A DNA stretch of 64,000 nucleotides from a virus. Location of the stretch: positions 28,915-92,914 of the IMG/VR virus record IMGVR_UViG_3300031962_000001; one strand, given 5' to 3'. Under the pieces are notes generated by a model. The model was not told the DNA's origin, did not search any database, and saw nothing but the letters and a program-made list of their open reading frames with translations. Both the position numbers and the translations under genes were made by a program. Within the stretch, counting starts at the first letter, position 1; each line of letters begins with the position of its first letter. This document shows, piece after piece, positions 1 through 64,000 of the stretch.

Positions 1-128
1 GAAGTGGCGGACCAGCTGGAGCCTGTCACTTGGGGAGTTTTAGCAGATCAGGTTTTCTATAGGACAGTATTGCGTCGTACTCAGCGGACGGGCATCGGCG
101 TTGCGGTAGGCGTCGGAATAGGAACGAA

Positions 129-623
129 GTGATGGCACAGAACAGAAAAGTCCAAGGAGCAGGCTTCCAGCTAATCATCAGAACTGGAAGCGTCACTGAA
201 GCAGTGCAGAAAGCGGTCATGAAAGGGCTTACTGATGTCGGAAAGCAGTACAAAGAAAGAGTGATGAAGAACATCAGCCTAGACGATCACACTCTGCAAG
301 AACTCAGGGAGATGGGCCATCCATATAGAGTCACTGGCCCAAAGGACGCCTTGCATGGCGACGACAGATTGGTTCACGAACAGTCTGGAAAGCTCAAAAG
401 CAGCATCAGACTCCAGCCAGTCGAGCAGACGACTTCCAGAAAATTTACGGTCTATATTACGAGCAATGCTCCAGAGATGCCTTTCCTCATCTATGGTACT
501 TCTCGTATGCGGCCTCGCAGGTTTCATGAGAAGTCGTACGAGGACATCAAGGACAGATTCTGGAAGCCTCTATTAAGCGAGCTGAAGAAAGTCAATGTCA
601 GGATAGCGGGGTACGAAAGCTAA
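129..623 (+). CDS. Putative neck/tail-completion protein (HK97 gp10-like)
   Basis: SGKLKSSI and 'YGTSRMRPRRF' resemble the gp10-family G-T-x-x-M-x-P-R-P-F motif; lies upstream of tail genes. Confidence 0.6.
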   Translation: MMAQNRKVQGAGFQLIIRTGSVTEAVQKAVMKGLTDVGKQYKERVMKNISLDDHTLQELREMGHPYRVTGPKDALHGDDRLVHEQSGKLKSSIRLQPVEQTTSRKFTVYITSNAPEMPFLIYGTSRMRPRRFHEKSYEDIKDRFWKPLLSELKKVNVRIAGYES

Positions 624-1132
624 TGCTAGATTCTATAAGTGAAGCTCGGCTGACTCCAATCAATCCAACTCTGGCGAATAGAGTTCGGCAAATGGCATCT
701 GTCCTCGGATTCGATATTCGCGTCACAAGAGGAGCGGCGTCTGCAGACGAGCAGATGGCGTACTATGCGCAAGGTCGCTTGCCTGTTTCTACAGTGAACA
801 TTCTCAGAGGCAAGGTCAAACTGGCACCGCTAACTGAAGACCAGAATGTCAAAGTCACAGATGCTCCTCCAGGGCATAGCTGGCATGAATATCTGTTTGC
901 GGTGGATGTAGTGCCTATGACTCCTGTGCCAGACTATAACGAGAACCATCCAACTTGGAGAAAGATATTAGAAGTCGCTCCTCAATTTCAATTGACTGAT
1001 GGCGTTCACTGGAAGGACGAACCGCATCTGCAACCGATAGAGCTTCCAGATTCACCGACTCCGGTCTATGTCGGTATGCTTCATACGGTTACGATGGAAG
1101 AGATCTGGAGATACGCGGGGTTGGCAGCATGA
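623..1132 (+). CDS. M15 family peptidoglycan peptidase (endolysin-like)
   Basis: EQMAYYAQGR, S-W-H-x4-AVD and DEPH Zn-peptidase motifs. Confidence 0.8.
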   Translation: MLDSISEARLTPINPTLANRVRQMASVLGFDIRVTRGAASADEQMAYYAQGRLPVSTVNILRGKVKLAPLTEDQNVKVTDAPPGHSWHEYLFAVDVVPMTPVPDYNENHPTWRKILEVAPQFQLTDGVHWKDEPHLQPIELPDSPTPVYVGMLHTVTMEEIWRYAGLAA

Positions 1133-1635
1133 GTGAACAGGTCTCACGTCTATGTGTGAACTATTTGAGGAACTTCATGTTCCCAGCTCTTCCACCAGAT
1201 GTGCAGAGCAAATTCCCGACTGTGCAGGATCCCCTTGTCAACGGACCAAATTCAGTGCCGAACATTGTAGTTGGACAATATCAGGACTTCGGCGCGAACG
1301 CTGCCACACCGATGGTGACAGTCAATTGCAATGGAGCGGCAGAAGGCATTGTCAACGTCTATCGGCATCTGGACTTGCGCGTGGATATCTGGGTTGGAGG
1401 CAATATCGCGTCGAACGTAGACGGTCGTAGATTCATAAGCATAATCTACGAATATATATTTCGCACTCTGTGCAATACGAACTGGACGGGTCAGTCGCAG
1501 CCGGGAGGCAGCACTGTTCGTATCGAACGCTGCTACGAAACAGAGCGCAGCCCGATTCTGTTTGAACCGACGAACAACATCTATCATATAGCGACAATTT
1601 TTCGGGTAGAAGCTCTTGCAAATACGTGGTACTGA
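1129..1635 (+). CDS. Putative tail terminator/completion protein
   Basis: Position before the tail tube gene, size, 'RVDIW' pattern. Confidence 0.45.
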   Translation: MSEQVSRLCVNYLRNFMFPALPPDVQSKFPTVQDPLVNGPNSVPNIVVGQYQDFGANAATPMVTVNCNGAAEGIVNVYRHLDLRVDIWVGGNIASNVDGRRFISIIYEYIFRTLCNTNWTGQSQPGGSTVRIERCYETERSPILFEPTNNIYHIATIFRVEALANTWY

Positions 1636-1649
1636 AAAGGAGAAAATAG

Positions 1650-2231
1650 ATGTCACTTCCTCCGGGAGTACAATCTAGCGGACTGCTTCAACTACAGGAT
1701 GCTAGAAATATTCTGCTCGGGAACGGGCAGATCTTGTACGGCAGTCCTTATGCAAACCTAGGTCAGATCAAAGGAGACGCCTCCTTTAACTACACGCTGC
1801 GTCCGTACGACGTGGTCGGCGGCAATCCTTTGATCCTTCTGAGACGGTTCACGCTGGAAGAACGAGTGAACGTAACTGTTCCTCTTCTTGAAGTATCGGC
1901 GTCGAATGTCTCGCTGTATCTCAGAAACTTCAACCTCGGCTCTACGACTATCTTTGGCACGGCATCGGCTGGCGGCACTTTGTACAGCCAACAGTTCGGT
2001 GGTAACGCGCACATGCCGTTTTCGCTGATGAAATTCTTCCATCCCACGCCAGAAGGCGGATACTATGCCATCACTGGCTGGATCGTGTATCCGCCCCTCG
2101 AATTACGCTTGCCATTCCCGGAGCAGCGCGAAACGATATTTGATGCCGTGTTTGAATTCAGGCACGACATCACCAAGAATCCGGGTCAGCAACTGGGCCA
2201 GTTCGACGTGTTCGTAGTTCCTTTGACATAA
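1650..2231 (+). CDS. Putative major tail tube protein
   Basis: AGGAG RBS; 'ILLGNGQ...LGQIKG' pattern; directly upstream of chaperone and TMP. Confidence 0.6.
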   Translation: MSLPPGVQSSGLLQLQDARNILLGNGQILYGSPYANLGQIKGDASFNYTLRPYDVVGGNPLILLRRFTLEERVNVTVPLLEVSASNVSLYLRNFNLGSTTIFGTASAGGTLYSQQFGGNAHMPFSLMKFFHPTPEGGYYAITGWIVYPPLELRLPFPEQRETIFDAVFEFRHDITKNPGQQLGQFDVFVVPLT

Positions 2232-2243
2232 TTGGAGGCAGTC

Positions 2244-2843
2244 GTGAGTCTCGAAGTCTGGTTGAAGACAGGACGAAAAGTGACGGTCGGTGGGAGAGAG
2301 CTGACCATGATGCCTCTCCCTCTGCGTCGTTTGTACTCTGTTGGTTCTTGGTTGGAGAACAACGCTACTGACGTGGTCAAGGAAACAATCGCCGCTACGA
2401 ACGAGGGCGAGGTTCCAAATCCAATGGTCTTGGTAGCTAGAGTCCTTATGCGAGTGGACGTAGCGGAGCTCGCATACGCGATATTCTCCCTGCCAAAGGA
2501 CCCGGAAACTGGTGAGCAAATCAATAAAGGACTTTCCAAGGAGTTCTTCGACGACTATCTCGACACTCCTACAGCGCAGAAGCTGTTCAAAGAGTTCATC
2601 GAGATAAACGACTTGGAAAGCCTAATAAAAAATTTGCAGAGCCTTCCGGTAGTGAAGAAGCTGATGGAAGCTTCCTCACTAACCTTTGGGATTCCGTTTT
2701 TGAGTTCTTTGCAGCAGAGTACGGCTTCGACCCAGAACAAACCGGAAGGCTCACCCTCCCCCAAATCAACAGACTCGTCGACGCCAATCACAGAAGAAAG
2801 TTTGGAACAAAGAACGGGCACAAGCCAGTCAAGAGTGATGTAA
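2244..2843 (+). CDS. Tail assembly chaperone (gpG-like)
   Basis: GGAGG then GTG at 2244; between tube and TMP; slippery A AAA AAT at 2627-2633. Confidence 0.7.
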   Translation: MSLEVWLKTGRKVTVGGRELTMMPLPLRRLYSVGSWLENNATDVVKETIAATNEGEVPNPMVLVARVLMRVDVAELAYAIFSLPKDPETGEQINKGLSKEFFDDYLDTPTAQKLFKEFIEINDLESLIKNLQSLPVVKKLMEASSLTFGIPFLSSLQQSTASTQNKPEGSPSPKSTDSSTPITEESLEQRTGTSQSRVM

Positions 2844-3175
2844 AGAAGGAGCCTGAAAAGAAAGAGTCTAAGCCGAAGCCGACATACCGTCCGGCAGTAG
2901 CTAGGGCAAAAGAATTCCTTGGCAATCAGAGCGGAGTGCCTAATCCGCAAACCGGAACTACCAAGGAGTACAGTGACCAGAGAAGTTTGGACTTGAGAGT
3001 TTTCTCGTCGAAGGAACATTTTGAAATGGTGGATGCTCAGTTCAGAGAGGCTAAGGATCTCAAGGGCAATTCTATGCTGGAAATTGCCAGACGATATTGG
3101 GACGATCCTGACTACGCTGAGCAGATGAGAAAAGAAATTGAGGAAATGAAACGCCATGCCCGTAAACTTCCTTGA
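2627..3175 (+). CDS. -1 frameshift extension of tail chaperone (gpGT-like)
   Basis: -1 frame is open from the slippery site to 3175 and encodes WDSVFEFFAAEYGFDPEQTGRLTLPQI; includes listed ORF 2936-3175. Confidence 0.7.
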   Translation, partial: KKFAEPSGSEEADGSFLTNLWDSVFEFFAAEYGFDPEQTGRLTLPQINRLVDANHRRKFGTKNGHKPVKSDVKKEPEKKESKPKPTYRPAVARAKEFLGNQSGVPNPQTGTTKEYSDQRSLDLRVFSSKEHFEMVDAQFREAKDLKGNSMLEIARRYWDDPDYAEQMRKEIEEMKRHARKLP

Positions 3176-5894
3176 TCTACTAGCGAACGTTTCAGTGGAC
3201 CTCAACAAGTTCGAGGGAGAGCTGAAGAAGGCCGAAGAATTGGCCGAGAAGTCTGCCAAGGCCATCTCTGGCAGCATGAACCTGATTGGCATCGGTATAG
3301 TCACATCAATAGCTGGCGCAGCTATTGTCGCTCTTGAGAAGGCTGTTAAGAAGACCGCAGAGTGGGGATTGGAGATGGAGCATCTATCCAATCGCATGGG
3401 CATGACGGTCAGAGATACAGCGACTGTAGTGGGTGTCATGGAACGCTTCGGTGTCAATGCTAATATGGGAGCACGCGCTATGCAGATGCTCTCGACACAG
3501 GTCCATCAGACACAGAACTCTCTGGATCCTCTGTCTACCAGACTCGGCAAAACTCTTGGCGCATTGAGAGACACTAGTGGTCACGCGCTGGCAATGGGTC
3601 AGGTACTAGATTTGGTTCGTCAGAAAGTTTCAGGTGCTTCTTCAGACAGTGAACGGCTCCAAATTGCTACCTCTCTCTTAGGCGCTCGTATCGGCGGTCA
3701 GCTAATTCCAATGTTAAGGCTCAGCAATGAAGAGTGGGAAAAGCAGAAGGCCTCTGTTCAGTCTACGCTGGGACCAGTGGAACAGGCGGCAGAACAGGCG
3801 TTAGCATACAAGCAAGCGACAGCTGAACTTGAGCAGGTCTTCAGAGGACTGGAAATCACGATTGGCACAAAGGTCCTGCCAGCACTGACAGACTTGATCA
3901 GAGAAACCTCCGCATGGATCAAGGCAGTGGCTGAAGGCAGAGACACGATTCCAATTCTCAACAGTTTCGTAATGGTCTTCAAAGACATCAAGACAATGAT
4001 ACAGGAAGCTACTTACGCCTATCTGTACTGGCAGGAGAAGCTTGGTCTTGTAGAAAAGGGAACGGCTGCCATATTTGCCAACATGGAAGCAGAGCAAGCG
4101 CAAGCTGCCAAAGCCGGAGCAGCAATAGAAGGCCAGAGAGACGCTGCCGAAAACTTGAACACTGAAATCGAGATGAATATCCAGAACGAACGCAAGCTGG
4201 CTGCCGAAGTTCAACAGCAAGTCAGACTGATGGAGAAGGCCAGACAGCTAGGAGTAGAGACTGGTGGCAGAGCAGCAGAACAGGCGGAACTAGAACGAGC
4301 TTTGAACAAGCTGACTGAGGAGCGTCTGTTTCTTGAAGATAAGATGAAGGACGTAAAGGGAGATCAGCGCATCAAGTACGAAAACGATCTCCTCAAGAAT
4401 CGAGTAGACGCCGCTCAGCTAGTCTCTGATTTCGTGATGAAGGGCTTCAAGGAAGAAGAGCTTCAGCTCAAAGCGAACGGGGCCTTGAATCTGTCTACTG
4501 AAATAAATCTTCTAGAGAGAAAGCTGTCTGATGAGCGTATCGTCGGTGATGAGAGACTGAAAATAGAAGCTGAGCTCTATAACAAGCGCAAGCAGTTTCT
4601 AGAGGAGGCTATGAAGGTTGGCCAGCAACTCGGCCTTGTGACCGTCGACCAAGAGATTGCTTATCGCAAGCAGCGATTTGCTGAACTCCAAGGCAAAGGA
4701 GACGTCATTGGTGCAGCTCAAGAACTGGTCAAAGCACGAGATTTGGCTATCAAACAAGCGGATCAAGTTATGGAGTTCACTAAGAAGCTTAGGATCGTGG
4801 CTATCAATGATGAGATTCGATATCAGGAACAGAAGCTCGCGTTGGCTAAGGGCAATGCAGAAGAAGAAATGAAGATTCTTAGTCGCATCGCAGATCTGGA
4901 CAAGAACCTATATGATAGGAGACTGCAATTCGCTTTGGATTACAATCAGAAAGCGATTGACTCCTATCGCGCTATGTTGAAAGCTACTGGTCAAAAGGAC
5001 ACAACCACGGTCAGTGGCCCACAAGAGTCTCTTACGTTCGCTCAGCGTGAACGCGAAGCAGAACGCGCTAGATTCCAGCAGGCTAGACTCATCGAAGAAG
5101 TGGCGATGCATGGAGGCACAGAAGCCGAAATATCCGCCGCTCGCAAGGCCGCAGAGCAGAACCGTAAAGACATGGAAGAAGCTATGGCTCTGGGCAAGTC
5201 TGTCTCAGATGGCATGAAAGAGATTGCCAATGCTTCCAAAGATTTCTTCAAGGCCGCGAGTGGCGGGGAAGAAGTGCGAGCTCCCGGCGGTCCTTCGCCA
5301 GTGGTCGGCAGCTTGATGTCGCCGGCAGAAGGCCTCGCTACAGAAGCTCTGGCAAGAGGCAGCGATATCCCACGGCTAGACACTTCGTTCACAGACTTGG
5401 CTGTCCGCATCAGAGACGTCCTGCTAGGCACGATTCCAAATATCCAGAACTTCTCCAATCAGCTGGCTCTAGCCACGAAGCAGATGGCGCAATTCACTGG
5501 CACTCCAAACAATCCCGGCATCATAGGTCCTGGTGGAGGCATTACGAACGTTCCTGTCGGAACTCCTCCTGCGACTGGATTCGGGCAGGTCACTGGAGGA
5601 CCTACGGCCGGACCGGGAGCTCAGCAGCCGGTGACGCCATCTTCTCAAGTGGGAGTTGGTACGACTACTCTGGACGCCAAGCTAGATGCTCTCACTACGG
5701 CTCTAGTGGGGATTCCTGGCAAAATTGCAGACTCTTTGAACCAATCGCCGCAAGCTGGCAATCTGCAGAGTCTGGTGGACGCTTTGCATCAGGCCATCTC
5801 TTCTAGACAGGGAGTCAACGTCCAGGTCGGAGTGGACCCGAACACGGGAGATTTGATAATCAACAGAATCGTGCAGGAGATTTCAGCAACGTAA
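3156..5894 (+). CDS. Tape measure protein
   Basis: 912 aa, helical Ala/Glu/Lys/Gln-rich, TMP-like N-terminus, canonical position. Confidence 0.85.
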   Translation: MPVNFLDLLANVSVDLNKFEGELKKAEELAEKSAKAISGSMNLIGIGIVTSIAGAAIVALEKAVKKTAEWGLEMEHLSNRMGMTVRDTATVVGVMERFGVNANMGARAMQMLSTQVHQTQNSLDPLSTRLGKTLGALRDTSGHALAMGQVLDLVRQKVSGASSDSERLQIATSLLGARIGGQLIPMLRLSNEEWEKQKASVQSTLGPVEQAAEQALAYKQATAELEQVFRGLEITIGTKVLPALTDLIRETSAWIKAVAEGRDTIPILNSFVMVFKDIKTMIQEATYAYLYWQEKLGLVEKGTAAIFANMEAEQAQAAKAGAAIEGQRDAAENLNTEIEMNIQNERKLAAEVQQQVRLMEKARQLGVETGGRAAEQAELERALNKLTEERLFLEDKMKDVKGDQRIKYENDLLKNRVDAAQLVSDFVMKGFKEEELQLKANGALNLSTEINLLERKLSDERIVGDERLKIEAELYNKRKQFLEEAMKVGQQLGLVTVDQEIAYRKQRFAELQGKGDVIGAAQELVKARDLAIKQADQVMEFTKKLRIVAINDEIRYQEQKLALAKGNAEEEMKILSRIADLDKNLYDRRLQFALDYNQKAIDSYRAMLKATGQKDTTTVSGPQESLTFAQREREAERARFQQARLIEEVAMHGGTEAEISAARKAAEQNRKDMEEAMALGKSVSDGMKEIANASKDFFKAASGGEEVRAPGGPSPVVGSLMSPAEGLATEALARGSDIPRLDTSFTDLAVRIRDVLLGTIPNIQNFSNQLALATKQMAQFTGTPNNPGIIGPGGGITNVPVGTPPATGFGQVTGGPTAGPGAQQPVTPSSQVGVGTTTLDAKLDALTTALVGIPGKIADSLNQSPQAGNLQSLVDALHQAISSRQGVNVQVGVDPNTGDLIINRIVQEISAT

Positions 5895-5914
5895 CTATAT
5901 CTAGAGAGGCGAAG

Positions 5915-6544
5915 ATGAGCATACCGTCACAAGTAGCGAACGCGGGCAATAACAGCTCAGCGCAGAATGTTTTCAAGGTGACTTTCAGCCAAGCGTTGTC
6001 GTCACCTCCAACCATCGAGTCGTGGGACGATTCTACATTTTCTACCACGACCAAAGAGCAATTTGCTGGCACCACGATCAATGGAAATATTCCGTACGTT
6101 TCTGTGGTAGCGACTACTGATGCCGCTCCTATCGCTGCTTGGAAGCCAGCATCTCCAGTCGCTGGTGGAGCGGTAGCAAACAGGCTGAAGGGTCTCACTA
6201 ACTATGTCAATTCCTCCGTCAACACTCCTACGGCTGGAGGCGCGATCAGGTTCAACATTGACTTCGAGATACCGGCAGATGCCACTGTTCCCAGTACAAA
6301 CACGTTCGGTGTCTTGGCGGTAAGATACGCCTATTCTGGCCCAACGCCGACAATCACGTGGCAGTACAATGACGTCGCTGCTGGAGGGACAGAAGGAGCG
6401 CCTCAGTGGACGAACATAACTCCTGGTGCGGCCGGAAACTTTATCAGGCCAGCGGATGCTGGCACGACTTCTGCGAACGTCGCAGCGACTAAGCCTACTA
6501 GCTCTGTTGCGTCGGCAAATCAAATCTGGGTAACCAACACATGA
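5915..6544 (+). CDS. Virion structural (tail-associated) protein
   Basis: Ala/Thr/Ser/Gly-rich beta composition, follows TMP. Confidence 0.5.
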   Translation: MSIPSQVANAGNNSSAQNVFKVTFSQALSSPPTIESWDDSTFSTTTKEQFAGTTINGNIPYVSVVATTDAAPIAAWKPASPVAGGAVANRLKGLTNYVNSSVNTPTAGGAIRFNIDFEIPADATVPSTNTFGVLAVRYAYSGPTPTITWQYNDVAAGGTEGAPQWTNITPGAAGNFIRPADAGTTSANVAATKPTSSVASANQIWVTNT

Positions 6545-7134
6545 TGACTAGGAAACAATTAGCAGCTTGCAGAAGAAACGCGAAAATAGCGCACTCTCTT
6601 CCAAGAACCAAGAAACAATTAGAAGCGCTCAGGAGAAATTCTAAGATAGGCTGCGCTATGCCTAGAACTGAAAGGCAACTGAAGTCTCTAGCCAAAGCTA
6701 GAAAAGTGGGCCAGAAAGTGTTGAGCACTATGTCTAGGACTTGGTTGAAGGGAAAGAATAGGTATAAATATCCCAATAGGCTCAAAGCAGATCTCAAAAA
6801 TATACAGATTGCCAACTCTCAACCTAAAACTGCAAAGCAACGTGCTACTTCTAGAGAGATGGTTAAGTATGCCCACGAAGGTTTGAAGAAGAGAAGAAAA
6901 GAGATCAATGGCATCTGTGAACTGTGCGGAGTTCCATGCTTCACTTATGGAGATCACTGTCATAAGACTGGAAAGAAGCGTGGAAAAGTCTGCCTCAGTT
7001 GCAACTTGGTTCTTGGAATGTTCAAAGACGATATAGGTCGATTCAAGAAGGCAATTAAATACCTTGAGAAATATAAAGTCTTGAGGTTTCCCAGACTGCC
7101 ACAAAGATTTCCTAGATTGAAAGTGGCAGCATAG
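6541..7134 (+). CDS. Free-standing endonuclease VII-like (HNH-type) homing endonuclease
   Basis: CELC...DHCHKTGKKRGKVCLSCNLVLG; basic N-terminal repeats; two RFPR at C-terminus. Confidence 0.8.
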   Translation: MMTRKQLAACRRNAKIAHSLPRTKKQLEALRRNSKIGCAMPRTERQLKSLAKARKVGQKVLSTMSRTWLKGKNRYKYPNRLKADLKNIQIANSQPKTAKQRATSREMVKYAHEGLKKRRKEINGICELCGVPCFTYGDHCHKTGKKRGKVCLSCNLVLGMFKDDIGRFKKAIKYLEKYKVLRFPRLPQRFPRLKVAA

Positions 7135-7157
7135 ATTCTATAAAAGGGAGGAGCCCA

Positions 7158-7529
7158 ATGTGGCTTTCTAACTTTGAGAACGGCACTTCCATCTCTTCCA
7201 AAAACGTATTCTGGACACAGTTGAAGGAAAGAAGCAATGGAGCCAAGATGACCGGGCTCCAGCTCACCAGTTCTCTGTTTCCAAATCTGTTTCTGGAACT
7301 TTCTGATCTGGACCGATACTATTTCGTGACTGAAGCCAGTGCTTTCATAGCGGAAGGAGTATTTCGCAACGAAGTGCTGGCTGAAATCATTGGTGGACAC
7401 AATCTAGAACTGGGAATCGGTATTGAAATCCGGCTAGAGTACACGGGCAGCGCGAAGTCCAGAATCTACAAGCTTGAACGTTATAAGTATTCGAAGGATA
7501 TCTTGGTAGAGGGTACTAGAAGGCACTAA
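7158..7529 (+). CDS. Hypothetical protein
   Basis: GGAGG RBS; TAATG coupling to next gene. Confidence 0.6.
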   Translation: MWLSNFENGTSISSKNVFWTQLKERSNGAKMTGLQLTSSLFPNLFLELSDLDRYYFVTEASAFIAEGVFRNEVLAEIIGGHNLELGIGIEIRLEYTGSAKSRIYKLERYKYSKDILVEGTRRH

Positions 7530-10500
7530 TGCCAGCGGTATATGTCAGCTCGAATGTCAGTGGAGTTTCTGCTACTACTAGCGGAACGCTGAACTATGGA
7601 ACGCTGGCTTCTGGGCAGACCATATTTCTGCAGATAGCTGCCTACGGTTCAGGAAACGTTCCAAGCTCTGTCACGGACGATAAGGGCAATACATACGTTC
7701 AGCTCTATACGCAGAATTTCTCCACTTCTTTCCTTGGCGGTCTTGGCGGAACGATAACTCTCTACTACGCCACCGTAAAGACAGCGGGAAATACGACCGT
7801 CACTGTAAACTTCGCAAGCTCCACGACTTGGGCAATGAACGCGATCTGGTACTTGGGGTTCAACACTACTCCATTCACGTTAGAAACTTCAGCGTCTGCT
7901 GGCGGCACTGGCACTGCACCAAATTCTGGCGCGACTCCCTCGAACGCGACAGCTGGCGATCTGCTGCTCGGTCTTGGAATGACCGATATCGCCATAGGAA
8001 ATTTCTCAAACTTCTACTCAGCTCAGGGTGCTGGTTACAGTGGTTCCTTCAGCGATTCTTCAGGAAATAACGTAAGCAGTATACAAGAATTCCAGAACGC
8101 TGCTTCCACTACGACATATTCTGCGACGGCAACTCTTCAGAGCAGCGCAAATTGGGTGATGGCAGTCGTAGCGATCAAGCAGACGGCTTCAGTGCCTACG
8201 TTTGTGAGAGGCTACGGAACAGTCCACAGTGCTGGAGCTGGTTCTTTGGGATTGACCGGCGTCACGCTGTCCGTTGGCGATCTGGGCATCGTCTGCGTGA
8301 AATGGGTTGGCACACAGACCATCAGCACGGTCGCAGACAATCTTGGTGGCAACGTTTGGATAGCTGTTCCAAATTCCTATCAGACGGGAGCTGGAAATTT
8401 CAGCAGTCAGCTTTGGTATTGCGCCAAGATAGCCACTGGTGGAACAGCCACCATCACCGTCACTTGGTCTGCTACTACAGGGAGCATGGATATAGGTGGA
8501 GCCGAATTCACGGCTTCCACTATAGACATATCCTCGTCTTCGCAGCTTGCCTCGTCTAACAATATCACCATATCTGCGACCCCTACGAGTGCTAGCGAAA
8601 TGCTCTACGCTTTCTTCGTAGGAGGAGCTAGTACTCCTAGCATTTTAGCTTCTGGATTCACCAGTGCCGGAGCGGCTGGCAGTTTCAGCACTCAGGGATA
8701 CATGGCGGCAGGACCAACTGGGATATCTTATCCTGCGACCGCCACTCAAACCGCTCCTTCTCTTTTCTTTGCTGCGATAGTCGCTTTGGGACCGTCTTCT
8801 AACAGCAAGACCTGGAATACAGATTGCTACGTCTTTCCATTCTATAATTCCAAGAATTGGAACACAGATTGCTTCGTGACCGTTCCTCAGCGAAGCTGGA
8901 ACGTAGACTGTTACGTCGCTAATCCGTCTGCTATCACTGTCGCTTTGACTTACGTCAGCCTAGCTGGTCAGATCCTCTTCAAGATTAACGTTCCTAATGG
9001 CTTTATTGGGTTGAAGGGAACACTCAATCAGCCGGTCCTGACGTACGTCGGACTCGCGGCTACGATAAAGACTCAGAAGCTCCCAGCCAGTTTTACAGGT
9101 CTGGCAGGTACGATCAAGATCAAGCCTACTCCAAGCTACACAAGCTTGAAGGGCACGATCAACAATCCTACGCTCAAATCGTGGAACTCGGACTGCTTCG
9201 TTGTCGTTCCTGCCAGAATCTATGTTTCACTGGCTGGCACCATCGTACAGAAGCTGACGCCGACTGGTCCTCCTGTTCCTACTGGAGCGTTTCCAGATTC
9301 TTCTTACGTAGGATTGAGAGCTACGATTCTGAGTGGAGGGTCTGGTTCTATCCAGATGCCGGGTTCTGGATATACGACAGCAGACGATTGGTATTCTTCT
9401 GTAGACGCTGGCGCTTCCTACAAGTCTGGCTCTGTATTCAATCTGTCCGGTGCTAATCTTCCCGCTGGTGGAATCAATCTAGTCGTGACGGCATTCACTG
9501 GCGGAGTAACGAGCTTCCAGACTCGCACGAGAAACTGGCTGCGCAGAGTAGACGCTGCGAATAGTGGCATCGTCACCAACACTCAGACCAATGTGCATAC
9601 TCTGCCGAATGGTGCCGTCATCACTACGACTACAGTCACTACGCAGAACAAGGACGTATTGACTACGACCGTGACGACTCAGAGCAGTGCGACGCCTACC
9701 AGAACCAGCACCGTCATCACTGAGAAGAGCGTCGGTGGCCAGACTACCGTCCGTGAAATAGACACTACGACTATAAACGGCATCGTGACGAATGTAGAAA
9801 AGAAAAACGTCTTTTCGGTGCCGCCGACGTATGACAATCCACAGCCACTGAAAGTCACGACGCTGGACGGCGTAATTCATTACCAGTTTTTCTCGGCCAT
9901 CAACGCTGAATGGGCTGGCGGCGAGCAGGAAGGCGTAACGAATATCCAGACTCAGGTGCAGATAGTTCCCGGCACTTTGAACAATTCTACTACGGACGCC
10001 TTCGGCAATCCTATTCTGTCCAGAGTCACGACCAGCACTGCTACGACTCCAGATGGCAAGATCATTACTACCACTACGACAGAGACTGGCAGTTCTACGG
10101 CGAAGGACTTTGGCACTACGACCGTAGACACGATCAATCAGTTCAATGGCGTCCAGAAGACCGTCGTTACCAAGACGACATATCCTGATGGGTCTGTGGT
10201 GACTAGCAACAAGACAACCAATTTGCTTACAGGTGATAGCACAGAAACAGACACCGAAACGGTCACCGACGAATATGGGCAGGTAACGACGACTGTCACG
10301 TCTATCGACACCAAGACATTTGCAGACCCGACCACTGGCATCGAAAGACAGACAGTTACTAAGACGGTCGCCGTCACGAAAGGCGGAGTCACTACCATAG
10401 ACACTACTGTCGTTACGAACAACGATTTCGAGGACAGTATCGTCAGCCAAAAGGTCAAGGTCTACTTCATCCAAGAGTTCACTATCACTTGCGTTATAGA

Positions 10501-10825
10501 CGAGCTTAACTTGACAGCTCTGTCGGAGCTGAATGTTACGTTGCAGAAAAACTATACGCTGCTGGAACTGTTCGGCCAGCAATTAGGCAATGCACAATTG
10601 AGCTGGCCTCTGAGGAACACTCTCATCAACCAGTTCAATCTGGCGAATTCCAGCATCACGCCGTTCAAGCTTCAGGCTCTCGGCAAAGTCTACAATGTCA
10701 TATTCGCGCAGTCGGCTTCGGCGTTCAGGGCGAAATATATTCCTGGCACTGAGCCTCACGTCTATGAATTGCAGATGATTCTCCAATCCAGAAGCGACAT
10801 ATCTACAGGAGCGTTTGGGTTCTAG
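7529..10825 (+). CDS. Large modular tail/virion protein
   Basis: 1098 aa, S/T/G/A-rich with internal repeats and a Thr-rich segment. Confidence 0.6.
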   Translation: MPAVYVSSNVSGVSATTSGTLNYGTLASGQTIFLQIAAYGSGNVPSSVTDDKGNTYVQLYTQNFSTSFLGGLGGTITLYYATVKTAGNTTVTVNFASSTTWAMNAIWYLGFNTTPFTLETSASAGGTGTAPNSGATPSNATAGDLLLGLGMTDIAIGNFSNFYSAQGAGYSGSFSDSSGNNVSSIQEFQNAASTTTYSATATLQSSANWVMAVVAIKQTASVPTFVRGYGTVHSAGAGSLGLTGVTLSVGDLGIVCVKWVGTQTISTVADNLGGNVWIAVPNSYQTGAGNFSSQLWYCAKIATGGTATITVTWSATTGSMDIGGAEFTASTIDISSSSQLASSNNITISATPTSASEMLYAFFVGGASTPSILASGFTSAGAAGSFSTQGYMAAGPTGISYPATATQTAPSLFFAAIVALGPSSNSKTWNTDCYVFPFYNSKNWNTDCFVTVPQRSWNVDCYVANPSAITVALTYVSLAGQILFKINVPNGFIGLKGTLNQPVLTYVGLAATIKTQKLPASFTGLAGTIKIKPTPSYTSLKGTINNPTLKSWNSDCFVVVPARIYVSLAGTIVQKLTPTGPPVPTGAFPDSSYVGLRATILSGGSGSIQMPGSGYTTADDWYSSVDAGASYKSGSVFNLSGANLPAGGINLVVTAFTGGVTSFQTRTRNWLRRVDAANSGIVTNTQTNVHTLPNGAVITTTTVTTQNKDVLTTTVTTQSSATPTRTSTVITEKSVGGQTTVREIDTTTINGIVTNVEKKNVFSVPPTYDNPQPLKVTTLDGVIHYQFFSAINAEWAGGEQEGVTNIQTQVQIVPGTLNNSTTDAFGNPILSRVTTSTATTPDGKIITTTTTETGSSTAKDFGTTTVDTINQFNGVQKTVVTKTTYPDGSVVTSNKTTNLLTGDSTETDTETVTDEYGQVTTTVTSIDTKTFADPTTGIERQTVTKTVAVTKGGVTTIDTTVVTNNDFEDSIVSQKVKVYFIQEFTITCVIDELNLTALSELNVTLQKNYTLLELFGQQLGNAQLSWPLRNTLINQFNLANSSITPFKLQALGKVYNVIFAQSASAFRAKYIPGTEPHVYELQMILQSRSDISTGAFGF

Positions 10826-12506
10826 CATGGGAACTGGATTCCAACCTGCCATCTTTTCAGCGGCATCAGAAAATATATTGCTATCCAGTCTGTCTTCTCT
10901 GATGCCGGGAAGCACTATCTTTACAGAAGCCAACGTAGTAGCCATGACGCTGTCCTATACCGCTACGGGAGGCAGCTTCTCTATTTCATTGCTGAAGGAT
11001 ACCATAGCGCCGTCAAAGATACTTGAAGACATGCTGATAGGACTGCCGTTCGGCAGAACAGGAATCGTCAAGTCTGTATCTAGTGGCTGGAGCACTGGTG
11101 GGATGGTGGATATCCTTTCTGGCCCAGCTCTCACCCTCAATGGCACTGCGCAGACGGCCGCTCAGACTCCTCCAGACGTGCCGAACGTTGGCCCAGTTTA
11201 CGTCTCTCTAGCTGTTCTTGCCAATCAGGTTCTGTATGGATATGGTGGTGGGGGTATAATCGGTGGCACTGGACTTGGATATGGCAATGTCGTAGAATGG
11301 GCGATGCTGGTTCCGTTCATCAAGCACTTCGCGTTCAGAGGACAAGCTCTGGCTGGCTTGCAGCAAATCGCTTCGATCATGCTGGCAGACCTGATCGTCA
11401 GGAAAGACGGCTATCATTTCGTCAACGCTGGAGCCTATCCGAACGTCTCCAAGAAAATAACCATTTCACAGACAGACGTCATCAATGCCAATCAAGCCAT
11501 GGACTATTCTTCAGACGTGGCTTCCATACTTAATCCAACGCTGCTTCTCATCAACACTGGCCTCCCGCAACAATTCGTCTACGACTACGTTCACGCGCAG
11601 AAGCAGCCAAAGTTCACGGTTTCTGCAGGAGCGCCCAGCACTCTAGGAGCTACGGATTTCATACCGATACCGGATGGTTGGCTTGTAGATGGCAATTACG
11701 AAGAATGGACTCCGGCTAATCCTAGCGATCTTACCAATCCTAATGCTAGCGTCACAAATGGTAGATACTGGAAACAGTTCCCTTCTCCCACCAATCCAAA
11801 TATGATGAGAGGCATCACAAACTTCACGCGTCTGGTGAAGCAGATAGTGATACCAGGAAATGTGTCTTCTTTCATTGGCTCGCCAATTACTGGATTGACC
11901 AAACAGGGAGGGCCATTTGAATTCGCTTTCAACGATTACACTTCGAACCAGGGGATCTATGGACTAGACTCTAGTAGCAGTGCGACTGGCGTCACATTGT
12001 TTGACATCATAAGTCACCAGTTTCTTACGTTTCCAAATGCTATAGTGCTAATACCTCAGGGCGGTGGCACAAGCGGTGATGCGGCTTCTAGTTTCTACAG
12101 CATCACGATGGAACAGTGGACATTCCCGTTAGTGAACCCTCAAACTTTTACGCTTGGCACTCCACTGCCTCCTTCCAATGTCGCCATCGTGACACCGAAC
12201 TCCAATATCCAGAACGGGCAGAATGGATACTGGTTGTTGTATCTCTACAACTACCAAAAGCTCAATTCGCCGAGACTTAGAACATCGGTCGCCGCCGTCT
12301 ACAGAAATACGCTGCCTGAAGTCGGAGATCATCTGTTCGTGAACGGTTTGACGTACGCAGATTGTGGCAGAATCCAGACAGTGAACGTCAGCTTCTCCAG
12401 GACCGGCGGAGTGGTGCTCAACCTGACCGCTGAGCTCTATCAAGCCAAGAAAGGAAAATGGTCTCTCAGTCCTGGCGGAGCCGTAATTGGCGGCGGATTG
12501 CCGTAG
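10815..12506 (+). CDS. Tail tip/hub-like protein (start may be 10827)
   Basis: Position; C-terminal 'PEVGD...RIQTVNVSF' hub-like pattern. Confidence 0.5.
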   Translation: MGSSMGTGFQPAIFSAASENILLSSLSSLMPGSTIFTEANVVAMTLSYTATGGSFSISLLKDTIAPSKILEDMLIGLPFGRTGIVKSVSSGWSTGGMVDILSGPALTLNGTAQTAAQTPPDVPNVGPVYVSLAVLANQVLYGYGGGGIIGGTGLGYGNVVEWAMLVPFIKHFAFRGQALAGLQQIASIMLADLIVRKDGYHFVNAGAYPNVSKKITISQTDVINANQAMDYSSDVASILNPTLLLINTGLPQQFVYDYVHAQKQPKFTVSAGAPSTLGATDFIPIPDGWLVDGNYEEWTPANPSDLTNPNASVTNGRYWKQFPSPTNPNMMRGITNFTRLVKQIVIPGNVSSFIGSPITGLTKQGGPFEFAFNDYTSNQGIYGLDSSSSATGVTLFDIISHQFLTFPNAIVLIPQGGGTSGDAASSFYSITMEQWTFPLVNPQTFTLGTPLPPSNVAIVTPNSNIQNGQNGYWLLYLYNYQKLNSPRLRTSVAAVYRNTLPEVGDHLFVNGLTYADCGRIQTVNVSFSRTGGVVLNLTAELYQAKKGKWSLSPGGAVIGGGLP

Positions 12507-12515
12507 GAGGAAGAC

Positions 12516-12773
12516 ATGCCAGAAGGAAGCCCATTGCGTCTAGCGCTCAAACAGCTTATCCAAGAAGTACTAGACGAGAACTCAACTCAAACTACCGGAG
12601 ACTTGCAGCCAACGCAAGGAACTGTAATCAACATCAACGACGATGGTACGGTGGATGTCCAAGCATCAGATCAGACATTTTATGGAGTTGGCTATCCAGA
12701 CCCGAATGTGGTGATCGGCACGATAGTCATAGTCGTGACTGGTGACGGAGTGACGGCGGCGATACCACAATGA
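12516..12773 (+). CDS. Small tail-tip protein (OB-fold-like)
   Basis: GTVININDDGTVDV pattern; GGAGG RBS. Confidence 0.5.
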   Translation: MPEGSPLRLALKQLIQEVLDENSTQTTGDLQPTQGTVININDDGTVDVQASDQTFYGVGYPDPNVVIGTIVIVVTGDGVTAAIPQ

Positions 12774-14524
12774 GTGGACCTCTAAGAGAGAAATTCAAAG
12801 AACTGATACGAAGCAGTCTGTCATCTCAGGCTACTTTTGATACACCGACATACTCCCTTGCGAGCGTGATCAGTCTCAATGACGACGGAACGGTCTTAGC
12901 GGCAGATAGCAGGGGAAACCAATTCACAGCATTCCCAAAGTATCCGGTCGTGATTGGACAGAATGTCATACTGGTAAACGATGGCCAAGGAAATATCTCA
13001 GCTGTCCCCGTAGGCGCTTCAGTGCAGCCAACAGAAGTCATACATCCTCCATTTTTCAGCGGTAAGATTCAGACTCTATTCACTGGGCAAATTGGGCCTG
13101 GAGCTTTTGGAAACAATTCACTTTTTGACAATCAATTGGATATTCTAGTGCAACAGGCTGGTAGCAATAAAGTCATAGCCATTAGAGCTAGGGACATTCT
13201 GAAATCTGCCGATTACGCCGAAGCGCTCCTGGCAAGCCAAGCTGGGACTTGTTTTGTACCAATGGCAGTGTCTACCGATCACAGAACTATGGCGATAATT
13301 TATCCCGCTTATGTCTCTCATGATGGATACGGCACTCCTTTCTACGTGATATTTCTAGACATTTCTGGATTGACTGCTGGAAATGTATTAAGCGCCCCAC
13401 TCGGGATCTACGCTCCATCTGCTATCAAAATTATAAGTTACAATTCTGGTCCCTACTCTCCTGGACCATACTTGTTTCCTCTCAATCCGGCTACTGGACA
13501 ATCTCTAGCAACAGTCTTCGTCAGCAATTTTTCATTGGCGAGTCCTTCATTGGCGTATTTATTCTATTTTCATTCTATAGGATCAGAACTATTGGTCACT
13601 ATAGCTAATCTGGCTTCTGGACAGGGTTCGGACGTATTAGGACAAGCTGGCATAGATAGTTTTACTATACCAGCTTATCCGAATGGAAATTTTGTGGGCG
13701 ATTTGGTTTTCGGGCCTTTCCAGAATCCATTGGATCTCAGGTTCCTACTTAACTATGCTTGGTATCTTCCGAACTACCCGTTCCTCAGTGGCACAGACAA
13801 TGCAAATCAGATATTCTTGTCTATTGTGAATGCTGCGTTCGATGGAAATTCCTTGGGTATTCTACTTCAGTTAGATACTTCTCAACCATACCACCACACT
13901 GTTGGTCAGTTTCCAGGCTACATTGGAAGTTTTACTCCTGTCTACTCACCTAGTCCACTCGTCAGTCATACCAGTGATAGTACCAATGGCGCCATACTTC
14001 AGAACAATCTCGTACAAACTCAAAATTCCAATTCTGAGAACTTTTGGATAGGTCTATACAAACTAGACAATCACACTGGAACTCCTGCAATACTAAACAC
14101 GGCTCTTCTCTATAGGGGAATGGTCTCAAAACCACCGGGCTTAGACTACATCACATTGCCATTGGACAGCTCTATACAATCAGGCCCTCCCAGTGGTGGA
14201 ATTGCTCCTAACACTCAAAGAACCATACTTCCCACCCAGATGGCGGTGATAAATACAAAATTCTATGCGATAGACTATTCTGACTGCGATGTCTCTGGTG
14301 GAACCTACTGGCTGCCGAAACTGTATCAGTTATCAGAGTTTCAAGGTCCTCTAGGAACTACTCTCACTCTGCCAAGCATCCCATCGAAACCAGCGCCCAT
14401 CCTAAGAAATATCAGCCCCGGATTTGTAGACCAAGACGCTATCAGACTATTTTCTAAATCTATAGACGGAACAGGATTGTATCAGTATTTGAACATATTC
14501 AAGATGGAAATGGCAAAACCATAA
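12770..14524 (+). CDS. Putative receptor-binding/tail spike protein
   Basis: N-terminus paralogous to preceding gene; remainder visibly more AT-rich; last tail gene. Confidence 0.5.
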   Translation: MSGPLREKFKELIRSSLSSQATFDTPTYSLASVISLNDDGTVLAADSRGNQFTAFPKYPVVIGQNVILVNDGQGNISAVPVGASVQPTEVIHPPFFSGKIQTLFTGQIGPGAFGNNSLFDNQLDILVQQAGSNKVIAIRARDILKSADYAEALLASQAGTCFVPMAVSTDHRTMAIIYPAYVSHDGYGTPFYVIFLDISGLTAGNVLSAPLGIYAPSAIKIISYNSGPYSPGPYLFPLNPATGQSLATVFVSNFSLASPSLAYLFYFHSIGSELLVTIANLASGQGSDVLGQAGIDSFTIPAYPNGNFVGDLVFGPFQNPLDLRFLLNYAWYLPNYPFLSGTDNANQIFLSIVNAAFDGNSLGILLQLDTSQPYHHTVGQFPGYIGSFTPVYSPSPLVSHTSDSTNGAILQNNLVQTQNSNSENFWIGLYKLDNHTGTPAILNTALLYRGMVSKPPGLDYITLPLDSSIQSGPPSGGIAPNTQRTILPTQMAVINTKFYAIDYSDCDVSGGTYWLPKLYQLSEFQGPLGTTLTLPSIPSKPAPILRNISPGFVDQDAIRLFSKSIDGTGLYQYLNIFKMEMAKP

Positions 14525-14533
14525 GGAGGCAGT

Positions 14534-14953
14534 ATGAACAATCAGACAGCACAACAATTAGTAGCACTCATTTCACAGTATTTTTCAAGTGGAACGCTGG
14601 CGGTCGTTATTGTCGCTGTAGTTCAATGGATTAAAGACAGTCCGCTTTTCCCGAAGATTACTCAAGACACGACAAGAATCAATCAGGTTCTTGGAGCGGT
14701 GCTCGCATTCTTTGCTTCTGTAGGCGTTTCGTGGGGTGTGACCGGACATGTCGTATCGATAACATTCGACTATATTATCGTGCTCCACGGATTATGGCAT
14801 TGGGTTCAACAGCTGGCTCTTCAGCATTTCGTCTATCATGGGTTCCTGAAACCGACAATCCTGCAGAAACAGCTCTTAGATAAAGTGACACCAGCGTCTA
14901 ATCCTCCTGTTTCTCCTGCTCCAGCTCCGACCAACTTGAAAACTAATCGCTAG
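14534..14953 (+). CDS. Holin-like membrane protein
   Basis: 2-3 hydrophobic segments; end of structural module. Confidence 0.5.
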   Translation: MNNQTAQQLVALISQYFSSGTLAVVIVAVVQWIKDSPLFPKITQDTTRINQVLGAVLAFFASVGVSWGVTGHVVSITFDYIIVLHGLWHWVQQLALQHFVYHGFLKPTILQKQLLDKVTPASNPPVSPAPAPTNLKTNR

Positions 14954-14984
14954 GGAGCTCCTAGGAACGTTTTAGAAATTCCCA

Positions 14985-15010
14985 GCCTTACCCTACGTAG
15001 GAAAATTTAT
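14985..15010. repeat. 26-bp dispersed repeat, copy 1 (palindromic core CCTACGTAGG)
   Basis: GCCTTACCCTACGTAGGAAAATTTAT, 25/26 identical to 61190-61215. Confidence 0.85.
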
Positions 15011-15129
15011 TCTGCGCCAGTGGCCGCTGGTATCGTGGCAAAGTCCATTCTGGATTGCGATTTCCGCCGCCTAGGACGGCTTAAACCGGGCCTAGGGAAC
15101 TCCTCGTCTGGTGAAGAAAACCTCTCCAG

Positions 15130-15141
15130 TCGTGTTTCATA
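15130..15141 (+). promoter_or_regulatory. Phage promoter-like motif TCGTGTTTCATA
   Basis: Five exact copies, each 14-18 nt before a start codon. Confidence 0.7.
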
Positions 15142-15158
15142 GTAGTAGGGAGAGGTAG

Positions 15159-15485
15159 ATGCTAGAAAACAGGGAAGTTCCAATCAGCAAGCTGACCACT
15201 GGGCAGGACTTCACGCTCGTGCTGAACGCCACTAGCAAAAGACGCATCAAAGGCCGATTAGTAGACCTCAGCTCTTGCAGCGCCACAGTGATTCTGGACA
15301 ATACTCTCAGTGAAAAGCTTCACTGGTCTACCAACAAGAGGCTTCACTGGTCCGTGAATACTCCCGTGATTCCTGGCAATAACATCAGAAAGAGATTCCC
15401 CAGAACTCCTGAGCGGTTCCCACGATCTCCGGTTTACAGATATCCGAGACTGCGAAAAGGCGAAGTGATGAGGTATCCACGATGA
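15159..15485 (+). CDS. Small protein with four C-terminal R[FY]PR repeats
   Basis: RBS; ATGA coupling to helicase. Confidence 0.7.
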   Translation: MLENREVPISKLTTGQDFTLVLNATSKRRIKGRLVDLSSCSATVILDNTLSEKLHWSTNKRLHWSVNTPVIPGNNIRKRFPRTPERFPRSPVYRYPRLRKGEVMRYPR

Positions 15486-16966
15486 TTCGCCTGTACGCTT
15501 ACGATTCGCAGACGTTCTTTGAAGGAAAGAAATACGAGCTAGAAGAGCTATACCAGTTTCTGCGTATCGAAGACAAGAACCAGTTCTGGAAGGCGCGGTA
15601 TCTTCTCAAGAAATTCGCGTATTTCAGAAGCGTCGAAGACGAAGCTAAGCGAAGCAAAGAAATCGAAAAAATCCATGAACAAGCCAAATGGATGAAATTC
15701 TACGATGGGCGCTCCAAGTCGTTCTTGTCAGGATTGCTGCCAAGAGTCTTAAAGCAGCTTAAGAAAAACGATATCCGATTCAAACTTGAAGACAACAGAA
15801 CCAAATTCGACAAGGAATTCAAGCCTATAAAGAAATTCAGCTTCGATGTAGAATTCCGTCCAGAGCAAGTCGTGGCTGTGAACGCCGCTCTGAAACGCAA
15901 GCGAGGAATTCTACACTGTGCGACAAATGCTGGCAAGACGGCGATGGCGGCAGCTATAATCACGGAATACGAAAAGCTCTTTGGTATGCCAAAAGTCCTG
16001 TATCTTGTCCACAGAGTTCAGCTTGTCAATCAGACCGCTAAGAGGTTCAAGGAATATTTCGATATTCCGGTAGAAACCATCGGCGCTGGAAAGAAGAAGA
16101 TTCCTAAGACTGGCGTTTTGTCTGCTACAGTCCAGACTGCGAGCAAGCTGCTTGACGAGGATGACAGGTTTGACAAATTTCTGGAAAATTGCAACATCAT
16201 GTTCATCGACGAGTTTCATACGAACAAGGCGAGGCTCTGCACAGAGATTGCGAAAGCCTGTTTCGCTCCGATGCGCTTCGGTCTATCAGGCACGATAGAT
16301 GAAGACAACATGGTCAAGATGATGCACTACAAGGGAATCACTGGGCCAATCGTAGCGAGAGTCAGCAATGAGGAGCTCGTAAATCTAGGAAGATCTGCTA
16401 GACCGATAGCGAGGTTCGTAGAAGTGGACGCTCCGACAGTACCGAAGAGCCTGAAATACACTGGAGCTTATAGATTCGGTATCGTGCGCAACGAAGTGCG
16501 AAATTCATTAGTGCTAAGCGAGGTGCTTGGCCATCTTGACAAGGAACGCTCGGTTCTAGTCACTGTCGCCAGAATCAAGCATGGCATTATCCTGAAGAAA
16601 TTGCTGGAATCTAAGATAGACGTGCCAGTAAAATTCTTATCTGGAAGCACGCCGATACCAGTCAGGAATAAAGTGATAGGTAAATTCAGGAAAGGGAAAG
16701 TTTCAGTGCTGATTGCAAGCCCAATCTTTGACACAGGCGTCGATATTCCAGAAATAGACAGCTGGGTCAATGCGGCCGGAGGCAAAGGCTGGGAGCTAGT
16801 CTTGCAGAGGCTTGGCAGAGTCTTGCGCAAGAAGAAAGGAGAGAATCGAGTCTACATTTCGGACTTCGTCGATAAGCACAATCGGTATTTGATGAAACAC
16901 TCGCTGGCGAGAATCGAGCACTATCAGAAGGAAAAGATTGTAGAAATAGAAATCGTCGGAGACTAA
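15482..16966 (+). CDS. Superfamily 2 helicase (UvsW-like)
   Basis: ATNAGKT, DEFH, SGT, TGVDIP and QRLGRVLR motifs. Confidence 0.9.
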   Translation: MIRLYAYDSQTFFEGKKYELEELYQFLRIEDKNQFWKARYLLKKFAYFRSVEDEAKRSKEIEKIHEQAKWMKFYDGRSKSFLSGLLPRVLKQLKKNDIRFKLEDNRTKFDKEFKPIKKFSFDVEFRPEQVVAVNAALKRKRGILHCATNAGKTAMAAAIITEYEKLFGMPKVLYLVHRVQLVNQTAKRFKEYFDIPVETIGAGKKKIPKTGVLSATVQTASKLLDEDDRFDKFLENCNIMFIDEFHTNKARLCTEIAKACFAPMRFGLSGTIDEDNMVKMMHYKGITGPIVARVSNEELVNLGRSARPIARFVEVDAPTVPKSLKYTGAYRFGIVRNEVRNSLVLSEVLGHLDKERSVLVTVARIKHGIILKKLLESKIDVPVKFLSGSTPIPVRNKVIGKFRKGKVSVLIASPIFDTGVDIPEIDSWVNAAGGKGWELVLQRLGRVLRKKKGENRVYISDFVDKHNRYLMKHSLARIEHYQKEKIVEIEIVGD

Positions 16967-16967
16967 G

Positions 16968-17153
16968 ATGCTTAAAGTCTGTCAGTTTTGCAAGTATCCG
17001 TTCGTGAGTCCTGTCATCATCAAGGACAAGATATACGAAGACGGAACGCACTATCAGCAAATCTCGTGCCGAATGTGCGGAGCGACTGTCGAAGTGACGA
17101 TGAAAATTTTGCATGGGCCAGTCAGGAAGATAGAACCAAACAGCAGCACCTAG
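16968..17153 (+). CDS. Small zinc-finger protein
   Basis: Two CxxC pairs. Confidence 0.55.
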   Translation: MLKVCQFCKYPFVSPVIIKDKIYEDGTHYQQISCRMCGATVEVTMKILHGPVRKIEPNSST

Positions 17154-17162
17154 GAGGAAGAA

Positions 17163-17552
17163 ATGACAATTCAGCAGCCGGACAGGAAGACGGTATTTGA
17201 CTTGGAGCAAATCATCAAAAGATGTTTTGAAGAATCTACGAAAGCTGGTGACATTCAAGTTTTGGACGAACACAATACTGAAATAGCTACGTTCGAAGTT
17301 CCAGCTTTGGAAGATAGAACCAACATAACTCTTTTGGTCAACATCGACAATGTCGCTATTCACATTTCTAGGACTATCATCGGCGAGCTTTACGAGCTGG
17401 AAGTCGTGAGGAAACTGGCCCCGTTCTTTCGGCAGTTCCGGAGCATGGAGCGAGACTTGATGTATCTTGAGGAACGCCAAGCTGCCGATACCGCAATGCT
17501 TGGACTCAGGATCACTCCTCCAGAACCTGCAAAGAAGGAGGAGAAGCCATGA
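17163..17552 (+). CDS. Hypothetical protein
   Basis: AGGAGG RBS. Confidence 0.6.
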   Translation: MTIQQPDRKTVFDLEQIIKRCFEESTKAGDIQVLDEHNTEIATFEVPALEDRTNITLLVNIDNVAIHISRTIIGELYELEVVRKLAPFFRQFRSMERDLMYLEERQAADTAMLGLRITPPEPAKKEEKP

Positions 17553-17680
17553 AACCGAAAGTATGGTGGCAAGATGAGGAAATATTCGAGCAGTACAAGC
17601 GCAGGAAGAAGCGAGTGCTCAAAAAGCTGAAGGCGAAAATGAAGATCGTGTTCAAGAAGAAACACAAGAAAGAGGAATAA
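17549..17680 (+). CDS. Small basic protein (43 aa, not in ORF track)
   Basis: AGGAGG RBS, ATGA overlap; MKPKVWW...KKKHKKEE. Confidence 0.55.
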   Translation: MKPKVWWQDEEIFEQYKRRKKRVLKKLKAKMKIVFKKKHKKEE

Positions 17681-17684
17681 ATTT

Positions 17685-17895
17685 CCTCACGCGTATATAT
17701 GTAGCGATCACGATCGCGTACGTGATCACGTACATAGTTCGTCCAAATTTAGCTCAGCTCGACTAAAGTCTCGCTGATACTCTAAGATATTGCTCGCTTA
17801 CTCCGTAAGCTCGCTAATATCTTAGAGTATCTTCAAATAAAGAATACGTGAACTGTCGGTAATGTAACGTGAACTCTCACAGATGTAACGCCGGG
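17685..17895. other. Palindrome-rich intergenic region, candidate replication origin
   Basis: 16-bp palindrome at 17718-17733; 16-bp inverted arms 17776-17791/17816-17831; upstream of helicase and primase. Confidence 0.5.
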
Positions 17896-17902
17896 GGCGA
17901 AA

Positions 17903-18553
17903 ATGCGTCGTCGCAGAAGAAAAAAGCCGCGTCGGTTTCCTAGACTCGATGTTCCGCTAGAGCTTAGGCACTACGAAAGAATCTTGAGAAGTGTATACAA
18001 CGAGTTAGCAATCAGACGCGACAAGCGGAAAATGTTTTTCCAGTTCGATGTTTACAGGACTAAGAGAGCTGGCAGAGCGGCAATCGCGTTTCTGGATTTG
18101 GCAAAGCTCCTCAAGAATCACAATATCGATCCTGGCTTGTATTTGAAAATCATGTGCAGATATGGCAAGTACAAAGAATCCACGTGGATGCCAAGTCCAG
18201 TGTGGCTTGCTAAAAAATCTACGCTGGAAAATTTCAAATGGGTCTATCGTAGGGAAGAGAGAAGTTATCCTTTGCATCTGCAATTCAAAAAGGAAATTTC
18301 TGGCTGGAGTATTTTCGACATCTACGCTTCGGTTAGAGATTCTGCAAGCATGTATCGGGACGCAGTCGAAAAAGTCGGGCTGCATCCGGACATGGCGACG
18401 GTTATGCTCAAGAAAGATCTGAGTCCATGGTTCATGGCAACGTCGCTTCTGATTTCTAAGGACAGCAAAGATTTCCTAGAATGCCTAGACCTGCTACGTA
18501 AAAACAAGAAGCTAAAAAAACTTGTGTTCAAGGCGTACAAGAAATCTTTCTAG
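17903..18553 (+). CDS. Basic protein, possible initiator or helicase loader
   Basis: Between putative origin and DnaB; Arg-rich N-terminus with RFPR. Confidence 0.5.
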   Translation: MRRRRRKKPRRFPRLDVPLELRHYERILRSVYNELAIRRDKRKMFFQFDVYRTKRAGRAAIAFLDLAKLLKNHNIDPGLYLKIMCRYGKYKESTWMPSPVWLAKKSTLENFKWVYRREERSYPLHLQFKKEISGWSIFDIYASVRDSASMYRDAVEKVGLHPDMATVMLKKDLSPWFMATSLLISKDSKDFLECLDLLRKNKKLKKLVFKAYKKSF

Positions 18554-18565
18554 TCGTGTTTCATA
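18554..18565 (+). promoter_or_regulatory. TCGTGTTTCATA motif
   Basis: Exact copy before dnaB RBS. Confidence 0.7.
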
Positions 18566-18582
18566 TAGCTAGGGAGGAAGGC

Positions 18583-19923
18583 GTGTCTGAGGAATATTCA
18601 TGGAGTGAAAGTTTTCAACGCAAGTTGCTGGCTCTATACGTCCGCATACCGAACAAAACTTTTTCGATCATAGAGCCAAGCTATTTCACGAGTCCTGTCC
18701 ACAGTGAGATAGCGAAGGTGGCTTCCAGCGTTTACAACGGACACAACAAAGCCGAAGTCAGAATCTCCAAGCCGACGCTGATTTCTCTAGTGCGAGGATA
18801 TCTCGGCAAGAAGCGAGCGGAAGTCTGGCCTGGATACCGCAAGGAAATTCGGGACATCTACGAAGACGAACTCAAAGACAAAGACGTAATCCTTGGTCAA
18901 GCTCTGGCTTTCGCAAAAGAGCAGAAGTTCAGAGAGACACTAGTCCAAGCGGAAAAGGACATCAATGCAAAGCAATTCGACAGAGCGATAGCACGCTTCG
19001 ACAAGATGAAAGGATTTGGGGAAGATAGAGACGTAGGGCTGGAATTTTGGAGGAATGTGAAAACTTCTAAGCGTTGGTTGGAAGACAGAATGGGTCTGGT
19101 GGGCACATTCTATTTCAAAAAACTCGATAAGATGATGGGCGGTGGATTGGGTGGAGGAGAGCTTGGCATTGTCTTGGCTGGCGGCAAAGTTGGCAAATCT
19201 ACGATACTCGCTAGGTTCGCGGCTGGTGCAATGTGGCAGGGGAAGAACGCCGCAATAGCGACTGGAGAACTCTCAGACAAGAAGTATCGCAAACGCATAG
19301 ACTCGATGTTCACTGTGATTCCTGGTTGGAAGCTCACGAAATACAGCAAGGGATTCATGGAAGACAACAAGAAGCTCACTAGATCTCTGGAGAAAGCGCA
19401 ACGCAGATTGGAGCTGACGAAGAAGCAGGCGAAAGGAAGCCTCTGGATAAAACAGTGGCCTACGAACAAAGGCAAAGTCTCAGACATCGAAAACTGGCTC
19501 GATGCCCTGAAAGAAAACGGAGTAGAAATTGATATTCTGTTTGTGGACTATGTCCGAGTGTTTCGGCCTAGCGAGAAATTCGATGAGCAGAGGCTCTCGA
19601 TCGGAGCGGTCTGCATGGACTTGCGTGGCATCGCAGTGGCTAGAAATATTCCTGTGTGGACAGCGGCGCAGACAAACAGAGCGGCGCTATCCAAAGCAAG
19701 CATCGGTGCGGAGGATATGGCAGAGGACATTAGCCAATTCTGGACTCTGGATTTCTTGGTAGCCTTGTGCCAAACGGAGAACGAATCGTTGAAGGACCCT
19801 GAGCGAGCAAGACTATTTCTAACGGCGGCAAGAGACGCTGGCAGAGGTGGCATTGTAAACATCAAACTGAAGCGCGACATCTTCAGAGTCTGGGAACAAG
19901 AGGACGGTAGACATAGGTCATGA
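18583..19923 (+). CDS. dnaB: DnaB-like replicative helicase
   Basis: GGKVGKS Walker A, LFVDY, TAAQTNR; GTG start after AGGGAGG. Confidence 0.88.
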   Translation: MSEEYSWSESFQRKLLALYVRIPNKTFSIIEPSYFTSPVHSEIAKVASSVYNGHNKAEVRISKPTLISLVRGYLGKKRAEVWPGYRKEIRDIYEDELKDKDVILGQALAFAKEQKFRETLVQAEKDINAKQFDRAIARFDKMKGFGEDRDVGLEFWRNVKTSKRWLEDRMGLVGTFYFKKLDKMMGGGLGGGELGIVLAGGKVGKSTILARFAAGAMWQGKNAAIATGELSDKKYRKRIDSMFTVIPGWKLTKYSKGFMEDNKKLTRSLEKAQRRLELTKKQAKGSLWIKQWPTNKGKVSDIENWLDALKENGVEIDILFVDYVRVFRPSEKFDEQRLSIGAVCMDLRGIAVARNIPVWTAAQTNRAALSKASIGAEDMAEDISQFWTLDFLVALCQTENESLKDPERARLFLTAARDAGRGGIVNIKLKRDIFRVWEQEDGRHRS

Positions 19924-20837
19924 AAGATATTTCACAATACTTCGCCAGAGTTTGGCAGACTAGGGAAGGCTGGCATGCCAACTGTCCTCGCTGCGCAGAC
20001 GGTGAAAGAAAATTCTACTGGAACGTAGACAAGGAAGTTGGATGCTGCTTCCATCACGATTGCCAGTGGTACTACAGCAAAGGCGGAGTAACTATTGCTA
20101 GGGCCTCCGCGTTCTTCTCGTCGGCTGGGCTGGCACTGCAAATCCCAGATGTGGTGGAATCAGAAGGCGAAGCAGAAGTCCAGCTACCAGAGGAATTCAA
20201 AGTCGTAGGCTCTCTGGAGCCGGAGCTCAAGGAAACGCTTTACGCCTATCTCGAGTCCAGAGACTTAGGCAAGAAAATCGTGAAGGCCGCTCGCGTCGGC
20301 TATTGCAAGTCGGGACGCTGGTGGGGATACCTGGTCTTCCCGGTCTTCAACGACGAAGGGAAAGTGGTCTACTGGCAAGGCAGACGCTTCAAGGAACGTG
20401 AACCGAAGTTCTACAATCCAAAATCTAGCCAGAAATCCGAGCTCGTGTACCGCATCAATCCAAACGTCAGGCCTCGCAAAATCGTATTGGTAGAATCCAT
20501 CATCAACACACTCACGATAGACAGCGTGCAATCTGACCCGACTGTCGTGATGGCAATCCTTGGCAGTAGTCTGTCGGAAATCCAGAAGCAATATATCCTC
20601 AGGTTTGAAAAGCGTCTCAAGGAAGTCTGCATCGCCATGGATGGAGACAAGCGCAGGGAAGGAGTCGAAATGGCAGAACAGTTTTGGGCGGCAGGCATTC
20701 GCAGTACGATAGCGCCTATACCGGATGGCGAGGACATCAACAGCCTAGGCCGGAAAGAAGCTTTGCGAAGAATTTCTCGTGCTGAGGTGTTTCATAAGGG
20801 TAGCAGGTCGGAGATCATAACTAGGAAGATCGCATGA
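19920..20837 (+). CDS. dnaG: DNA primase (Zn finger + TOPRIM)
   Basis: CPRC...CC, YLESR, YWQGR, VES, DGD, DIN motifs. Confidence 0.85.
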   Translation: MKDISQYFARVWQTREGWHANCPRCADGERKFYWNVDKEVGCCFHHDCQWYYSKGGVTIARASAFFSSAGLALQIPDVVESEGEAEVQLPEEFKVVGSLEPELKETLYAYLESRDLGKKIVKAARVGYCKSGRWWGYLVFPVFNDEGKVVYWQGRRFKEREPKFYNPKSSQKSELVYRINPNVRPRKIVLVESIINTLTIDSVQSDPTVVMAILGSSLSEIQKQYILRFEKRLKEVCIAMDGDKRREGVEMAEQFWAAGIRSTIAPIPDGEDINSLGRKEALRRISRAEVFHKGSRSEIITRKIA

Positions 20838-21106
20838 TCGACAGAAAATATCTAGCTGGGCTCTTTGACGGGAGAGGGCACATAGAACTCCTAGAAAATG
20901 GCGGGATGCGAGTGCATATTCGCATGGGCGGTGATGTACCCATGCTTCTGAAAGAGGAATTTGGCGGGACCTGTTTCAAGAACGGCAAAAAATGGTGGTT
21001 TCGGGTGCAGGGGGAAAATGCCCGTTTTCTGCTCAGCGAAATTTTGCCCTATTTGCGGGTGACCAAAAAACGGGTCAAAAAGCTGATGGCGAAAAATGGG
21101 CTGTGA
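20834..21106 (+). CDS. Short LAGLIDADG-like protein, probably non-catalytic
   Basis: YLAGLFDGRGHI with Arg at the acidic catalytic position; ILPYLR. Confidence 0.7.
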   Translation: MIDRKYLAGLFDGRGHIELLENGGMRVHIRMGGDVPMLLKEEFGGTCFKNGKKWWFRVQGENARFLLSEILPYLRVTKKRVKKLMAKNGL

Positions 21107-21136
21107 TTCGCAGAGCAGGAGCGGCGAAGAAAAGGC

Positions 21137-21165
21137 TTTACAAGGGGCTTGCCAAGTAGTATGAT
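21137..21165 (+). promoter_or_regulatory. Sigma70-type promoter
   Basis: TTTACA-17 bp-TATGAT. Confidence 0.75.
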
Positions 21166-21184
21166 TTTACTAGTGGTAGAGGTT

Positions 21185-21222
21185 AGGTTAGTTACTTAAA
21201 ACTAACTTATGTTCTTTGAAAA
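21185..21222 (+). promoter_or_regulatory. Hairpin plus boxA-like antitermination element
   Basis: Stem 21185-21193/21200-21208 followed by TGTTCTTTGAAAA (rrn boxA-like). Confidence 0.65.
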
Positions 21223-21227
21223 ATAAA

Positions 21228-22111
21228 GGTTCCAGCAAGCAAGGCCGAGCGGGGAAACGCAAACCTGCAGACTAAATGTGCCGACGCTTAACAAGGCGCA
21301 AGCATGTTACAGATACTAGGGGTAGCAAACTACCGGCAAAGTATACGCAAGGCAATAATGCTGAAAGCGCCGATTCCTGACAAGGACTTTTGTGCGCCCA
21401 CCGTAACCGTGCTGTAAGCATACCGCGCTCTGCGAAGAGCAAAATAATAAGGTGTGCGAAAGCGTGACGTGCGACTTAGGTTGCGCCGATCGCGAGGCAA
21501 TTAAGGTGTGGGCAATAGCAAACATCGGACCGTAAGTAAGCATGTTTTTTGGAACCCAAATCGCGAATGACGGTAGAAACCTCCCGTTTCTACCAGCAGG
21601 AAAACATAAAACTCTTAACCTTTATATACGCTTGCCCAGCGGGATGCCGCACCAACGGCAAGTGTAGAAGCAAATGCCTCACGGCGGGGATGCGTCCTAT
21701 AGCGTAGAGTGAGAGGGTGAAAAATATTCCAGCGTTGCGAGTCATTCGCAGGAGAGTGCAGTCGTGCAGTGTCGTTGCTTGGGGCAGTTAGTTCGCTATC
21801 CATCTCCGTGATAGCGGTGGAGGCCCGGCGATACTTGCATGTGCGATACGCTCTGGTTAGCACGCGCCACATAGAATGGAATGCGGGATCAGAAAACGGC
21901 AAAAGGATTAGTCGCTAGTCCAAGATATGAGCGAACCGTGGTATGTCCCACGTAAAATAAATGTAGTGAAATGGCACCGTTGTTTTTGGTAGTACCTAAC
22001 TTCAGCTCGCTGTCGAGAATCAGGCCCGTCAGCCACTCTGGCGGATACCGCATGAGTACTCTAGGAAAGTTCTCGACTAGCGACGTGGGAGTTCTGCTCG
22101 TCAGAATTCCC
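21228..22111 (+). ncRNA. Large structured noncoding RNA (~880 nt; GOLLD/ROOL size class, family unassigned)
   Basis: No + strand ORF in the track; nested long-range helices, many short hairpins, terminal stem 22087-22111. Confidence 0.7.
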
Positions 22112-22134
22112 TCGCCGCTTGAAAAGGCGGAAAC

Positions 22135-22144
22135 GTAGTATAAT
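22135..22144 (+). promoter_or_regulatory. Candidate -10 element for ftsK
   Basis: GTAG-TATAAT, same context as GTAG-TATGAT at 21156; TTGAAA is only 14 bp upstream. Confidence 0.45.
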
Positions 22145-22188
22145 GCTGACTAGCTAGACGCTGTCTAGCATAAAAAGGAGAAAGTGAA

Positions 22189-23619
22189 ATGAGAACCAAA
22201 GAAGAATGGCTTGAGAACCTGATGTGCTGCGAAGGCTGCAAAGTGTTGGGCGAAGGCAAAGTCGGTTGCTTCTGGAAGAAACAGCATTGTCCGTTGTGTG
22301 GCAAGGCTACTTCGAAATTCAAGAAGCTGAACGGCAAGAAGGGCGAGAAAATCCTTCGCTTCCCCCGCGAGGCTAGCACGGCAACGAAACAGCAAGTGGC
22401 GATCATGAAACAGATCAACGACCGCTGCCGCGACTTCGATTGCCCGGGAAAAGTGGTGGACGTTATCACTGGTCCCGTGGTTACCGAATACGTTTTCGAG
22501 CCTGACCGGTTCACCCGCGTCAAGAAGCTGAAGGGCCTGAACGAGGAACTTTCGCTGACACTGAGCAAGCCGGAACTCGGCATCGGCTCTGTGGAAACCG
22601 TCACCATCCGCCGCATCGCAGGCAGAGCAGCCATCGGCATCTCAGTGCCGAATCCAGACCGTAAGATGGTCAGCTTCAAGGATTGCCTGAAAAATGTCAT
22701 CGCACATCGAGACGACATGGAATTGCCGCTCAACATGGGCGTCACTTCCACGGGCGAACCTTATGTGGAGGACCTCGCCACGATGCCGCATCTGCTTATC
22801 GGTGGTAGCACTGGCACTGGCAAGTCGGTATACCTTAATGCTTTGCTGACCAGCTTGCTCTATATCCGCTCGCCGAAGCAACTCTGGCTCTACATGATCG
22901 ACCCGAAATCTGTGGAGCTCTTTCCATACAAAGGTCTGCCGCACCTCAAGCGCGACCCGGTCAACGATGTGTACGAGGCGCTCAGCGTCATGGACACGAT
23001 CGAACAGGAAATGCGCCGTCGCACTAACAACCTCCACATCAACAAAGCTAAGGATATCAAGGAACTCAACACGCGCATCAAGGGCGAGGTTGCCGAGCTC
23101 AGAAAGCAAGGCAAGGAAGAGGAAGCCAAGAAGCGCGAAGCCGATCTCTGGCCCTACATTATATTGGTCATCGATGAGATGGCTGATCTGGTGCTGGCAG
23201 AGAAGAAAATGTTCACCCAGAAGCTGGCGTGCATTTCCCAGATGGCTCGCGCCGCTGGCATCTGCATCATCAGCGCAACCCAGCGTCCGTCTGTGGACGT
23301 GCTGCCGGGAAAAATCAAGGTGAACTTCCCCGCTCGCGTCTGCTTCCGCGTGCCTAGCGCCGTGGATGGCAAGACGGTGCTGAACTACAAGGGAGCGGAA
23401 ACGCTGCTGGGCAAGGGCGACTGCTTTTTGGTGTCGCCTAACAAGGCTGGTCTCCAGCGCATCCACGTCCCCTACTGCACTCCGGCCGATCGCGACGAAA
23501 TGCTGAAAATCTCGCTGGAATTCGGGCACGTCCTGAAAGTCCCGGCGGATTCTATGGAAGTCGCCGCTCCGGTCGTGGAGAAGAAAAACGGCAAGCCTGC
23601 CTCCAAGCTGGTCAACTAG
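22189..23619 (+). CDS. ftsK: FtsK/SpoIIIE motor-domain protein with Cys-rich N-terminus
   Basis: GPVVT, MPHLLIGGSTGTGKS, IDPK, IDEMADL, ATQRPSVDV, GAETLLGKGD. Confidence 0.93.
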   Translation: MRTKEEWLENLMCCEGCKVLGEGKVGCFWKKQHCPLCGKATSKFKKLNGKKGEKILRFPREASTATKQQVAIMKQINDRCRDFDCPGKVVDVITGPVVTEYVFEPDRFTRVKKLKGLNEELSLTLSKPELGIGSVETVTIRRIAGRAAIGISVPNPDRKMVSFKDCLKNVIAHRDDMELPLNMGVTSTGEPYVEDLATMPHLLIGGSTGTGKSVYLNALLTSLLYIRSPKQLWLYMIDPKSVELFPYKGLPHLKRDPVNDVYEALSVMDTIEQEMRRRTNNLHINKAKDIKELNTRIKGEVAELRKQGKEEEAKKREADLWPYIILVIDEMADLVLAEKKMFTQKLACISQMARAAGICIISATQRPSVDVLPGKIKVNFPARVCFRVPSAVDGKTVLNYKGAETLLGKGDCFLVSPNKAGLQRIHVPYCTPADRDEMLKISLEFGHVLKVPADSMEVAAPVVEKKNGKPASKLVN

Positions 23620-23629
23620 GAGGTGACTT

Positions 23630-23878
23630 ATGGCTATCACGAAACAAGTCACATACGATTTGGATTGTGAAGGACCTTGCAAGCGCAAAATCAGCAAGTC
23701 CATTCCCAAGGATTGGGCTCGGCTGAAAATCCTGCCAGCAATACAGCAGCCGGGAAGACCGGCTCACTACTATGTTAGCTGTCTGTGCTTCGACTGCCAG
23801 ATGAAGGCTATCAAGCTTCTCCAAACAGCCGGATACAAAATCTCATTCGTGGAGGGAAAAGATGAACAGCGATCTTGA
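23630..23878 (+). CDS. Small Cys-containing protein
   Basis: AGGAGG RBS, Cys pairs. Confidence 0.55.
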   Translation: MAITKQVTYDLDCEGPCKRKISKSIPKDWARLKILPAIQQPGRPAHYYVSCLCFDCQMKAIKLLQTAGYKISFVEGKDEQRS

Positions 23879-24065
23879 TCTGATCGCCGCTCGTAGCTTG
23901 TGGAACCACACAAAGGATGGCTATGCTGCCTTGCGCCTGAAACGGTTCAGCGCTAGCAAGGCAGTAGCCAAGGTGCTAGCGGGGAGGTCGTATGAGGCCT
24001 TACCCCGCTGGGTTAAGGCAAGGCTAAAGGCCGACGCCCGTGCTGCCCGTAGCCTAACAAGGTAA
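23862..24065 (+). CDS. Hypothetical protein
   Basis: GGAGG RBS. Confidence 0.5.
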   Translation: MNSDLDLIAARSLWNHTKDGYAALRLKRFSASKAVAKVLAGRSYEALPRWVKARLKADARAARSLTR

Positions 24066-24067
24066 GC

Positions 24068-24478
24068 ATGGACCGCCCTATAGTAGCGGTGCTGGAAACA
24101 ATGTGGGGATACCGGTCCGGCCGCGCCCCGCGCTGGTTCCGTATCAACCCGCAGAACGCTTCTGGCCGTAGGCTATACAAACTCATAGGCGAAGAAAATT
24201 CTCATCGCCTCCTTGTCACCAATGCTTGCCGTGAACTAGTCACAAGCGCAAAGCGCCACGGCAAGCCGGACCCGGATTGGCTTCTGGAAAACCTTATCCG
24301 GCTTGACCCGCACCTTATATTAGTGTGTGGCAACGTAGCCCAAAAAGCCTACAAAGCCTGTGGCTATGTTCCGCTTCGCAAGTCACGCGTGCTCCACATA
24401 GCGCATCCGGCCGCACGCAACTGGACCAAGAAACGTCTGAGAGAAGTGCAAAGGAGAATAGCAAATGGATCACGATGA
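24068..24478 (+). CDS. UDG-superfamily-like protein
   Basis: SGRRL, VTNA, P-x-LILVCG-x-VA and HPAA motifs. Confidence 0.6.
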   Translation: MDRPIVAVLETMWGYRSGRAPRWFRINPQNASGRRLYKLIGEENSHRLLVTNACRELVTSAKRHGKPDPDWLLENLIRLDPHLILVCGNVAQKAYKACGYVPLRKSRVLHIAHPAARNWTKKRLREVQRRIANGSR

Positions 24479-24680
24479 TCGATGCGAGTGCGAGAAGCCC
24501 GGATATTTCTGCAGTGGAGTGAAAGGCATCATAGCGCACATCCACAACGGCCACATCGTAGGCACGGTAGAACGCTGCGACACTTGTGGCATCTACGCCT
24601 CTGACGCTGACGCGGAGCGTATGCTTGAGAAGTATCTTTTCGGTCAGAAGAATGGGCCAGCAAAGGAGATAGAAAAATGA
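24465..24680 (+). CDS. Small Cys-rich protein
   Basis: AGGAG RBS, CxC and CxxC. Confidence 0.5.
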   Translation: MDHDDRCECEKPGYFCSGVKGIIAHIHNGHIVGTVERCDTCGIYASDADAERMLEKYLFGQKNGPAKEIEK

Positions 24681-24913
24681 ACGACAAGACTGTGATTGAA
24701 GTTACGAACCGATGCTTTCGAGCGTTTAGAAAACAATTGGAAGCAGAGGATTTGGACAGCGACGCAGAAGTTTTGGTGCAGAGGCTGGTAATTGCTCGCA
24801 TCAATTCTGATGCGGAAATGGGGCAAGGAGAATTGGAGACTGACGCACCGAGGCTTGCAATCAAAGTAGAAAAGAAGCTGGAGGTGCTTCTTCCAAAAGC
24901 GCTGACTCTCTAG
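24677..24913 (+). CDS. Hypothetical protein
   Basis: AGGAG RBS, ATGA overlap. Confidence 0.55.
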   Translation: MNDKTVIEVTNRCFRAFRKQLEAEDLDSDAEVLVQRLVIARINSDAEMGQGELETDAPRLAIKVEKKLEVLLPKALTL

Positions 24914-24919
24914 GTGGCA

Positions 24920-24963
24920 GTAGAAGTAAAATTCACTACGCTCCAACGTGAGCGAGAAAGAAA
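24920..24963 (+). repeat. 44-bp intergenic direct repeat, copy 1
   Basis: 38/44 identical to 25338-25381. Confidence 0.85.
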
Positions 24964-24975
24964 CAAGGAGGAAGT

Positions 24976-25338
24976 ATGAAAAGGGAATCATGCATCATTA
25001 TTTCTAACCTGTCGGAAGAGGATGCCATCAAGGTGTTGCCGAAACTGAAGGGAGAAATTCTCCTCAAGAAAGCAACCCTCGAATTGGAAAATCCAGGACC
25101 ACCGGAGCCGGAGGAAGTCTGCGAGAAAGAATACGAACGTGTCAATAACATGGCGTATGATCTCGACGAGTTCCTTGGACAGATTGATGATTACGGCGAT
25201 TCAACCACTGCAAAGGAAGTCCGTCGGGATGTAGCTCACCTGCGAAAGCAAATCGTCAAGATGGAAAACCTTTTCGTGAAATGGCGTAGTGCAGTAGACG
25301 CTCTCGAAGAGGCGGCGAATCGTCTAGAGAAGAAGTAG
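24976..25338 (+). CDS. Hypothetical coiled-coil protein
   Basis: AGGAGG RBS; flanked by the 44-bp repeats. Confidence 0.6.
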   Translation: MKRESCIIISNLSEEDAIKVLPKLKGEILLKKATLELENPGPPEPEEVCEKEYERVNNMAYDLDEFLGQIDDYGDSTTAKEVRRDVAHLRKQIVKMENLFVKWRSAVDALEEAANRLEKK

Positions 25339-25381
25339 TAGTTGTAAAATTCACCATGCTCCAACGTGAGCAAGAAGGAAA
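25338..25381 (+). repeat. 44-bp intergenic direct repeat, copy 2
   Basis: GTAAAATTCAC..GCTCCAACGTGAGC core. Confidence 0.85.
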
Positions 25382-25385
25382 TATC

Positions 25386-25634
25386 ATGGCAACAAAATGG
25401 GCAATCAAGGTAATGGAAATACGCACGACAGAGATGGGCACGACGTACTACTTTCAGCTCTTCACGAAGACACAAATCGGCATTCTGTTGCCGACCGTGT
25501 CTGACGACGAGCCGATGGTCCTAGCCGAAAACGACTTCCACGAATTGACATTCCGGCTCAGCGCGGATGTCTACAACGAAGGTCTGCAAGTCCTCAAAGA
25601 CGGCTTCCCGCTCAGGCAGCACGCACATGGCTAG
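25386..25634 (+). CDS. Hypothetical protein
   Basis: AAGGA RBS before ATG 25386. Confidence 0.55.
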   Translation: MATKWAIKVMEIRTTEMGTTYYFQLFTKTQIGILLPTVSDDEPMVLAENDFHELTFRLSADVYNEGLQVLKDGFPLRQHAHG

Positions 25635-25848
25635 ACTGTATTCTCTATACCGTCTCTACGGCAATCGCTGGGTGCGTGTCGCTAGAGAGCAACTCCCACT
25701 TAGGGAAGCGCATGAGAAGTGGAGCCATCTTGTATCGCAGAATCCACTTTTCTATTCCATACTTCCGAAGTACAGCATCCGCCTGATTCCCAAGTCTGAA
25801 ATCAGGCGGCAGATTTTGCAGTCAATCCAAAACAAGGAGCAATCATGA
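25627..25848 (+). CDS. Hypothetical protein
   Basis: Overlap-coupled ORF. Confidence 0.45.
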   Translation: MARLYSLYRLYGNRWVRVAREQLPLREAHEKWSHLVSQNPLFYSILPKYSIRLIPKSEIRRQILQSIQNKEQS

Positions 25849-26018
25849 AAGACAAAGTCAAGGCCAAGAACATGACTAAGCGGGACGCGATCCCGGTACT
25901 GGAGAAAATCCTGAAGAAAGGAGACTTCGGCAAGCGCAAACGCAAGGCTCTTGAAATCGCCATCAACGATCTCAAGTCGAAGGTGAATTCGTACGAGCCC
26001 CACGCTGTCAACCAGTAG
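25845..26018 (+). CDS. Small basic protein (57 aa, not in ORF track)
   Basis: AAGGAG RBS, ATGA overlap. Confidence 0.55.
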   Translation: MKDKVKAKNMTKRDAIPVLEKILKKGDFGKRKRKALEIAINDLKSKVNSYEPHAVNQ

Positions 26019-26038
26019 TCGAATCCAAAAGCAGCGAG

Positions 26039-26070
26039 CGGGGACTCGAAAGGGTCCCCGTTTATATTTC
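26039..26070 (+). terminator. Intrinsic terminator
   Basis: CGGGGAC...GTCCCCG stem followed by T-rich tail. Confidence 0.6.
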
Positions 26071-26085
26071 AAAAGGAGCAATCGA

Positions 26086-26379
26086 ATGGCAAAGAAAAAA
26101 GTAGTGAAGAAGCGAGTCGTGTATCGCGTCAAGAAGGAACTGCCGAGGATGTATCGGGTGATAGACCAAATCCTCCCGGATCTCAACCTGCCAAATCCCG
26201 TTGCAATATCCATAACGGTCACGGCGAGGGACGTTCAGCTCATAGTGGGCCCACGTGATTGGCAGTGGGACCGCAAGACAGGCGACATGGTCGGCGCTGG
26301 CACCAGTCTTGACGATTACGAGGAAGCGGCTGCGAAGCAAGAGCCTCCAGCATCGGAAGGACATAACTCAGATGTCTAA
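26086..26379 (+). CDS. Hypothetical protein
   Basis: AGGAG RBS. Confidence 0.55.
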   Translation: MAKKKVVKKRVVYRVKKELPRMYRVIDQILPDLNLPNPVAISITVTARDVQLIVGPRDWQWDRKTGDMVGAGTSLDDYEEAAAKQEPPASEGHNSDV

Positions 26380-26686
26380 CAGTGGTGCAAACTCCAAACC
26401 ACGCTTTAAGTCGCTGAAGGAACTGATGGAGATGGTACACACCATCGTAAAAACCGTTGAGAAGCTAGACAAGGAGCTCGCGAAATTCACAGAACTCGAC
26501 ATGCAAAAGATGGTAGCAGGCACCAGAACTACCACCGAGAATCTGGCCAAGATGTCGAACGAGCTGACCGCTCTCGCAGAACTCCTACCTCTCAATGAGC
26601 AGTACGAACTGCCTTCCAATCTGGACAGACTTTCAACCGTCTTGAGCGCGGAGTACGACTCAAAATTCATCGGGGAGGAAAAATGA
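26372..26686 (+). CDS. Hypothetical coiled-coil protein
   Basis: AAGGA RBS before ATG 26372. Confidence 0.5.
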   Translation: MSNSGANSKPRFKSLKELMEMVHTIVKTVEKLDKELAKFTELDMQKMVAGTRTTTENLAKMSNELTALAELLPLNEQYELPSNLDRLSTVLSAEYDSKFIGEEK

Positions 26687-26892
26687 CAGTGATCATTAGA
26701 TGTGGCACATGCAAGAAGCACGAAACGATTGACGATATCAAAGCGTCCAAATCGTTCGTGCTTGGATTTCATATCTGTCAGGAATGCCTGACTAATTTCA
26801 AGAGCGATTTCGGTCTAGATCTCTTGGGAGAGGAGGTGGCAGAAAATGTTTCTAGCCCTAATCTTAGCAAGTCTAATACTGCTGGCAGCTAA
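26683..26892 (+). CDS. Small zinc-finger protein
   Basis: Two CxxC; GGAGG RBS. Confidence 0.5.
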   Translation: MTVIIRCGTCKKHETIDDIKASKSFVLGFHICQECLTNFKSDFGLDLLGEEVAENVSSPNLSKSNTAGS

Positions 26893-26919
26893 ACTCGACC
26901 ATGAATTGGGGAAGTTCTG

Positions 26920-27210
26920 ATGGTCTGGCGCTACCAAGAAGTGGACGTGCGCGACGATGTGAAGTGGAAGCTGCCAGACCATTCCAGCCTGCAAGTGTAC
27001 AAGGTTCTCAGCGGAGACAGTGGCAAGACGTACTACGTCCAAGTTCTGGTCGTAAAATCTGAACTGTCTAGACCGCAATCCAAACCTATATATCTCTGTG
27101 GCTGCCCAGAAGGGACGTTCCTTGCTCCACTTTCAATAGTGGGACTCGGACCACAATGCAAGCACGCCAAGAACTTGGCAGCGTTCTTGGAAGAAAAGAG
27201 GAAGAAGTGA
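26920..27210 (+). CDS. SWIM zinc-finger protein
   Basis: CGCP...CKH preceded by SG-x-x-Y-x-V. Confidence 0.65.
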   Translation: MVWRYQEVDVRDDVKWKLPDHSSLQVYKVLSGDSGKTYYVQVLVVKSELSRPQSKPIYLCGCPEGTFLAPLSIVGLGPQCKHAKNLAAFLEEKRKK

Positions 27211-27584
27211 AAAATAGACACAAGCTGAGCATAGACTGGAGCGTGGTTCAGAAGGATCGGAACAGTGGAACGCCGATTTCTGAATTGGCATCCAAGTACG
27301 GATGTCACAAGTCGTCTATCTATCTCCACACCAAATCAAGGCGCTCCAAAGCGAGCGAGAAAGCAGGCACACTCAATGGCAGCATTGGCAAGAAGATCAC
27401 CAAGAATACAAGCGGCGATAGCAGCTACGCCGAGACAATCATCGCGTTCCTCTTCGGGCGGATCACGGAGCAGATTAACTCCTACTCTCAGAGCGCTGGC
27501 ATCCCTGAGGCCGTACTTACCTCAAGGATTTCAGAACTACTTCACCGTAAGGCGAGCGGGTCGCGGCTGGGGCCTTTCGATTAA
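27207..27584 (+). CDS. Helix-turn-helix protein
   Basis: ISELASKYGCHKSSIY; GTGA overlap start. Confidence 0.6.
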   Translation: MKNRHKLSIDWSVVQKDRNSGTPISELASKYGCHKSSIYLHTKSRRSKASEKAGTLNGSIGKKITKNTSGDSSYAETIIAFLFGRITEQINSYSQSAGIPEAVLTSRISELLHRKASGSRLGPFD

Positions 27585-27679
27585 GTGTCCGAAATGCAAC
27601 GAACCCGCACCGCTGGAACTCAACACCTACCAGAAGTGGCGCTGGCTCTCCGTCCACGAAGTGATGTGCAGAGGATGAA

Positions 27680-28405
27680 ATGGCCATCCACACTCCAGTA
27701 GATAGTCCCATCTTTGGAGGACGCGTCTGGGGCCAGTCCAAGGACCGCAAGGCCCAACGACTGGCCGCAGCCAGGAAGAACAAGGAGTTCCGGCAGGAGA
27801 AGGCGTATCGCACAAGATACAAGGGAGCCAAAAATGATGTAGAGGCTGCCAACCTTTTCCTGCTTCTTGGCATCAACTATTTCAGCACGCCGAAAGAACA
27901 GCTTGCCGCTATCGTGCGCGAGAAGTTCGAAGGAAAGAGAGCCGACGCCATCAATGTCAAAGCGATGGATTTCCTGACAGACAACTTTGATGCTCTGGTG
28001 GAGCTCAAAGATGGATTTCCACCACTGATAAGGTTCCGTCCGGCAGAGCCGGAGAAGGAAGAGGAGACACGACCCATGAAACTGTATTCCCAGCTAGCAG
28101 AACGTTCCGGTCAGACACGTAGGGTAGTCAGAGAAGTGTACGAGGCACTGGTCTTGGAGGCACGCAAGGCTCTGAGAACAGAACGCCTTTTCAAGCTGCC
28201 CGATCTAGGCAGACTGAAGATATCGTACAGACCACCGAAGGAAAAGCGGAGGGGCATCAACCCTTTCACTGGCAAGAAGCAGTGGTTCAAGTACAAACCC
28301 GCATCAAACAAACTGCGCTTCGCACCGGCGAAGGTTCTGAAAGTCTTCGTCGCCGAGAAGGTGGAGGTTGTAGCACCGAAGAAAAAGAAAAAGCACAAGA
28401 AGTAG
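27680..28405 (+). CDS. HU/IHF-family DNA-binding protein with N-terminal extension
   Basis: LPDLGRL...RRGINPFTG...LRFAPAKVLK in C-terminal half. Confidence 0.8.
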   Translation: MAIHTPVDSPIFGGRVWGQSKDRKAQRLAAARKNKEFRQEKAYRTRYKGAKNDVEAANLFLLLGINYFSTPKEQLAAIVREKFEGKRADAINVKAMDFLTDNFDALVELKDGFPPLIRFRPAEPEKEEETRPMKLYSQLAERSGQTRRVVREVYEALVLEARKALRTERLFKLPDLGRLKISYRPPKEKRRGINPFTGKKQWFKYKPASNKLRFAPAKVLKVFVAEKVEVVAPKKKKKHKK

Positions 28406-28418
28406 AAGGGAGGTTTGG

Positions 28419-29147
28419 ATGTCCTATTGTAGGCAGTGTGCAAATCCAGATCTGAAGGGTATGCACACTTGTGAAAAAAGAAGAAAGAGAGGCACGATGG
28501 AACCGCAAGTACAGGTGATCACGAGAGAAGCACGCAAAGCACTGATCCAAGAATTGCCGCGAGCGGTGCCGGAGTTCGAAGAGCCGACGCCGGAGTCTGA
28601 GAAGATAGCGAAGAAGGCCAGCAGAGTCCTTGGCTACCGAGGCTTGCTGACTTTCAACGCTGGAGGCAAACTCCAAGCCATTCTGGAGAGCCTTGAAATC
28701 GAAGTCATCGACCCGAAGGCTGTGTTCGAATATCAGTCCAAATTCGGGAGAGCGACCTACAATAAACCAGTCATCTTCGTAGAAGAGGCTATTCAAGACG
28801 ATGATGAAGATGACGAAGAAGAGGAAGATGATGACGACGAGGAGCCGGTCCGTAGCAGTCATGGACGGTACTTTTGGAATCGAGTTCCGATCAAAGAGTA
28901 CCATAAGGCTATCCCAGAGTTCGTAGTTAGCAAGGCTATCCAAGTCAAGGAAGCCCTGCCAGAAGTGCAGGTCTTCGTTGAGGAACTGCAATACGACCCT
29001 GACCCGTTCTTGGTTGTGACCTGCAAGAACGACAATTTCATTGAGCAGTATTACATCGAAGTCTGGGAGGAGCCTCAGTTCGAAGGGCGATTCCTGGGCC
29101 AGCCGACCAAGCAAGAGCGCAATCTGTCGAAGAAGCACAAAGGCTGA
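28419..29147 (+). CDS. Hypothetical protein with acidic insert (start may be 28497)
   Basis: RBS at both starts; DPDPFLVV...WEEP. Confidence 0.6.
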   Translation: MSYCRQCANPDLKGMHTCEKRRKRGTMEPQVQVITREARKALIQELPRAVPEFEEPTPESEKIAKKASRVLGYRGLLTFNAGGKLQAILESLEIEVIDPKAVFEYQSKFGRATYNKPVIFVEEAIQDDDEDDEEEEDDDDEEPVRSSHGRYFWNRVPIKEYHKAIPEFVVSKAIQVKEALPEVQVFVEELQYDPDPFLVVTCKNDNFIEQYYIEVWEEPQFEGRFLGQPTKQERNLSKKHKG

Positions 29148-29206
29148 AATTGTTCCAGACTGGAGCTCACTTGGCGCGGTAGAGGAAGGCTCCAGTCTGG
29201 GCAATA

Positions 29207-29252
29207 GGGCGGGAGTAGAAGGTATGCGGCCCCCTGCTCCCGCTCATTTTAT
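29207..29252 (+). terminator. Probable terminator, second of two tandem hairpins
   Basis: GGGCGGGAGTAG/CTGCTCCCGCTC followed by ATTTTAT. Confidence 0.5.
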
Positions 29253-29259
29253 CTCACAA

Positions 29260-29271
29260 TCGTGTTTCATA
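29260..29271 (+). promoter_or_regulatory. TCGTGTTTCATA motif
   Basis: Exact copy directly after the terminator, before RBS. Confidence 0.7.
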
Positions 29272-29289
29272 TAGGTAAGGAGGAAGAAA

Positions 29290-29529
29290 ATGGAGCTATC
29301 CGTAGGAGATGTGAAAACCATGTTCGTAGATCGTTGGAGGTCCACTCTGAAAGGAGCAAACGAGCAGACCGAAAATGTTTTGCTCCACGAAGTTTCTGAT
29401 GAACATAAGCAGAATCTTCGGGAGATCGTGATTCTTCAGAAAGAGGCTCTACTAAGACTCCAGATGCTGGAAACCGCTCTTGGGAATTTTGGAGAAGCGA
29501 TTTCAGGGCTGATGGAACTTACCGAATAG
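29290..29529 (+). CDS. Hypothetical protein
   Basis: AGGAGG RBS. Confidence 0.6.
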   Translation: MELSVGDVKTMFVDRWRSTLKGANEQTENVLLHEVSDEHKQNLREIVILQKEALLRLQMLETALGNFGEAISGLMELTE

Positions 29530-29537
29530 GAGCTAGC

Positions 29538-30392
29538 GTGGACCCACAATACGGCAAGATGAACATAATCCCCGGCATCACCGTCGTGGTGGATACTGTA
29601 ACTGGCAGGTCTGCAAGAGTCGAGAAGATTCTGCCGAGCGGCGTCCAAGTAACTGTTAGGCAGCGAGGATACGAGCTAGAAAATTGGCAATGGAGTTGGC
29701 TTACAGTCCGTCAGCCGCGTCTAGTCAAACGCTATCCACGCCCGTTCCGATTCCCAAGGGAGGAAAAGACCGAATGCTGCCATTGTAAAATTGGTAAGAT
29801 GGAGGCGCAACTTGAAAAAACGAAAGTCGAAGAAGGCTGGATCGAAACATGGATCGTCTGGTGTCTCAGATGCAAGCAACCAATCGGTACGGAAAGTTTT
29901 CCTAGACGTATCGAGAGAGCCTACGAGCTTGTACGCAAAGCTCGTAATGCAAAACCCAAACGCGAAGTTCATAAAGCAGTATCGCGACGAGCAAGGAAAG
30001 TTTCACGTCATCACAAAAGTTCCGTCAAAGCACGGAGAAAGAGTACGAGTAAACTGGGTATTCGACCCACAAGGAGCAGCAATGCGCAAGCGAGCAATCG
30101 AAAGACAGTCAGGAAGGCCAAGCTCAAAACATCTAAGGTTCCCGCGAGAAGCCGTCAAAAGATTTCCACGGCTCGCCATCAGGAGGTTTCCAAGACTCGC
30201 CAAAAAGGGGTGAAACGTGTACGACATAGCGCGAGCCCTGAAAAAGTTCCGACAACTGATAAGGTGGACATCGTGGCGAGCGTCCCGCAACCCGATACTC
30301 CGGCAGACGTTCGAGGATCTGGAAGCGGAGGGGCTTCTAACGCTAGTGAAGTGTTGTCGGGAGTTCCCGGAGGGACAGACAAGGTTCACTAG
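29538..30392 (+). CDS. Hypothetical protein (Cys pairs, RYPR/RFPR) with long overprinted tail
   Basis: AGGAG RBS; last ~445 nt overlap two downstream genes. Confidence 0.5.
   Translation: MDPQYGKMNIIPGITVVVDTVTGRSARVEKILPSGVQVTVRQRGYELENWQWSWLTVRQPRLVKRYPRPFRFPREEKTECCHCKIGKMEAQLEKTKVEEGWIETWIVWCLRCKQPIGTESFPRRIERAYELVRKARNAKPKREVHKAVSRRARKVSRHHKSSVKARRKSTSKLGIRPTRSSNAQASNRKTVRKAKLKTSKVPARSRQKISTARHQEVSKTRQKGVKRVRHSASPEKVPTTDKVDIVASVPQPDTPADVRGSGSGGASNASEVLSGVPGGTDKVH
29947..30213 (+). CDS. Small protein with three C-terminal RFPR repeats
   Basis: ATG 29947 within listed ORF 29791-30213; stops 3 nt before sigma-like gene. Confidence 0.6.
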   Translation: MQNPNAKFIKQYRDEQGKFHVITKVPSKHGERVRVNWVFDPQGAAMRKRAIERQSGRPSSKHLRFPREAVKRFPRLAIRRFPRLAKKG

Positions 30393-30813
30393 ATATTTCA
30401 AACGCTCTTGGTACAATCACCTGAAAAGATTGTACCGAGATGGCTATGCTCTGAAACGACGCGGCATTGAAGTCGAGCTAGAAAAAGCCGAAAGCATAGC
30501 GCCTGCCGAGGACGATTTCCTAGAACGGATGCAATCTCGCTATGACGAGATACAACCATTCCTTTCACAAGACGCCAGACGGCTTCTGGAGAGCTTGCTG
30601 TCTACAGAGCCGGAACCTATGGCAATAGAATATGCGTGGCGAGAGTTCTGTCGCAAGAGCAAACTACGCTCGCTAGAAATTCCAGTAACAGGTGGAAAAA
30701 AGTTCCGTGTTCGTATTCGCCACGTCCGACGTGCGCTGGGCTTGACGACCAAACGGATGCGCGAAGTAGTCAAGGAAATAAAGTCTGTAAGCAGATCACA
30801 CAGGAGGAAGTAG
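30217..30813 (+). CDS. Sigma70-like factor 1
   Basis: Region 2-like EDLEAEGLLTLVKC..F...RFTRY..RSWYN; C-terminal HTH-like segment. Confidence 0.6.
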   Translation: MYDIARALKKFRQLIRWTSWRASRNPILRQTFEDLEAEGLLTLVKCCREFPEGQTRFTRYFKRSWYNHLKRLYRDGYALKRRGIEVELEKAESIAPAEDDFLERMQSRYDEIQPFLSQDARRLLESLLSTEPEPMAIEYAWREFCRKSKLRSLEIPVTGGKKFRVRIRHVRRALGLTTKRMREVVKEIKSVSRSHRRK

Positions 30814-32163
30814 ATGGCTAAGAAGAAAACAGGCAAGAAAAAGAGCAGAAAGGGCAAGAAGGGCAAGTCGCGTGACGAGGAAGAAGATGAGGACGAAGAG
30901 GAGGTAGACGAGTCAGACGAGGAAGAGTCTGACGATGAGGAAGAGGACGACGAAGACGACAAGCCATCCAAAAAGAAGAAGCACAAAAAGTCCTCTGACG
31001 AAGATGAAGAGGACGAAGAAGAGTCTGAGGATGAGGAAGAGTCCAGCGACGATGAGGAAGAGGACTCTGACGACGATGAGGAAGAAGACGAGGACGAGGA
31101 ACCTAAGAAAAAGAAGAAACACAAAAAGTCCTCTGACGAAGATGAAGATGAAGATGAAGAGGACGAAGAAGAGTCCGATGACGAGGAAGATGAAGACGAG
31201 GATGACGAGCCCAAGAAGAAAAAGAAAAAGGGCAAGAAATCCTCAGACGACGATGACGACGAGGAAGACGAAGACGAGTCCGAGGACGAGGAAGATGAGG
31301 AAGAGTCCGAGGACGACGATGACGATGATGATGACGAACCTCCCAAGAAAAAGAAAAAGTCCAAGAAGTCAGAAGATGACGACGAGGACGAGGAAGAGGA
31401 GGAAGACGAGGACGAGGAAGAGTCTGACGATGATGATGATGAGGAAGAGGATGACGATGAGGAGGACTCCGCAAAGGGGTCCTCTTCCAAGCTCGTCCAG
31501 ATCGATCCAAATAAGTATCAGCCCAAACAACCAAAAACCCCGATCCCTCCGGGCATAGAAGATTGCTTCGGCAAGTATTATGGGCCTCTGTCGGGAGAAC
31601 CTGACGCCCCAGAGTGCAAGCGTTGCGTCGAAGCGAAGAACTGTGCGGCTGTAATGAAAGCCAACAGAGAAGACGAAGAAAAGGAAGGTAAAAAGAAGAT
31701 GAAAAAGCACGGGAAGAAGCGGCACGCAAGAGAGGAAGAGGAAGAAGAGGTGAAGGTGTCCAAGAAAAAGAAGGGCAAGAAGCACCGTCGCGAGGAAGAA
31801 GAGGAAGAGGAAGAAAAGAAGTCCTCGAAGAAGGTGAAGGGCCTTGCTCCGGCTGTCAAGTCGATCTTGGACAAGTCCAAATACAAGAAGTACGATGGCG
31901 ATCTGGTCAAGAGCGCGGAGAACAAGTACGTCGTCAAAATTCACGATGTGAAAGCTGTCCGTATCACACGGGCGAATCGCGAAGATGGTGCTCAGTTCCG
32001 TCTGCTTTGCAAAAAGGAGCCGAAGAAATATGGACTGCGCTCTAGCGACTGGAAGAAGGCTGGCGCCGGTAAGTACGACTTCCAGGGAGAGCAGAAGGCT
32101 CTTCCGAAGAAGCTGCGTATTTTCTTCAAGAAGTTTGCGGCCGAGCACAAGGAAGCAGCGTAG
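30814..32163 (+). CDS. Acidic/basic block low-complexity protein with central Cys4 motif
   Basis: Alternating D/E and K blocks; CFG...CKRC...C; AGGAGG RBS; own terminator. Confidence 0.85.
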   Translation: MAKKKTGKKKSRKGKKGKSRDEEEDEDEEEVDESDEEESDDEEEDDEDDKPSKKKKHKKSSDEDEEDEEESEDEEESSDDEEEDSDDDEEEDEDEEPKKKKKHKKSSDEDEDEDEEDEEESDDEEDEDEDDEPKKKKKKGKKSSDDDDDEEDEDESEDEEDEEESEDDDDDDDDEPPKKKKKSKKSEDDDEDEEEEEDEDEEESDDDDDEEEDDDEEDSAKGSSSKLVQIDPNKYQPKQPKTPIPPGIEDCFGKYYGPLSGEPDAPECKRCVEAKNCAAVMKANREDEEKEGKKKMKKHGKKRHAREEEEEEVKVSKKKKGKKHRREEEEEEEEKKSSKKVKGLAPAVKSILDKSKYKKYDGDLVKSAENKYVVKIHDVKAVRITRANREDGAQFRLLCKKEPKKYGLRSSDWKKAGAGKYDFQGEQKALPKKLRIFFKKFAAEHKEAA

Positions 32164-32186
32164 CAGTTCCACAACAACTCTAACTG

Positions 32187-32221
32187 GAGGGGCCTTTCAC
32201 CGTGAGGCCCCTCTTTCTTTT
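32187..32221 (+). terminator. Intrinsic terminator
   Basis: GAGGGGCCT/AGGCCCCTC followed by T-rich tail. Confidence 0.75.
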
Positions 32222-32229
32222 GAGGCGAA

Positions 32230-33537
32230 ATGAAAAAGATAGCAGTGGTGATGTTCGACGCTGGGCACATAGGAGGAGTTCTGCCATACAATCTGGATCT
32301 GACCTATGGTCTGAGAGAAGCTGGCTACGAAGCAGACCTGATATTCGCTGTTCCCAAGGAGCAGCCTGACAAGGCGCATGGAGCAAAGGCTGGTTTGGGG
32401 CTGCGCATACATATATCGAAGTCTGGAGGAAGGCTGTTCTCAGAAAATGCTATCCCGTATATCGGGAAGAAAAATTCTGGTGAGCTCAAGGAAAAGCTCC
32501 AAGAATACGACGGCGTAGTCCTGTCCAAGGTTCCCAGTTGGAAAAGAGGTCACAACGATGACCAGGATTGGTTGAAGGCTTTACAGCATGGCAAGCCTAT
32601 GGTGTGTATCGTGCATGACACGCTATGGCTGCGTTCCTACCCGTGGATACTTTCGCTGCGGGACAAAATCACATACTATGTCGCTGTACATCCGGCGGCA
32701 TTTTCAATGGCGAAGCTGATTCCTGGTAGAATTTGCTGTATCGTGAATCCATTTGACATTTCTAAGTCTCAGAAGACCTACGAAAAGGACTGGAACGCGC
32801 TGGCTTCTACAGCGTTCTTCAGACAGTGGAAACATAACGAGGATGGCATTAGGGCAGTCCCATACATGAAACCTGTCCATCTCTTTCAGACTGGAGCAGG
32901 TATAGAACTGAGCTATATGAGGGCCGAACTGAAAAGCAAAGATAAATACAGTGGTAGTTCCTACGCTAACTATCGCAAGAAGATAATGCAGTATCGTTGG
33001 AAGAAAAGCGACTACTCTTACAGAGAGAAGTGGGATGGTAAGAGAATATTCGATGTCGCAAAGAAGACTGGGCGATTCCATTATATGGGTGTCGTGCCTC
33101 CAGAGGAACTGTACAATCTCAAAGCTGGATGCGGTGGCTCTGTAGATTGGTCCTATCATTCGTGGGGAGAATATTTCAACAGAGTTACAGTAGAGGCTAT
33201 GATCTACCACTGTTTGCCATTTGCCAGACCGACAGGTATAGCAGGCAACGAAACGGGGGAAGGGCTGGTCTTTGGACCTGAAAATGTAGTCCTTATCAGA
33301 GAAGGCTTGTCTCCAAAGAAAACTGGCGAGTTGATCGTAAGCTCTATGCATGACAAGGCGCTTAGGAAGGAAATGATTACTAGGAATCTGAAGAAGATCG
33401 AGATGTTTGACAGGAAAGTGGTGGCGGAACAGATTGTGAGAGCTTTGAAAGGGAAGGAAAAAGTTGGACTGCTGGAGACGATGACGGGAAAATCTAATAA
33501 AAAAGTCAGAAGCTATATGGAGGACTTCGGAGAATGA
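32230..33537 (+). CDS. GT-B glycosyltransferase 1 (putative DNA-modifying)
   Basis: N-terminal GG, VHD, WKH, E-x7-E (EYFNRVTVE). Confidence 0.7.
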   Translation: MKKIAVVMFDAGHIGGVLPYNLDLTYGLREAGYEADLIFAVPKEQPDKAHGAKAGLGLRIHISKSGGRLFSENAIPYIGKKNSGELKEKLQEYDGVVLSKVPSWKRGHNDDQDWLKALQHGKPMVCIVHDTLWLRSYPWILSLRDKITYYVAVHPAAFSMAKLIPGRICCIVNPFDISKSQKTYEKDWNALASTAFFRQWKHNEDGIRAVPYMKPVHLFQTGAGIELSYMRAELKSKDKYSGSSYANYRKKIMQYRWKKSDYSYREKWDGKRIFDVAKKTGRFHYMGVVPPEELYNLKAGCGGSVDWSYHSWGEYFNRVTVEAMIYHCLPFARPTGIAGNETGEGLVFGPENVVLIREGLSPKKTGELIVSSMHDKALRKEMITRNLKKIEMFDRKVVAEQIVRALKGKEKVGLLETMTGKSNKKVRSYMEDFGE

Positions 33538-34925
33538 AAAGAATCGCCGTCCTCCTGTTCGAAGTGTTCAACAACCTCGGCGGCATCCTACCGTCTACAT
33601 ACCATACCTGCAAAGGTCTGGAAGAGGCAGGTTACGAACCGTTCATATTCCATGCGGAATGGAAAGACCGGAAATACGACCGGCCAGAAGGCAGCTATAA
33701 AAACGTGGGGTTTGGACTACGCACTAGCACGAGCAAGGGACTAGAGCGTATACGCATGTTTGCCAGCCCTAAGCATACTTTCCTGTACCGTGGGCGATCG
33801 TGCGCCAGGGACCTCCGGGACGCCCTTAGCGAGTATGATGGCGTTATACTTAGCAGTTCCATACCGTCTATTGCGGCAAAGAAGATGGGTGGCAACAACG
33901 ACTGGAAAATAGTGCTTCAGCACGGCAAGCCGATGATAGGCATGGTGAGAGACTGTCACTGGAGCCGTCTGTCGCCACACATATTTCCATACAGACATCT
34001 GTTTCAGGCTTTCGTGGGAGTACACCCAGCCGCGTTCAACTCGCTGAAAAACATGCCATGGAAAATTGCCTGTCAGCCGAATCCGCATGACACTTCCCTG
34101 TATGGTAGGGAATACGAAAAGAACTGGGAGGAAGTCTGCATCACGTCGTGGTTCAAACAGTGGAAGCATATCGACGATGCTCTCAGAGCAGTACCGTATA
34201 TGAAGCCAATCCGTTTGCGGATAGCTGGTGGTGGCATCGAGCATTCCTATATGGAAGCTGCTAAGAAGAATCCAGATAGGCCGCGTGAGGATTTCAACTT
34301 GGAATCGACGTACCGTTCTTGGCAAAACAAAATGAGATTCTATTCGTGGAAGGAAAACGACAAGAGCGTCAGGGACAAGTGGATTGGTAAAAGTATCTGG
34401 GAAGTAGCGGAGCGCTCCGGAAATTTTACGTACGAAGGATTCCTGTTGCAAGGCAGACAGCTTGACGATCTTCAATCGGAATGTGGAGGCCTGTTTGATC
34501 CTTCCTACCATTACGACTGGGGAGAGCATTTCAATCGCACGATGATAGAGGCCATCCTGCATCATAGCATTCCGTTCATGAGGCCATATGGCATCTCAGA
34601 CAACGCGGAAGGCCAAGGCAAGATATTTGGACCTGACAATGCTGTCATGATTCCTGAGACGGCTTCTCCAAAAAGGATAGGCGAGATAATCCGCTCGTCG
34701 ATGAACGATAGAAAACTTAAGAGAGACCTGAAGGCGGCGAACGCTGAGAAGGTTCAAATGTTCAACAGGACGTATGTGGCTAGACAGTATATAAAATTAT
34801 TGGAGGGAAAGGAGGCAGGTCTGTTCGGCATACAGGAGGGAAAGCTCGATGAGAAGACACTGTTCAGGCTGAATAAGCTAGGTCTCATCAGGAGGTTCCC
34901 CAGAACATTCAGATTCCCGAGGTGA
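33534..34925 (+). CDS. GT-B glycosyltransferase 2, paralog of preceding gene
   Basis: Shared LQHGKPM, VHPAAF, QWKH, RAVPYMKP; EHFNRTMIE. Confidence 0.7.
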   Translation: MKRIAVLLFEVFNNLGGILPSTYHTCKGLEEAGYEPFIFHAEWKDRKYDRPEGSYKNVGFGLRTSTSKGLERIRMFASPKHTFLYRGRSCARDLRDALSEYDGVILSSSIPSIAAKKMGGNNDWKIVLQHGKPMIGMVRDCHWSRLSPHIFPYRHLFQAFVGVHPAAFNSLKNMPWKIACQPNPHDTSLYGREYEKNWEEVCITSWFKQWKHIDDALRAVPYMKPIRLRIAGGGIEHSYMEAAKKNPDRPREDFNLESTYRSWQNKMRFYSWKENDKSVRDKWIGKSIWEVAERSGNFTYEGFLLQGRQLDDLQSECGGLFDPSYHYDWGEHFNRTMIEAILHHSIPFMRPYGISDNAEGQGKIFGPDNAVMIPETASPKRIGEIIRSSMNDRKLKRDLKAANAEKVQMFNRTYVARQYIKLLEGKEAGLFGIQEGKLDEKTLFRLNKLGLIRRFPRTFRFPR

Positions 34926-34931
34926 AAACAG

Positions 34932-35303
34932 ATGTCTGAAAGAGATCGCGGCGCGTTCGTTGAAATGGAAGAACCCTGCGTCGATTGCAAGCAGATGTGG
35001 GGAATGTACGAAAGCGAAATCAGGTTCTTCGAGAATCTGATCAAGACAGAAGGCTACACAATGCCGAAACGCTGCCCGGCGTGCAGAAAGAAAAAGAAAG
35101 CTGCGAAGGAACAGAAAGTCTCGCTGCACTCTGTGCTCGATAATCTGCGTAGGATAGCAAAAGCCGCGAGAGAAGGAGCCTACACTTTCCACGACGACGT
35201 ACTTGCCGATGAAGTCACAGAAGTCGCCGACGAGCTCCAGATCCTTGTGAAGAATAGCCGGAAGAAAGAGCTAAATGAGCAGCCGACCGAAAGTGTATCG
35301 TGA
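34932..35303 (+). CDS. Zinc-ribbon protein
   Basis: CVDC...E..FF...PKRCPACR. Confidence 0.65.
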   Translation: MSERDRGAFVEMEEPCVDCKQMWGMYESEIRFFENLIKTEGYTMPKRCPACRKKKKAAKEQKVSLHSVLDNLRRIAKAAREGAYTFHDDVLADEVTEVADELQILVKNSRKKELNEQPTESVS

Positions 35304-36228
35304 CGTACCGAAGGTCGAAGTCTACCAGCCTAACTTGGAAGAATTTTTCAGGTTCATGCACGAAAGGCACATGATCTATGTGCGCCGTTTTGTGAAGAAG
35401 CTCCCTCCACCTTGGACGGATAATCCTATTCTTAGAGATTATAAATTCACCAACGTCTATAGAGAGTTAGACAGAGGGACGATTTGGTACAAGGAGCATG
35501 TCGTACCCAAAGCGAAAACGCTGAAAGGGATTTTATGGTTCACCGTGATGTACCGTCTGCTGAACAGGGTGGAAACCTTCGAAAAAGTTGGACTCGTATC
35601 GTACAGGCGATGGCCAAGCTCAAGAGAAAAGTGGTTCGTATCGCTGAAGAACTTGCACAAGAGGACTTCCATATTCACGAACGCGCACTTGACGCTGCCG
35701 TCAAAAACTTTGGGGCAATCAAAGATAGAAAGATATATCTCGGTGTTAGACGAGCTCCATGTCGAGCTTGGAAGGATCTCTTCAGAAGTGAGACGAGCCA
35801 AAAGCCTCGAAGAAGTCTTCAACATCCTCAAGCAGATACCGTGCGTGGGAAATTTCATAAGCTACGAGGTATGCTGCGACCTGATGCTAGCCGGAGCGAT
35901 CTCATTTACAGAAAACGACTGGGTGAACCCCGGCCCGGGATGCAAGACGGGGCTGCGGTTGATATTTCCGCTCACGAAAACGACTGAAGGATTTCAGGAC
36001 AGAATCAAACAGCTACAACGAGATCAGAATTCATACTTCAGCGCTCTTGGCCTGCGCTTTCCATTTCTATACCAAGGAAAAAAGATGACTCTGAGGAGCA
36101 TCGAGCACAGTCTCTGTGAATATTCCAAATTCAAAAAAATGATAACTGGCATCGGCAAGATCAGAATGCGCTTCAATCCGATGACAGGCATAGACAACGG
36201 GCAGTTGGTGTTCAGGTTTCCGCGCTAG
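35275..36228 (+). CDS. aGPT-Pplase1 / 5-hmdU DNA kinase helical-domain protein
   Basis: ERH.IY.RR...PPPWTDNPIL..YKFTNVYRELD.GT; GPG; IEHSLCEYSK. Confidence 0.85.
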   Translation: MSSRPKVYRDVPKVEVYQPNLEEFFRFMHERHMIYVRRFVKKLPPPWTDNPILRDYKFTNVYRELDRGTIWYKEHVVPKAKTLKGILWFTVMYRLLNRVETFEKVGLVSYRRWPSSREKWFVSLKNLHKRTSIFTNAHLTLPSKTLGQSKIERYISVLDELHVELGRISSEVRRAKSLEEVFNILKQIPCVGNFISYEVCCDLMLAGAISFTENDWVNPGPGCKTGLRLIFPLTKTTEGFQDRIKQLQRDQNSYFSALGLRFPFLYQGKKMTLRSIEHSLCEYSKFKKMITGIGKIRMRFNPMTGIDNGQLVFRFPR

Positions 36229-36240
36229 TCGTGTTTCATA
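36229..36240 (+). promoter_or_regulatory. TCGTGTTTCATA motif
   Basis: Exact copy before RBS. Confidence 0.7.
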
Positions 36241-36255
36241 TAAGTAAGGAGAACT

Positions 36256-37335
36256 ATGAAAGTTTACAGTGGGGCTGGACTCGGTGACATTTATTTTGCA
36301 CTCATACGCGACATCACAGAATTTGGCAGAAAGATAACGACGCGAGGCCAGACTTGCTTGGAGTTGCCAGAACCGGTCTGCCTCGAGTATCATCGCCCCG
36401 GCGCGTGCTGGATGCGCATTCCGGGTCGCAAATTCAATCCATTCTTCGCGCTAGCAGAAGTGGTCTGGATACTTTCTGGCAACGGGAACGTCGAATGGAT
36501 TTCCTACTTCAACAAGCAGATGAGAGAATACGCTGATGAAGGCAAGGAGGACTTCCATGGGTCCTATGGTCTTCGAATTAGAAAGTGGCCGTCTGCTGTA
36601 GGCAATGTCACCGGAATAAGCGTGGACCAGATTCTGTGCGTCGTCAACAAGCTGAAAAAGGATTCGTTCTCAAGACAAGCCGTCATCAGCCTATGGGACC
36701 CAGAACTAGACAATGTCGTAGCCTCTAAAGACTATCCTTGCAACAACATTGTCTACTATTCATTGCGAAATGAAATCCTAGAACAGACGGTCGTGATTCG
36801 TAGCAACGACGCAATCTGGGGAACTCCGGTCAATGCAATCCAGTTTACACATCTGCACGCGCTCGTGGCAGGCATGCTCGGCGTAGCGATGGGGAAATTG
36901 ACATACGTAATCCAGAACATGCACTACTATCTGGACCTCTACAAACCGACGCTGTCTAATGTAATCGAAAAAGCCTACGAGAGCCGGATACAGGCGGAAA
37001 TGATTTCGTCATTCGACACTGTGGACGAATACGAATTCGAAGAGTGTCGAATGGCGGTCGGTGCGATATTGGCTGCCAAGAACAAGGGAATGATAGCTTC
37101 ATTGGCGGCAGAAAGAGTTGGCTACTGGGGACACGTCATTCCACGGATGGTCCTCATCTATACGGCAATCAAAGAGGACACTGTCAAGACAGAACGCATG
37201 ACGGAAATGGTGATAGATTCCATATCTAGTCTCGGCCAGCCACTCGTAGACCTGATCGTGGACTTCTACAAGGACAGCAAGATACCGAGCGCTCAAAAAG
37301 TTTTGCAGCTACTTCAAGAACGCATGGAGGCATGA
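36256..37335 (+). CDS. Thymidylate-synthase-fold dUMP hydroxymethylase (putative)
   Basis: NPFF..AE..W, YG.R, SRQA, DYPCN, RSND..WG..VN (Asn is the dUMP-type residue). Confidence 0.8.
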   Translation: MKVYSGAGLGDIYFALIRDITEFGRKITTRGQTCLELPEPVCLEYHRPGACWMRIPGRKFNPFFALAEVVWILSGNGNVEWISYFNKQMREYADEGKEDFHGSYGLRIRKWPSAVGNVTGISVDQILCVVNKLKKDSFSRQAVISLWDPELDNVVASKDYPCNNIVYYSLRNEILEQTVVIRSNDAIWGTPVNAIQFTHLHALVAGMLGVAMGKLTYVIQNMHYYLDLYKPTLSNVIEKAYESRIQAEMISSFDTVDEYEFEECRMAVGAILAAKNKGMIASLAAERVGYWGHVIPRMVLIYTAIKEDTVKTERMTEMVIDSISSLGQPLVDLIVDFYKDSKIPSAQKVLQLLQERMEA

Positions 37336-37336
37336 A

Positions 37337-37561
37337 GTGAAACACTCGGCTCTGTCAATTTGGTGTAGATTAGGTCTTCACAAGTGGAGAACCGTCTGGG
37401 AGAATAGATTCAACATTCGCCCTAACGGTAATTTGGAGTCGTATGATTCTGAAACAGAAGAGAAATGTATTCGAGAGTATTGTACGGCTCACCGACAAGT
37501 AGTTGGCTGTGTGATTGGCAGCATGGGCGGTCAATCAACAATTAGAAGATGGGAGGCATGA
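37337..37561 (+). CDS. Small hypothetical protein
   Basis: CRLGLHKW; GGAGG RBS. Confidence 0.5.
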   Translation: MKHSALSIWCRLGLHKWRTVWENRFNIRPNGNLESYDSETEEKCIREYCTAHRQVVGCVIGSMGGQSTIRRWEA

Positions 37562-38025
37562 TGGCACTTTCAGCAGAGGAAATGAAACAGTACATCGAAG
37601 CGAGGAACAGAGCGATCACACGAACTACAGATGGATTGGAATTTGATGGTGATTGTGTAGCTGGATTTAAGGAAGGATTACGACTAGCGACAAACGATCC
37701 GTCGTATTTCCTCCCAGAAACGAACGATGGCTTCTCCAGAATCTGTGGCCTCATAACAGTCATCCAAGCTAAAAAAGGCAAAGCATACGCCGCATCGTGG
37801 CAGAAGCGCGGTATGGAAGGCGCATTTTCAAATCTGCAGAGGAAATACGATCGAATAGACGTACTAGTGAACTCCAACACTGACCATCCTCCATACAAGA
37901 AAACCGAGAGCTTAATCTCTCAACTAGCAGACACGGCAGTCTATGCGATTCTGATGCTCTCATTGCAAGCGCAGCTTCATCCTGAAGAACTGGAAAAATG
38001 GTTGAACGAAGTCCATAGTCTATGA
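37549..38025 (+). CDS. Nucleotide-modification-associated domain 1 (DUF1599-like) protein
   Basis: K.K.Y..SW..RG......RK.DR...ES....LAD..VY. Confidence 0.7.
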   Translation: MGGMMALSAEEMKQYIEARNRAITRTTDGLEFDGDCVAGFKEGLRLATNDPSYFLPETNDGFSRICGLITVIQAKKGKAYAASWQKRGMEGAFSNLQRKYDRIDVLVNSNTDHPPYKKTESLISQLADTAVYAILMLSLQAQLHPEELEKWLNEVHSL

Positions 38026-40703
38026 TATCGCTAAACGTCATTCGTGAACCAGACCAATTCTGCAAGCCATGTGGCCTGTATAAATTGTGCAACACGCCTC
38101 TCATGAACGGAGAGGGTGCTGAATATCCCACATGGTTTTTCATCGGGGAAGCTCCTGGCGCAGAGGAAGACGAAAGTGGTTTCCCGTTCTGGGGAGAGTC
38201 TGGCCAGGAACTGCGCCAGTCCATCGAAGACGTTGGTATACCCATAGAAAAATGCAGATTCTCCAATGCCGTGAGATGTAGGCCTCCAAATAATGACCTG
38301 AAAAAATTCCCAGACGCGATAGAGCACTGCCGTCCGCATATCCTGCGCGAAATCAGAGCGTGTCGGCCCAAAGTGGTCGTTCTGATTGGCAACTCCGCGA
38401 TCAAGAGCGTGCTGAACAAGACGGGCATCCTGAAGCTCCATGGCGAAGTGATAGATGCCGGCTGGGTCAAATATCTTTGCATGTTCCATCCAGCATACAT
38501 GCTGCGAAACGACACTCCAGCTACGAGAAGGAAATTCAAAGAGGCTCTCAAGACCGCTAAATTTGTGGCTAACCCAAAACTCCAGAAAGCTGCTTCCAAG
38601 CGCAATCACACTGTCATTATGGACAGGTCTATGTTGAAAGAGTATGTAGACCTGCTCACAAATCGTCAATACTTGGCGACAGATATCGAAGCAAGCACTC
38701 TGTCGTCGTTTTCTAAACACAGGAAATTCCTCATCAGTGCGATAGGATTTGCGTGGACTAAGAACGACGCTGTAGAATTTCCTATCCATGTCAGGACTGG
38801 TCTGACAGGTTGTAAGGTCAAGCCAGAGGAAATGCTAGAAGGCGTGAAGGAAGTCTACGAACAAGATGATGTCAGATTTCTGACATGGCATGGCAAGTAC
38901 GATTTCACGTCGGTGCTCGGTGCGCATGATATCTGGATGGGCGGGGAAATGCATCCCATCGGTCCGTACTTTGATGGGATGCTGGGCAGCTACGCTCTGG
39001 ACGAAAGGGCAGGCATCCATAGCCTGAAAGACTGGGCGTACAGGCTAGGCATGGCTGGATACGAACTCCCGCTTAGACAATATCAACTTTTGAATCCAAA
39101 AGCCGACCCAAACAAAGGCGGCGACATGAATATGGTACCAGCGGATATCCTCTATCCGTATAACATGGACGATTGCATTTGCACGTTCAGAGCTTATCTC
39201 AAACAGAAAAAGCTTCTGAAAGAGCAAGGCCTCTGGGATAGACCGTTCAAATTCCCATTGCGACAAATAAGCTGGGTCGCGGGAATGATGGAAATGAACG
39301 GCCTCGGTGTGGACCTGAAAAGGAATGCTGAGCTAGATGAAGAATTCACGGAGAAGATTGAGACTATAGAAAAAGATCTTCGCAAGGACAAATCAGTAAT
39401 CGAGCTTCAAAAACGCAAAGATCTGAAGTTGATGCGAAAGCTGTATGAGCGTGTCAAAGCGTACAAGCGTCCAGTGCCAAGTGTGAAGAAAAAGGTCTTG
39501 GAGTTCTTCAAGAGTGAGCCAGTTAATTTGGATTCTCCAGACGAGAAGCGCACGCTCGTATACGATATCTTAGGCTGTGAGCATTATCAGAAGACAAAGA
39601 AATCCGAGCAAGATTCCACAGAGCGCTGGGTGCTGGAAGAGATAGCGCAGAAATACAAATATCCGGCAATCAAGAAAATCATAGCTCGCAGCACTCTATC
39701 TTCAGCATGGTCTAAATACATCAATCCGATTCCAGGTTGGGTTGGTACCGACGGTCGCATCCATCCTAACATGCTGCCACATGGCACGAGGACTGGAAGA
39801 CTAGCGTGCGAGGACCCAAACCTGTATAACCTGCCTTCTAGAAGTCCTCTCACTCCAGTGCTGATGAGTCAGTTTGTTTCTAGAGGAGAGGATTTCGTAG
39901 CCGTCAAGCAAGACTCTAAGCAGATAGAGCTGCGCATCATAGCTGATAGAGCTAGAGACAAGACGATGATCGGTGAGTTCAATAGAGGTGAGGACCCACA
40001 TGCCAAGGGGGCACAAGCCGCTTTCGAGTTGACAGAGGAGGACTGGGCTGAGCTATCTAAAGAAGAACAGAAGATAAAAAGAGGCTACGCAAAAAATGCT
40101 GTCTCGTTCGGCTTGGTGTATGGCAGAGAAGCCCCAGCGCTCGCAGGAGACTTCGGTTGGCCTATAAGCAAAGCAGAAAAATTCAAGGCCAGATATTTTG
40201 GTAAGTACGACGGCATCGCGGAATACCTTGTAGACAGACGCGAGCATATTCTGGAGCACAAGGAAGCCATATCTCTCTATGGCAACCGACATCGCCGGCT
40301 CCCAGATGTAGACAGTGAAAGCGAAGGAGCGGCAAACGCGGCAGTCCGCGAAGGCATCAACGCGCCGATACAAGGAGACGCAAGCGACATCAACATCATA
40401 GCGGCGTACCGCATGGAGCGTTGGCTCCGGCTGAATCGCTATCTGACTCGCGTCATCCTGTACGTCTACGATGCGGTATATCTGGACGCCTATCGCAAGG
40501 AATTGCCTATCGTCATTCCAAAACTCCATGCGTTCATGACGGACAGAAATTTCATAGAAGCTATGACTGGCTGGAAGCTGAGAGTTCCTCTAGACACCGA
40601 CTGCGCCATTGGCTATAATTTCGGCGAGATGACAGAGCTGAAATCTAAGGGCAACGGCGAGTTTGAAATCCCAGAACAATTTCTGTCACGTCGTGTTTCA
40701 TAA
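38022..40703 (+). CDS. Family A DNA polymerase with N-terminal family-4 UDG-like domain
   Basis: GEAPG, NAVRCRPP, HPA; exonuclease DIE/KYD/YNMDD; TRTGRL..PNL.N, QIELR, NAPIQG.ASD. Confidence 0.93.
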   Translation: MISLNVIREPDQFCKPCGLYKLCNTPLMNGEGAEYPTWFFIGEAPGAEEDESGFPFWGESGQELRQSIEDVGIPIEKCRFSNAVRCRPPNNDLKKFPDAIEHCRPHILREIRACRPKVVVLIGNSAIKSVLNKTGILKLHGEVIDAGWVKYLCMFHPAYMLRNDTPATRRKFKEALKTAKFVANPKLQKAASKRNHTVIMDRSMLKEYVDLLTNRQYLATDIEASTLSSFSKHRKFLISAIGFAWTKNDAVEFPIHVRTGLTGCKVKPEEMLEGVKEVYEQDDVRFLTWHGKYDFTSVLGAHDIWMGGEMHPIGPYFDGMLGSYALDERAGIHSLKDWAYRLGMAGYELPLRQYQLLNPKADPNKGGDMNMVPADILYPYNMDDCICTFRAYLKQKKLLKEQGLWDRPFKFPLRQISWVAGMMEMNGLGVDLKRNAELDEEFTEKIETIEKDLRKDKSVIELQKRKDLKLMRKLYERVKAYKRPVPSVKKKVLEFFKSEPVNLDSPDEKRTLVYDILGCEHYQKTKKSEQDSTERWVLEEIAQKYKYPAIKKIIARSTLSSAWSKYINPIPGWVGTDGRIHPNMLPHGTRTGRLACEDPNLYNLPSRSPLTPVLMSQFVSRGEDFVAVKQDSKQIELRIIADRARDKTMIGEFNRGEDPHAKGAQAAFELTEEDWAELSKEEQKIKRGYAKNAVSFGLVYGREAPALAGDFGWPISKAEKFKARYFGKYDGIAEYLVDRREHILEHKEAISLYGNRHRRLPDVDSESEGAANAAVREGINAPIQGDASDINIIAAYRMERWLRLNRYLTRVILYVYDAVYLDAYRKELPIVIPKLHAFMTDRNFIEAMTGWKLRVPLDTDCAIGYNFGEMTELKSKGNGEFEIPEQFLSRRVS
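40691..40702 (+). promoter_or_regulatory. TCGTGTTTCATA motif
   Basis: Exact copy overlapping end of polymerase gene. Confidence 0.7.
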
Positions 40704-40716
40704 TAACGGAGGGAAA

Positions 40717-40941
40717 ATGAACGGATATGTAGACATAGACAGCAAGGACTTTGCGAAACTCGTGAAGGGCGAGATGACAGCGATTCCGATAACAGGCGGA
40801 AGTGGAGCACTACTTGGGGAAGCTTGTCTAAGACTGGACCCGAAGATCAGTTTCAACATGATGCTAGAAGCAGTCAAGGAAGCGATAAATGAAAAAGACA
40901 AAACTAAAGAAAATCCCGATTCTGGTCCAGCTCTATCCTGA
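40717..40941 (+). CDS. Hypothetical protein
   Basis: GGAGG RBS before ATG 40717. Confidence 0.5.
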   Translation: MNGYVDIDSKDFAKLVKGEMTAIPITGGSGALLGEACLRLDPKISFNMMLEAVKEAINEKDKTKENPDSGPALS

Positions 40942-41347
40942 CGATATCTACAAGAGCGATCTGGCAAAAGCTCTCAAGATAGACAAGCACAATCTCACAA
41001 ACGAACTCGTCAGGCAGCCAGCGCTTTACGGATTCTGGGCATCTCTGTACAGCGTCGTCACGGCGAAGGTAGAGTTCCTGAAAGAGCAGGTGGAGAACAT
41101 GGACTCTGAGCTCTTCAAATTCTATCTGCTCAAGCGTAAAATAAAGAAGCCGACAGAGATCAAACATTGGATCAACAACAATTCGAGATATGTCAAGGCT
41201 AAGAAGAGGCTGCGCCGCTGGCAGGAAGCAGAACGACACCTGAAATATGCTGAACGAGCGTTCAGTCAGCGCTTGAGCGTTTTGATGGCAGTCAATGCCA
41301 ACAAGAGACAGGACAAGAAGCAGGAGAATTATCAGGAGGAAGACTGA
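40889..41347 (+). CDS. UvsY-like recombination mediator
   Basis: LKID..NL..E...QP.LY..W pattern; next to SSB and RecA. Confidence 0.55.
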   Translation: MKKTKLKKIPILVQLYPDDIYKSDLAKALKIDKHNLTNELVRQPALYGFWASLYSVVTAKVEFLKEQVENMDSELFKFYLLKRKIKKPTEIKHWINNNSRYVKAKKRLRRWQEAERHLKYAERAFSQRLSVLMAVNANKRQDKKQENYQEED

Positions 41348-42327
41348 TGACGAAAACTGCAAGTGAAATACGTAAGGAGCTAAGAGAGCGCACCAGAAAG
41401 AAAGGCAAGGTGGACTGGTTCGGCATCAAAGGTGACACGACCGTGTACCTTCGCTTCTGTCCACCATGGAAAAAGAACGGGGATTTCTGGAAGGACGTTC
41501 TGTTCCACGGTGGCTTCAAGGACAAGGTCTACTGTCGCAAGAATGACATGAACGAAGAGACAGAAAAGCCGAAATCCTGTCTTATCTGCAAGCGTGTCGT
41601 GGAGCTGAAAAATGACAGGAGCACCAGAGGCAAGAAATTGTGGTCTCTGATTCGTCAAAAGAATGAAAGCCTCTGGAACGTTTTGGTCGCGAAAATCAGA
41701 CGTCGTGACGATGGCAGCATCAAGGTCATCCGGTATAGAGACAATCACGCCAAGGTTCTGCGTCTTTCCAGCAAGTGGCACAATGCGTTGCTGGAAATCT
41801 TTGCGGATGAGGACCTCAGGGCGAAGTCTATCCTGGGTGTCACGCATCCGAAATATGGCAGGCTCGTCAAGGCCAAGAGAAGTGGCACGGGTCGCGACGA
41901 CACAAACTACACGTTTCTGCCGACAGACAAGATGATGCCGATATTTCCAGAGAAGTCTAAGCGAATGAAAATCCTGAAGACAGTAGTGAATCTGGACAAG
42001 ATGGTCCACGCTAGCAGCAAGGAGGAGCTGGAAGCGTTTCTGGAGAAGATGGAAAGACGCGCCAGAAAACTGGCAGCCTTGGAAAAGGAAGGCGGACATG
42101 GCCGGGATGAAGACGAGGAAGAAGAGGACGTCGAAAAAGACGATGAGGAAGAAACTCCAAAGAAGAAAAAGAAGCACCACAAGCGAGCAGACGATGCTGA
42201 TGATGACGATTCCGATGATTCCGATTCTGATTCAGAAGATGAAGATGACGAAGATGCTGACCTAGAGCGCAAATACAAGGAAATGAAAAAGAAGTCCAAG
42301 AAAGACAGGGACGAGGATGACGACTGA
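41347..42327 (+). CDS. T4 gp32-like ssDNA-binding protein with long charged tail
   Basis: LRFCPP...H...C...CxxC, G.G..T.Y, acidic C-terminus. Confidence 0.7.
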   Translation: MTKTASEIRKELRERTRKKGKVDWFGIKGDTTVYLRFCPPWKKNGDFWKDVLFHGGFKDKVYCRKNDMNEETEKPKSCLICKRVVELKNDRSTRGKKLWSLIRQKNESLWNVLVAKIRRRDDGSIKVIRYRDNHAKVLRLSSKWHNALLEIFADEDLRAKSILGVTHPKYGRLVKAKRSGTGRDDTNYTFLPTDKMMPIFPEKSKRMKILKTVVNLDKMVHASSKEELEAFLEKMERRARKLAALEKEGGHGRDEDEEEEDVEKDDEEETPKKKKKHHKRADDADDDDSDDSDSDSEDEDDEDADLERKYKEMKKKSKKDRDEDDD

Positions 42328-42526
42328 GTATCAACCTTTACTGGACATGGTCTTCAAGATTAAATTCTTGAAGGCCATGCTGCCAGTAATGACAGACGAC
42401 GATGCTCTGAAATTTACGAGCATCTCCATATCCATAGGTATTGGGGAAGCTACCGAATACGACTTCGCAGAGCTTAACAGGCTCTTCGGGAAATTCGAGA
42501 AATCTTATGCCTCTCCGCTTTCCTAG
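42317..42526 (+). CDS. Hypothetical protein
   Basis: Fills gap between SSB and RecA. Confidence 0.45.
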   Translation: MTTEYQPLLDMVFKIKFLKAMLPVMTDDDALKFTSISISIGIGEATEYDFAELNRLFGKFEKSYASPLS

Positions 42527-43559
42527 ACTTGAAAACGACAACAGCGTCCGCGGCGTAAAGCATTCCACGCTGAAAGCGGTAATCAAGGTAGTCAACGCTT
42601 CGCTGAAGAAAAAGAAGCGTTCGTTGCGGATATCTGTGCTTGGCAATTCAGTGTTCTCCAAGCCACGTGTCTATATGTCTTCAGGCATCCTGCCTATAGA
42701 CTGTGTGGTGTGTCGTGGGATGGGATTCCCATCGGGCATCATAGAGATATTTGGCGGTGAAGCTAGCGGCAAGACAGCGGTGATGGAAAACACTTTGGCA
42801 GAAGCGCAGAGCAACAATTACTACGCCATTCTGTTTCCTCAGGAGTTCGCTGTAGACTACAGACGCGTGAAAATTCTGCATCTCAAAGAAGATGAGCTGA
42901 TCATCGGCGACGCCGAAACAATAGAGGATATCTATGACCAGATAAAGATGATGGTCAAGAAGATCAGACAAAAGGACAAGCATACGCCTATCGTAATTGG
43001 ATGGGATAGTGTAGCGGCAACACCGACACGTTCAGAACTGGAAAATCCCAAGGGACTAGAAGCCTCCGACATGGGCAAAGCGGCAGCGCAGATTTCAAAG
43101 CTCTTTAGGCGTCTAGTGCGATTTCTGTTCATCAACAAGGTCTGTCTCATCTGTGTCAATCAGACCAGAACTAATTTGGGCATCATGTTTGGCAACAAGG
43201 AGTCTACGTTTGGCGGTAAGGCTCTCAAATTCTACTCGTGGGTTCGCATTCGCCTTGGAGCCACAAAGGTGATCGAAGAGGACGGCGAGGATATTGGTTT
43301 CATGTGTCAACTGAAAGTGGTGAAAAATAAAGTAGCGCCACCGCTGAAGACCTGCAAATTCCCTATCTATTGGGACAAGGGCATAGATGTGCCGATGGCG
43401 ATATGGGAATTCGCCATCGAAAAAGAAGTTTTCGTGAAGAATAAAGCACACTACACATATAGAGGGCAGCTGATTACACGCTCCTCGTTCAGGAAATTCT
43501 ATGAGCGTCACGGAGAAGAAATAGATGGAGCTCTGCGAGCATCTGTGAGGGAACAGTGA
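42507..43559 (+). CDS. recA: RecA/UvsX recombinase
   Basis: EIFGGEASGKT, DSVAA, NQ.R, GGKALKFY, KVVKNKVAPP. Confidence 0.92.
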   Translation: MPLRFPRLENDNSVRGVKHSTLKAVIKVVNASLKKKKRSLRISVLGNSVFSKPRVYMSSGILPIDCVVCRGMGFPSGIIEIFGGEASGKTAVMENTLAEAQSNNYYAILFPQEFAVDYRRVKILHLKEDELIIGDAETIEDIYDQIKMMVKKIRQKDKHTPIVIGWDSVAATPTRSELENPKGLEASDMGKAAAQISKLFRRLVRFLFINKVCLICVNQTRTNLGIMFGNKESTFGGKALKFYSWVRIRLGATKVIEEDGEDIGFMCQLKVVKNKVAPPLKTCKFPIYWDKGIDVPMAIWEFAIEKEVFVKNKAHYTYRGQLITRSSFRKFYERHGEEIDGALRASVREQ

Positions 43560-44500
43560 GCGATAAAAAGATTCTGTTGATTGATGGTTACAATGCCGCG
43601 TGGCGGCTCATGCACAAGCTTCCGCCACTCAGCGTCAATGGCCAAGATATCCAGATAGTCTATGGATTTATCCGTCTCCTCAGAGGAGTCATAGAACAGT
43701 TCGAGCCAAATGCGGCTCTAGTGATCTGGGATTCTGGACATTCCGAGTTCCGGAAGAAAGTGTATCCTGGCTACAAAGACCGGCATCATGACAGGATTCA
43801 CGAAAAGCAATATCACAGTCTGACGAGCCAGATCAGTATTCTGGACGATATCTTGGCAAACCTGAACGTTGGCGTAGTAGCATGGCCTGGAACAGAAGCA
43901 GACGATCTGATTGGCCTTTCTTGTGATGGATTGAGTGGCCTGAAAATCATAGTGTCCGCCGACCAAGACATGCTTCAATTAGTAGACTCAGACGTGCAGG
44001 TCTGGTCGCCTATGAAATCAGAGCTATACACAGACAAGAATTTTCAGAAACTAATTGGCATGACACCTCGCCAGTATCTGGAGATGAAAGCGTTGATAGG
44101 TGACGGTAGCGATAAGATAGGAGGAGTAGCGCGTGGCTTCGGAGAGGCTACAGCGCGAGAACTGATTCTAAAATATGGTTGTATAGAAGAACTCTATTCT
44201 CCCAAAGTGGAGAAGAAGGTTTACAATCAAGGGAACAGGTATAAGCTGCTCTATAACGAAGGCGCTAAGGAAATCGTGTACCGAAACCTAATCTTGATGG
44301 ACCTCAGCGTCTGTGGGCATGGAATCAAGAACAAGGAAGAGGCCATCAAGCGCATCAAGCACGTAGTTCGGTTCAGAAATAAGATAGACAAGGCACAAGT
44401 GAAAAGAATTTTCATCGAGAAAGCCTTTAAGTCGCTTCTTGAGGATTTTGGCAGGTGGGTCACGCCGTTCGAAATTCTAGATTGGCAGGAGCAGGAATGA
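43556..44500 (+). CDS. 5'-3' exonuclease / flap endonuclease
   Basis: LLIDG, YK..R, EADD, SADQDMLQL, GDGSDKIGGV. Confidence 0.9.
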   Translation: MSDKKILLIDGYNAAWRLMHKLPPLSVNGQDIQIVYGFIRLLRGVIEQFEPNAALVIWDSGHSEFRKKVYPGYKDRHHDRIHEKQYHSLTSQISILDDILANLNVGVVAWPGTEADDLIGLSCDGLSGLKIIVSADQDMLQLVDSDVQVWSPMKSELYTDKNFQKLIGMTPRQYLEMKALIGDGSDKIGGVARGFGEATARELILKYGCIEELYSPKVEKKVYNQGNRYKLLYNEGAKEIVYRNLILMDLSVCGHGIKNKEEAIKRIKHVVRFRNKIDKAQVKRIFIEKAFKSLLEDFGRWVTPFEILDWQEQE

Positions 44501-44724
44501 AAAAGATAATGCGGTTTCCAAGGGAAGCAGAGATCACAGGCAACGCCTTCTCTATGGGTCTGATCTATAGGACTCTCAAGAGAATCTACAAGGGAAAAGG
44601 AGTCCTCCCTGAAGACCGAGAGCTCGTGCTGCGTTGGTACGGGATAGAATCCATAAATAGGAAGCTGGCGAAATATCTGCACCATACCGCTCCTACTGGC
44701 AGAAGGGTGAGATTTCCAAGGTGA
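44497..44724 (+). CDS. 75-aa protein with RFPR at both termini
   Basis: AGGAG RBS, ATGA overlap. Confidence 0.6.
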   Translation: MKKIMRFPREAEITGNAFSMGLIYRTLKRIYKGKGVLPEDRELVLRWYGIESINRKLAKYLHHTAPTGRRVRFPR

Positions 44725-44727
44725 CGC

Positions 44728-45210
44728 ATGGGCAGAAAACCTAAAATCCTGAAACTCAGGGAAGACTACAGACCGCTCTTGCTAGAAACGAAAAAACTAT
44801 TCCCAACGCTGCTTGGTCATGTTAAGACCAAGAGGATAGCACTCGTTGGAATGTACGCTCGCAAGAGTGGCTTCATAGGCAGGATATTCGCTAATAGACC
44901 TCCATATTCTCTGCTAGTAGAAGACTACGACTATCTGATCATGTTCTGGAGCACGCGCTTCGACGACAAGCCGCACTCGTATAAAATCTATGTCATGCTC
45001 CACGAATTGGCGCACATAACCGAGGGAGGATTTGTAAAAGGCGCTCCGGACTATCGTAAATGTATCCGTCACGACATAGAGGAGTTCACTTTCCTAGCAG
45101 AGCGCTATGGGATAAATCTAGAGAATGTGAAAGATGTGATGAAAGGTGAAAAGCATCTACTCAACAAGGACGGGGTCAGAAGGTTCCCGCGCGTGGAGAC
45201 AATACATTGA
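44728..45210 (+). CDS. Putative phage metallopeptidase
   Basis: HELAH...HDIEEF. Confidence 0.75.
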   Translation: MGRKPKILKLREDYRPLLLETKKLFPTLLGHVKTKRIALVGMYARKSGFIGRIFANRPPYSLLVEDYDYLIMFWSTRFDDKPHSYKIYVMLHELAHITEGGFVKGAPDYRKCIRHDIEEFTFLAERYGINLENVKDVMKGEKHLLNKDGVRRFPRVETIH

Positions 45211-45443
45211 TCAAACAGAAAGCTACAATCAAGAAGCAGACTTCTGATAGCGGGAGGTTCAATTTCCCAGAAGCGGCCATCGGAACTGAAATCTGGATAA
45301 ATCCTAGGTCCATAACTATGGCTCGCTACTCTGTTAAGGAAACGAAGGAAATGTTCATGGAGATGGTAGTTAAAGAAGCTACTACTGAAATGTGGATTCC
45401 AGTATCGGTTCTGCATTTCACGGACGAGTTCGAAGTAACATGA
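45207..45443 (+). CDS. Hypothetical protein
   Basis: GGAG RBS, TTGA overlap. Confidence 0.5.
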   Translation: MIKQKATIKKQTSDSGRFNFPEAAIGTEIWINPRSITMARYSVKETKEMFMEMVVKEATTEMWIPVSVLHFTDEFEVT

Positions 45444-45721
45444 AGACAAAGGAGAATAAGAACATGATTCACTGTCATAAGCACGCAACATATGACCCAC
45501 GCTGCGAAGAGTGCAAACGCAAAAAGCGCCTTCACGAAGAGGACGAAGTATCACGCACATCCGTATTCGACACGGCCAGTGCGTTCACACCAGCACTCAT
45601 AGACACAACGAGTACAACGAGCAGTCCAGATCCAACTCCTTATCCAGCTCCTGATCCTCCTTCGACACCTGATTTCGGCGGAGGCCAAAGTGGTGGCGGA
45701 GGAGCCGGAGGCGACTTCTAG
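45440..45721 (+). CDS. Hypothetical protein with DFGGGQSGGGGAGGDF tail
   Basis: ATGA overlap; Gly-rich tail. Confidence 0.55.
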   Translation: MKTKENKNMIHCHKHATYDPRCEECKRKKRLHEEDEVSRTSVFDTASAFTPALIDTTSTTSSPDPTPYPAPDPPSTPDFGGGQSGGGGAGGDF

Positions 45722-46770
45722 TGAAATTCTTGGCGACTGGCGACTTGCAAATCCACGCATGGCGCCAGTTCGCCTATACGACAAAATCTGGCATGAACTC
45801 TAGACTCAGAAACTGCTTGCGAGTGCTGAGCTTCTTGCGTAAGACGGCGCTGGAGCGTGGCATCAACAAGATTCTACTCAATGGAGATATCCTTGAGGAA
45901 TGCGACTACATAGAAATAGAGGTGTATGATGGACTCTACACAGAGCTCGAAAGAATTAGAGATTCAGGAATCCATACGGTTATTAACATCGGAAATCACG
46001 ACGTTCACAGCGAATCTGGTGGACGAGTGCTTAATTCGTTACGCGCACTCCGAGGGGTCGCCACTATTGTGGAAGAACCGACGCTGGTATGGGGTTGCGT
46101 ACAGGTGGTTCCTTGGTGCGTATCTCCAGATAGACTTAGAGAAACGATTGGAAATCTTAAGGCTGACAGGAGCCGCTGCCTCGTCCTACACTACGGTGTT
46201 CAAGGAGGAGTCACAGGACCAAAAAATTACCTTCTCAGATCTCCAGTCAAGCTCAGAGACATTAGATACAAGGAATTTGGACTGGTCCTTCTCTCCGATT
46301 ATCATACAAGACAGCGACTTGCAAAGCGTCCCCCGGTCTACTACCTCGGGTCCCCTATACAACATAGCTTTGGTGAAATTCACAGACCCTGCGTCTGGGA
46401 GATCGGTGTGGATAGAGGAGGAGTATTTAAGACAGAGAAAATTTTCACCAGCTTCCCTAGATTTCGACGAGTCCGGGCAAATGACCGCAGTTCACTTCTT
46501 GAAGCAACCAGAAAATATGCCGCCGATTACGTATCTATTACCCCAGTTGGCACCGTACTCTCAGAACAGGATATTCGTATGGTCGCAAAGAGAGTAGGAT
46601 TTCAGTACATCATCAACAGAGCGCCGGAAGAGCGAGAGGATGTGCAGGACTCCAGATCGCTGAATTTCAAAAAGGCCATGAAGAAGTACGTATCTTCCAA
46701 CGTGAAGAGCGAAGCGCAGAGTGGCAGACTGCTAAGGCTCGGCTGGAAAATTTTCAATGGAGAATTATGA
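45721..46770 (+). CDS. sbcD: SbcD/Mre11 (gp47-like) nuclease
   Basis: GD.Q, GD, GNHD, YH, YLGSPIQHSFGE. Confidence 0.88.
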   Translation: MKFLATGDLQIHAWRQFAYTTKSGMNSRLRNCLRVLSFLRKTALERGINKILLNGDILEECDYIEIEVYDGLYTELERIRDSGIHTVINIGNHDVHSESGGRVLNSLRALRGVATIVEEPTLVWGCVQVVPWCVSPDRLRETIGNLKADRSRCLVLHYGVQGGVTGPKNYLLRSPVKLRDIRYKEFGLVLLSDYHTRQRLAKRPPVYYLGSPIQHSFGEIHRPCVWEIGVDRGGVFKTEKIFTSFPRFRRVRANDRSSLLEATRKYAADYVSITPVGTVLSEQDIRMVAKRVGFQYIINRAPEEREDVQDSRSLNFKKAMKKYVSSNVKSEAQSGRLLRLGWKIFNGEL

Positions 46771-47048
46771 TGAGAAGATTAGACTACGATACTCCAGGGT
46801 CACCTCAAGATTTGAAGGTTTTCAAGACTAACCTGCAAGCCAAAAGCAAAGACGAATTGATTTTAATAATTGGAAACGTGGCTGAATGCTGTGACATGAG
46901 CGGAAAAGGTTATGTAAACGAGTGGGAGAATCGTGTCAGACACGCTATCGGTTACACCAGAGGACACGGTGAAGACCATCTAGACTCTTGTGGCTGTGAG
47001 CGGTGTCAAGAAGAAGACGTTGGAGTGTACAAGAAAAGCAAGAAATAG
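46767..47048 (+). CDS. Hypothetical protein between sbcD and sbcC
   Basis: GGAG RBS, ATGA overlap. Confidence 0.5.
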   Translation: MMRRLDYDTPGSPQDLKVFKTNLQAKSKDELILIIGNVAECCDMSGKGYVNEWENRVRHAIGYTRGHGEDHLDSCGCERCQEEDVGVYKKSKK

Positions 47049-47050
47049 CT

Positions 47051-48811
47051 ATGATCCATTTCCGCAAACTCGTTCTGCAAAATTTCATGAGTTATCGTGA
47101 AAAGACAGTCGTCCCTCTGTCTGGGCAAGGCATTGTTCGCATAGAGGGCAAGAACGAGGACGACCGTGGAGCCGTAAGCAACATGGCAGGCAAGAGCACT
47201 ATTCTGGAAGGACTCTTGTGGTGCCTGTTCGGGAAAACTTTGAGAGGAGTAAAGCACGATGCCGTTGTCAATAGAAAATCTAAACGAAATTGTCGAGTGT
47301 CTGCAGTGGTTGAGCTCGATGAGAGCGCTTTCAGGTTCATCCGTTACAGACGAGATTCGAAATTCCAAAACAGACTTAGAATCTTTAGAGGTGATAGAGA
47401 AATATCTTTTAAGCACGAGCAGAATGCGCAGTCTAAGCTCGAAAGCATACTTGGCTGTGACTTTGCGGCATTTGTCAATTCGACAGTGTTTGGAGGTTTT
47501 GATGGAGCGAGACGCCAGTTCGCCCTTCTATCAGATTCTGACCAGAAGCGAATCCTCGACTCCTTCCTGAGTTTTGAAAAATTCGAGCTCGCGCAGGAGC
47601 GGACGAAAGAGCTGCTGCGCAAGTCCAGAGAAAATCTTACAGAAACCAAGCTGGCTCTAGTGAGGGCAGAAGGCGAAGTAAGTACGTATAGGGAAAAGAC
47701 AGCTACGCTCCTGGCTGGCGCAAAACTTTTCAGAGACAAGGAAAGAGACGAACGCCGGAAGCTGAAGAAGCAGCTCAAGGCCATCGTGCTTCCAAATGTC
47801 AGGAAGTATGACAAAGAGATTGAGGGGGCTGAAAAGCGAGTAGAGGACTTCTCAACCAAGCTGAACAAATCTAATTCCCACTCAGACGCTGCTCGTCGTT
47901 CTCTCAATAAACTGCGCAAGCAGATACTCTCTTGGAAATCTCTCACTGGTAGGAAATGCCCAACATGCGGACAGATCGTATCAGGCTTGACCGGAGAGAA
48001 GCTCCTAGAGCATTTGAGAGCCGACCTGAAAGAGATCAAGAGAGACTTTAAGAAGTCCTCTGCTCTTGCGTCGAAATATGAAAGGAGGTTGGCGTATGGG
48101 TCGTCTGTCCTAAAGGACCTGCACAGAAAGCAACAACACGTTCGGCATCAACACGATAAGCTAGACGAGAGGAGAGCGGGGATACTTGAACGTATATCCA
48201 GATTAACCCCTGGGGATCCGTTCTCCTCTCAAATAGAGGAGGCAAGATTACAATATTCCAAATCTCTATCGAGAATGTTGGTGCTGAAGCAAAAGAGCGT
48301 AGAGCTTACGAGGCGCATCAAAGCTCTGTCGTTCTGGGAGGTAGGCTTTGGAAACAAGGGAGTGAAAACGCTAGTCATGAGAGAAATCCTTCCGGCCATG
48401 AACACCAAGCTGCAAGAATACGCTTCGCAAGTGTTCCACTCACCGGTCGAGCTAGAATTCCGCCCCAGCAAAACTACGAAGAAGGGGGACGAGCGTGAGT
48501 CTTTCCATTTGCATTACAAATCCAAGCTCAATTCTGCCAGTTATCTTGGCGAGTCGTCAGGAGGCAGGCGACGGATCGACATCTGCTGCCTCCTTGTGTT
48601 TAGTTGGCTTGCACGCTGTTCTAATCTGCTCATGGTCGATGAACTCCTTGATGGCCTTGATGATTCGGGACAGCGAGCTGTTCTGGATATCCTTACAAGC
48701 CAACGAGGAAGCGTTTTCGTTATTTCACATAATGCCGGAATCAAGCATTCAATAGGTCAAGTCTGGACAGTAAGAAAAAAGCACGGAGTCTCAACATTGG
48801 AGATACCATAA
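47051..48811 (+). CDS. sbcC: SbcC/Rad50 (gp46-like) ATPase
   Basis: NFMSY, SNMAGKS, CPTCG hook, SGG signature, MVDE, ISH. Confidence 0.9.
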   Translation: MIHFRKLVLQNFMSYREKTVVPLSGQGIVRIEGKNEDDRGAVSNMAGKSTILEGLLWCLFGKTLRGVKHDAVVNRKSKRNCRVSAVVELDESAFRFIRYRRDSKFQNRLRIFRGDREISFKHEQNAQSKLESILGCDFAAFVNSTVFGGFDGARRQFALLSDSDQKRILDSFLSFEKFELAQERTKELLRKSRENLTETKLALVRAEGEVSTYREKTATLLAGAKLFRDKERDERRKLKKQLKAIVLPNVRKYDKEIEGAEKRVEDFSTKLNKSNSHSDAARRSLNKLRKQILSWKSLTGRKCPTCGQIVSGLTGEKLLEHLRADLKEIKRDFKKSSALASKYERRLAYGSSVLKDLHRKQQHVRHQHDKLDERRAGILERISRLTPGDPFSSQIEEARLQYSKSLSRMLVLKQKSVELTRRIKALSFWEVGFGNKGVKTLVMREILPAMNTKLQEYASQVFHSPVELEFRPSKTTKKGDERESFHLHYKSKLNSASYLGESSGGRRRIDICCLLVFSWLARCSNLLMVDELLDGLDDSGQRAVLDILTSQRGSVFVISHNAGIKHSIGQVWTVRKKHGVSTLEIP

Positions 48812-49503
48812 TGCCAGTTCTGAACAATCGAAGAGTGACAAAGCTATTGCAAAGATTTTCTCGTCATAAGAAAGACGTGGCTCTTCGAAACAAGATAGTC
48901 GAAAAAGCCATTCCGCTCATGGACGCTGCCATCTCGCGAATGAAACTCTACAGATACAGAGACGAGTTGAAACAGGAATGCGCCTTGAAAGTCATGTACG
49001 CGCTTGGCAAATACGACAGCCACCGCGGCGACGCATTTGGATTTCTATGGACCGTCATCTGCAATACCTGTCGTACCCACGCCGAAAGACTTGGCAGACC
49101 GAACTTGTCCTTGTCCACGGACGAAGTGATACAGCGTGAGGCTGAAGCCAGCTCGTACGAAAAGTTCCAGACTCCTGAGAACCAGCATATCATAACTACA
49201 ATTCAGAGTCAGCTTGTCAAAGCGCTCAACAATCCAAATTCATTCAGACCCGCTAGGGTCAGGCTCCATAGAAAAGCCTGCAAGCGTCTGAAGAAATTTA
49301 TATCCAGTGGAGAACTGTTCTTTGATAAAAACAAAGTCGTGACCGATCTGAAGAGGATAGGCCTCGACAGAAAGGCGATTCAGTATTACATGCAATTCAG
49401 TCTCGTAGTGGTTCGCGCTCAATTATTGAAAGCGAGGGAGAACGCTGGTGCGATCGCTCATCACAAGATTGGCCAAAATTTTTCCGCAGAGCTTGACGTC
49501 TGA
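48811..49503 (+). CDS. Sigma70-like factor 2
   Basis: RNKIV...DELKQE.......KYD..RG.AF.F...V..N region 2-like. Confidence 0.65.
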   Translation: MPVLNNRRVTKLLQRFSRHKKDVALRNKIVEKAIPLMDAAISRMKLYRYRDELKQECALKVMYALGKYDSHRGDAFGFLWTVICNTCRTHAERLGRPNLSLSTDEVIQREAEASSYEKFQTPENQHIITTIQSQLVKALNNPNSFRPARVRLHRKACKRLKKFISSGELFFDKNKVVTDLKRIGLDRKAIQYYMQFSLVVVRAQLLKARENAGAIAHHKIGQNFSAELDV

Positions 49504-49843
49504 GATTCTGAGAATATTTGGGCCGGAGCTTACAGAAAAATTCTTTCTGGTATTCGGTGGCACAACAATCAAAATCCCCTCCACAAAAGAAATTAGAGAA
49601 ATGCAAATAGGTCTAGCTATCTATGACACCTTGCACAATGCAAAGTCTAGAGCTGAAAGCCGACGTCTCTGTGCCATACTTGGGGAGCAGCATGATCTGA
49701 AGAGAAAGGAAGTCAGGAAACTCTACAAGTATACGAAAGGTATGCTTAGAGAGGCGAAGAAGGTGAACGAAGCGGATGTCAGGGTCGGCAACAACCAAAA
49801 GGCTAGAATCAAGGTCAAGCGCAAGAACAAGAGGAGGATGTGA
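49448..49843 (+). CDS. Mor-family transcription activator-like protein
   Basis: FG.E....F...FGGTTIKIP plus C-terminal HTH-like segment. Confidence 0.6.
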   Translation: MRSLITRLAKIFPQSLTSEILRIFGPELTEKFFLVFGGTTIKIPSTKEIREMQIGLAIYDTLHNAKSRAESRRLCAILGEQHDLKRKEVRKLYKYTKGMLREAKKVNEADVRVGNNQKARIKVKRKNKRRM

Positions 49844-49980
49844 TGCCGCCTGTGGTAGACCTGGAAGAAGCCAAAGAGCATGCTGAAAAAGCGTTCAAGT
49901 ATGGCATTATAGTCGGGTTCTGTGCTTGCGCCTTGCTATTACTGATTCTAAAAATGGCTGGATGCAAATGGCTAACGTGA
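49843..49980 (+). CDS. Small membrane protein (45 aa, not in ORF track)
   Basis: GAGGAGG RBS; one hydrophobic segment. Confidence 0.5.
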   Translation: MPPVVDLEEAKEHAEKAFKYGIIVGFCACALLLLILKMAGCKWLT

Positions 49981-50513
49981 GTGACTGGACCAAGGAAGAC
50001 CAAGCTGAGATGATGAGCAGAATTGCTAAGAAATATAATCGCTTAAGATGGAAGAACTCATCATATCGTAGAAAAATGCTTAGAGTTCTTAGAAAAGGGA
50101 AGCGCGCTAGGATTCTAGGCTATAGGAAAAAATTTGATAGTTTTAGATCGAAGCTAGTAGAGCGTGGAAAGGAACTTTGGGAGTCTCATAAAGACGATCC
50201 TGAATTCCAAAAGCTGGTACACGAGAGTCACAAATATCCTTCTGCAATACAGATTTCTATTTTCAAAAGTCTGTGCGCTAGGAGGTGTAAAGGGATTCGT
50301 TTAGAGCATGTAGTGTCTCGATACTCTGTGGACATTGCTCATCCGAAAAAGAAAATAGCTGTAGAGGTAGATGGAAAATATTGGCATAGAGATAAGAGCA
50401 AAGAGCGGACAAGAGATCGTTGTCTAAGAAAATTGGGTTGGAAGGTTATACATGTGAAAACAAAATTGTCAGAAGCGATCTGGCTTTCGGAGGTACTCCG
50501 TGGCAAATGTTAG
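49968..50513 (+). CDS. DUF559/Vsr-like endonuclease, probable homing endonuclease
   Basis: YSVDIA...IAVEVDGKYWH...RD..L..LGW.V. Confidence 0.8.
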   Translation: MANVSDWTKEDQAEMMSRIAKKYNRLRWKNSSYRRKMLRVLRKGKRARILGYRKKFDSFRSKLVERGKELWESHKDDPEFQKLVHESHKYPSAIQISIFKSLCARRCKGIRLEHVVSRYSVDIAHPKKKIAVEVDGKYWHRDKSKERTRDRCLRKLGWKVIHVKTKLSEAIWLSEVLRGKC

Positions 50514-50958
50514 TGGCTGGAAAAACTTCGAAAGAGAAGTAGCAGAGGCTCTGGGCGGCAAGCGTCGCCTGAGGACGATGGAGTCTTATGGTAAGGAAGC
50601 GACAGACGTTTTCTTTCCCAAGAAACTGCGCAAACGGTTTCCCAAATTGAAGACCGTCGCCATCGAGTGCAAGAAGCGCAAAACCATCAACGTGCATTCT
50701 ACTTTCTCAGAAGCGAAGCTGAAATATGGCAAGACCGGGAAGAATCTAATCTTGGCTTCTAAGATACCTGCTACCAAAAAAGGGACTATCAAGTGGAAAA
50801 AGCTACGCAAGAAAATCAAGGGCAAGACAGGACTGAAGCTCAAGCGCAAAGATTTTATTGCGCCATTAGTCACTGTAGAATTAGATTTCTTTAAAGAACT
50901 TTGGGAGCATTGGGTTTTCGGTAGGAAATTCACAAAACAGGAGATGAGGAATGCCTGA
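50500..50958 (+). CDS. PD-(D/E)XK Holliday junction resolvase-like protein
   Basis: FEREVA...DV...IECK. Confidence 0.7.
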   Translation: MANVSGWKNFEREVAEALGGKRRLRTMESYGKEATDVFFPKKLRKRFPKLKTVAIECKKRKTINVHSTFSEAKLKYGKTGKNLILASKIPATKKGTIKWKKLRKKIKGKTGLKLKRKDFIAPLVTVELDFFKELWEHWVFGRKFTKQEMRNA

Positions 50959-51553
50959 CAAGAAGATAAACGTGGACGCGCACATCCCGTCCGACACAGA
51001 GCAGTTCGACAAGAAGGTGGCACAAATGAAAAGGCCAATGAGGACACCAGAACGAGAAGAGCTAGATCACAAGCTCAGCCTGCTTGTATCTCGCCTGTCC
51101 TCGTATGCCAATTTTCACACCAAGAACGAGCACATCATAGACGAAAAGACCGGCCAAGATCTGGGCCTCGGCCCTCTGGATGTGCAATGTTACGTTCAGA
51201 CAATCCTCACGAACTGCCAAGTCATAGAGTTCAGTGGGATGCTGCAAGAGAAACTGACGGCCATGTCTAAAATCTTAAGGAAGGCAGAGAGTACTTACCT
51301 GAACGCTCGCTTGAACATAGCTCCTCTGCGAGGAAATGAAACCGAAGACATCGCAAGACAACTGGCAGACGTGCTCGCTACCGACGAAATAGAACTGCTC
51401 AACAGAACGGTCAAGAACGTGGAAAACTATTTGCATTCTTTGCAGCAACAGTTCGGCATCCAAATCACGGCAGAAGGAGTCACAATCAATGTCAGAACAG
51501 AACCAGCCGGACCTATCCCAACCGAACCAGACTCAACCTCCAAGCCAAATTAA
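50951..51553 (+). CDS. Hypothetical protein
   Basis: AGGAG RBS. Confidence 0.6.
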   Translation: MPDKKINVDAHIPSDTEQFDKKVAQMKRPMRTPEREELDHKLSLLVSRLSSYANFHTKNEHIIDEKTGQDLGLGPLDVQCYVQTILTNCQVIEFSGMLQEKLTAMSKILRKAESTYLNARLNIAPLRGNETEDIARQLADVLATDEIELLNRTVKNVENYLHSLQQQFGIQITAEGVTINVRTEPAGPIPTEPDSTSKPN

Positions 51554-51743
51554 GGGCACAGAAGGAGTAGAGCTCCGGGTTATCATACGAGAAAAAGGGA
51601 ATGGCGACCCTGAGGTGCAATGGCAGGCTACGCTGATAAATAGCGAAGTCATAATACCTCTACGCCCAGCCCATTTGCTGGGCCTTTTTCAGGCTGCGAT
51701 TCTAGTGCTGGGAAAAGACATTTACTGGCCGAAACAGAAGTAA
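51489..51743 (+). CDS. Hypothetical protein
   Basis: AAGGAG RBS. Confidence 0.55.
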   Translation: MSEQNQPDLSQPNQTQPPSQIKGTEGVELRVIIREKGNGDPEVQWQATLINSEVIIPLRPAHLLGLFQAAILVLGKDIYWPKQK

Positions 51744-51752
51744 CTCTATAGG
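51740..51752 (+). promoter_or_regulatory. Late-promoter-like motif GTAACTCTATAGG
   Basis: Identical 13-mer at 56359; variants at 5891 and 62406. Confidence 0.55.
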
Positions 51753-51766
51753 CATGGAGCCTCGCT

Positions 51767-52477
51767 ATGAAAAAGAAGATTCGTAGATTCCCGCGTCTTA
51801 GCCCACGCAGGTTTCCGCGTCTGCCTGAGGATTTTCCAGAACTTGTGCCAAAGAAGAAGAAAATGTTCATGGGAGTCAGCGTCGAAGGCGGCAGGATTCC
51901 CAGAAACTATAACAAGTTAACAAAGAAACAGAAGCGGGCTATCAGGCTCGTAGTCAACGGCATGACCATCAATGACATGTGCCGCAAAGTAGATATCCAT
52001 CACAACACGTGGTATCGCTGGCTGCATCTGCACGAAAAGTTCAAACACTACTATCTACGCTACGCTAACAAGCAGGCGCTAGTCACAGAAGGGAGGCTGG
52101 ACGCGAAGGTTGGCAGAGCAGTGCAGGTCGTAGAAAGTTCGTTAGACAGCGCCGATCCGTACTTCGCACACGACGCCGCCGTCAAGCTGCTATCTGGCCG
52201 TGGGCTTTACAAAAAGAATGTGGAGCAGAACAAACATGTCAGCGGCTCGGTCATGCACGGTGTGGTTGGCAAGGTGGAACACCAAATCGTAGACAAGGAC
52301 CTGATGGTGGCTTTCGTAGACGCTCTTACAGGCAAAGCCATAGGAGCGCCGGAACACAAGGAAAAGGTAATCAACGCGAAAGTTCTGAAGAGTTTGCCGG
52401 AGCCGAGGAATGGTATCAATACCGAAATACAAAAAATCGTCGAAGCAGAAGCTGTACGATCAGATTCGACAAGCTAA
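51767..52477 (+). CDS. terS: Terminase small subunit (putative)
   Basis: LT.KQ..AI + HTH + W; directly upstream of terminase ATPase. Confidence 0.65.
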   Translation: MKKKIRRFPRLSPRRFPRLPEDFPELVPKKKKMFMGVSVEGGRIPRNYNKLTKKQKRAIRLVVNGMTINDMCRKVDIHHNTWYRWLHLHEKFKHYYLRYANKQALVTEGRLDAKVGRAVQVVESSLDSADPYFAHDAAVKLLSGRGLYKKNVEQNKHVSGSVMHGVVGKVEHQIVDKDLMVAFVDALTGKAIGAPEHKEKVINAKVLKSLPEPRNGINTEIQKIVEAEAVRSDSTS

Positions 52478-53654
52478 AGGAATCGCTGGCGTTCGTGAGC
52501 TGATGCGTCAGTATATGTCGCCTCAGTTCAGAAGACAGATGGTTTCTTTATCGCCAGAGTTCTTCCTGACCTATTACCTTGGCTTCAAGCTGCCGATGCA
52601 CCAGCAAAAATGGATCAAGCTGTGGAGAGTGAAATATCTATTGGACCTAGCGCCTAGAGATCATGGCAAGTCGTGGATATTCTCTTACGGCCATCCATTG
52701 TACGAAATATACGCGGACTTCGTGAAGAACAATCTGGAAGAAGTGAAGTTCCGCTTCCTGCAAATTTCCAAGACAGACGACCAGTCCTCCAAATACGCTA
52801 ATCAGGTTCGCGAGACGATCGAGAGGAATCCTTACCTGCGCGAAGACTTCGGAAACATACAGGACTCTGACCACTGGCTCAAGGGCTACTTCGCCTGCAA
52901 GCGCAAGGACACCGCGATCAATATCGAGAAAGACCACACCTATGAAAAGACAGGAGTACTGGGCGGTATCACCGGAGGGCATTTTGAGTTTATCAACGTT
53001 GATGACCCACTCGATGACGAAAACACGAAGAATACTGAACGTATGGATTCTGTCGAGAACTGGTTTTGGGGCACGGTCTGGAATCTTAGGGAAACATATA
53101 CTCGAATCCGGGTTGTTGGGACTCGTAAAAACAGACGAGACCTTTTCAACACGCTGATACAGTCGCCGCTCTGGAAAAAGAACATCGAGCGAGCTATTAT
53201 CAAGTATCCGATGATAATCGACAGGTCTACGAACAGACAGATACAAGGCTGGCTCTACAAGACAGACAAGGGCAGGCATGTCCGCAATATGTCAGAGCTG
53301 CGCAGTGAGGAAATCATTGTAGACGTGGAACTCTTGACAGATGACTACGAAGTCTTGTGGCCCTCGACGGAAGCTCTAAACGAGAAGGGCGAAATTGAGA
53401 TGACGCCAGTGATCGATCAAGACACGGGCGAGGAAATAGGTCAGCAGCCAAAAGTGTTTGGGTGGGGGATCAAAGAGCTTTTGCTAGACAGAGCCGGTTC
53501 TGGAGCGTCGGTATTCGACAGAGAGAAGCAGAACGAAATCAACGCCGAAGAAGGTGGAGTGTTCAAAAAGGACTGGCTCCATCTCTTCAATCAAGACCAG
53601 CTGTACCTGAACGATCAGGACTCCTATTTCTATCTCCTCCCGGAGGCAGCATGA
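52410..53654 (+). CDS. terL: Terminase large subunit, ATPase domain only
   Basis: HQ, APRDHGKS, ITGGH, VDDP, VGTR, E.QN.....G.VFK..W, then stop. Confidence 0.85.
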   Translation: MVSIPKYKKSSKQKLYDQIRQAKGIAGVRELMRQYMSPQFRRQMVSLSPEFFLTYYLGFKLPMHQQKWIKLWRVKYLLDLAPRDHGKSWIFSYGHPLYEIYADFVKNNLEEVKFRFLQISKTDDQSSKYANQVRETIERNPYLREDFGNIQDSDHWLKGYFACKRKDTAINIEKDHTYEKTGVLGGITGGHFEFINVDDPLDDENTKNTERMDSVENWFWGTVWNLRETYTRIRVVGTRKNRRDLFNTLIQSPLWKKNIERAIIKYPMIIDRSTNRQIQGWLYKTDKGRHVRNMSELRSEEIIVDVELLTDDYEVLWPSTEALNEKGEIEMTPVIDQDTGEEIGQQPKVFGWGIKELLLDRAGSGASVFDREKQNEINAEEGGVFKKDWLHLFNQDQLYLNDQDSYFYLLPEAA

Positions 53655-53944
53655 AATCGCTAGAAGAATTAAAAGAAGAGTACAAATCTCTTTGTCATGC
53701 TATGCAAAGTGGTGTGGCTGCGAAGATGAACGTGGACGATTCTGAGTGTAAGCCGAAGCATCTGAGAGTTGGTGTGAACTCTTCGATGGTGGATTCTTCA
53801 GCTCTCGCCAGACTCCTTATGAGAAAAGGAATCATCGTAGAACAGGAATACTACGAAATCCTCGTAGAAGTAATGCGCGAAGAAGTGGAGAGTTACAAAA
53901 AGTTCCTGAGCGATCATTATGGGTCTAATATAAATCTTGCGTGA
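53651..53944 (+). CDS. Hypothetical protein
   Basis: GGAGG RBS, ATGA overlap. Confidence 0.6.
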   Translation: MKSLEELKEEYKSLCHAMQSGVAAKMNVDDSECKPKHLRVGVNSSMVDSSALARLLMRKGIIVEQEYYEILVEVMREEVESYKKFLSDHYGSNINLA

Positions 53945-53951
53945 GGAAATT

Positions 53952-55436
53952 ATGACTGACGCCGATCTCCTTTACGAACGCAGGCTTCTGGAGCAGGAGC
54001 AGCAAATCCATCCAGACCCTGTCACGCAAATACAGTACATCCAGAAGCAGCTGCCGAGAGCTGGCGGCCAGGGGAAAGACTACACTGTTTGCATGGACTT
54101 CGATGGCGTGCTGTCATTCCATAGAACCGGCGATTCCATAGACAAGATCGGACCTCCACTCCAGCCAGGAATCCAACTGGCGAAGCGTATCGTGGCTTCT
54201 GGTCTTAAGCTGGTGGTCCTCACGGCGAGGCCGGAGCAAATGCATGACACAATCCTTGGATGGCTCAAAGGCCAAGGAGTCAAAGCCTACGAGGTGACGA
54301 ACATCAAGCCACCAGCGGCTCTGTATATCGACGATCGCGCAGAAAAGTGGCCCCAGAATTTTACTGGGCATAGAGAAGCCATCCGTCGCATAGACGAATT
54401 TGGAACTCGCTTGCTTGAACATGGCATAAAGGGACAGAAATGGCATCATCACAAGCAGAAGGACGAGCCTGAATCCAAAGGCAGAGCCTTGAAGCTGAAA
54501 GACAAAGATATTAGGACTCAGAGAGATTCTCTAGAGCTTGTCAAGCAGGCAGAAAAGCAGGCTGGTCTCAGCGCCTTGATGTACGCTGGTAGAGATGAAG
54601 AGCAGAAGGGAATTTCGGGCGGCTCTAACCTTGACAAATTGTACTCAGAGTTGGAAAAAAAGAGCGATCGTCTGGAAAGACTTGAAGATAAGATAGACGA
54701 CCTTCGCGACAAGAAATACTATGCCTCTAGCGAAAAGAAAGCGGCGATAAGTGAAAAGATAGCTAGCATGAAAGACGAGATGTCAGAACTTAAGGATAGA
54801 GTTAAGTGGCTAGACAAGGAAACGGATAGGCGTGAAGATAGCGATGAGACGGCATGGGACCCTTCTAGAATATATCGCCACGCTCTGTTCGATGCCGCTG
54901 GCTTCTCAGAAAAAGATTACAACTCGTTCCATGGGCATATTGAAGATTGGGCAGACGATGGTGGAGGTAAGAACCATCCATTGCGCCTAGCAGCGAAGGA
55001 AATTGCCACTGGGAATGTCAGAAGTATGAACGCCAAAGGCCTCCTAATAGAAAACGCCATCAATGCAATCTACTATGGCGAGAACAAAGACGTACATCTG
55101 TTCCGTGGCATAGACACGGCTAAGATGGAGAAGATCGTTAGGAAGGCAGAAAAAGAAGGCAAGGACTACGTCACTGTCTTGTTCAATCATTCCGACCATT
55201 GGAGCACCTCAAAGGACACTTCTAAAGATTTAGGTGAGACAGTGTTCTGTTCTAGGAATTTCTTCTATGGAAAAGATATTCTATTAAGCTACAAAACAAA
55301 CCATATCTTTGACGAGTACGAAAGCGAAAAAGAAGTTGTGCCTCTGGTGAAGAACCAGAAAATGAAATTTGCCTTGAACGCAAAAGCTGACAAGGGCAAC
55401 AGAGTGAGATTTTACGATGAAGGAGAATTTGACTAA
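53952..55436 (+). CDS. HAD-like domain + HGIKGQKW motif + coiled coil + ADP-ribosyltransferase-like domain
   Basis: DFDG, LTAR, K, YIDD; then LFRG, WSTS, ESEKEV. Confidence 0.6.
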   Translation: MTDADLLYERRLLEQEQQIHPDPVTQIQYIQKQLPRAGGQGKDYTVCMDFDGVLSFHRTGDSIDKIGPPLQPGIQLAKRIVASGLKLVVLTARPEQMHDTILGWLKGQGVKAYEVTNIKPPAALYIDDRAEKWPQNFTGHREAIRRIDEFGTRLLEHGIKGQKWHHHKQKDEPESKGRALKLKDKDIRTQRDSLELVKQAEKQAGLSALMYAGRDEEQKGISGGSNLDKLYSELEKKSDRLERLEDKIDDLRDKKYYASSEKKAAISEKIASMKDEMSELKDRVKWLDKETDRREDSDETAWDPSRIYRHALFDAAGFSEKDYNSFHGHIEDWADDGGGKNHPLRLAAKEIATGNVRSMNAKGLLIENAINAIYYGENKDVHLFRGIDTAKMEKIVRKAEKEGKDYVTVLFNHSDHWSTSKDTSKDLGETVFCSRNFFYGKDILLSYKTNHIFDEYESEKEVVPLVKNQKMKFALNAKADKGNRVRFYDEGEFD

Positions 55437-55603
55437 TGCCAAAAGTAGTAAAGGAAACGCCGAACGAAGTAGTGGTAGACATACGCGACGATCCCGATTA
55501 CGATTGGATTCGCTTGCGTAGAAAACTAAAGAGGGAGAAAACTGATGGCAACGAAAAGACTGACCGAAGTGAAAAAGCCAGAGGTAAAGCCAAAAGATTC
55601 TAG
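55436..55603 (+). CDS. Small protein (55 aa, not in ORF track)
   Basis: AGGAG RBS, TAATG coupling. Confidence 0.45.
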   Translation: MPKVVKETPNEVVVDIRDDPDYDWIRLRRKLKREKTDGNEKTDRSEKARGKAKRF

Positions 55604-55685
55604 ATTCGACGACCTTGAGCGAGTGAACAAGAGAGCCAGGAAGCTTTTTCGTCAACAGGAGCCAAGTAGACTGCGTGGACACTGA
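55545..55685 (+). CDS. Small protein (46 aa, not in ORF track)
   Basis: GGGAG RBS; TGATG coupling to terminase nuclease gene. Confidence 0.5.
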   Translation: MATKRLTEVKKPEVKPKDSRFDDLERVNKRARKLFRQQEPSRLRGH

Positions 55686-56356
55686 TGCTAGTCTTAAGAC
55701 CTCAACAGTTCGCTGATCTAGCGCTCCTCTCAGACAAAGACCCGCAGGCACGGAAGCGTCCAGATGGGACAGTCATAGCCGACTGGTTCTGTCTGGCGAC
55801 CGCGTCTAGAGTCAACGCTCTGGTATATTTGCTGGACCTGTACCGCGCTCAGATTCCATTTCCAGATCAGGTCAAGGTCCTCGCTCGAGAACATTGCCAA
55901 TGGCACTCAGTTTCCATCGGCATTGAAAACCATGCGTACCAGTGGGCGCTAGGACAGCAAGCATGGGCAATCGGTTTGCCAGTAGTCCCAGTCACATATC
56001 CAGGAGACAAGCTCTACAAGTGGCAGTTGGGCACGCCACACTTCGAGTCCGGTAGAGTCAGAATGCGCGGCGTGCGAGAACCCAACGGCGAGTTGACGCC
56101 ACATCCGGCATTTAGAAGATTCGTGAAGGAAGCACTGGACGCGCCATACGGGGAAAATGACGACACGATAGACGCAGTCATCGGCGTAGTGCTGATGTGC
56201 ACTGGCCCAGAGTTCGTGGCGAAGGAATTCGCTGGCGGACTGACAAAGGGATTCGCCATCGCAGTAGCTGGTGGCACAGGACGCAGGTGGACCATCCCGG
56301 GAATACACACGGGCAGGAATGTAGATCCGTACGACGAATTCAAAAGCGAGTTCTAA
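55685..56356 (+). CDS. Terminase large subunit, RNase H-like nuclease domain only
   Basis: DLA...DW, IGIE..AYQ, DK......FESG.V, G.NDD.IDA. Confidence 0.8.
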   Translation: MLVLRPQQFADLALLSDKDPQARKRPDGTVIADWFCLATASRVNALVYLLDLYRAQIPFPDQVKVLAREHCQWHSVSIGIENHAYQWALGQQAWAIGLPVVPVTYPGDKLYKWQLGTPHFESGRVRMRGVREPNGELTPHPAFRRFVKEALDAPYGENDDTIDAVIGVVLMCTGPEFVAKEFAGGLTKGFAIAVAGGTGRRWTIPGIHTGRNVDPYDEFKSEF

Positions 56357-56358
56357 AG

Positions 56359-56371
56359 GTAACTCTATAGG
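56359..56371 (+). promoter_or_regulatory. GTAACTCTATAGG motif
   Basis: Exact match to 51740-51752; before head genes. Confidence 0.55.
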
Positions 56372-56379
56372 AGGACGCA

Positions 56380-64000: not shown

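What the first reader, a model, noticed from the sequence alone, without database searches (positions are those of the whole stretch)
21137..22111. ~880-nt structured RNA with its own promoter and rRNA-style antitermination leader
Seen: a ~1.08-kb gap in a gene-dense genome; TTTACA-17-TATGAT; hairpin plus TGTTCTTTGAAAA. Domain-closing helices: 21228-21234/21550-21556, 21563-21571/21741-21749 and 22007-22019/22070-22083 (one bulge). An inner AGCATGTTAC/GTAAGCATGTT helix and a hairpin at 21572-21594 nest within these. 21753-21759 can pair with 22056-22062 as a pseudoknot, and a 10-bp stem closes the 3' end. Established: boxA protects long untranslated transcripts, and GOLLD and ROOL are large phage-associated RNAs of unknown function. 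Inference: a member of these or a new class, and a possible scaffold for Arg-rich tags.
Basis: partly seen in the sequence, partly recalled or inferred. Interest (0 to 1): 0.85.

Follow-up and report, generated by a model that had tools for sequence, protein, structure and literature searches.

The report
New large structured phage RNA
The 1.08-kb gene-free stretch after this soil phage's primase gene encodes a real, roughly 0.9-kb folded non-coding RNA that starts like a bacterial ribosomal-RNA operon, fits no catalogued RNA family, is shared with a few related phages through paired (compensatory) mutations, and has no known function.

Summary
Between the stop at 21106 and the FtsK start at 22189 there is no conserved ORF. 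The stretch carries a sigma-70-like promoter, a hairpin and a perfect bacterial boxA, followed by about 900 nt of helix-rich RNA.

- **Homologues:** the element occurs at the same place in seven other uncultured soil or peat phages (flanking FtsK about 45-55% identical).
- **Structure:** ten helices pair significantly better within a phage than between phages.
- **3' domain model:** a covariance model gives 90.8% of cells paired (69% when shuffled), with two-sided changes in 11 of 18 pairs.
- **Known families:** Rfam 15 gives no hit for the window or the relatives, so this is not GOLLD, ROOL, OLE or an intron.
- **Unsupported details:** The pseudoknot and the Arg-tag idea have no support.
- **New here:** boxA directly abuts the 5' strand of a long-range helix, as in rrn leaders. 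In relatives the loop of the 21572-21594 hairpin holds optional ORFs (a 52-aa basic protein, an HNH nuclease, a zinc-finger ORF). The window has the ORF-less, shortest form.

Function is unknown and expression could not be tested. This scan has already noted the same family on other DNA (e1-6052007, e1-6052022, e1-5354198).

The parts
21137..21165 (+). sigma-70-like promoter (TTTACA, 17 nt, TATGAT); transcription start expected near 21172
   Evidence: Consensus scan, 10 of 12 positions. The TTTAC[AT]/TTGACT box and a downstream GAT-containing hexamer align in the relatives.
21184..21209 (+). leader hairpin (boxB-like) directly 5' of boxA: 21184-93 pairs with 21200-09
   Evidence: Predicted in 6 phages with different sequences. 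Native vs swapped strands -10.4 vs -6.0 kcal/mol, 0 of 265 derangements as good.
21210..21222 (+). boxA (TGTTCTTTGAAAA)
   Evidence: It is the only exact copy in the window. In about 0.9 Mb of related loci the motif occurs only at the head of this RNA. The same 20-mer lies about 60 nt upstream of 23S rRNA in two bacterial genomes.
21228..21556 (+). 5' domain closed by long-range helix P5 (21228-34 with 21550-56); rich in GNRA-type tetraloop hairpins
   Evidence: P5 homologues covary: -18.1 vs -10.7 kcal/mol, 0 of 265. An inner hairpin with a GACG-type loop covaries, 0 of 1854.
   Evidence: Perfect 9 bp in the window. Homologous positions pair in L098, L032 and L016. The swap test is only moderate, 42 of 1854.
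21572..21594 (+). hairpin (21572-80 with 21586-94, 5-nt loop); the ORF-less form of the helix whose loop carries ORFs in relatives
   Evidence: The homologous 9-13 bp helix brackets a 52-aa ORF (L002, L003, L098, L102), an HNH ORF (L016) or a zinc-finger ORF (L032): -18.5 vs -12.1 kcal/mol, 0 of 265.
21627..21666 (+). hairpin Hx with a conserved internal loop
   Evidence: Covaries, -11.5 vs -6.8 kcal/mol, 0 of 265.
21912..21960 (+). stacked hairpins H-alpha (21912-16/21930-34) and H-beta (21937-41/21948-52), followed by the conserved GUAAAAU
   Evidence: Both covary, 0 of 1854 each.
21998..22084 (+). 3' domain D4. Closing helix 22007-19/22070-83, inner hairpin 22026-32/22038-44, and invariant unpaired UCAGGCC, GAUACCGCAUG, CUAGGAA and AGCGAC
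   Evidence: Covariance model R1 finds it in 7 phages. 90.8% of cells are paired vs 69% shuffled, 11 of 18 pairs change on both sides, and slid controls give 33-54%.
22087..22111 (+). 3'-terminal hairpin (22087-96 with 22102-11)
   Evidence: Homologues covary, 0 of 44.
22113..22188 (+). trailer: CGCCGCUU..AGGCGG hairpin, a TATAAT-like hexamer (22139-44), hairpin 22153-59/22163-69, SD AGGAG 22176-80, then the FtsK ATG at 22189; no intrinsic terminator
   Evidence: Sequence and terminator scan. The CCGCU hairpin is conserved in sequence in relatives but does not covary, 13 of 44.
20834..21106 (+). upstream neighbour conserved in synteny: a 90-aa single-motif LAGLIDADG protein
   Evidence: 28-44% identical ORFs sit at the same place in L003, L016, L032 and L098. 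The profile hits I-MsoI and I-CreI. The AF2 model has pLDDT 90.8 and Foldseek matches I-MsoI, I-CvuI and I-CreI at TM 0.74.

Best explanation
The + strand of 21137-22111 (probably running on into the FtsK mRNA) specifies a non-coding RNA of about 0.94 kb. It is the shortest, ORF-less member of a new family of large multi-domain RNAs. So far the family is seen only in a small clade of roughly 100-kb soil and peat phages, always just after the primase and mini-LAGLIDADG genes.

Shown here: conserved position; a leader of promoter, hairpin and boxA; at least ten helices kept by compensatory change; a modular 3' domain (D4) with invariant unpaired bases; and no match to any Rfam family.

Inferred mechanism of synthesis: the leader works like an rrn leader. 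BoxA recruits host NusB-S10 and the other Nus factors, which makes RNA polymerase Rho-resistant over about 1 kb of untranslated RNA. The complex also holds the 5' strand of helix P5, which starts 5-8 nt after boxA, near the RNA exit channel until its partner emerges about 320 nt later. This is the model proposed for boxC and the 16S leader-trailer helix.

Inferred role, with lower confidence: the RNA acts as a compact folded RNA, either a scaffold or RNP or an RNA-only assembly, within the phage's replication and segregation gene block. It is not a switch for one particular gene, because the gene that follows it differs between phages. The molecular function is unknown.
For: - **No coding signal:** the gap has no conserved ORF.
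- **Homologues:** they occur at the same locus in L002, L003, L016, L032, L098, L102 and L100.
- **Swap test:** native strand pairs are better than every between-phage swap for H0, P5, the GACG hairpin, the bracket helix, Hx, H-alpha, H-beta, D4-P1, D4-P2 and P3'. The negative control is not significant, 37 of 265.
- **D4 counts:** 90.8% paired vs 69% shuffled, 26 cells changed on both sides vs 8.2 expected, slid controls 33-54%.
- **boxA:** an exact 13-mer, unique in the window. In about 0.9 Mb of related loci it is found only at this RNA's head. The identical 20-mer precedes 23S rRNA in two bacteria.
- **rrn parallel:** the order hairpin, boxA, long-range helix strand matches the rrn order boxB-boxA-boxC within the leader-trailer helix (PMC10250234).
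- **Strand:** the + strand folds better than the - strand (z -2.85 vs -1.80), and G-U pairs occur on the + strand.
- **Known families:** no Rfam family at E <= 10 in the window or E <= 1 in six relatives.
- **Downstream gene varies:** FtsK, or ORFs of 87, 82, 243, 67 or 146 aa.
Against: - No transcript evidence could be obtained.
- There are only 7-8 distinct sequences, so no R-scape-grade statistics are possible.
- The swap test uses anchors that I chose by eye.
- There is no terminator or defined 3' end. The RNA runs straight into the ribosome-binding site of the next gene, which also fits a long operon leader.
- L098 has only a degenerate boxA.
- L032 keeps D4's closing helix but has a different interior.
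- Nus-factor binding and any trans-acting role are untested.
- The fold z-score is modest and rests on 20 shuffles.
Confidence: 0.6

Rival explanations
1. Operon leader or antitermination cassette. The functional unit is the promoter plus boxA, which loads a termination-resistant polymerase for the downstream FtsK operon. The structured RNA is a long 5' UTR that tunes stability, processing or translation in cis. In relatives the 52-aa basic protein would play an N-like role.
For: No terminator separates the RNA from the next gene, and a conserved hairpin plus SD follows directly. boxA lies at the head of the unit. A small basic ORF sits inside the unit in four relatives.
Against: About 900-1,400 nt of multi-domain, covarying structure with invariant unpaired cores is far more than any known leader needs. 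The downstream gene is not conserved. The window lacks the small ORF yet keeps the RNA. The hairpin lies 5' of boxA, which is the rrn order and not the lambda nut order. The small protein matches no family.
Confidence: 0.2
2. Replication-origin transcript. A promoter-driven structured RNA next to the primase gene acts as primer or R-loop former, as with ColE1 RNA II or T4 oriF/oriG.
For: The element sits inside the replication module, directly after helicase and primase. It has its own promoter. Earlier scan notes report boxA-led non-coding units after primase in other phages (unverified).
Against: There are no iterons or repeat arrays. Selection acts on RNA helices and on unpaired RNA motifs across the whole length, which an R-loop primer does not require. 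Another first-reader note flags a palindrome-dense intergenic region at 17686-17891 as a possible origin.
Confidence: 0.06
3. Degenerate or novel mobile ribozyme (intron-like element) that hosts homing-endonuclease ORFs.
For: ORFs, including an HNH nuclease, sit in the terminal loop of a conserved helix, as in group I intron loops. A LAGLIDADG gene is adjacent. There are many GNRA loops.
Against: The element interrupts no gene: primase, the LAGLIDADG ORF and FtsK are complete, each with its own stop or start. It has its own promoter and boxA. It matches no group I, group II or other ribozyme model. It is syntenic rather than sporadic.
Confidence: 0.04
4. Not a functional RNA: a decayed coding region or spacer whose helices are chance.
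For: The fold z-score is only -2.85, and the region is rare in databases.
Against: Ten helices pass the swap test. D4 has two-sided changes in 11 of 18 pairs. Motifs are conserved where the flanking FtsK is only about 45-55% identical.
Confidence: 0.02

Closest known systems
GOLLD (RF01998) and ROOL (RF03087), large ornate phage- and prophage-associated RNAs
   Same: A very large (>500 nt), multi-domain non-coding RNA carried by phages, with variable peripheral elements around conserved cores and no known function.
   Different: There is no sequence or structure match to either covariance model, and no neighbouring tRNAs. This RNA has an rrn-type boxA leader, sits in a replication module, and can carry ORFs in a loop. 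Whether it forms oligomeric cages, as shown for GOLLD and ROOL by cryo-EM (PMC12286853, abstract seen), is unknown.
Bacterial rrn operon leader (boxB-boxA-boxC, leader-trailer helix, rrnTAC with NusA/B/E/G, SuhB, S4)
   Same: The order is promoter, hairpin, boxA, then the 5' strand of a long-range helix. The boxA sequence is identical to genuine 23S-upstream boxA copies (PMC10250234).
   Different: The RNA made is not rRNA. The long-range helix closes only a domain of about 320 nt, not the whole RNA. It is phage-encoded. Nus-factor dependence is inferred, not shown.
OLE RNA
   Same: A large structured RNA embedded in an operon rather than a free-standing gene with its own terminator. It may work with small proteins encoded nearby.
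   Different: There is no match to the OLE model. The context is different (a soil phage, not extremophilic Firmicutes), and no OapA-like partners were found.
Group I introns carrying homing-endonuclease ORFs in terminal loops
   Same: An optional ORF, including an HNH nuclease, sits in the loop of a conserved helix, next to a LAGLIDADG gene.
   Different: The element lies in no host gene, matches no intron core, and has its own promoter.
Lambda nut sites with N protein
   Same: It is phage-encoded and uses boxA plus a hairpin near a promoter. Some relatives carry a small basic protein gene downstream.
   Different: The hairpin precedes boxA, which is the rrn order. The window has no small protein. 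The RNA body is 10-20 times longer than a nut leader.

Membership tests
GOLLD RNA (RF01998) | Match to the family covariance model | tested here: not met
   No hit at gathering score in the 64-kb window, none at E <= 10 in 20900-22400, and none at E <= 1 in six homologous loci.
GOLLD RNA (RF01998) | Frequent adjacency to tRNA genes in prophages (from memory of the literature) | tested here: not met
   ARAGORN finds no tRNA or tmRNA in the window.
ROOL RNA (RF03087) | Match to the family covariance model | tested here: not met
OLE RNA | Match to the family covariance model | tested here: not met
Group I / group II introns | Conserved catalytic core (P3-P8, or domain V) detectable by the Rfam models | tested here: not met
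   No intron model hit.
Group I / group II introns | Interrupts a host gene whose exons join into one reading frame | tested here: not met
   The flanking ORFs are complete and unrelated: a LAGLIDADG ORF ending at 21106, and FtsK with its own SD and ATG at 22189.
rrn-type antitermination leader | boxA consensus shortly after the promoter | tested here: met
   TGTTCTTTGAAAA lies 45 nt after the -10 hexamer. It is conserved in 6 of 7 phages. The identical 20-mer lies upstream of 23S rRNA in L114 and L115.
rrn-type antitermination leader | boxB-like hairpin 5' of boxA | tested here: met
   A covarying hairpin ends 0-3 nt before boxA in six phages.
rrn-type antitermination leader | Long-range helix whose 5' strand follows boxA (the boxC / leader-trailer equivalent) | tested here: met
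   P5 starts 5-8 nt after boxA and covaries, 0 of 265. It encloses the 5' domain only. A whole-RNA leader-trailer pairing has only weak support, 1 of 44.
rrn-type antitermination leader | Binding of NusB-NusE and Rho-resistant transcription | not testable with these tools
   This needs biochemistry or reporter assays.
Lambda nut / N system | boxA followed by a boxB hairpin bound by an Arg-rich N protein encoded downstream | tested here: not met
   The hairpin is 5' of boxA. The window has no small basic ORF. The relatives' 52-aa protein matches no family.

The most novel reading that the evidence does not exclude
A phage-encoded 'miniature rRNA operon'. The host's ribosomal antitermination and chaperone complex is hijacked to synthesise and fold a kilobase-sized RNA. 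That RNA then assembles into a higher-order particle used in the phage's DNA replication or segregation programme. It could do so alone, as ROOL and GOLLD do, or with the small basic protein or the domesticated mini-LAGLIDADG protein encoded beside it.
Probability: 0.15. Interest if true: 0.9.

Novelty: categorically new. Interest (0 to 1): 0.78.

Why it matters
Only a handful of bacterial or phage non-coding RNAs exceed 500 nt, and each has opened new biology or structural principles. ROOL and GOLLD nanocages and the OLE ribonucleoprotein are examples.

This family adds a class of about 0.9-1.4 kb with three unusual traits:
- it copies the architecture of an rRNA operon leader (hairpin, boxA, tethered long-range helix);
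- it tolerates protein-coding cargo in one loop;
- it has a small 3' domain with invariant unpaired bases that looks like a binding pocket.

It offers a compact, non-ribosomal test bed for the idea that the boxA/Nus complex chaperones long-range RNA folding. It is also a good cryo-EM target. Unverified notes from this scan suggest that boxA-led RNAs after primase recur in unrelated phages, which hints at a wider and unstudied phage strategy.

Tried and rejected
Relatives seen only as proteins (P0002-P0080) could therefore not be fetched.
- **Phage GenBank collection:** no DNA match.
- **First D4 pattern scan of IMG/VR:** 8 chance hits plus L002 and L003 only.
- **Expression:** no RNA holder was listed for this stretch.
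- **Genome collection:** the D4 pattern gave 0 hits in 185,579 species genomes.
- **boxA 20-mer hit in an Acidobacteriota MAG (L118):** this is an unrelated inverted-repeat element.
- **MAFFT plus RNAalifold on the leader:** it mis-registered the hairpins and gave meaningless counts. I replaced it with anchor-based swap tests.
- **My interim idea that 21452-21535 is a decayed copy of the 52-aa ORF:** rejected. P5 and the conserved AUCGCG junction show that the ORF site corresponds to the 5-nt loop at 21581-85.
- **Whole-RNA leader-trailer helix:** weak, 1 of 44, -26.0 vs -23.7 kcal/mol.
not significant, 493 of 1854. With a narrow anchor it is moderate, 42 of 1854.
- **Small basic protein:** no Pfam or PHROG family, and only 3 database relatives.
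- **Literature searches:** they found no description of this RNA.

Full report
**Context.** The window is bases 28915-92914 of a 92.9-kb IMG/VR virus record estimated 68% complete. All long ORFs lie on the + strand. The finding sits in a replication block:
- DEAD/ResIII helicase (15482-16966);
- DnaB-like helicase (18556-19923);
- Toprim primase (19920-20837);
- a 90-aa ORF (20834-21106);
- the 1,082-nt gap;
- an FtsK/SpoIIIE motor protein (22189-23619).

The closest cellular FtsK proteins are from Acidobacteria (Luteitalea), at about 43% identity. DNA runs holding the stretch are soil metagenomes.

**The observation.** The promoter TTTACA-17-TATGAT (21137-21165) is the best sigma-70-like site in the region, matching 10 of 12 positions. 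It is followed by a 10-bp hairpin (21184-93/21200-09) and the 13-mer TGTTCTTTGAAAA (21210-22). No + strand terminator follows the RNA. The 956-nt core folds to -326.7 kcal/mol, z = -2.85 against 20 shuffles. The reverse strand gives z = -1.80. Rfam 15 gives nothing at gathering thresholds in the whole window. At E <= 10 in 20900-22400 it gives only a chance snoRNA match, inside the FtsK gene on the other strand. ARAGORN finds no tRNA or tmRNA.

**Homologues.** I searched with the flanking FtsK and primase proteins in IMG/VR and JGI metagenomes. nhmmer and a covariance model then located the element. This gave seven further phages:

| Locus | Notes |
|---|---|
| L002 (=L017) | |
| L003 (=L022, L108) | |
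| L016 (=L096, L097) | |
| L032 (=L106; L018 and L107 truncated) | |
| L098 | |
| L102 (probably the same phage as L103 and L101) | |
| L100 | 3' part only |

Their FtsK proteins are about 45-55% identical to the window's. In five of them a 99-107-aa homologue of the window's 90-aa ORF precedes the RNA. The gene after the RNA differs from phage to phage. Six homologous loci give no Rfam hit at E <= 1. The D4 motif is absent from one genome each of 185,579 prokaryotic species and from GenBank phages. The window's genome has a single copy.

**Is it a structured RNA?** Default MAFFT alignments are unreliable here. I therefore located helices by conserved sequence anchors. For each helix I compared the duplex energy of the native 5' and 3' strands with the energies obtained when the strands are swapped between phages, over all derangements.

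| Helix | Derangements as good as native |
|---|---|
| Leader hairpin H0 | 0 of 265 |
| GACG-loop hairpin in the 5' domain | 0 of 1854 |
| ORF-bracketing helix | 0 of 265 |
| H-alpha | 0 of 1854 |
| H-beta | 0 of 1854 |
| D4 closing helix | 0 of 265 |
| D4 inner hairpin | 0 of 265 |
| 3'-terminal hairpin | 0 of 44 |
| P5 | 0 of 265 |
| Hx | 0 of 265 |
| Displaced-segment negative control | 37 of 265 |
| Sequence-conserved CCGCU hairpin | 13 of 44 |

The last two rows are not significant, as expected.

As an independent, tool-made measure, I built a covariance model of D4 from four sequences. It retrieved L016, L100 and L102, which were not in the seed. On the resulting 7-sequence alignment, 90.8% of cells pair against 69.0% in shuffles. 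Eleven of 18 pairs change on both sides (26 cells, against 8.2 expected). Sliding the partner strand drops pairing to 33-54%. The RNA structure is therefore under selection. The caveats are that there are few sequences and that I chose the anchors by eye.

**Architecture, in window coordinates.**
- **Leader:** promoter, H0, boxA.
- **5' domain:** P5 (21228-34/21550-56) closes a domain of about 320 nt that is full of GNRA-type loops.
- **Junction:** a conserved segment (AUCGCGA, 21559-65).
- **Bracket hairpin:** 21572-80/21586-94.
- **Central part:** That helix has homologous pairings in L098 (10 bp), L032 and L016, but the swap test gives only 42 of 1854.
- **3' part:** H-alpha and H-beta followed by GUAAAAU (21912-60), then D4 (21998-22084), then the terminal hairpin (22087-22111).
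- **Trailer:** two more hairpins and the FtsK ribosome-binding site.

D4 is a closing helix around an inner hairpin. It carries invariant unpaired UCAGGCC, GAUACCGCAUG, CUAGGAA and AGCGAC. L032 keeps the closing helix and the 3' flank but has a different interior.

**The leader.** The exact boxA 13-mer occurs once in the window. In about 0.9 Mb of related loci, on both strands, it occurs only at the head of this RNA, in five distinct phages. L098 has a degenerate copy. The 20-mer TGYTCTTTGAMAAATAAAGG was found ten times in the genome collection. Two of those copies lie about 60 nt upstream of 23S rRNA inside rRNA operons, in a Clostridia MAG (L115) and in an unnamed bacterium (L114). The motif is therefore a genuine rrn-spacer boxA.

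The order hairpin, boxA, 5' strand of a long-range helix is the rrn order boxB-boxA-boxC. In rrn operons boxC lies in the 5' strand of the leader-trailer helix. It is thought to be held at the RNA exit channel by boxA-NusB until the trailer emerges (PMC10250234). By analogy I infer Nus-dependent, Rho-resistant synthesis and assisted formation of P5. This is inference and was not tested.

**Optional cargo.** A column-pair scan and the swap test revealed a 9-13-bp helix that brackets different ORFs in different phages:

| Phage | Cargo in the loop |
|---|---|
| L002, L003, L098, L102 | 51-53-aa basic ORF with its own SD and ATG; 23-32% identical; no Pfam or PHROG family; only three database relatives |
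| L016 | 97-aa HNH nuclease |
| L032 | short zinc-finger-like ORF |
| Window | none: the same helix is a plain hairpin with a 5-nt loop |

The window therefore carries the minimal, fully non-coding form, and the RNA does not depend on the cargo.

**Function.** Nothing tested here reveals what the RNA does. A gene-specific riboswitch is unlikely because the downstream gene varies. An origin transcript is unlikely because there are no repeats and because selection acts on RNA helices throughout. An intron is excluded by context and by the models.

The main rival is an operon leader, because the RNA runs into the next gene without a terminator. However, its size, modularity and invariant unpaired cores fit a folded RNA with a role of its own. 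My estimates are:
- genuine new structured RNA family, about 0.9;
- Nus/boxA-dependent synthesis, about 0.65;
- acts as a folded RNA or RNP rather than a cis leader, about 0.6;
- forms higher-order assemblies like ROOL and GOLLD, about 0.15.

**Earlier notes of this scan.** These are unverified AI notes. The same family was reported from the L002 genome (e1-6052007, e1-6052022) and from an L016-like genome (e1-5354198). That last note also claims the RNA accumulates in soil RNA samples, which I could not test. Boxa-led non-coding units after primase were reported in other phages (e1-5356016, e1-5843003, e1-3380119, e1-146537). I used these as leads only.

Noticed in passing
window 20834-21106: A 90-aa single-motif LAGLIDADG protein with the I-CreI/I-MsoI core fold (AF2 pLDDT 90.8, Foldseek TM 0.74). 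It is about 60 residues shorter than known homodimeric enzymes. It is conserved in synteny (28-44% identity) directly upstream of the RNA in five phages, which is unusual for a mobile homing endonuclease. It may be domesticated, perhaps in a maturase-like role. The acidic residue at the end of the motif is kept as D or E.
   Followed up: partly
L002:1916-2074, L003:2636-2791, L098:4929-5087, L102:536-697: A conserved 51-53-aa basic ORF (..G-x-x-[IV]-R-G-[LF]-x-K-[VI]..) with its own SD, encoded in the loop of a conserved RNA helix. It matches no known family and has only three database relatives. It is absent from the window.
   Followed up: partly
L016:2328-2621 and L032:3995-4312: Related HNH endonuclease ORFs (DNA-level match, E 3e-19). 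One sits inside the RNA's cargo loop (L016). The other lies downstream of the RNA (L032). This suggests homing-endonuclease traffic around this RNA gene.
   Followed up: no
window 22189-22330 (FtsK N-terminus): The phage-clade FtsK proteins share an N-terminal four-cysteine module (C14, C17, C34, C37 invariant in 43 sequences) followed by a conserved RFPRE motif. They lack membrane and gamma domains.
   Followed up: no
window 22119-22144: TTGAAA and TATAAT hexamers between the RNA and FtsK, but with a 14-nt spacer. This is not a canonical promoter and it is not conserved in relatives.
   Followed up: no
window 21942-21964 vs 21208-21230: The H-beta/GUAAAAUAAAUG segment is 74% identical over 23 nt to the boxA segment (UAUGUUCUUUGAAAAAUAAAGGU). 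This may be a faint internal echo of the leader, or chance.
   Followed up: no
L118:4880-5180 (Acidobacteriota MAG contig): A long, nearly perfect palindromic element flanked by the boxA-like 20-mer and its reverse complement. It is unrelated to the phage RNA.
   Followed up: no
window 49316-49328: A one-mismatch boxA-like 13-mer (TGTTCTTTGATAA) inside a coding region. This is probably chance: 9 matches at <= 2 mismatches against 7.9 expected.
   Followed up: no
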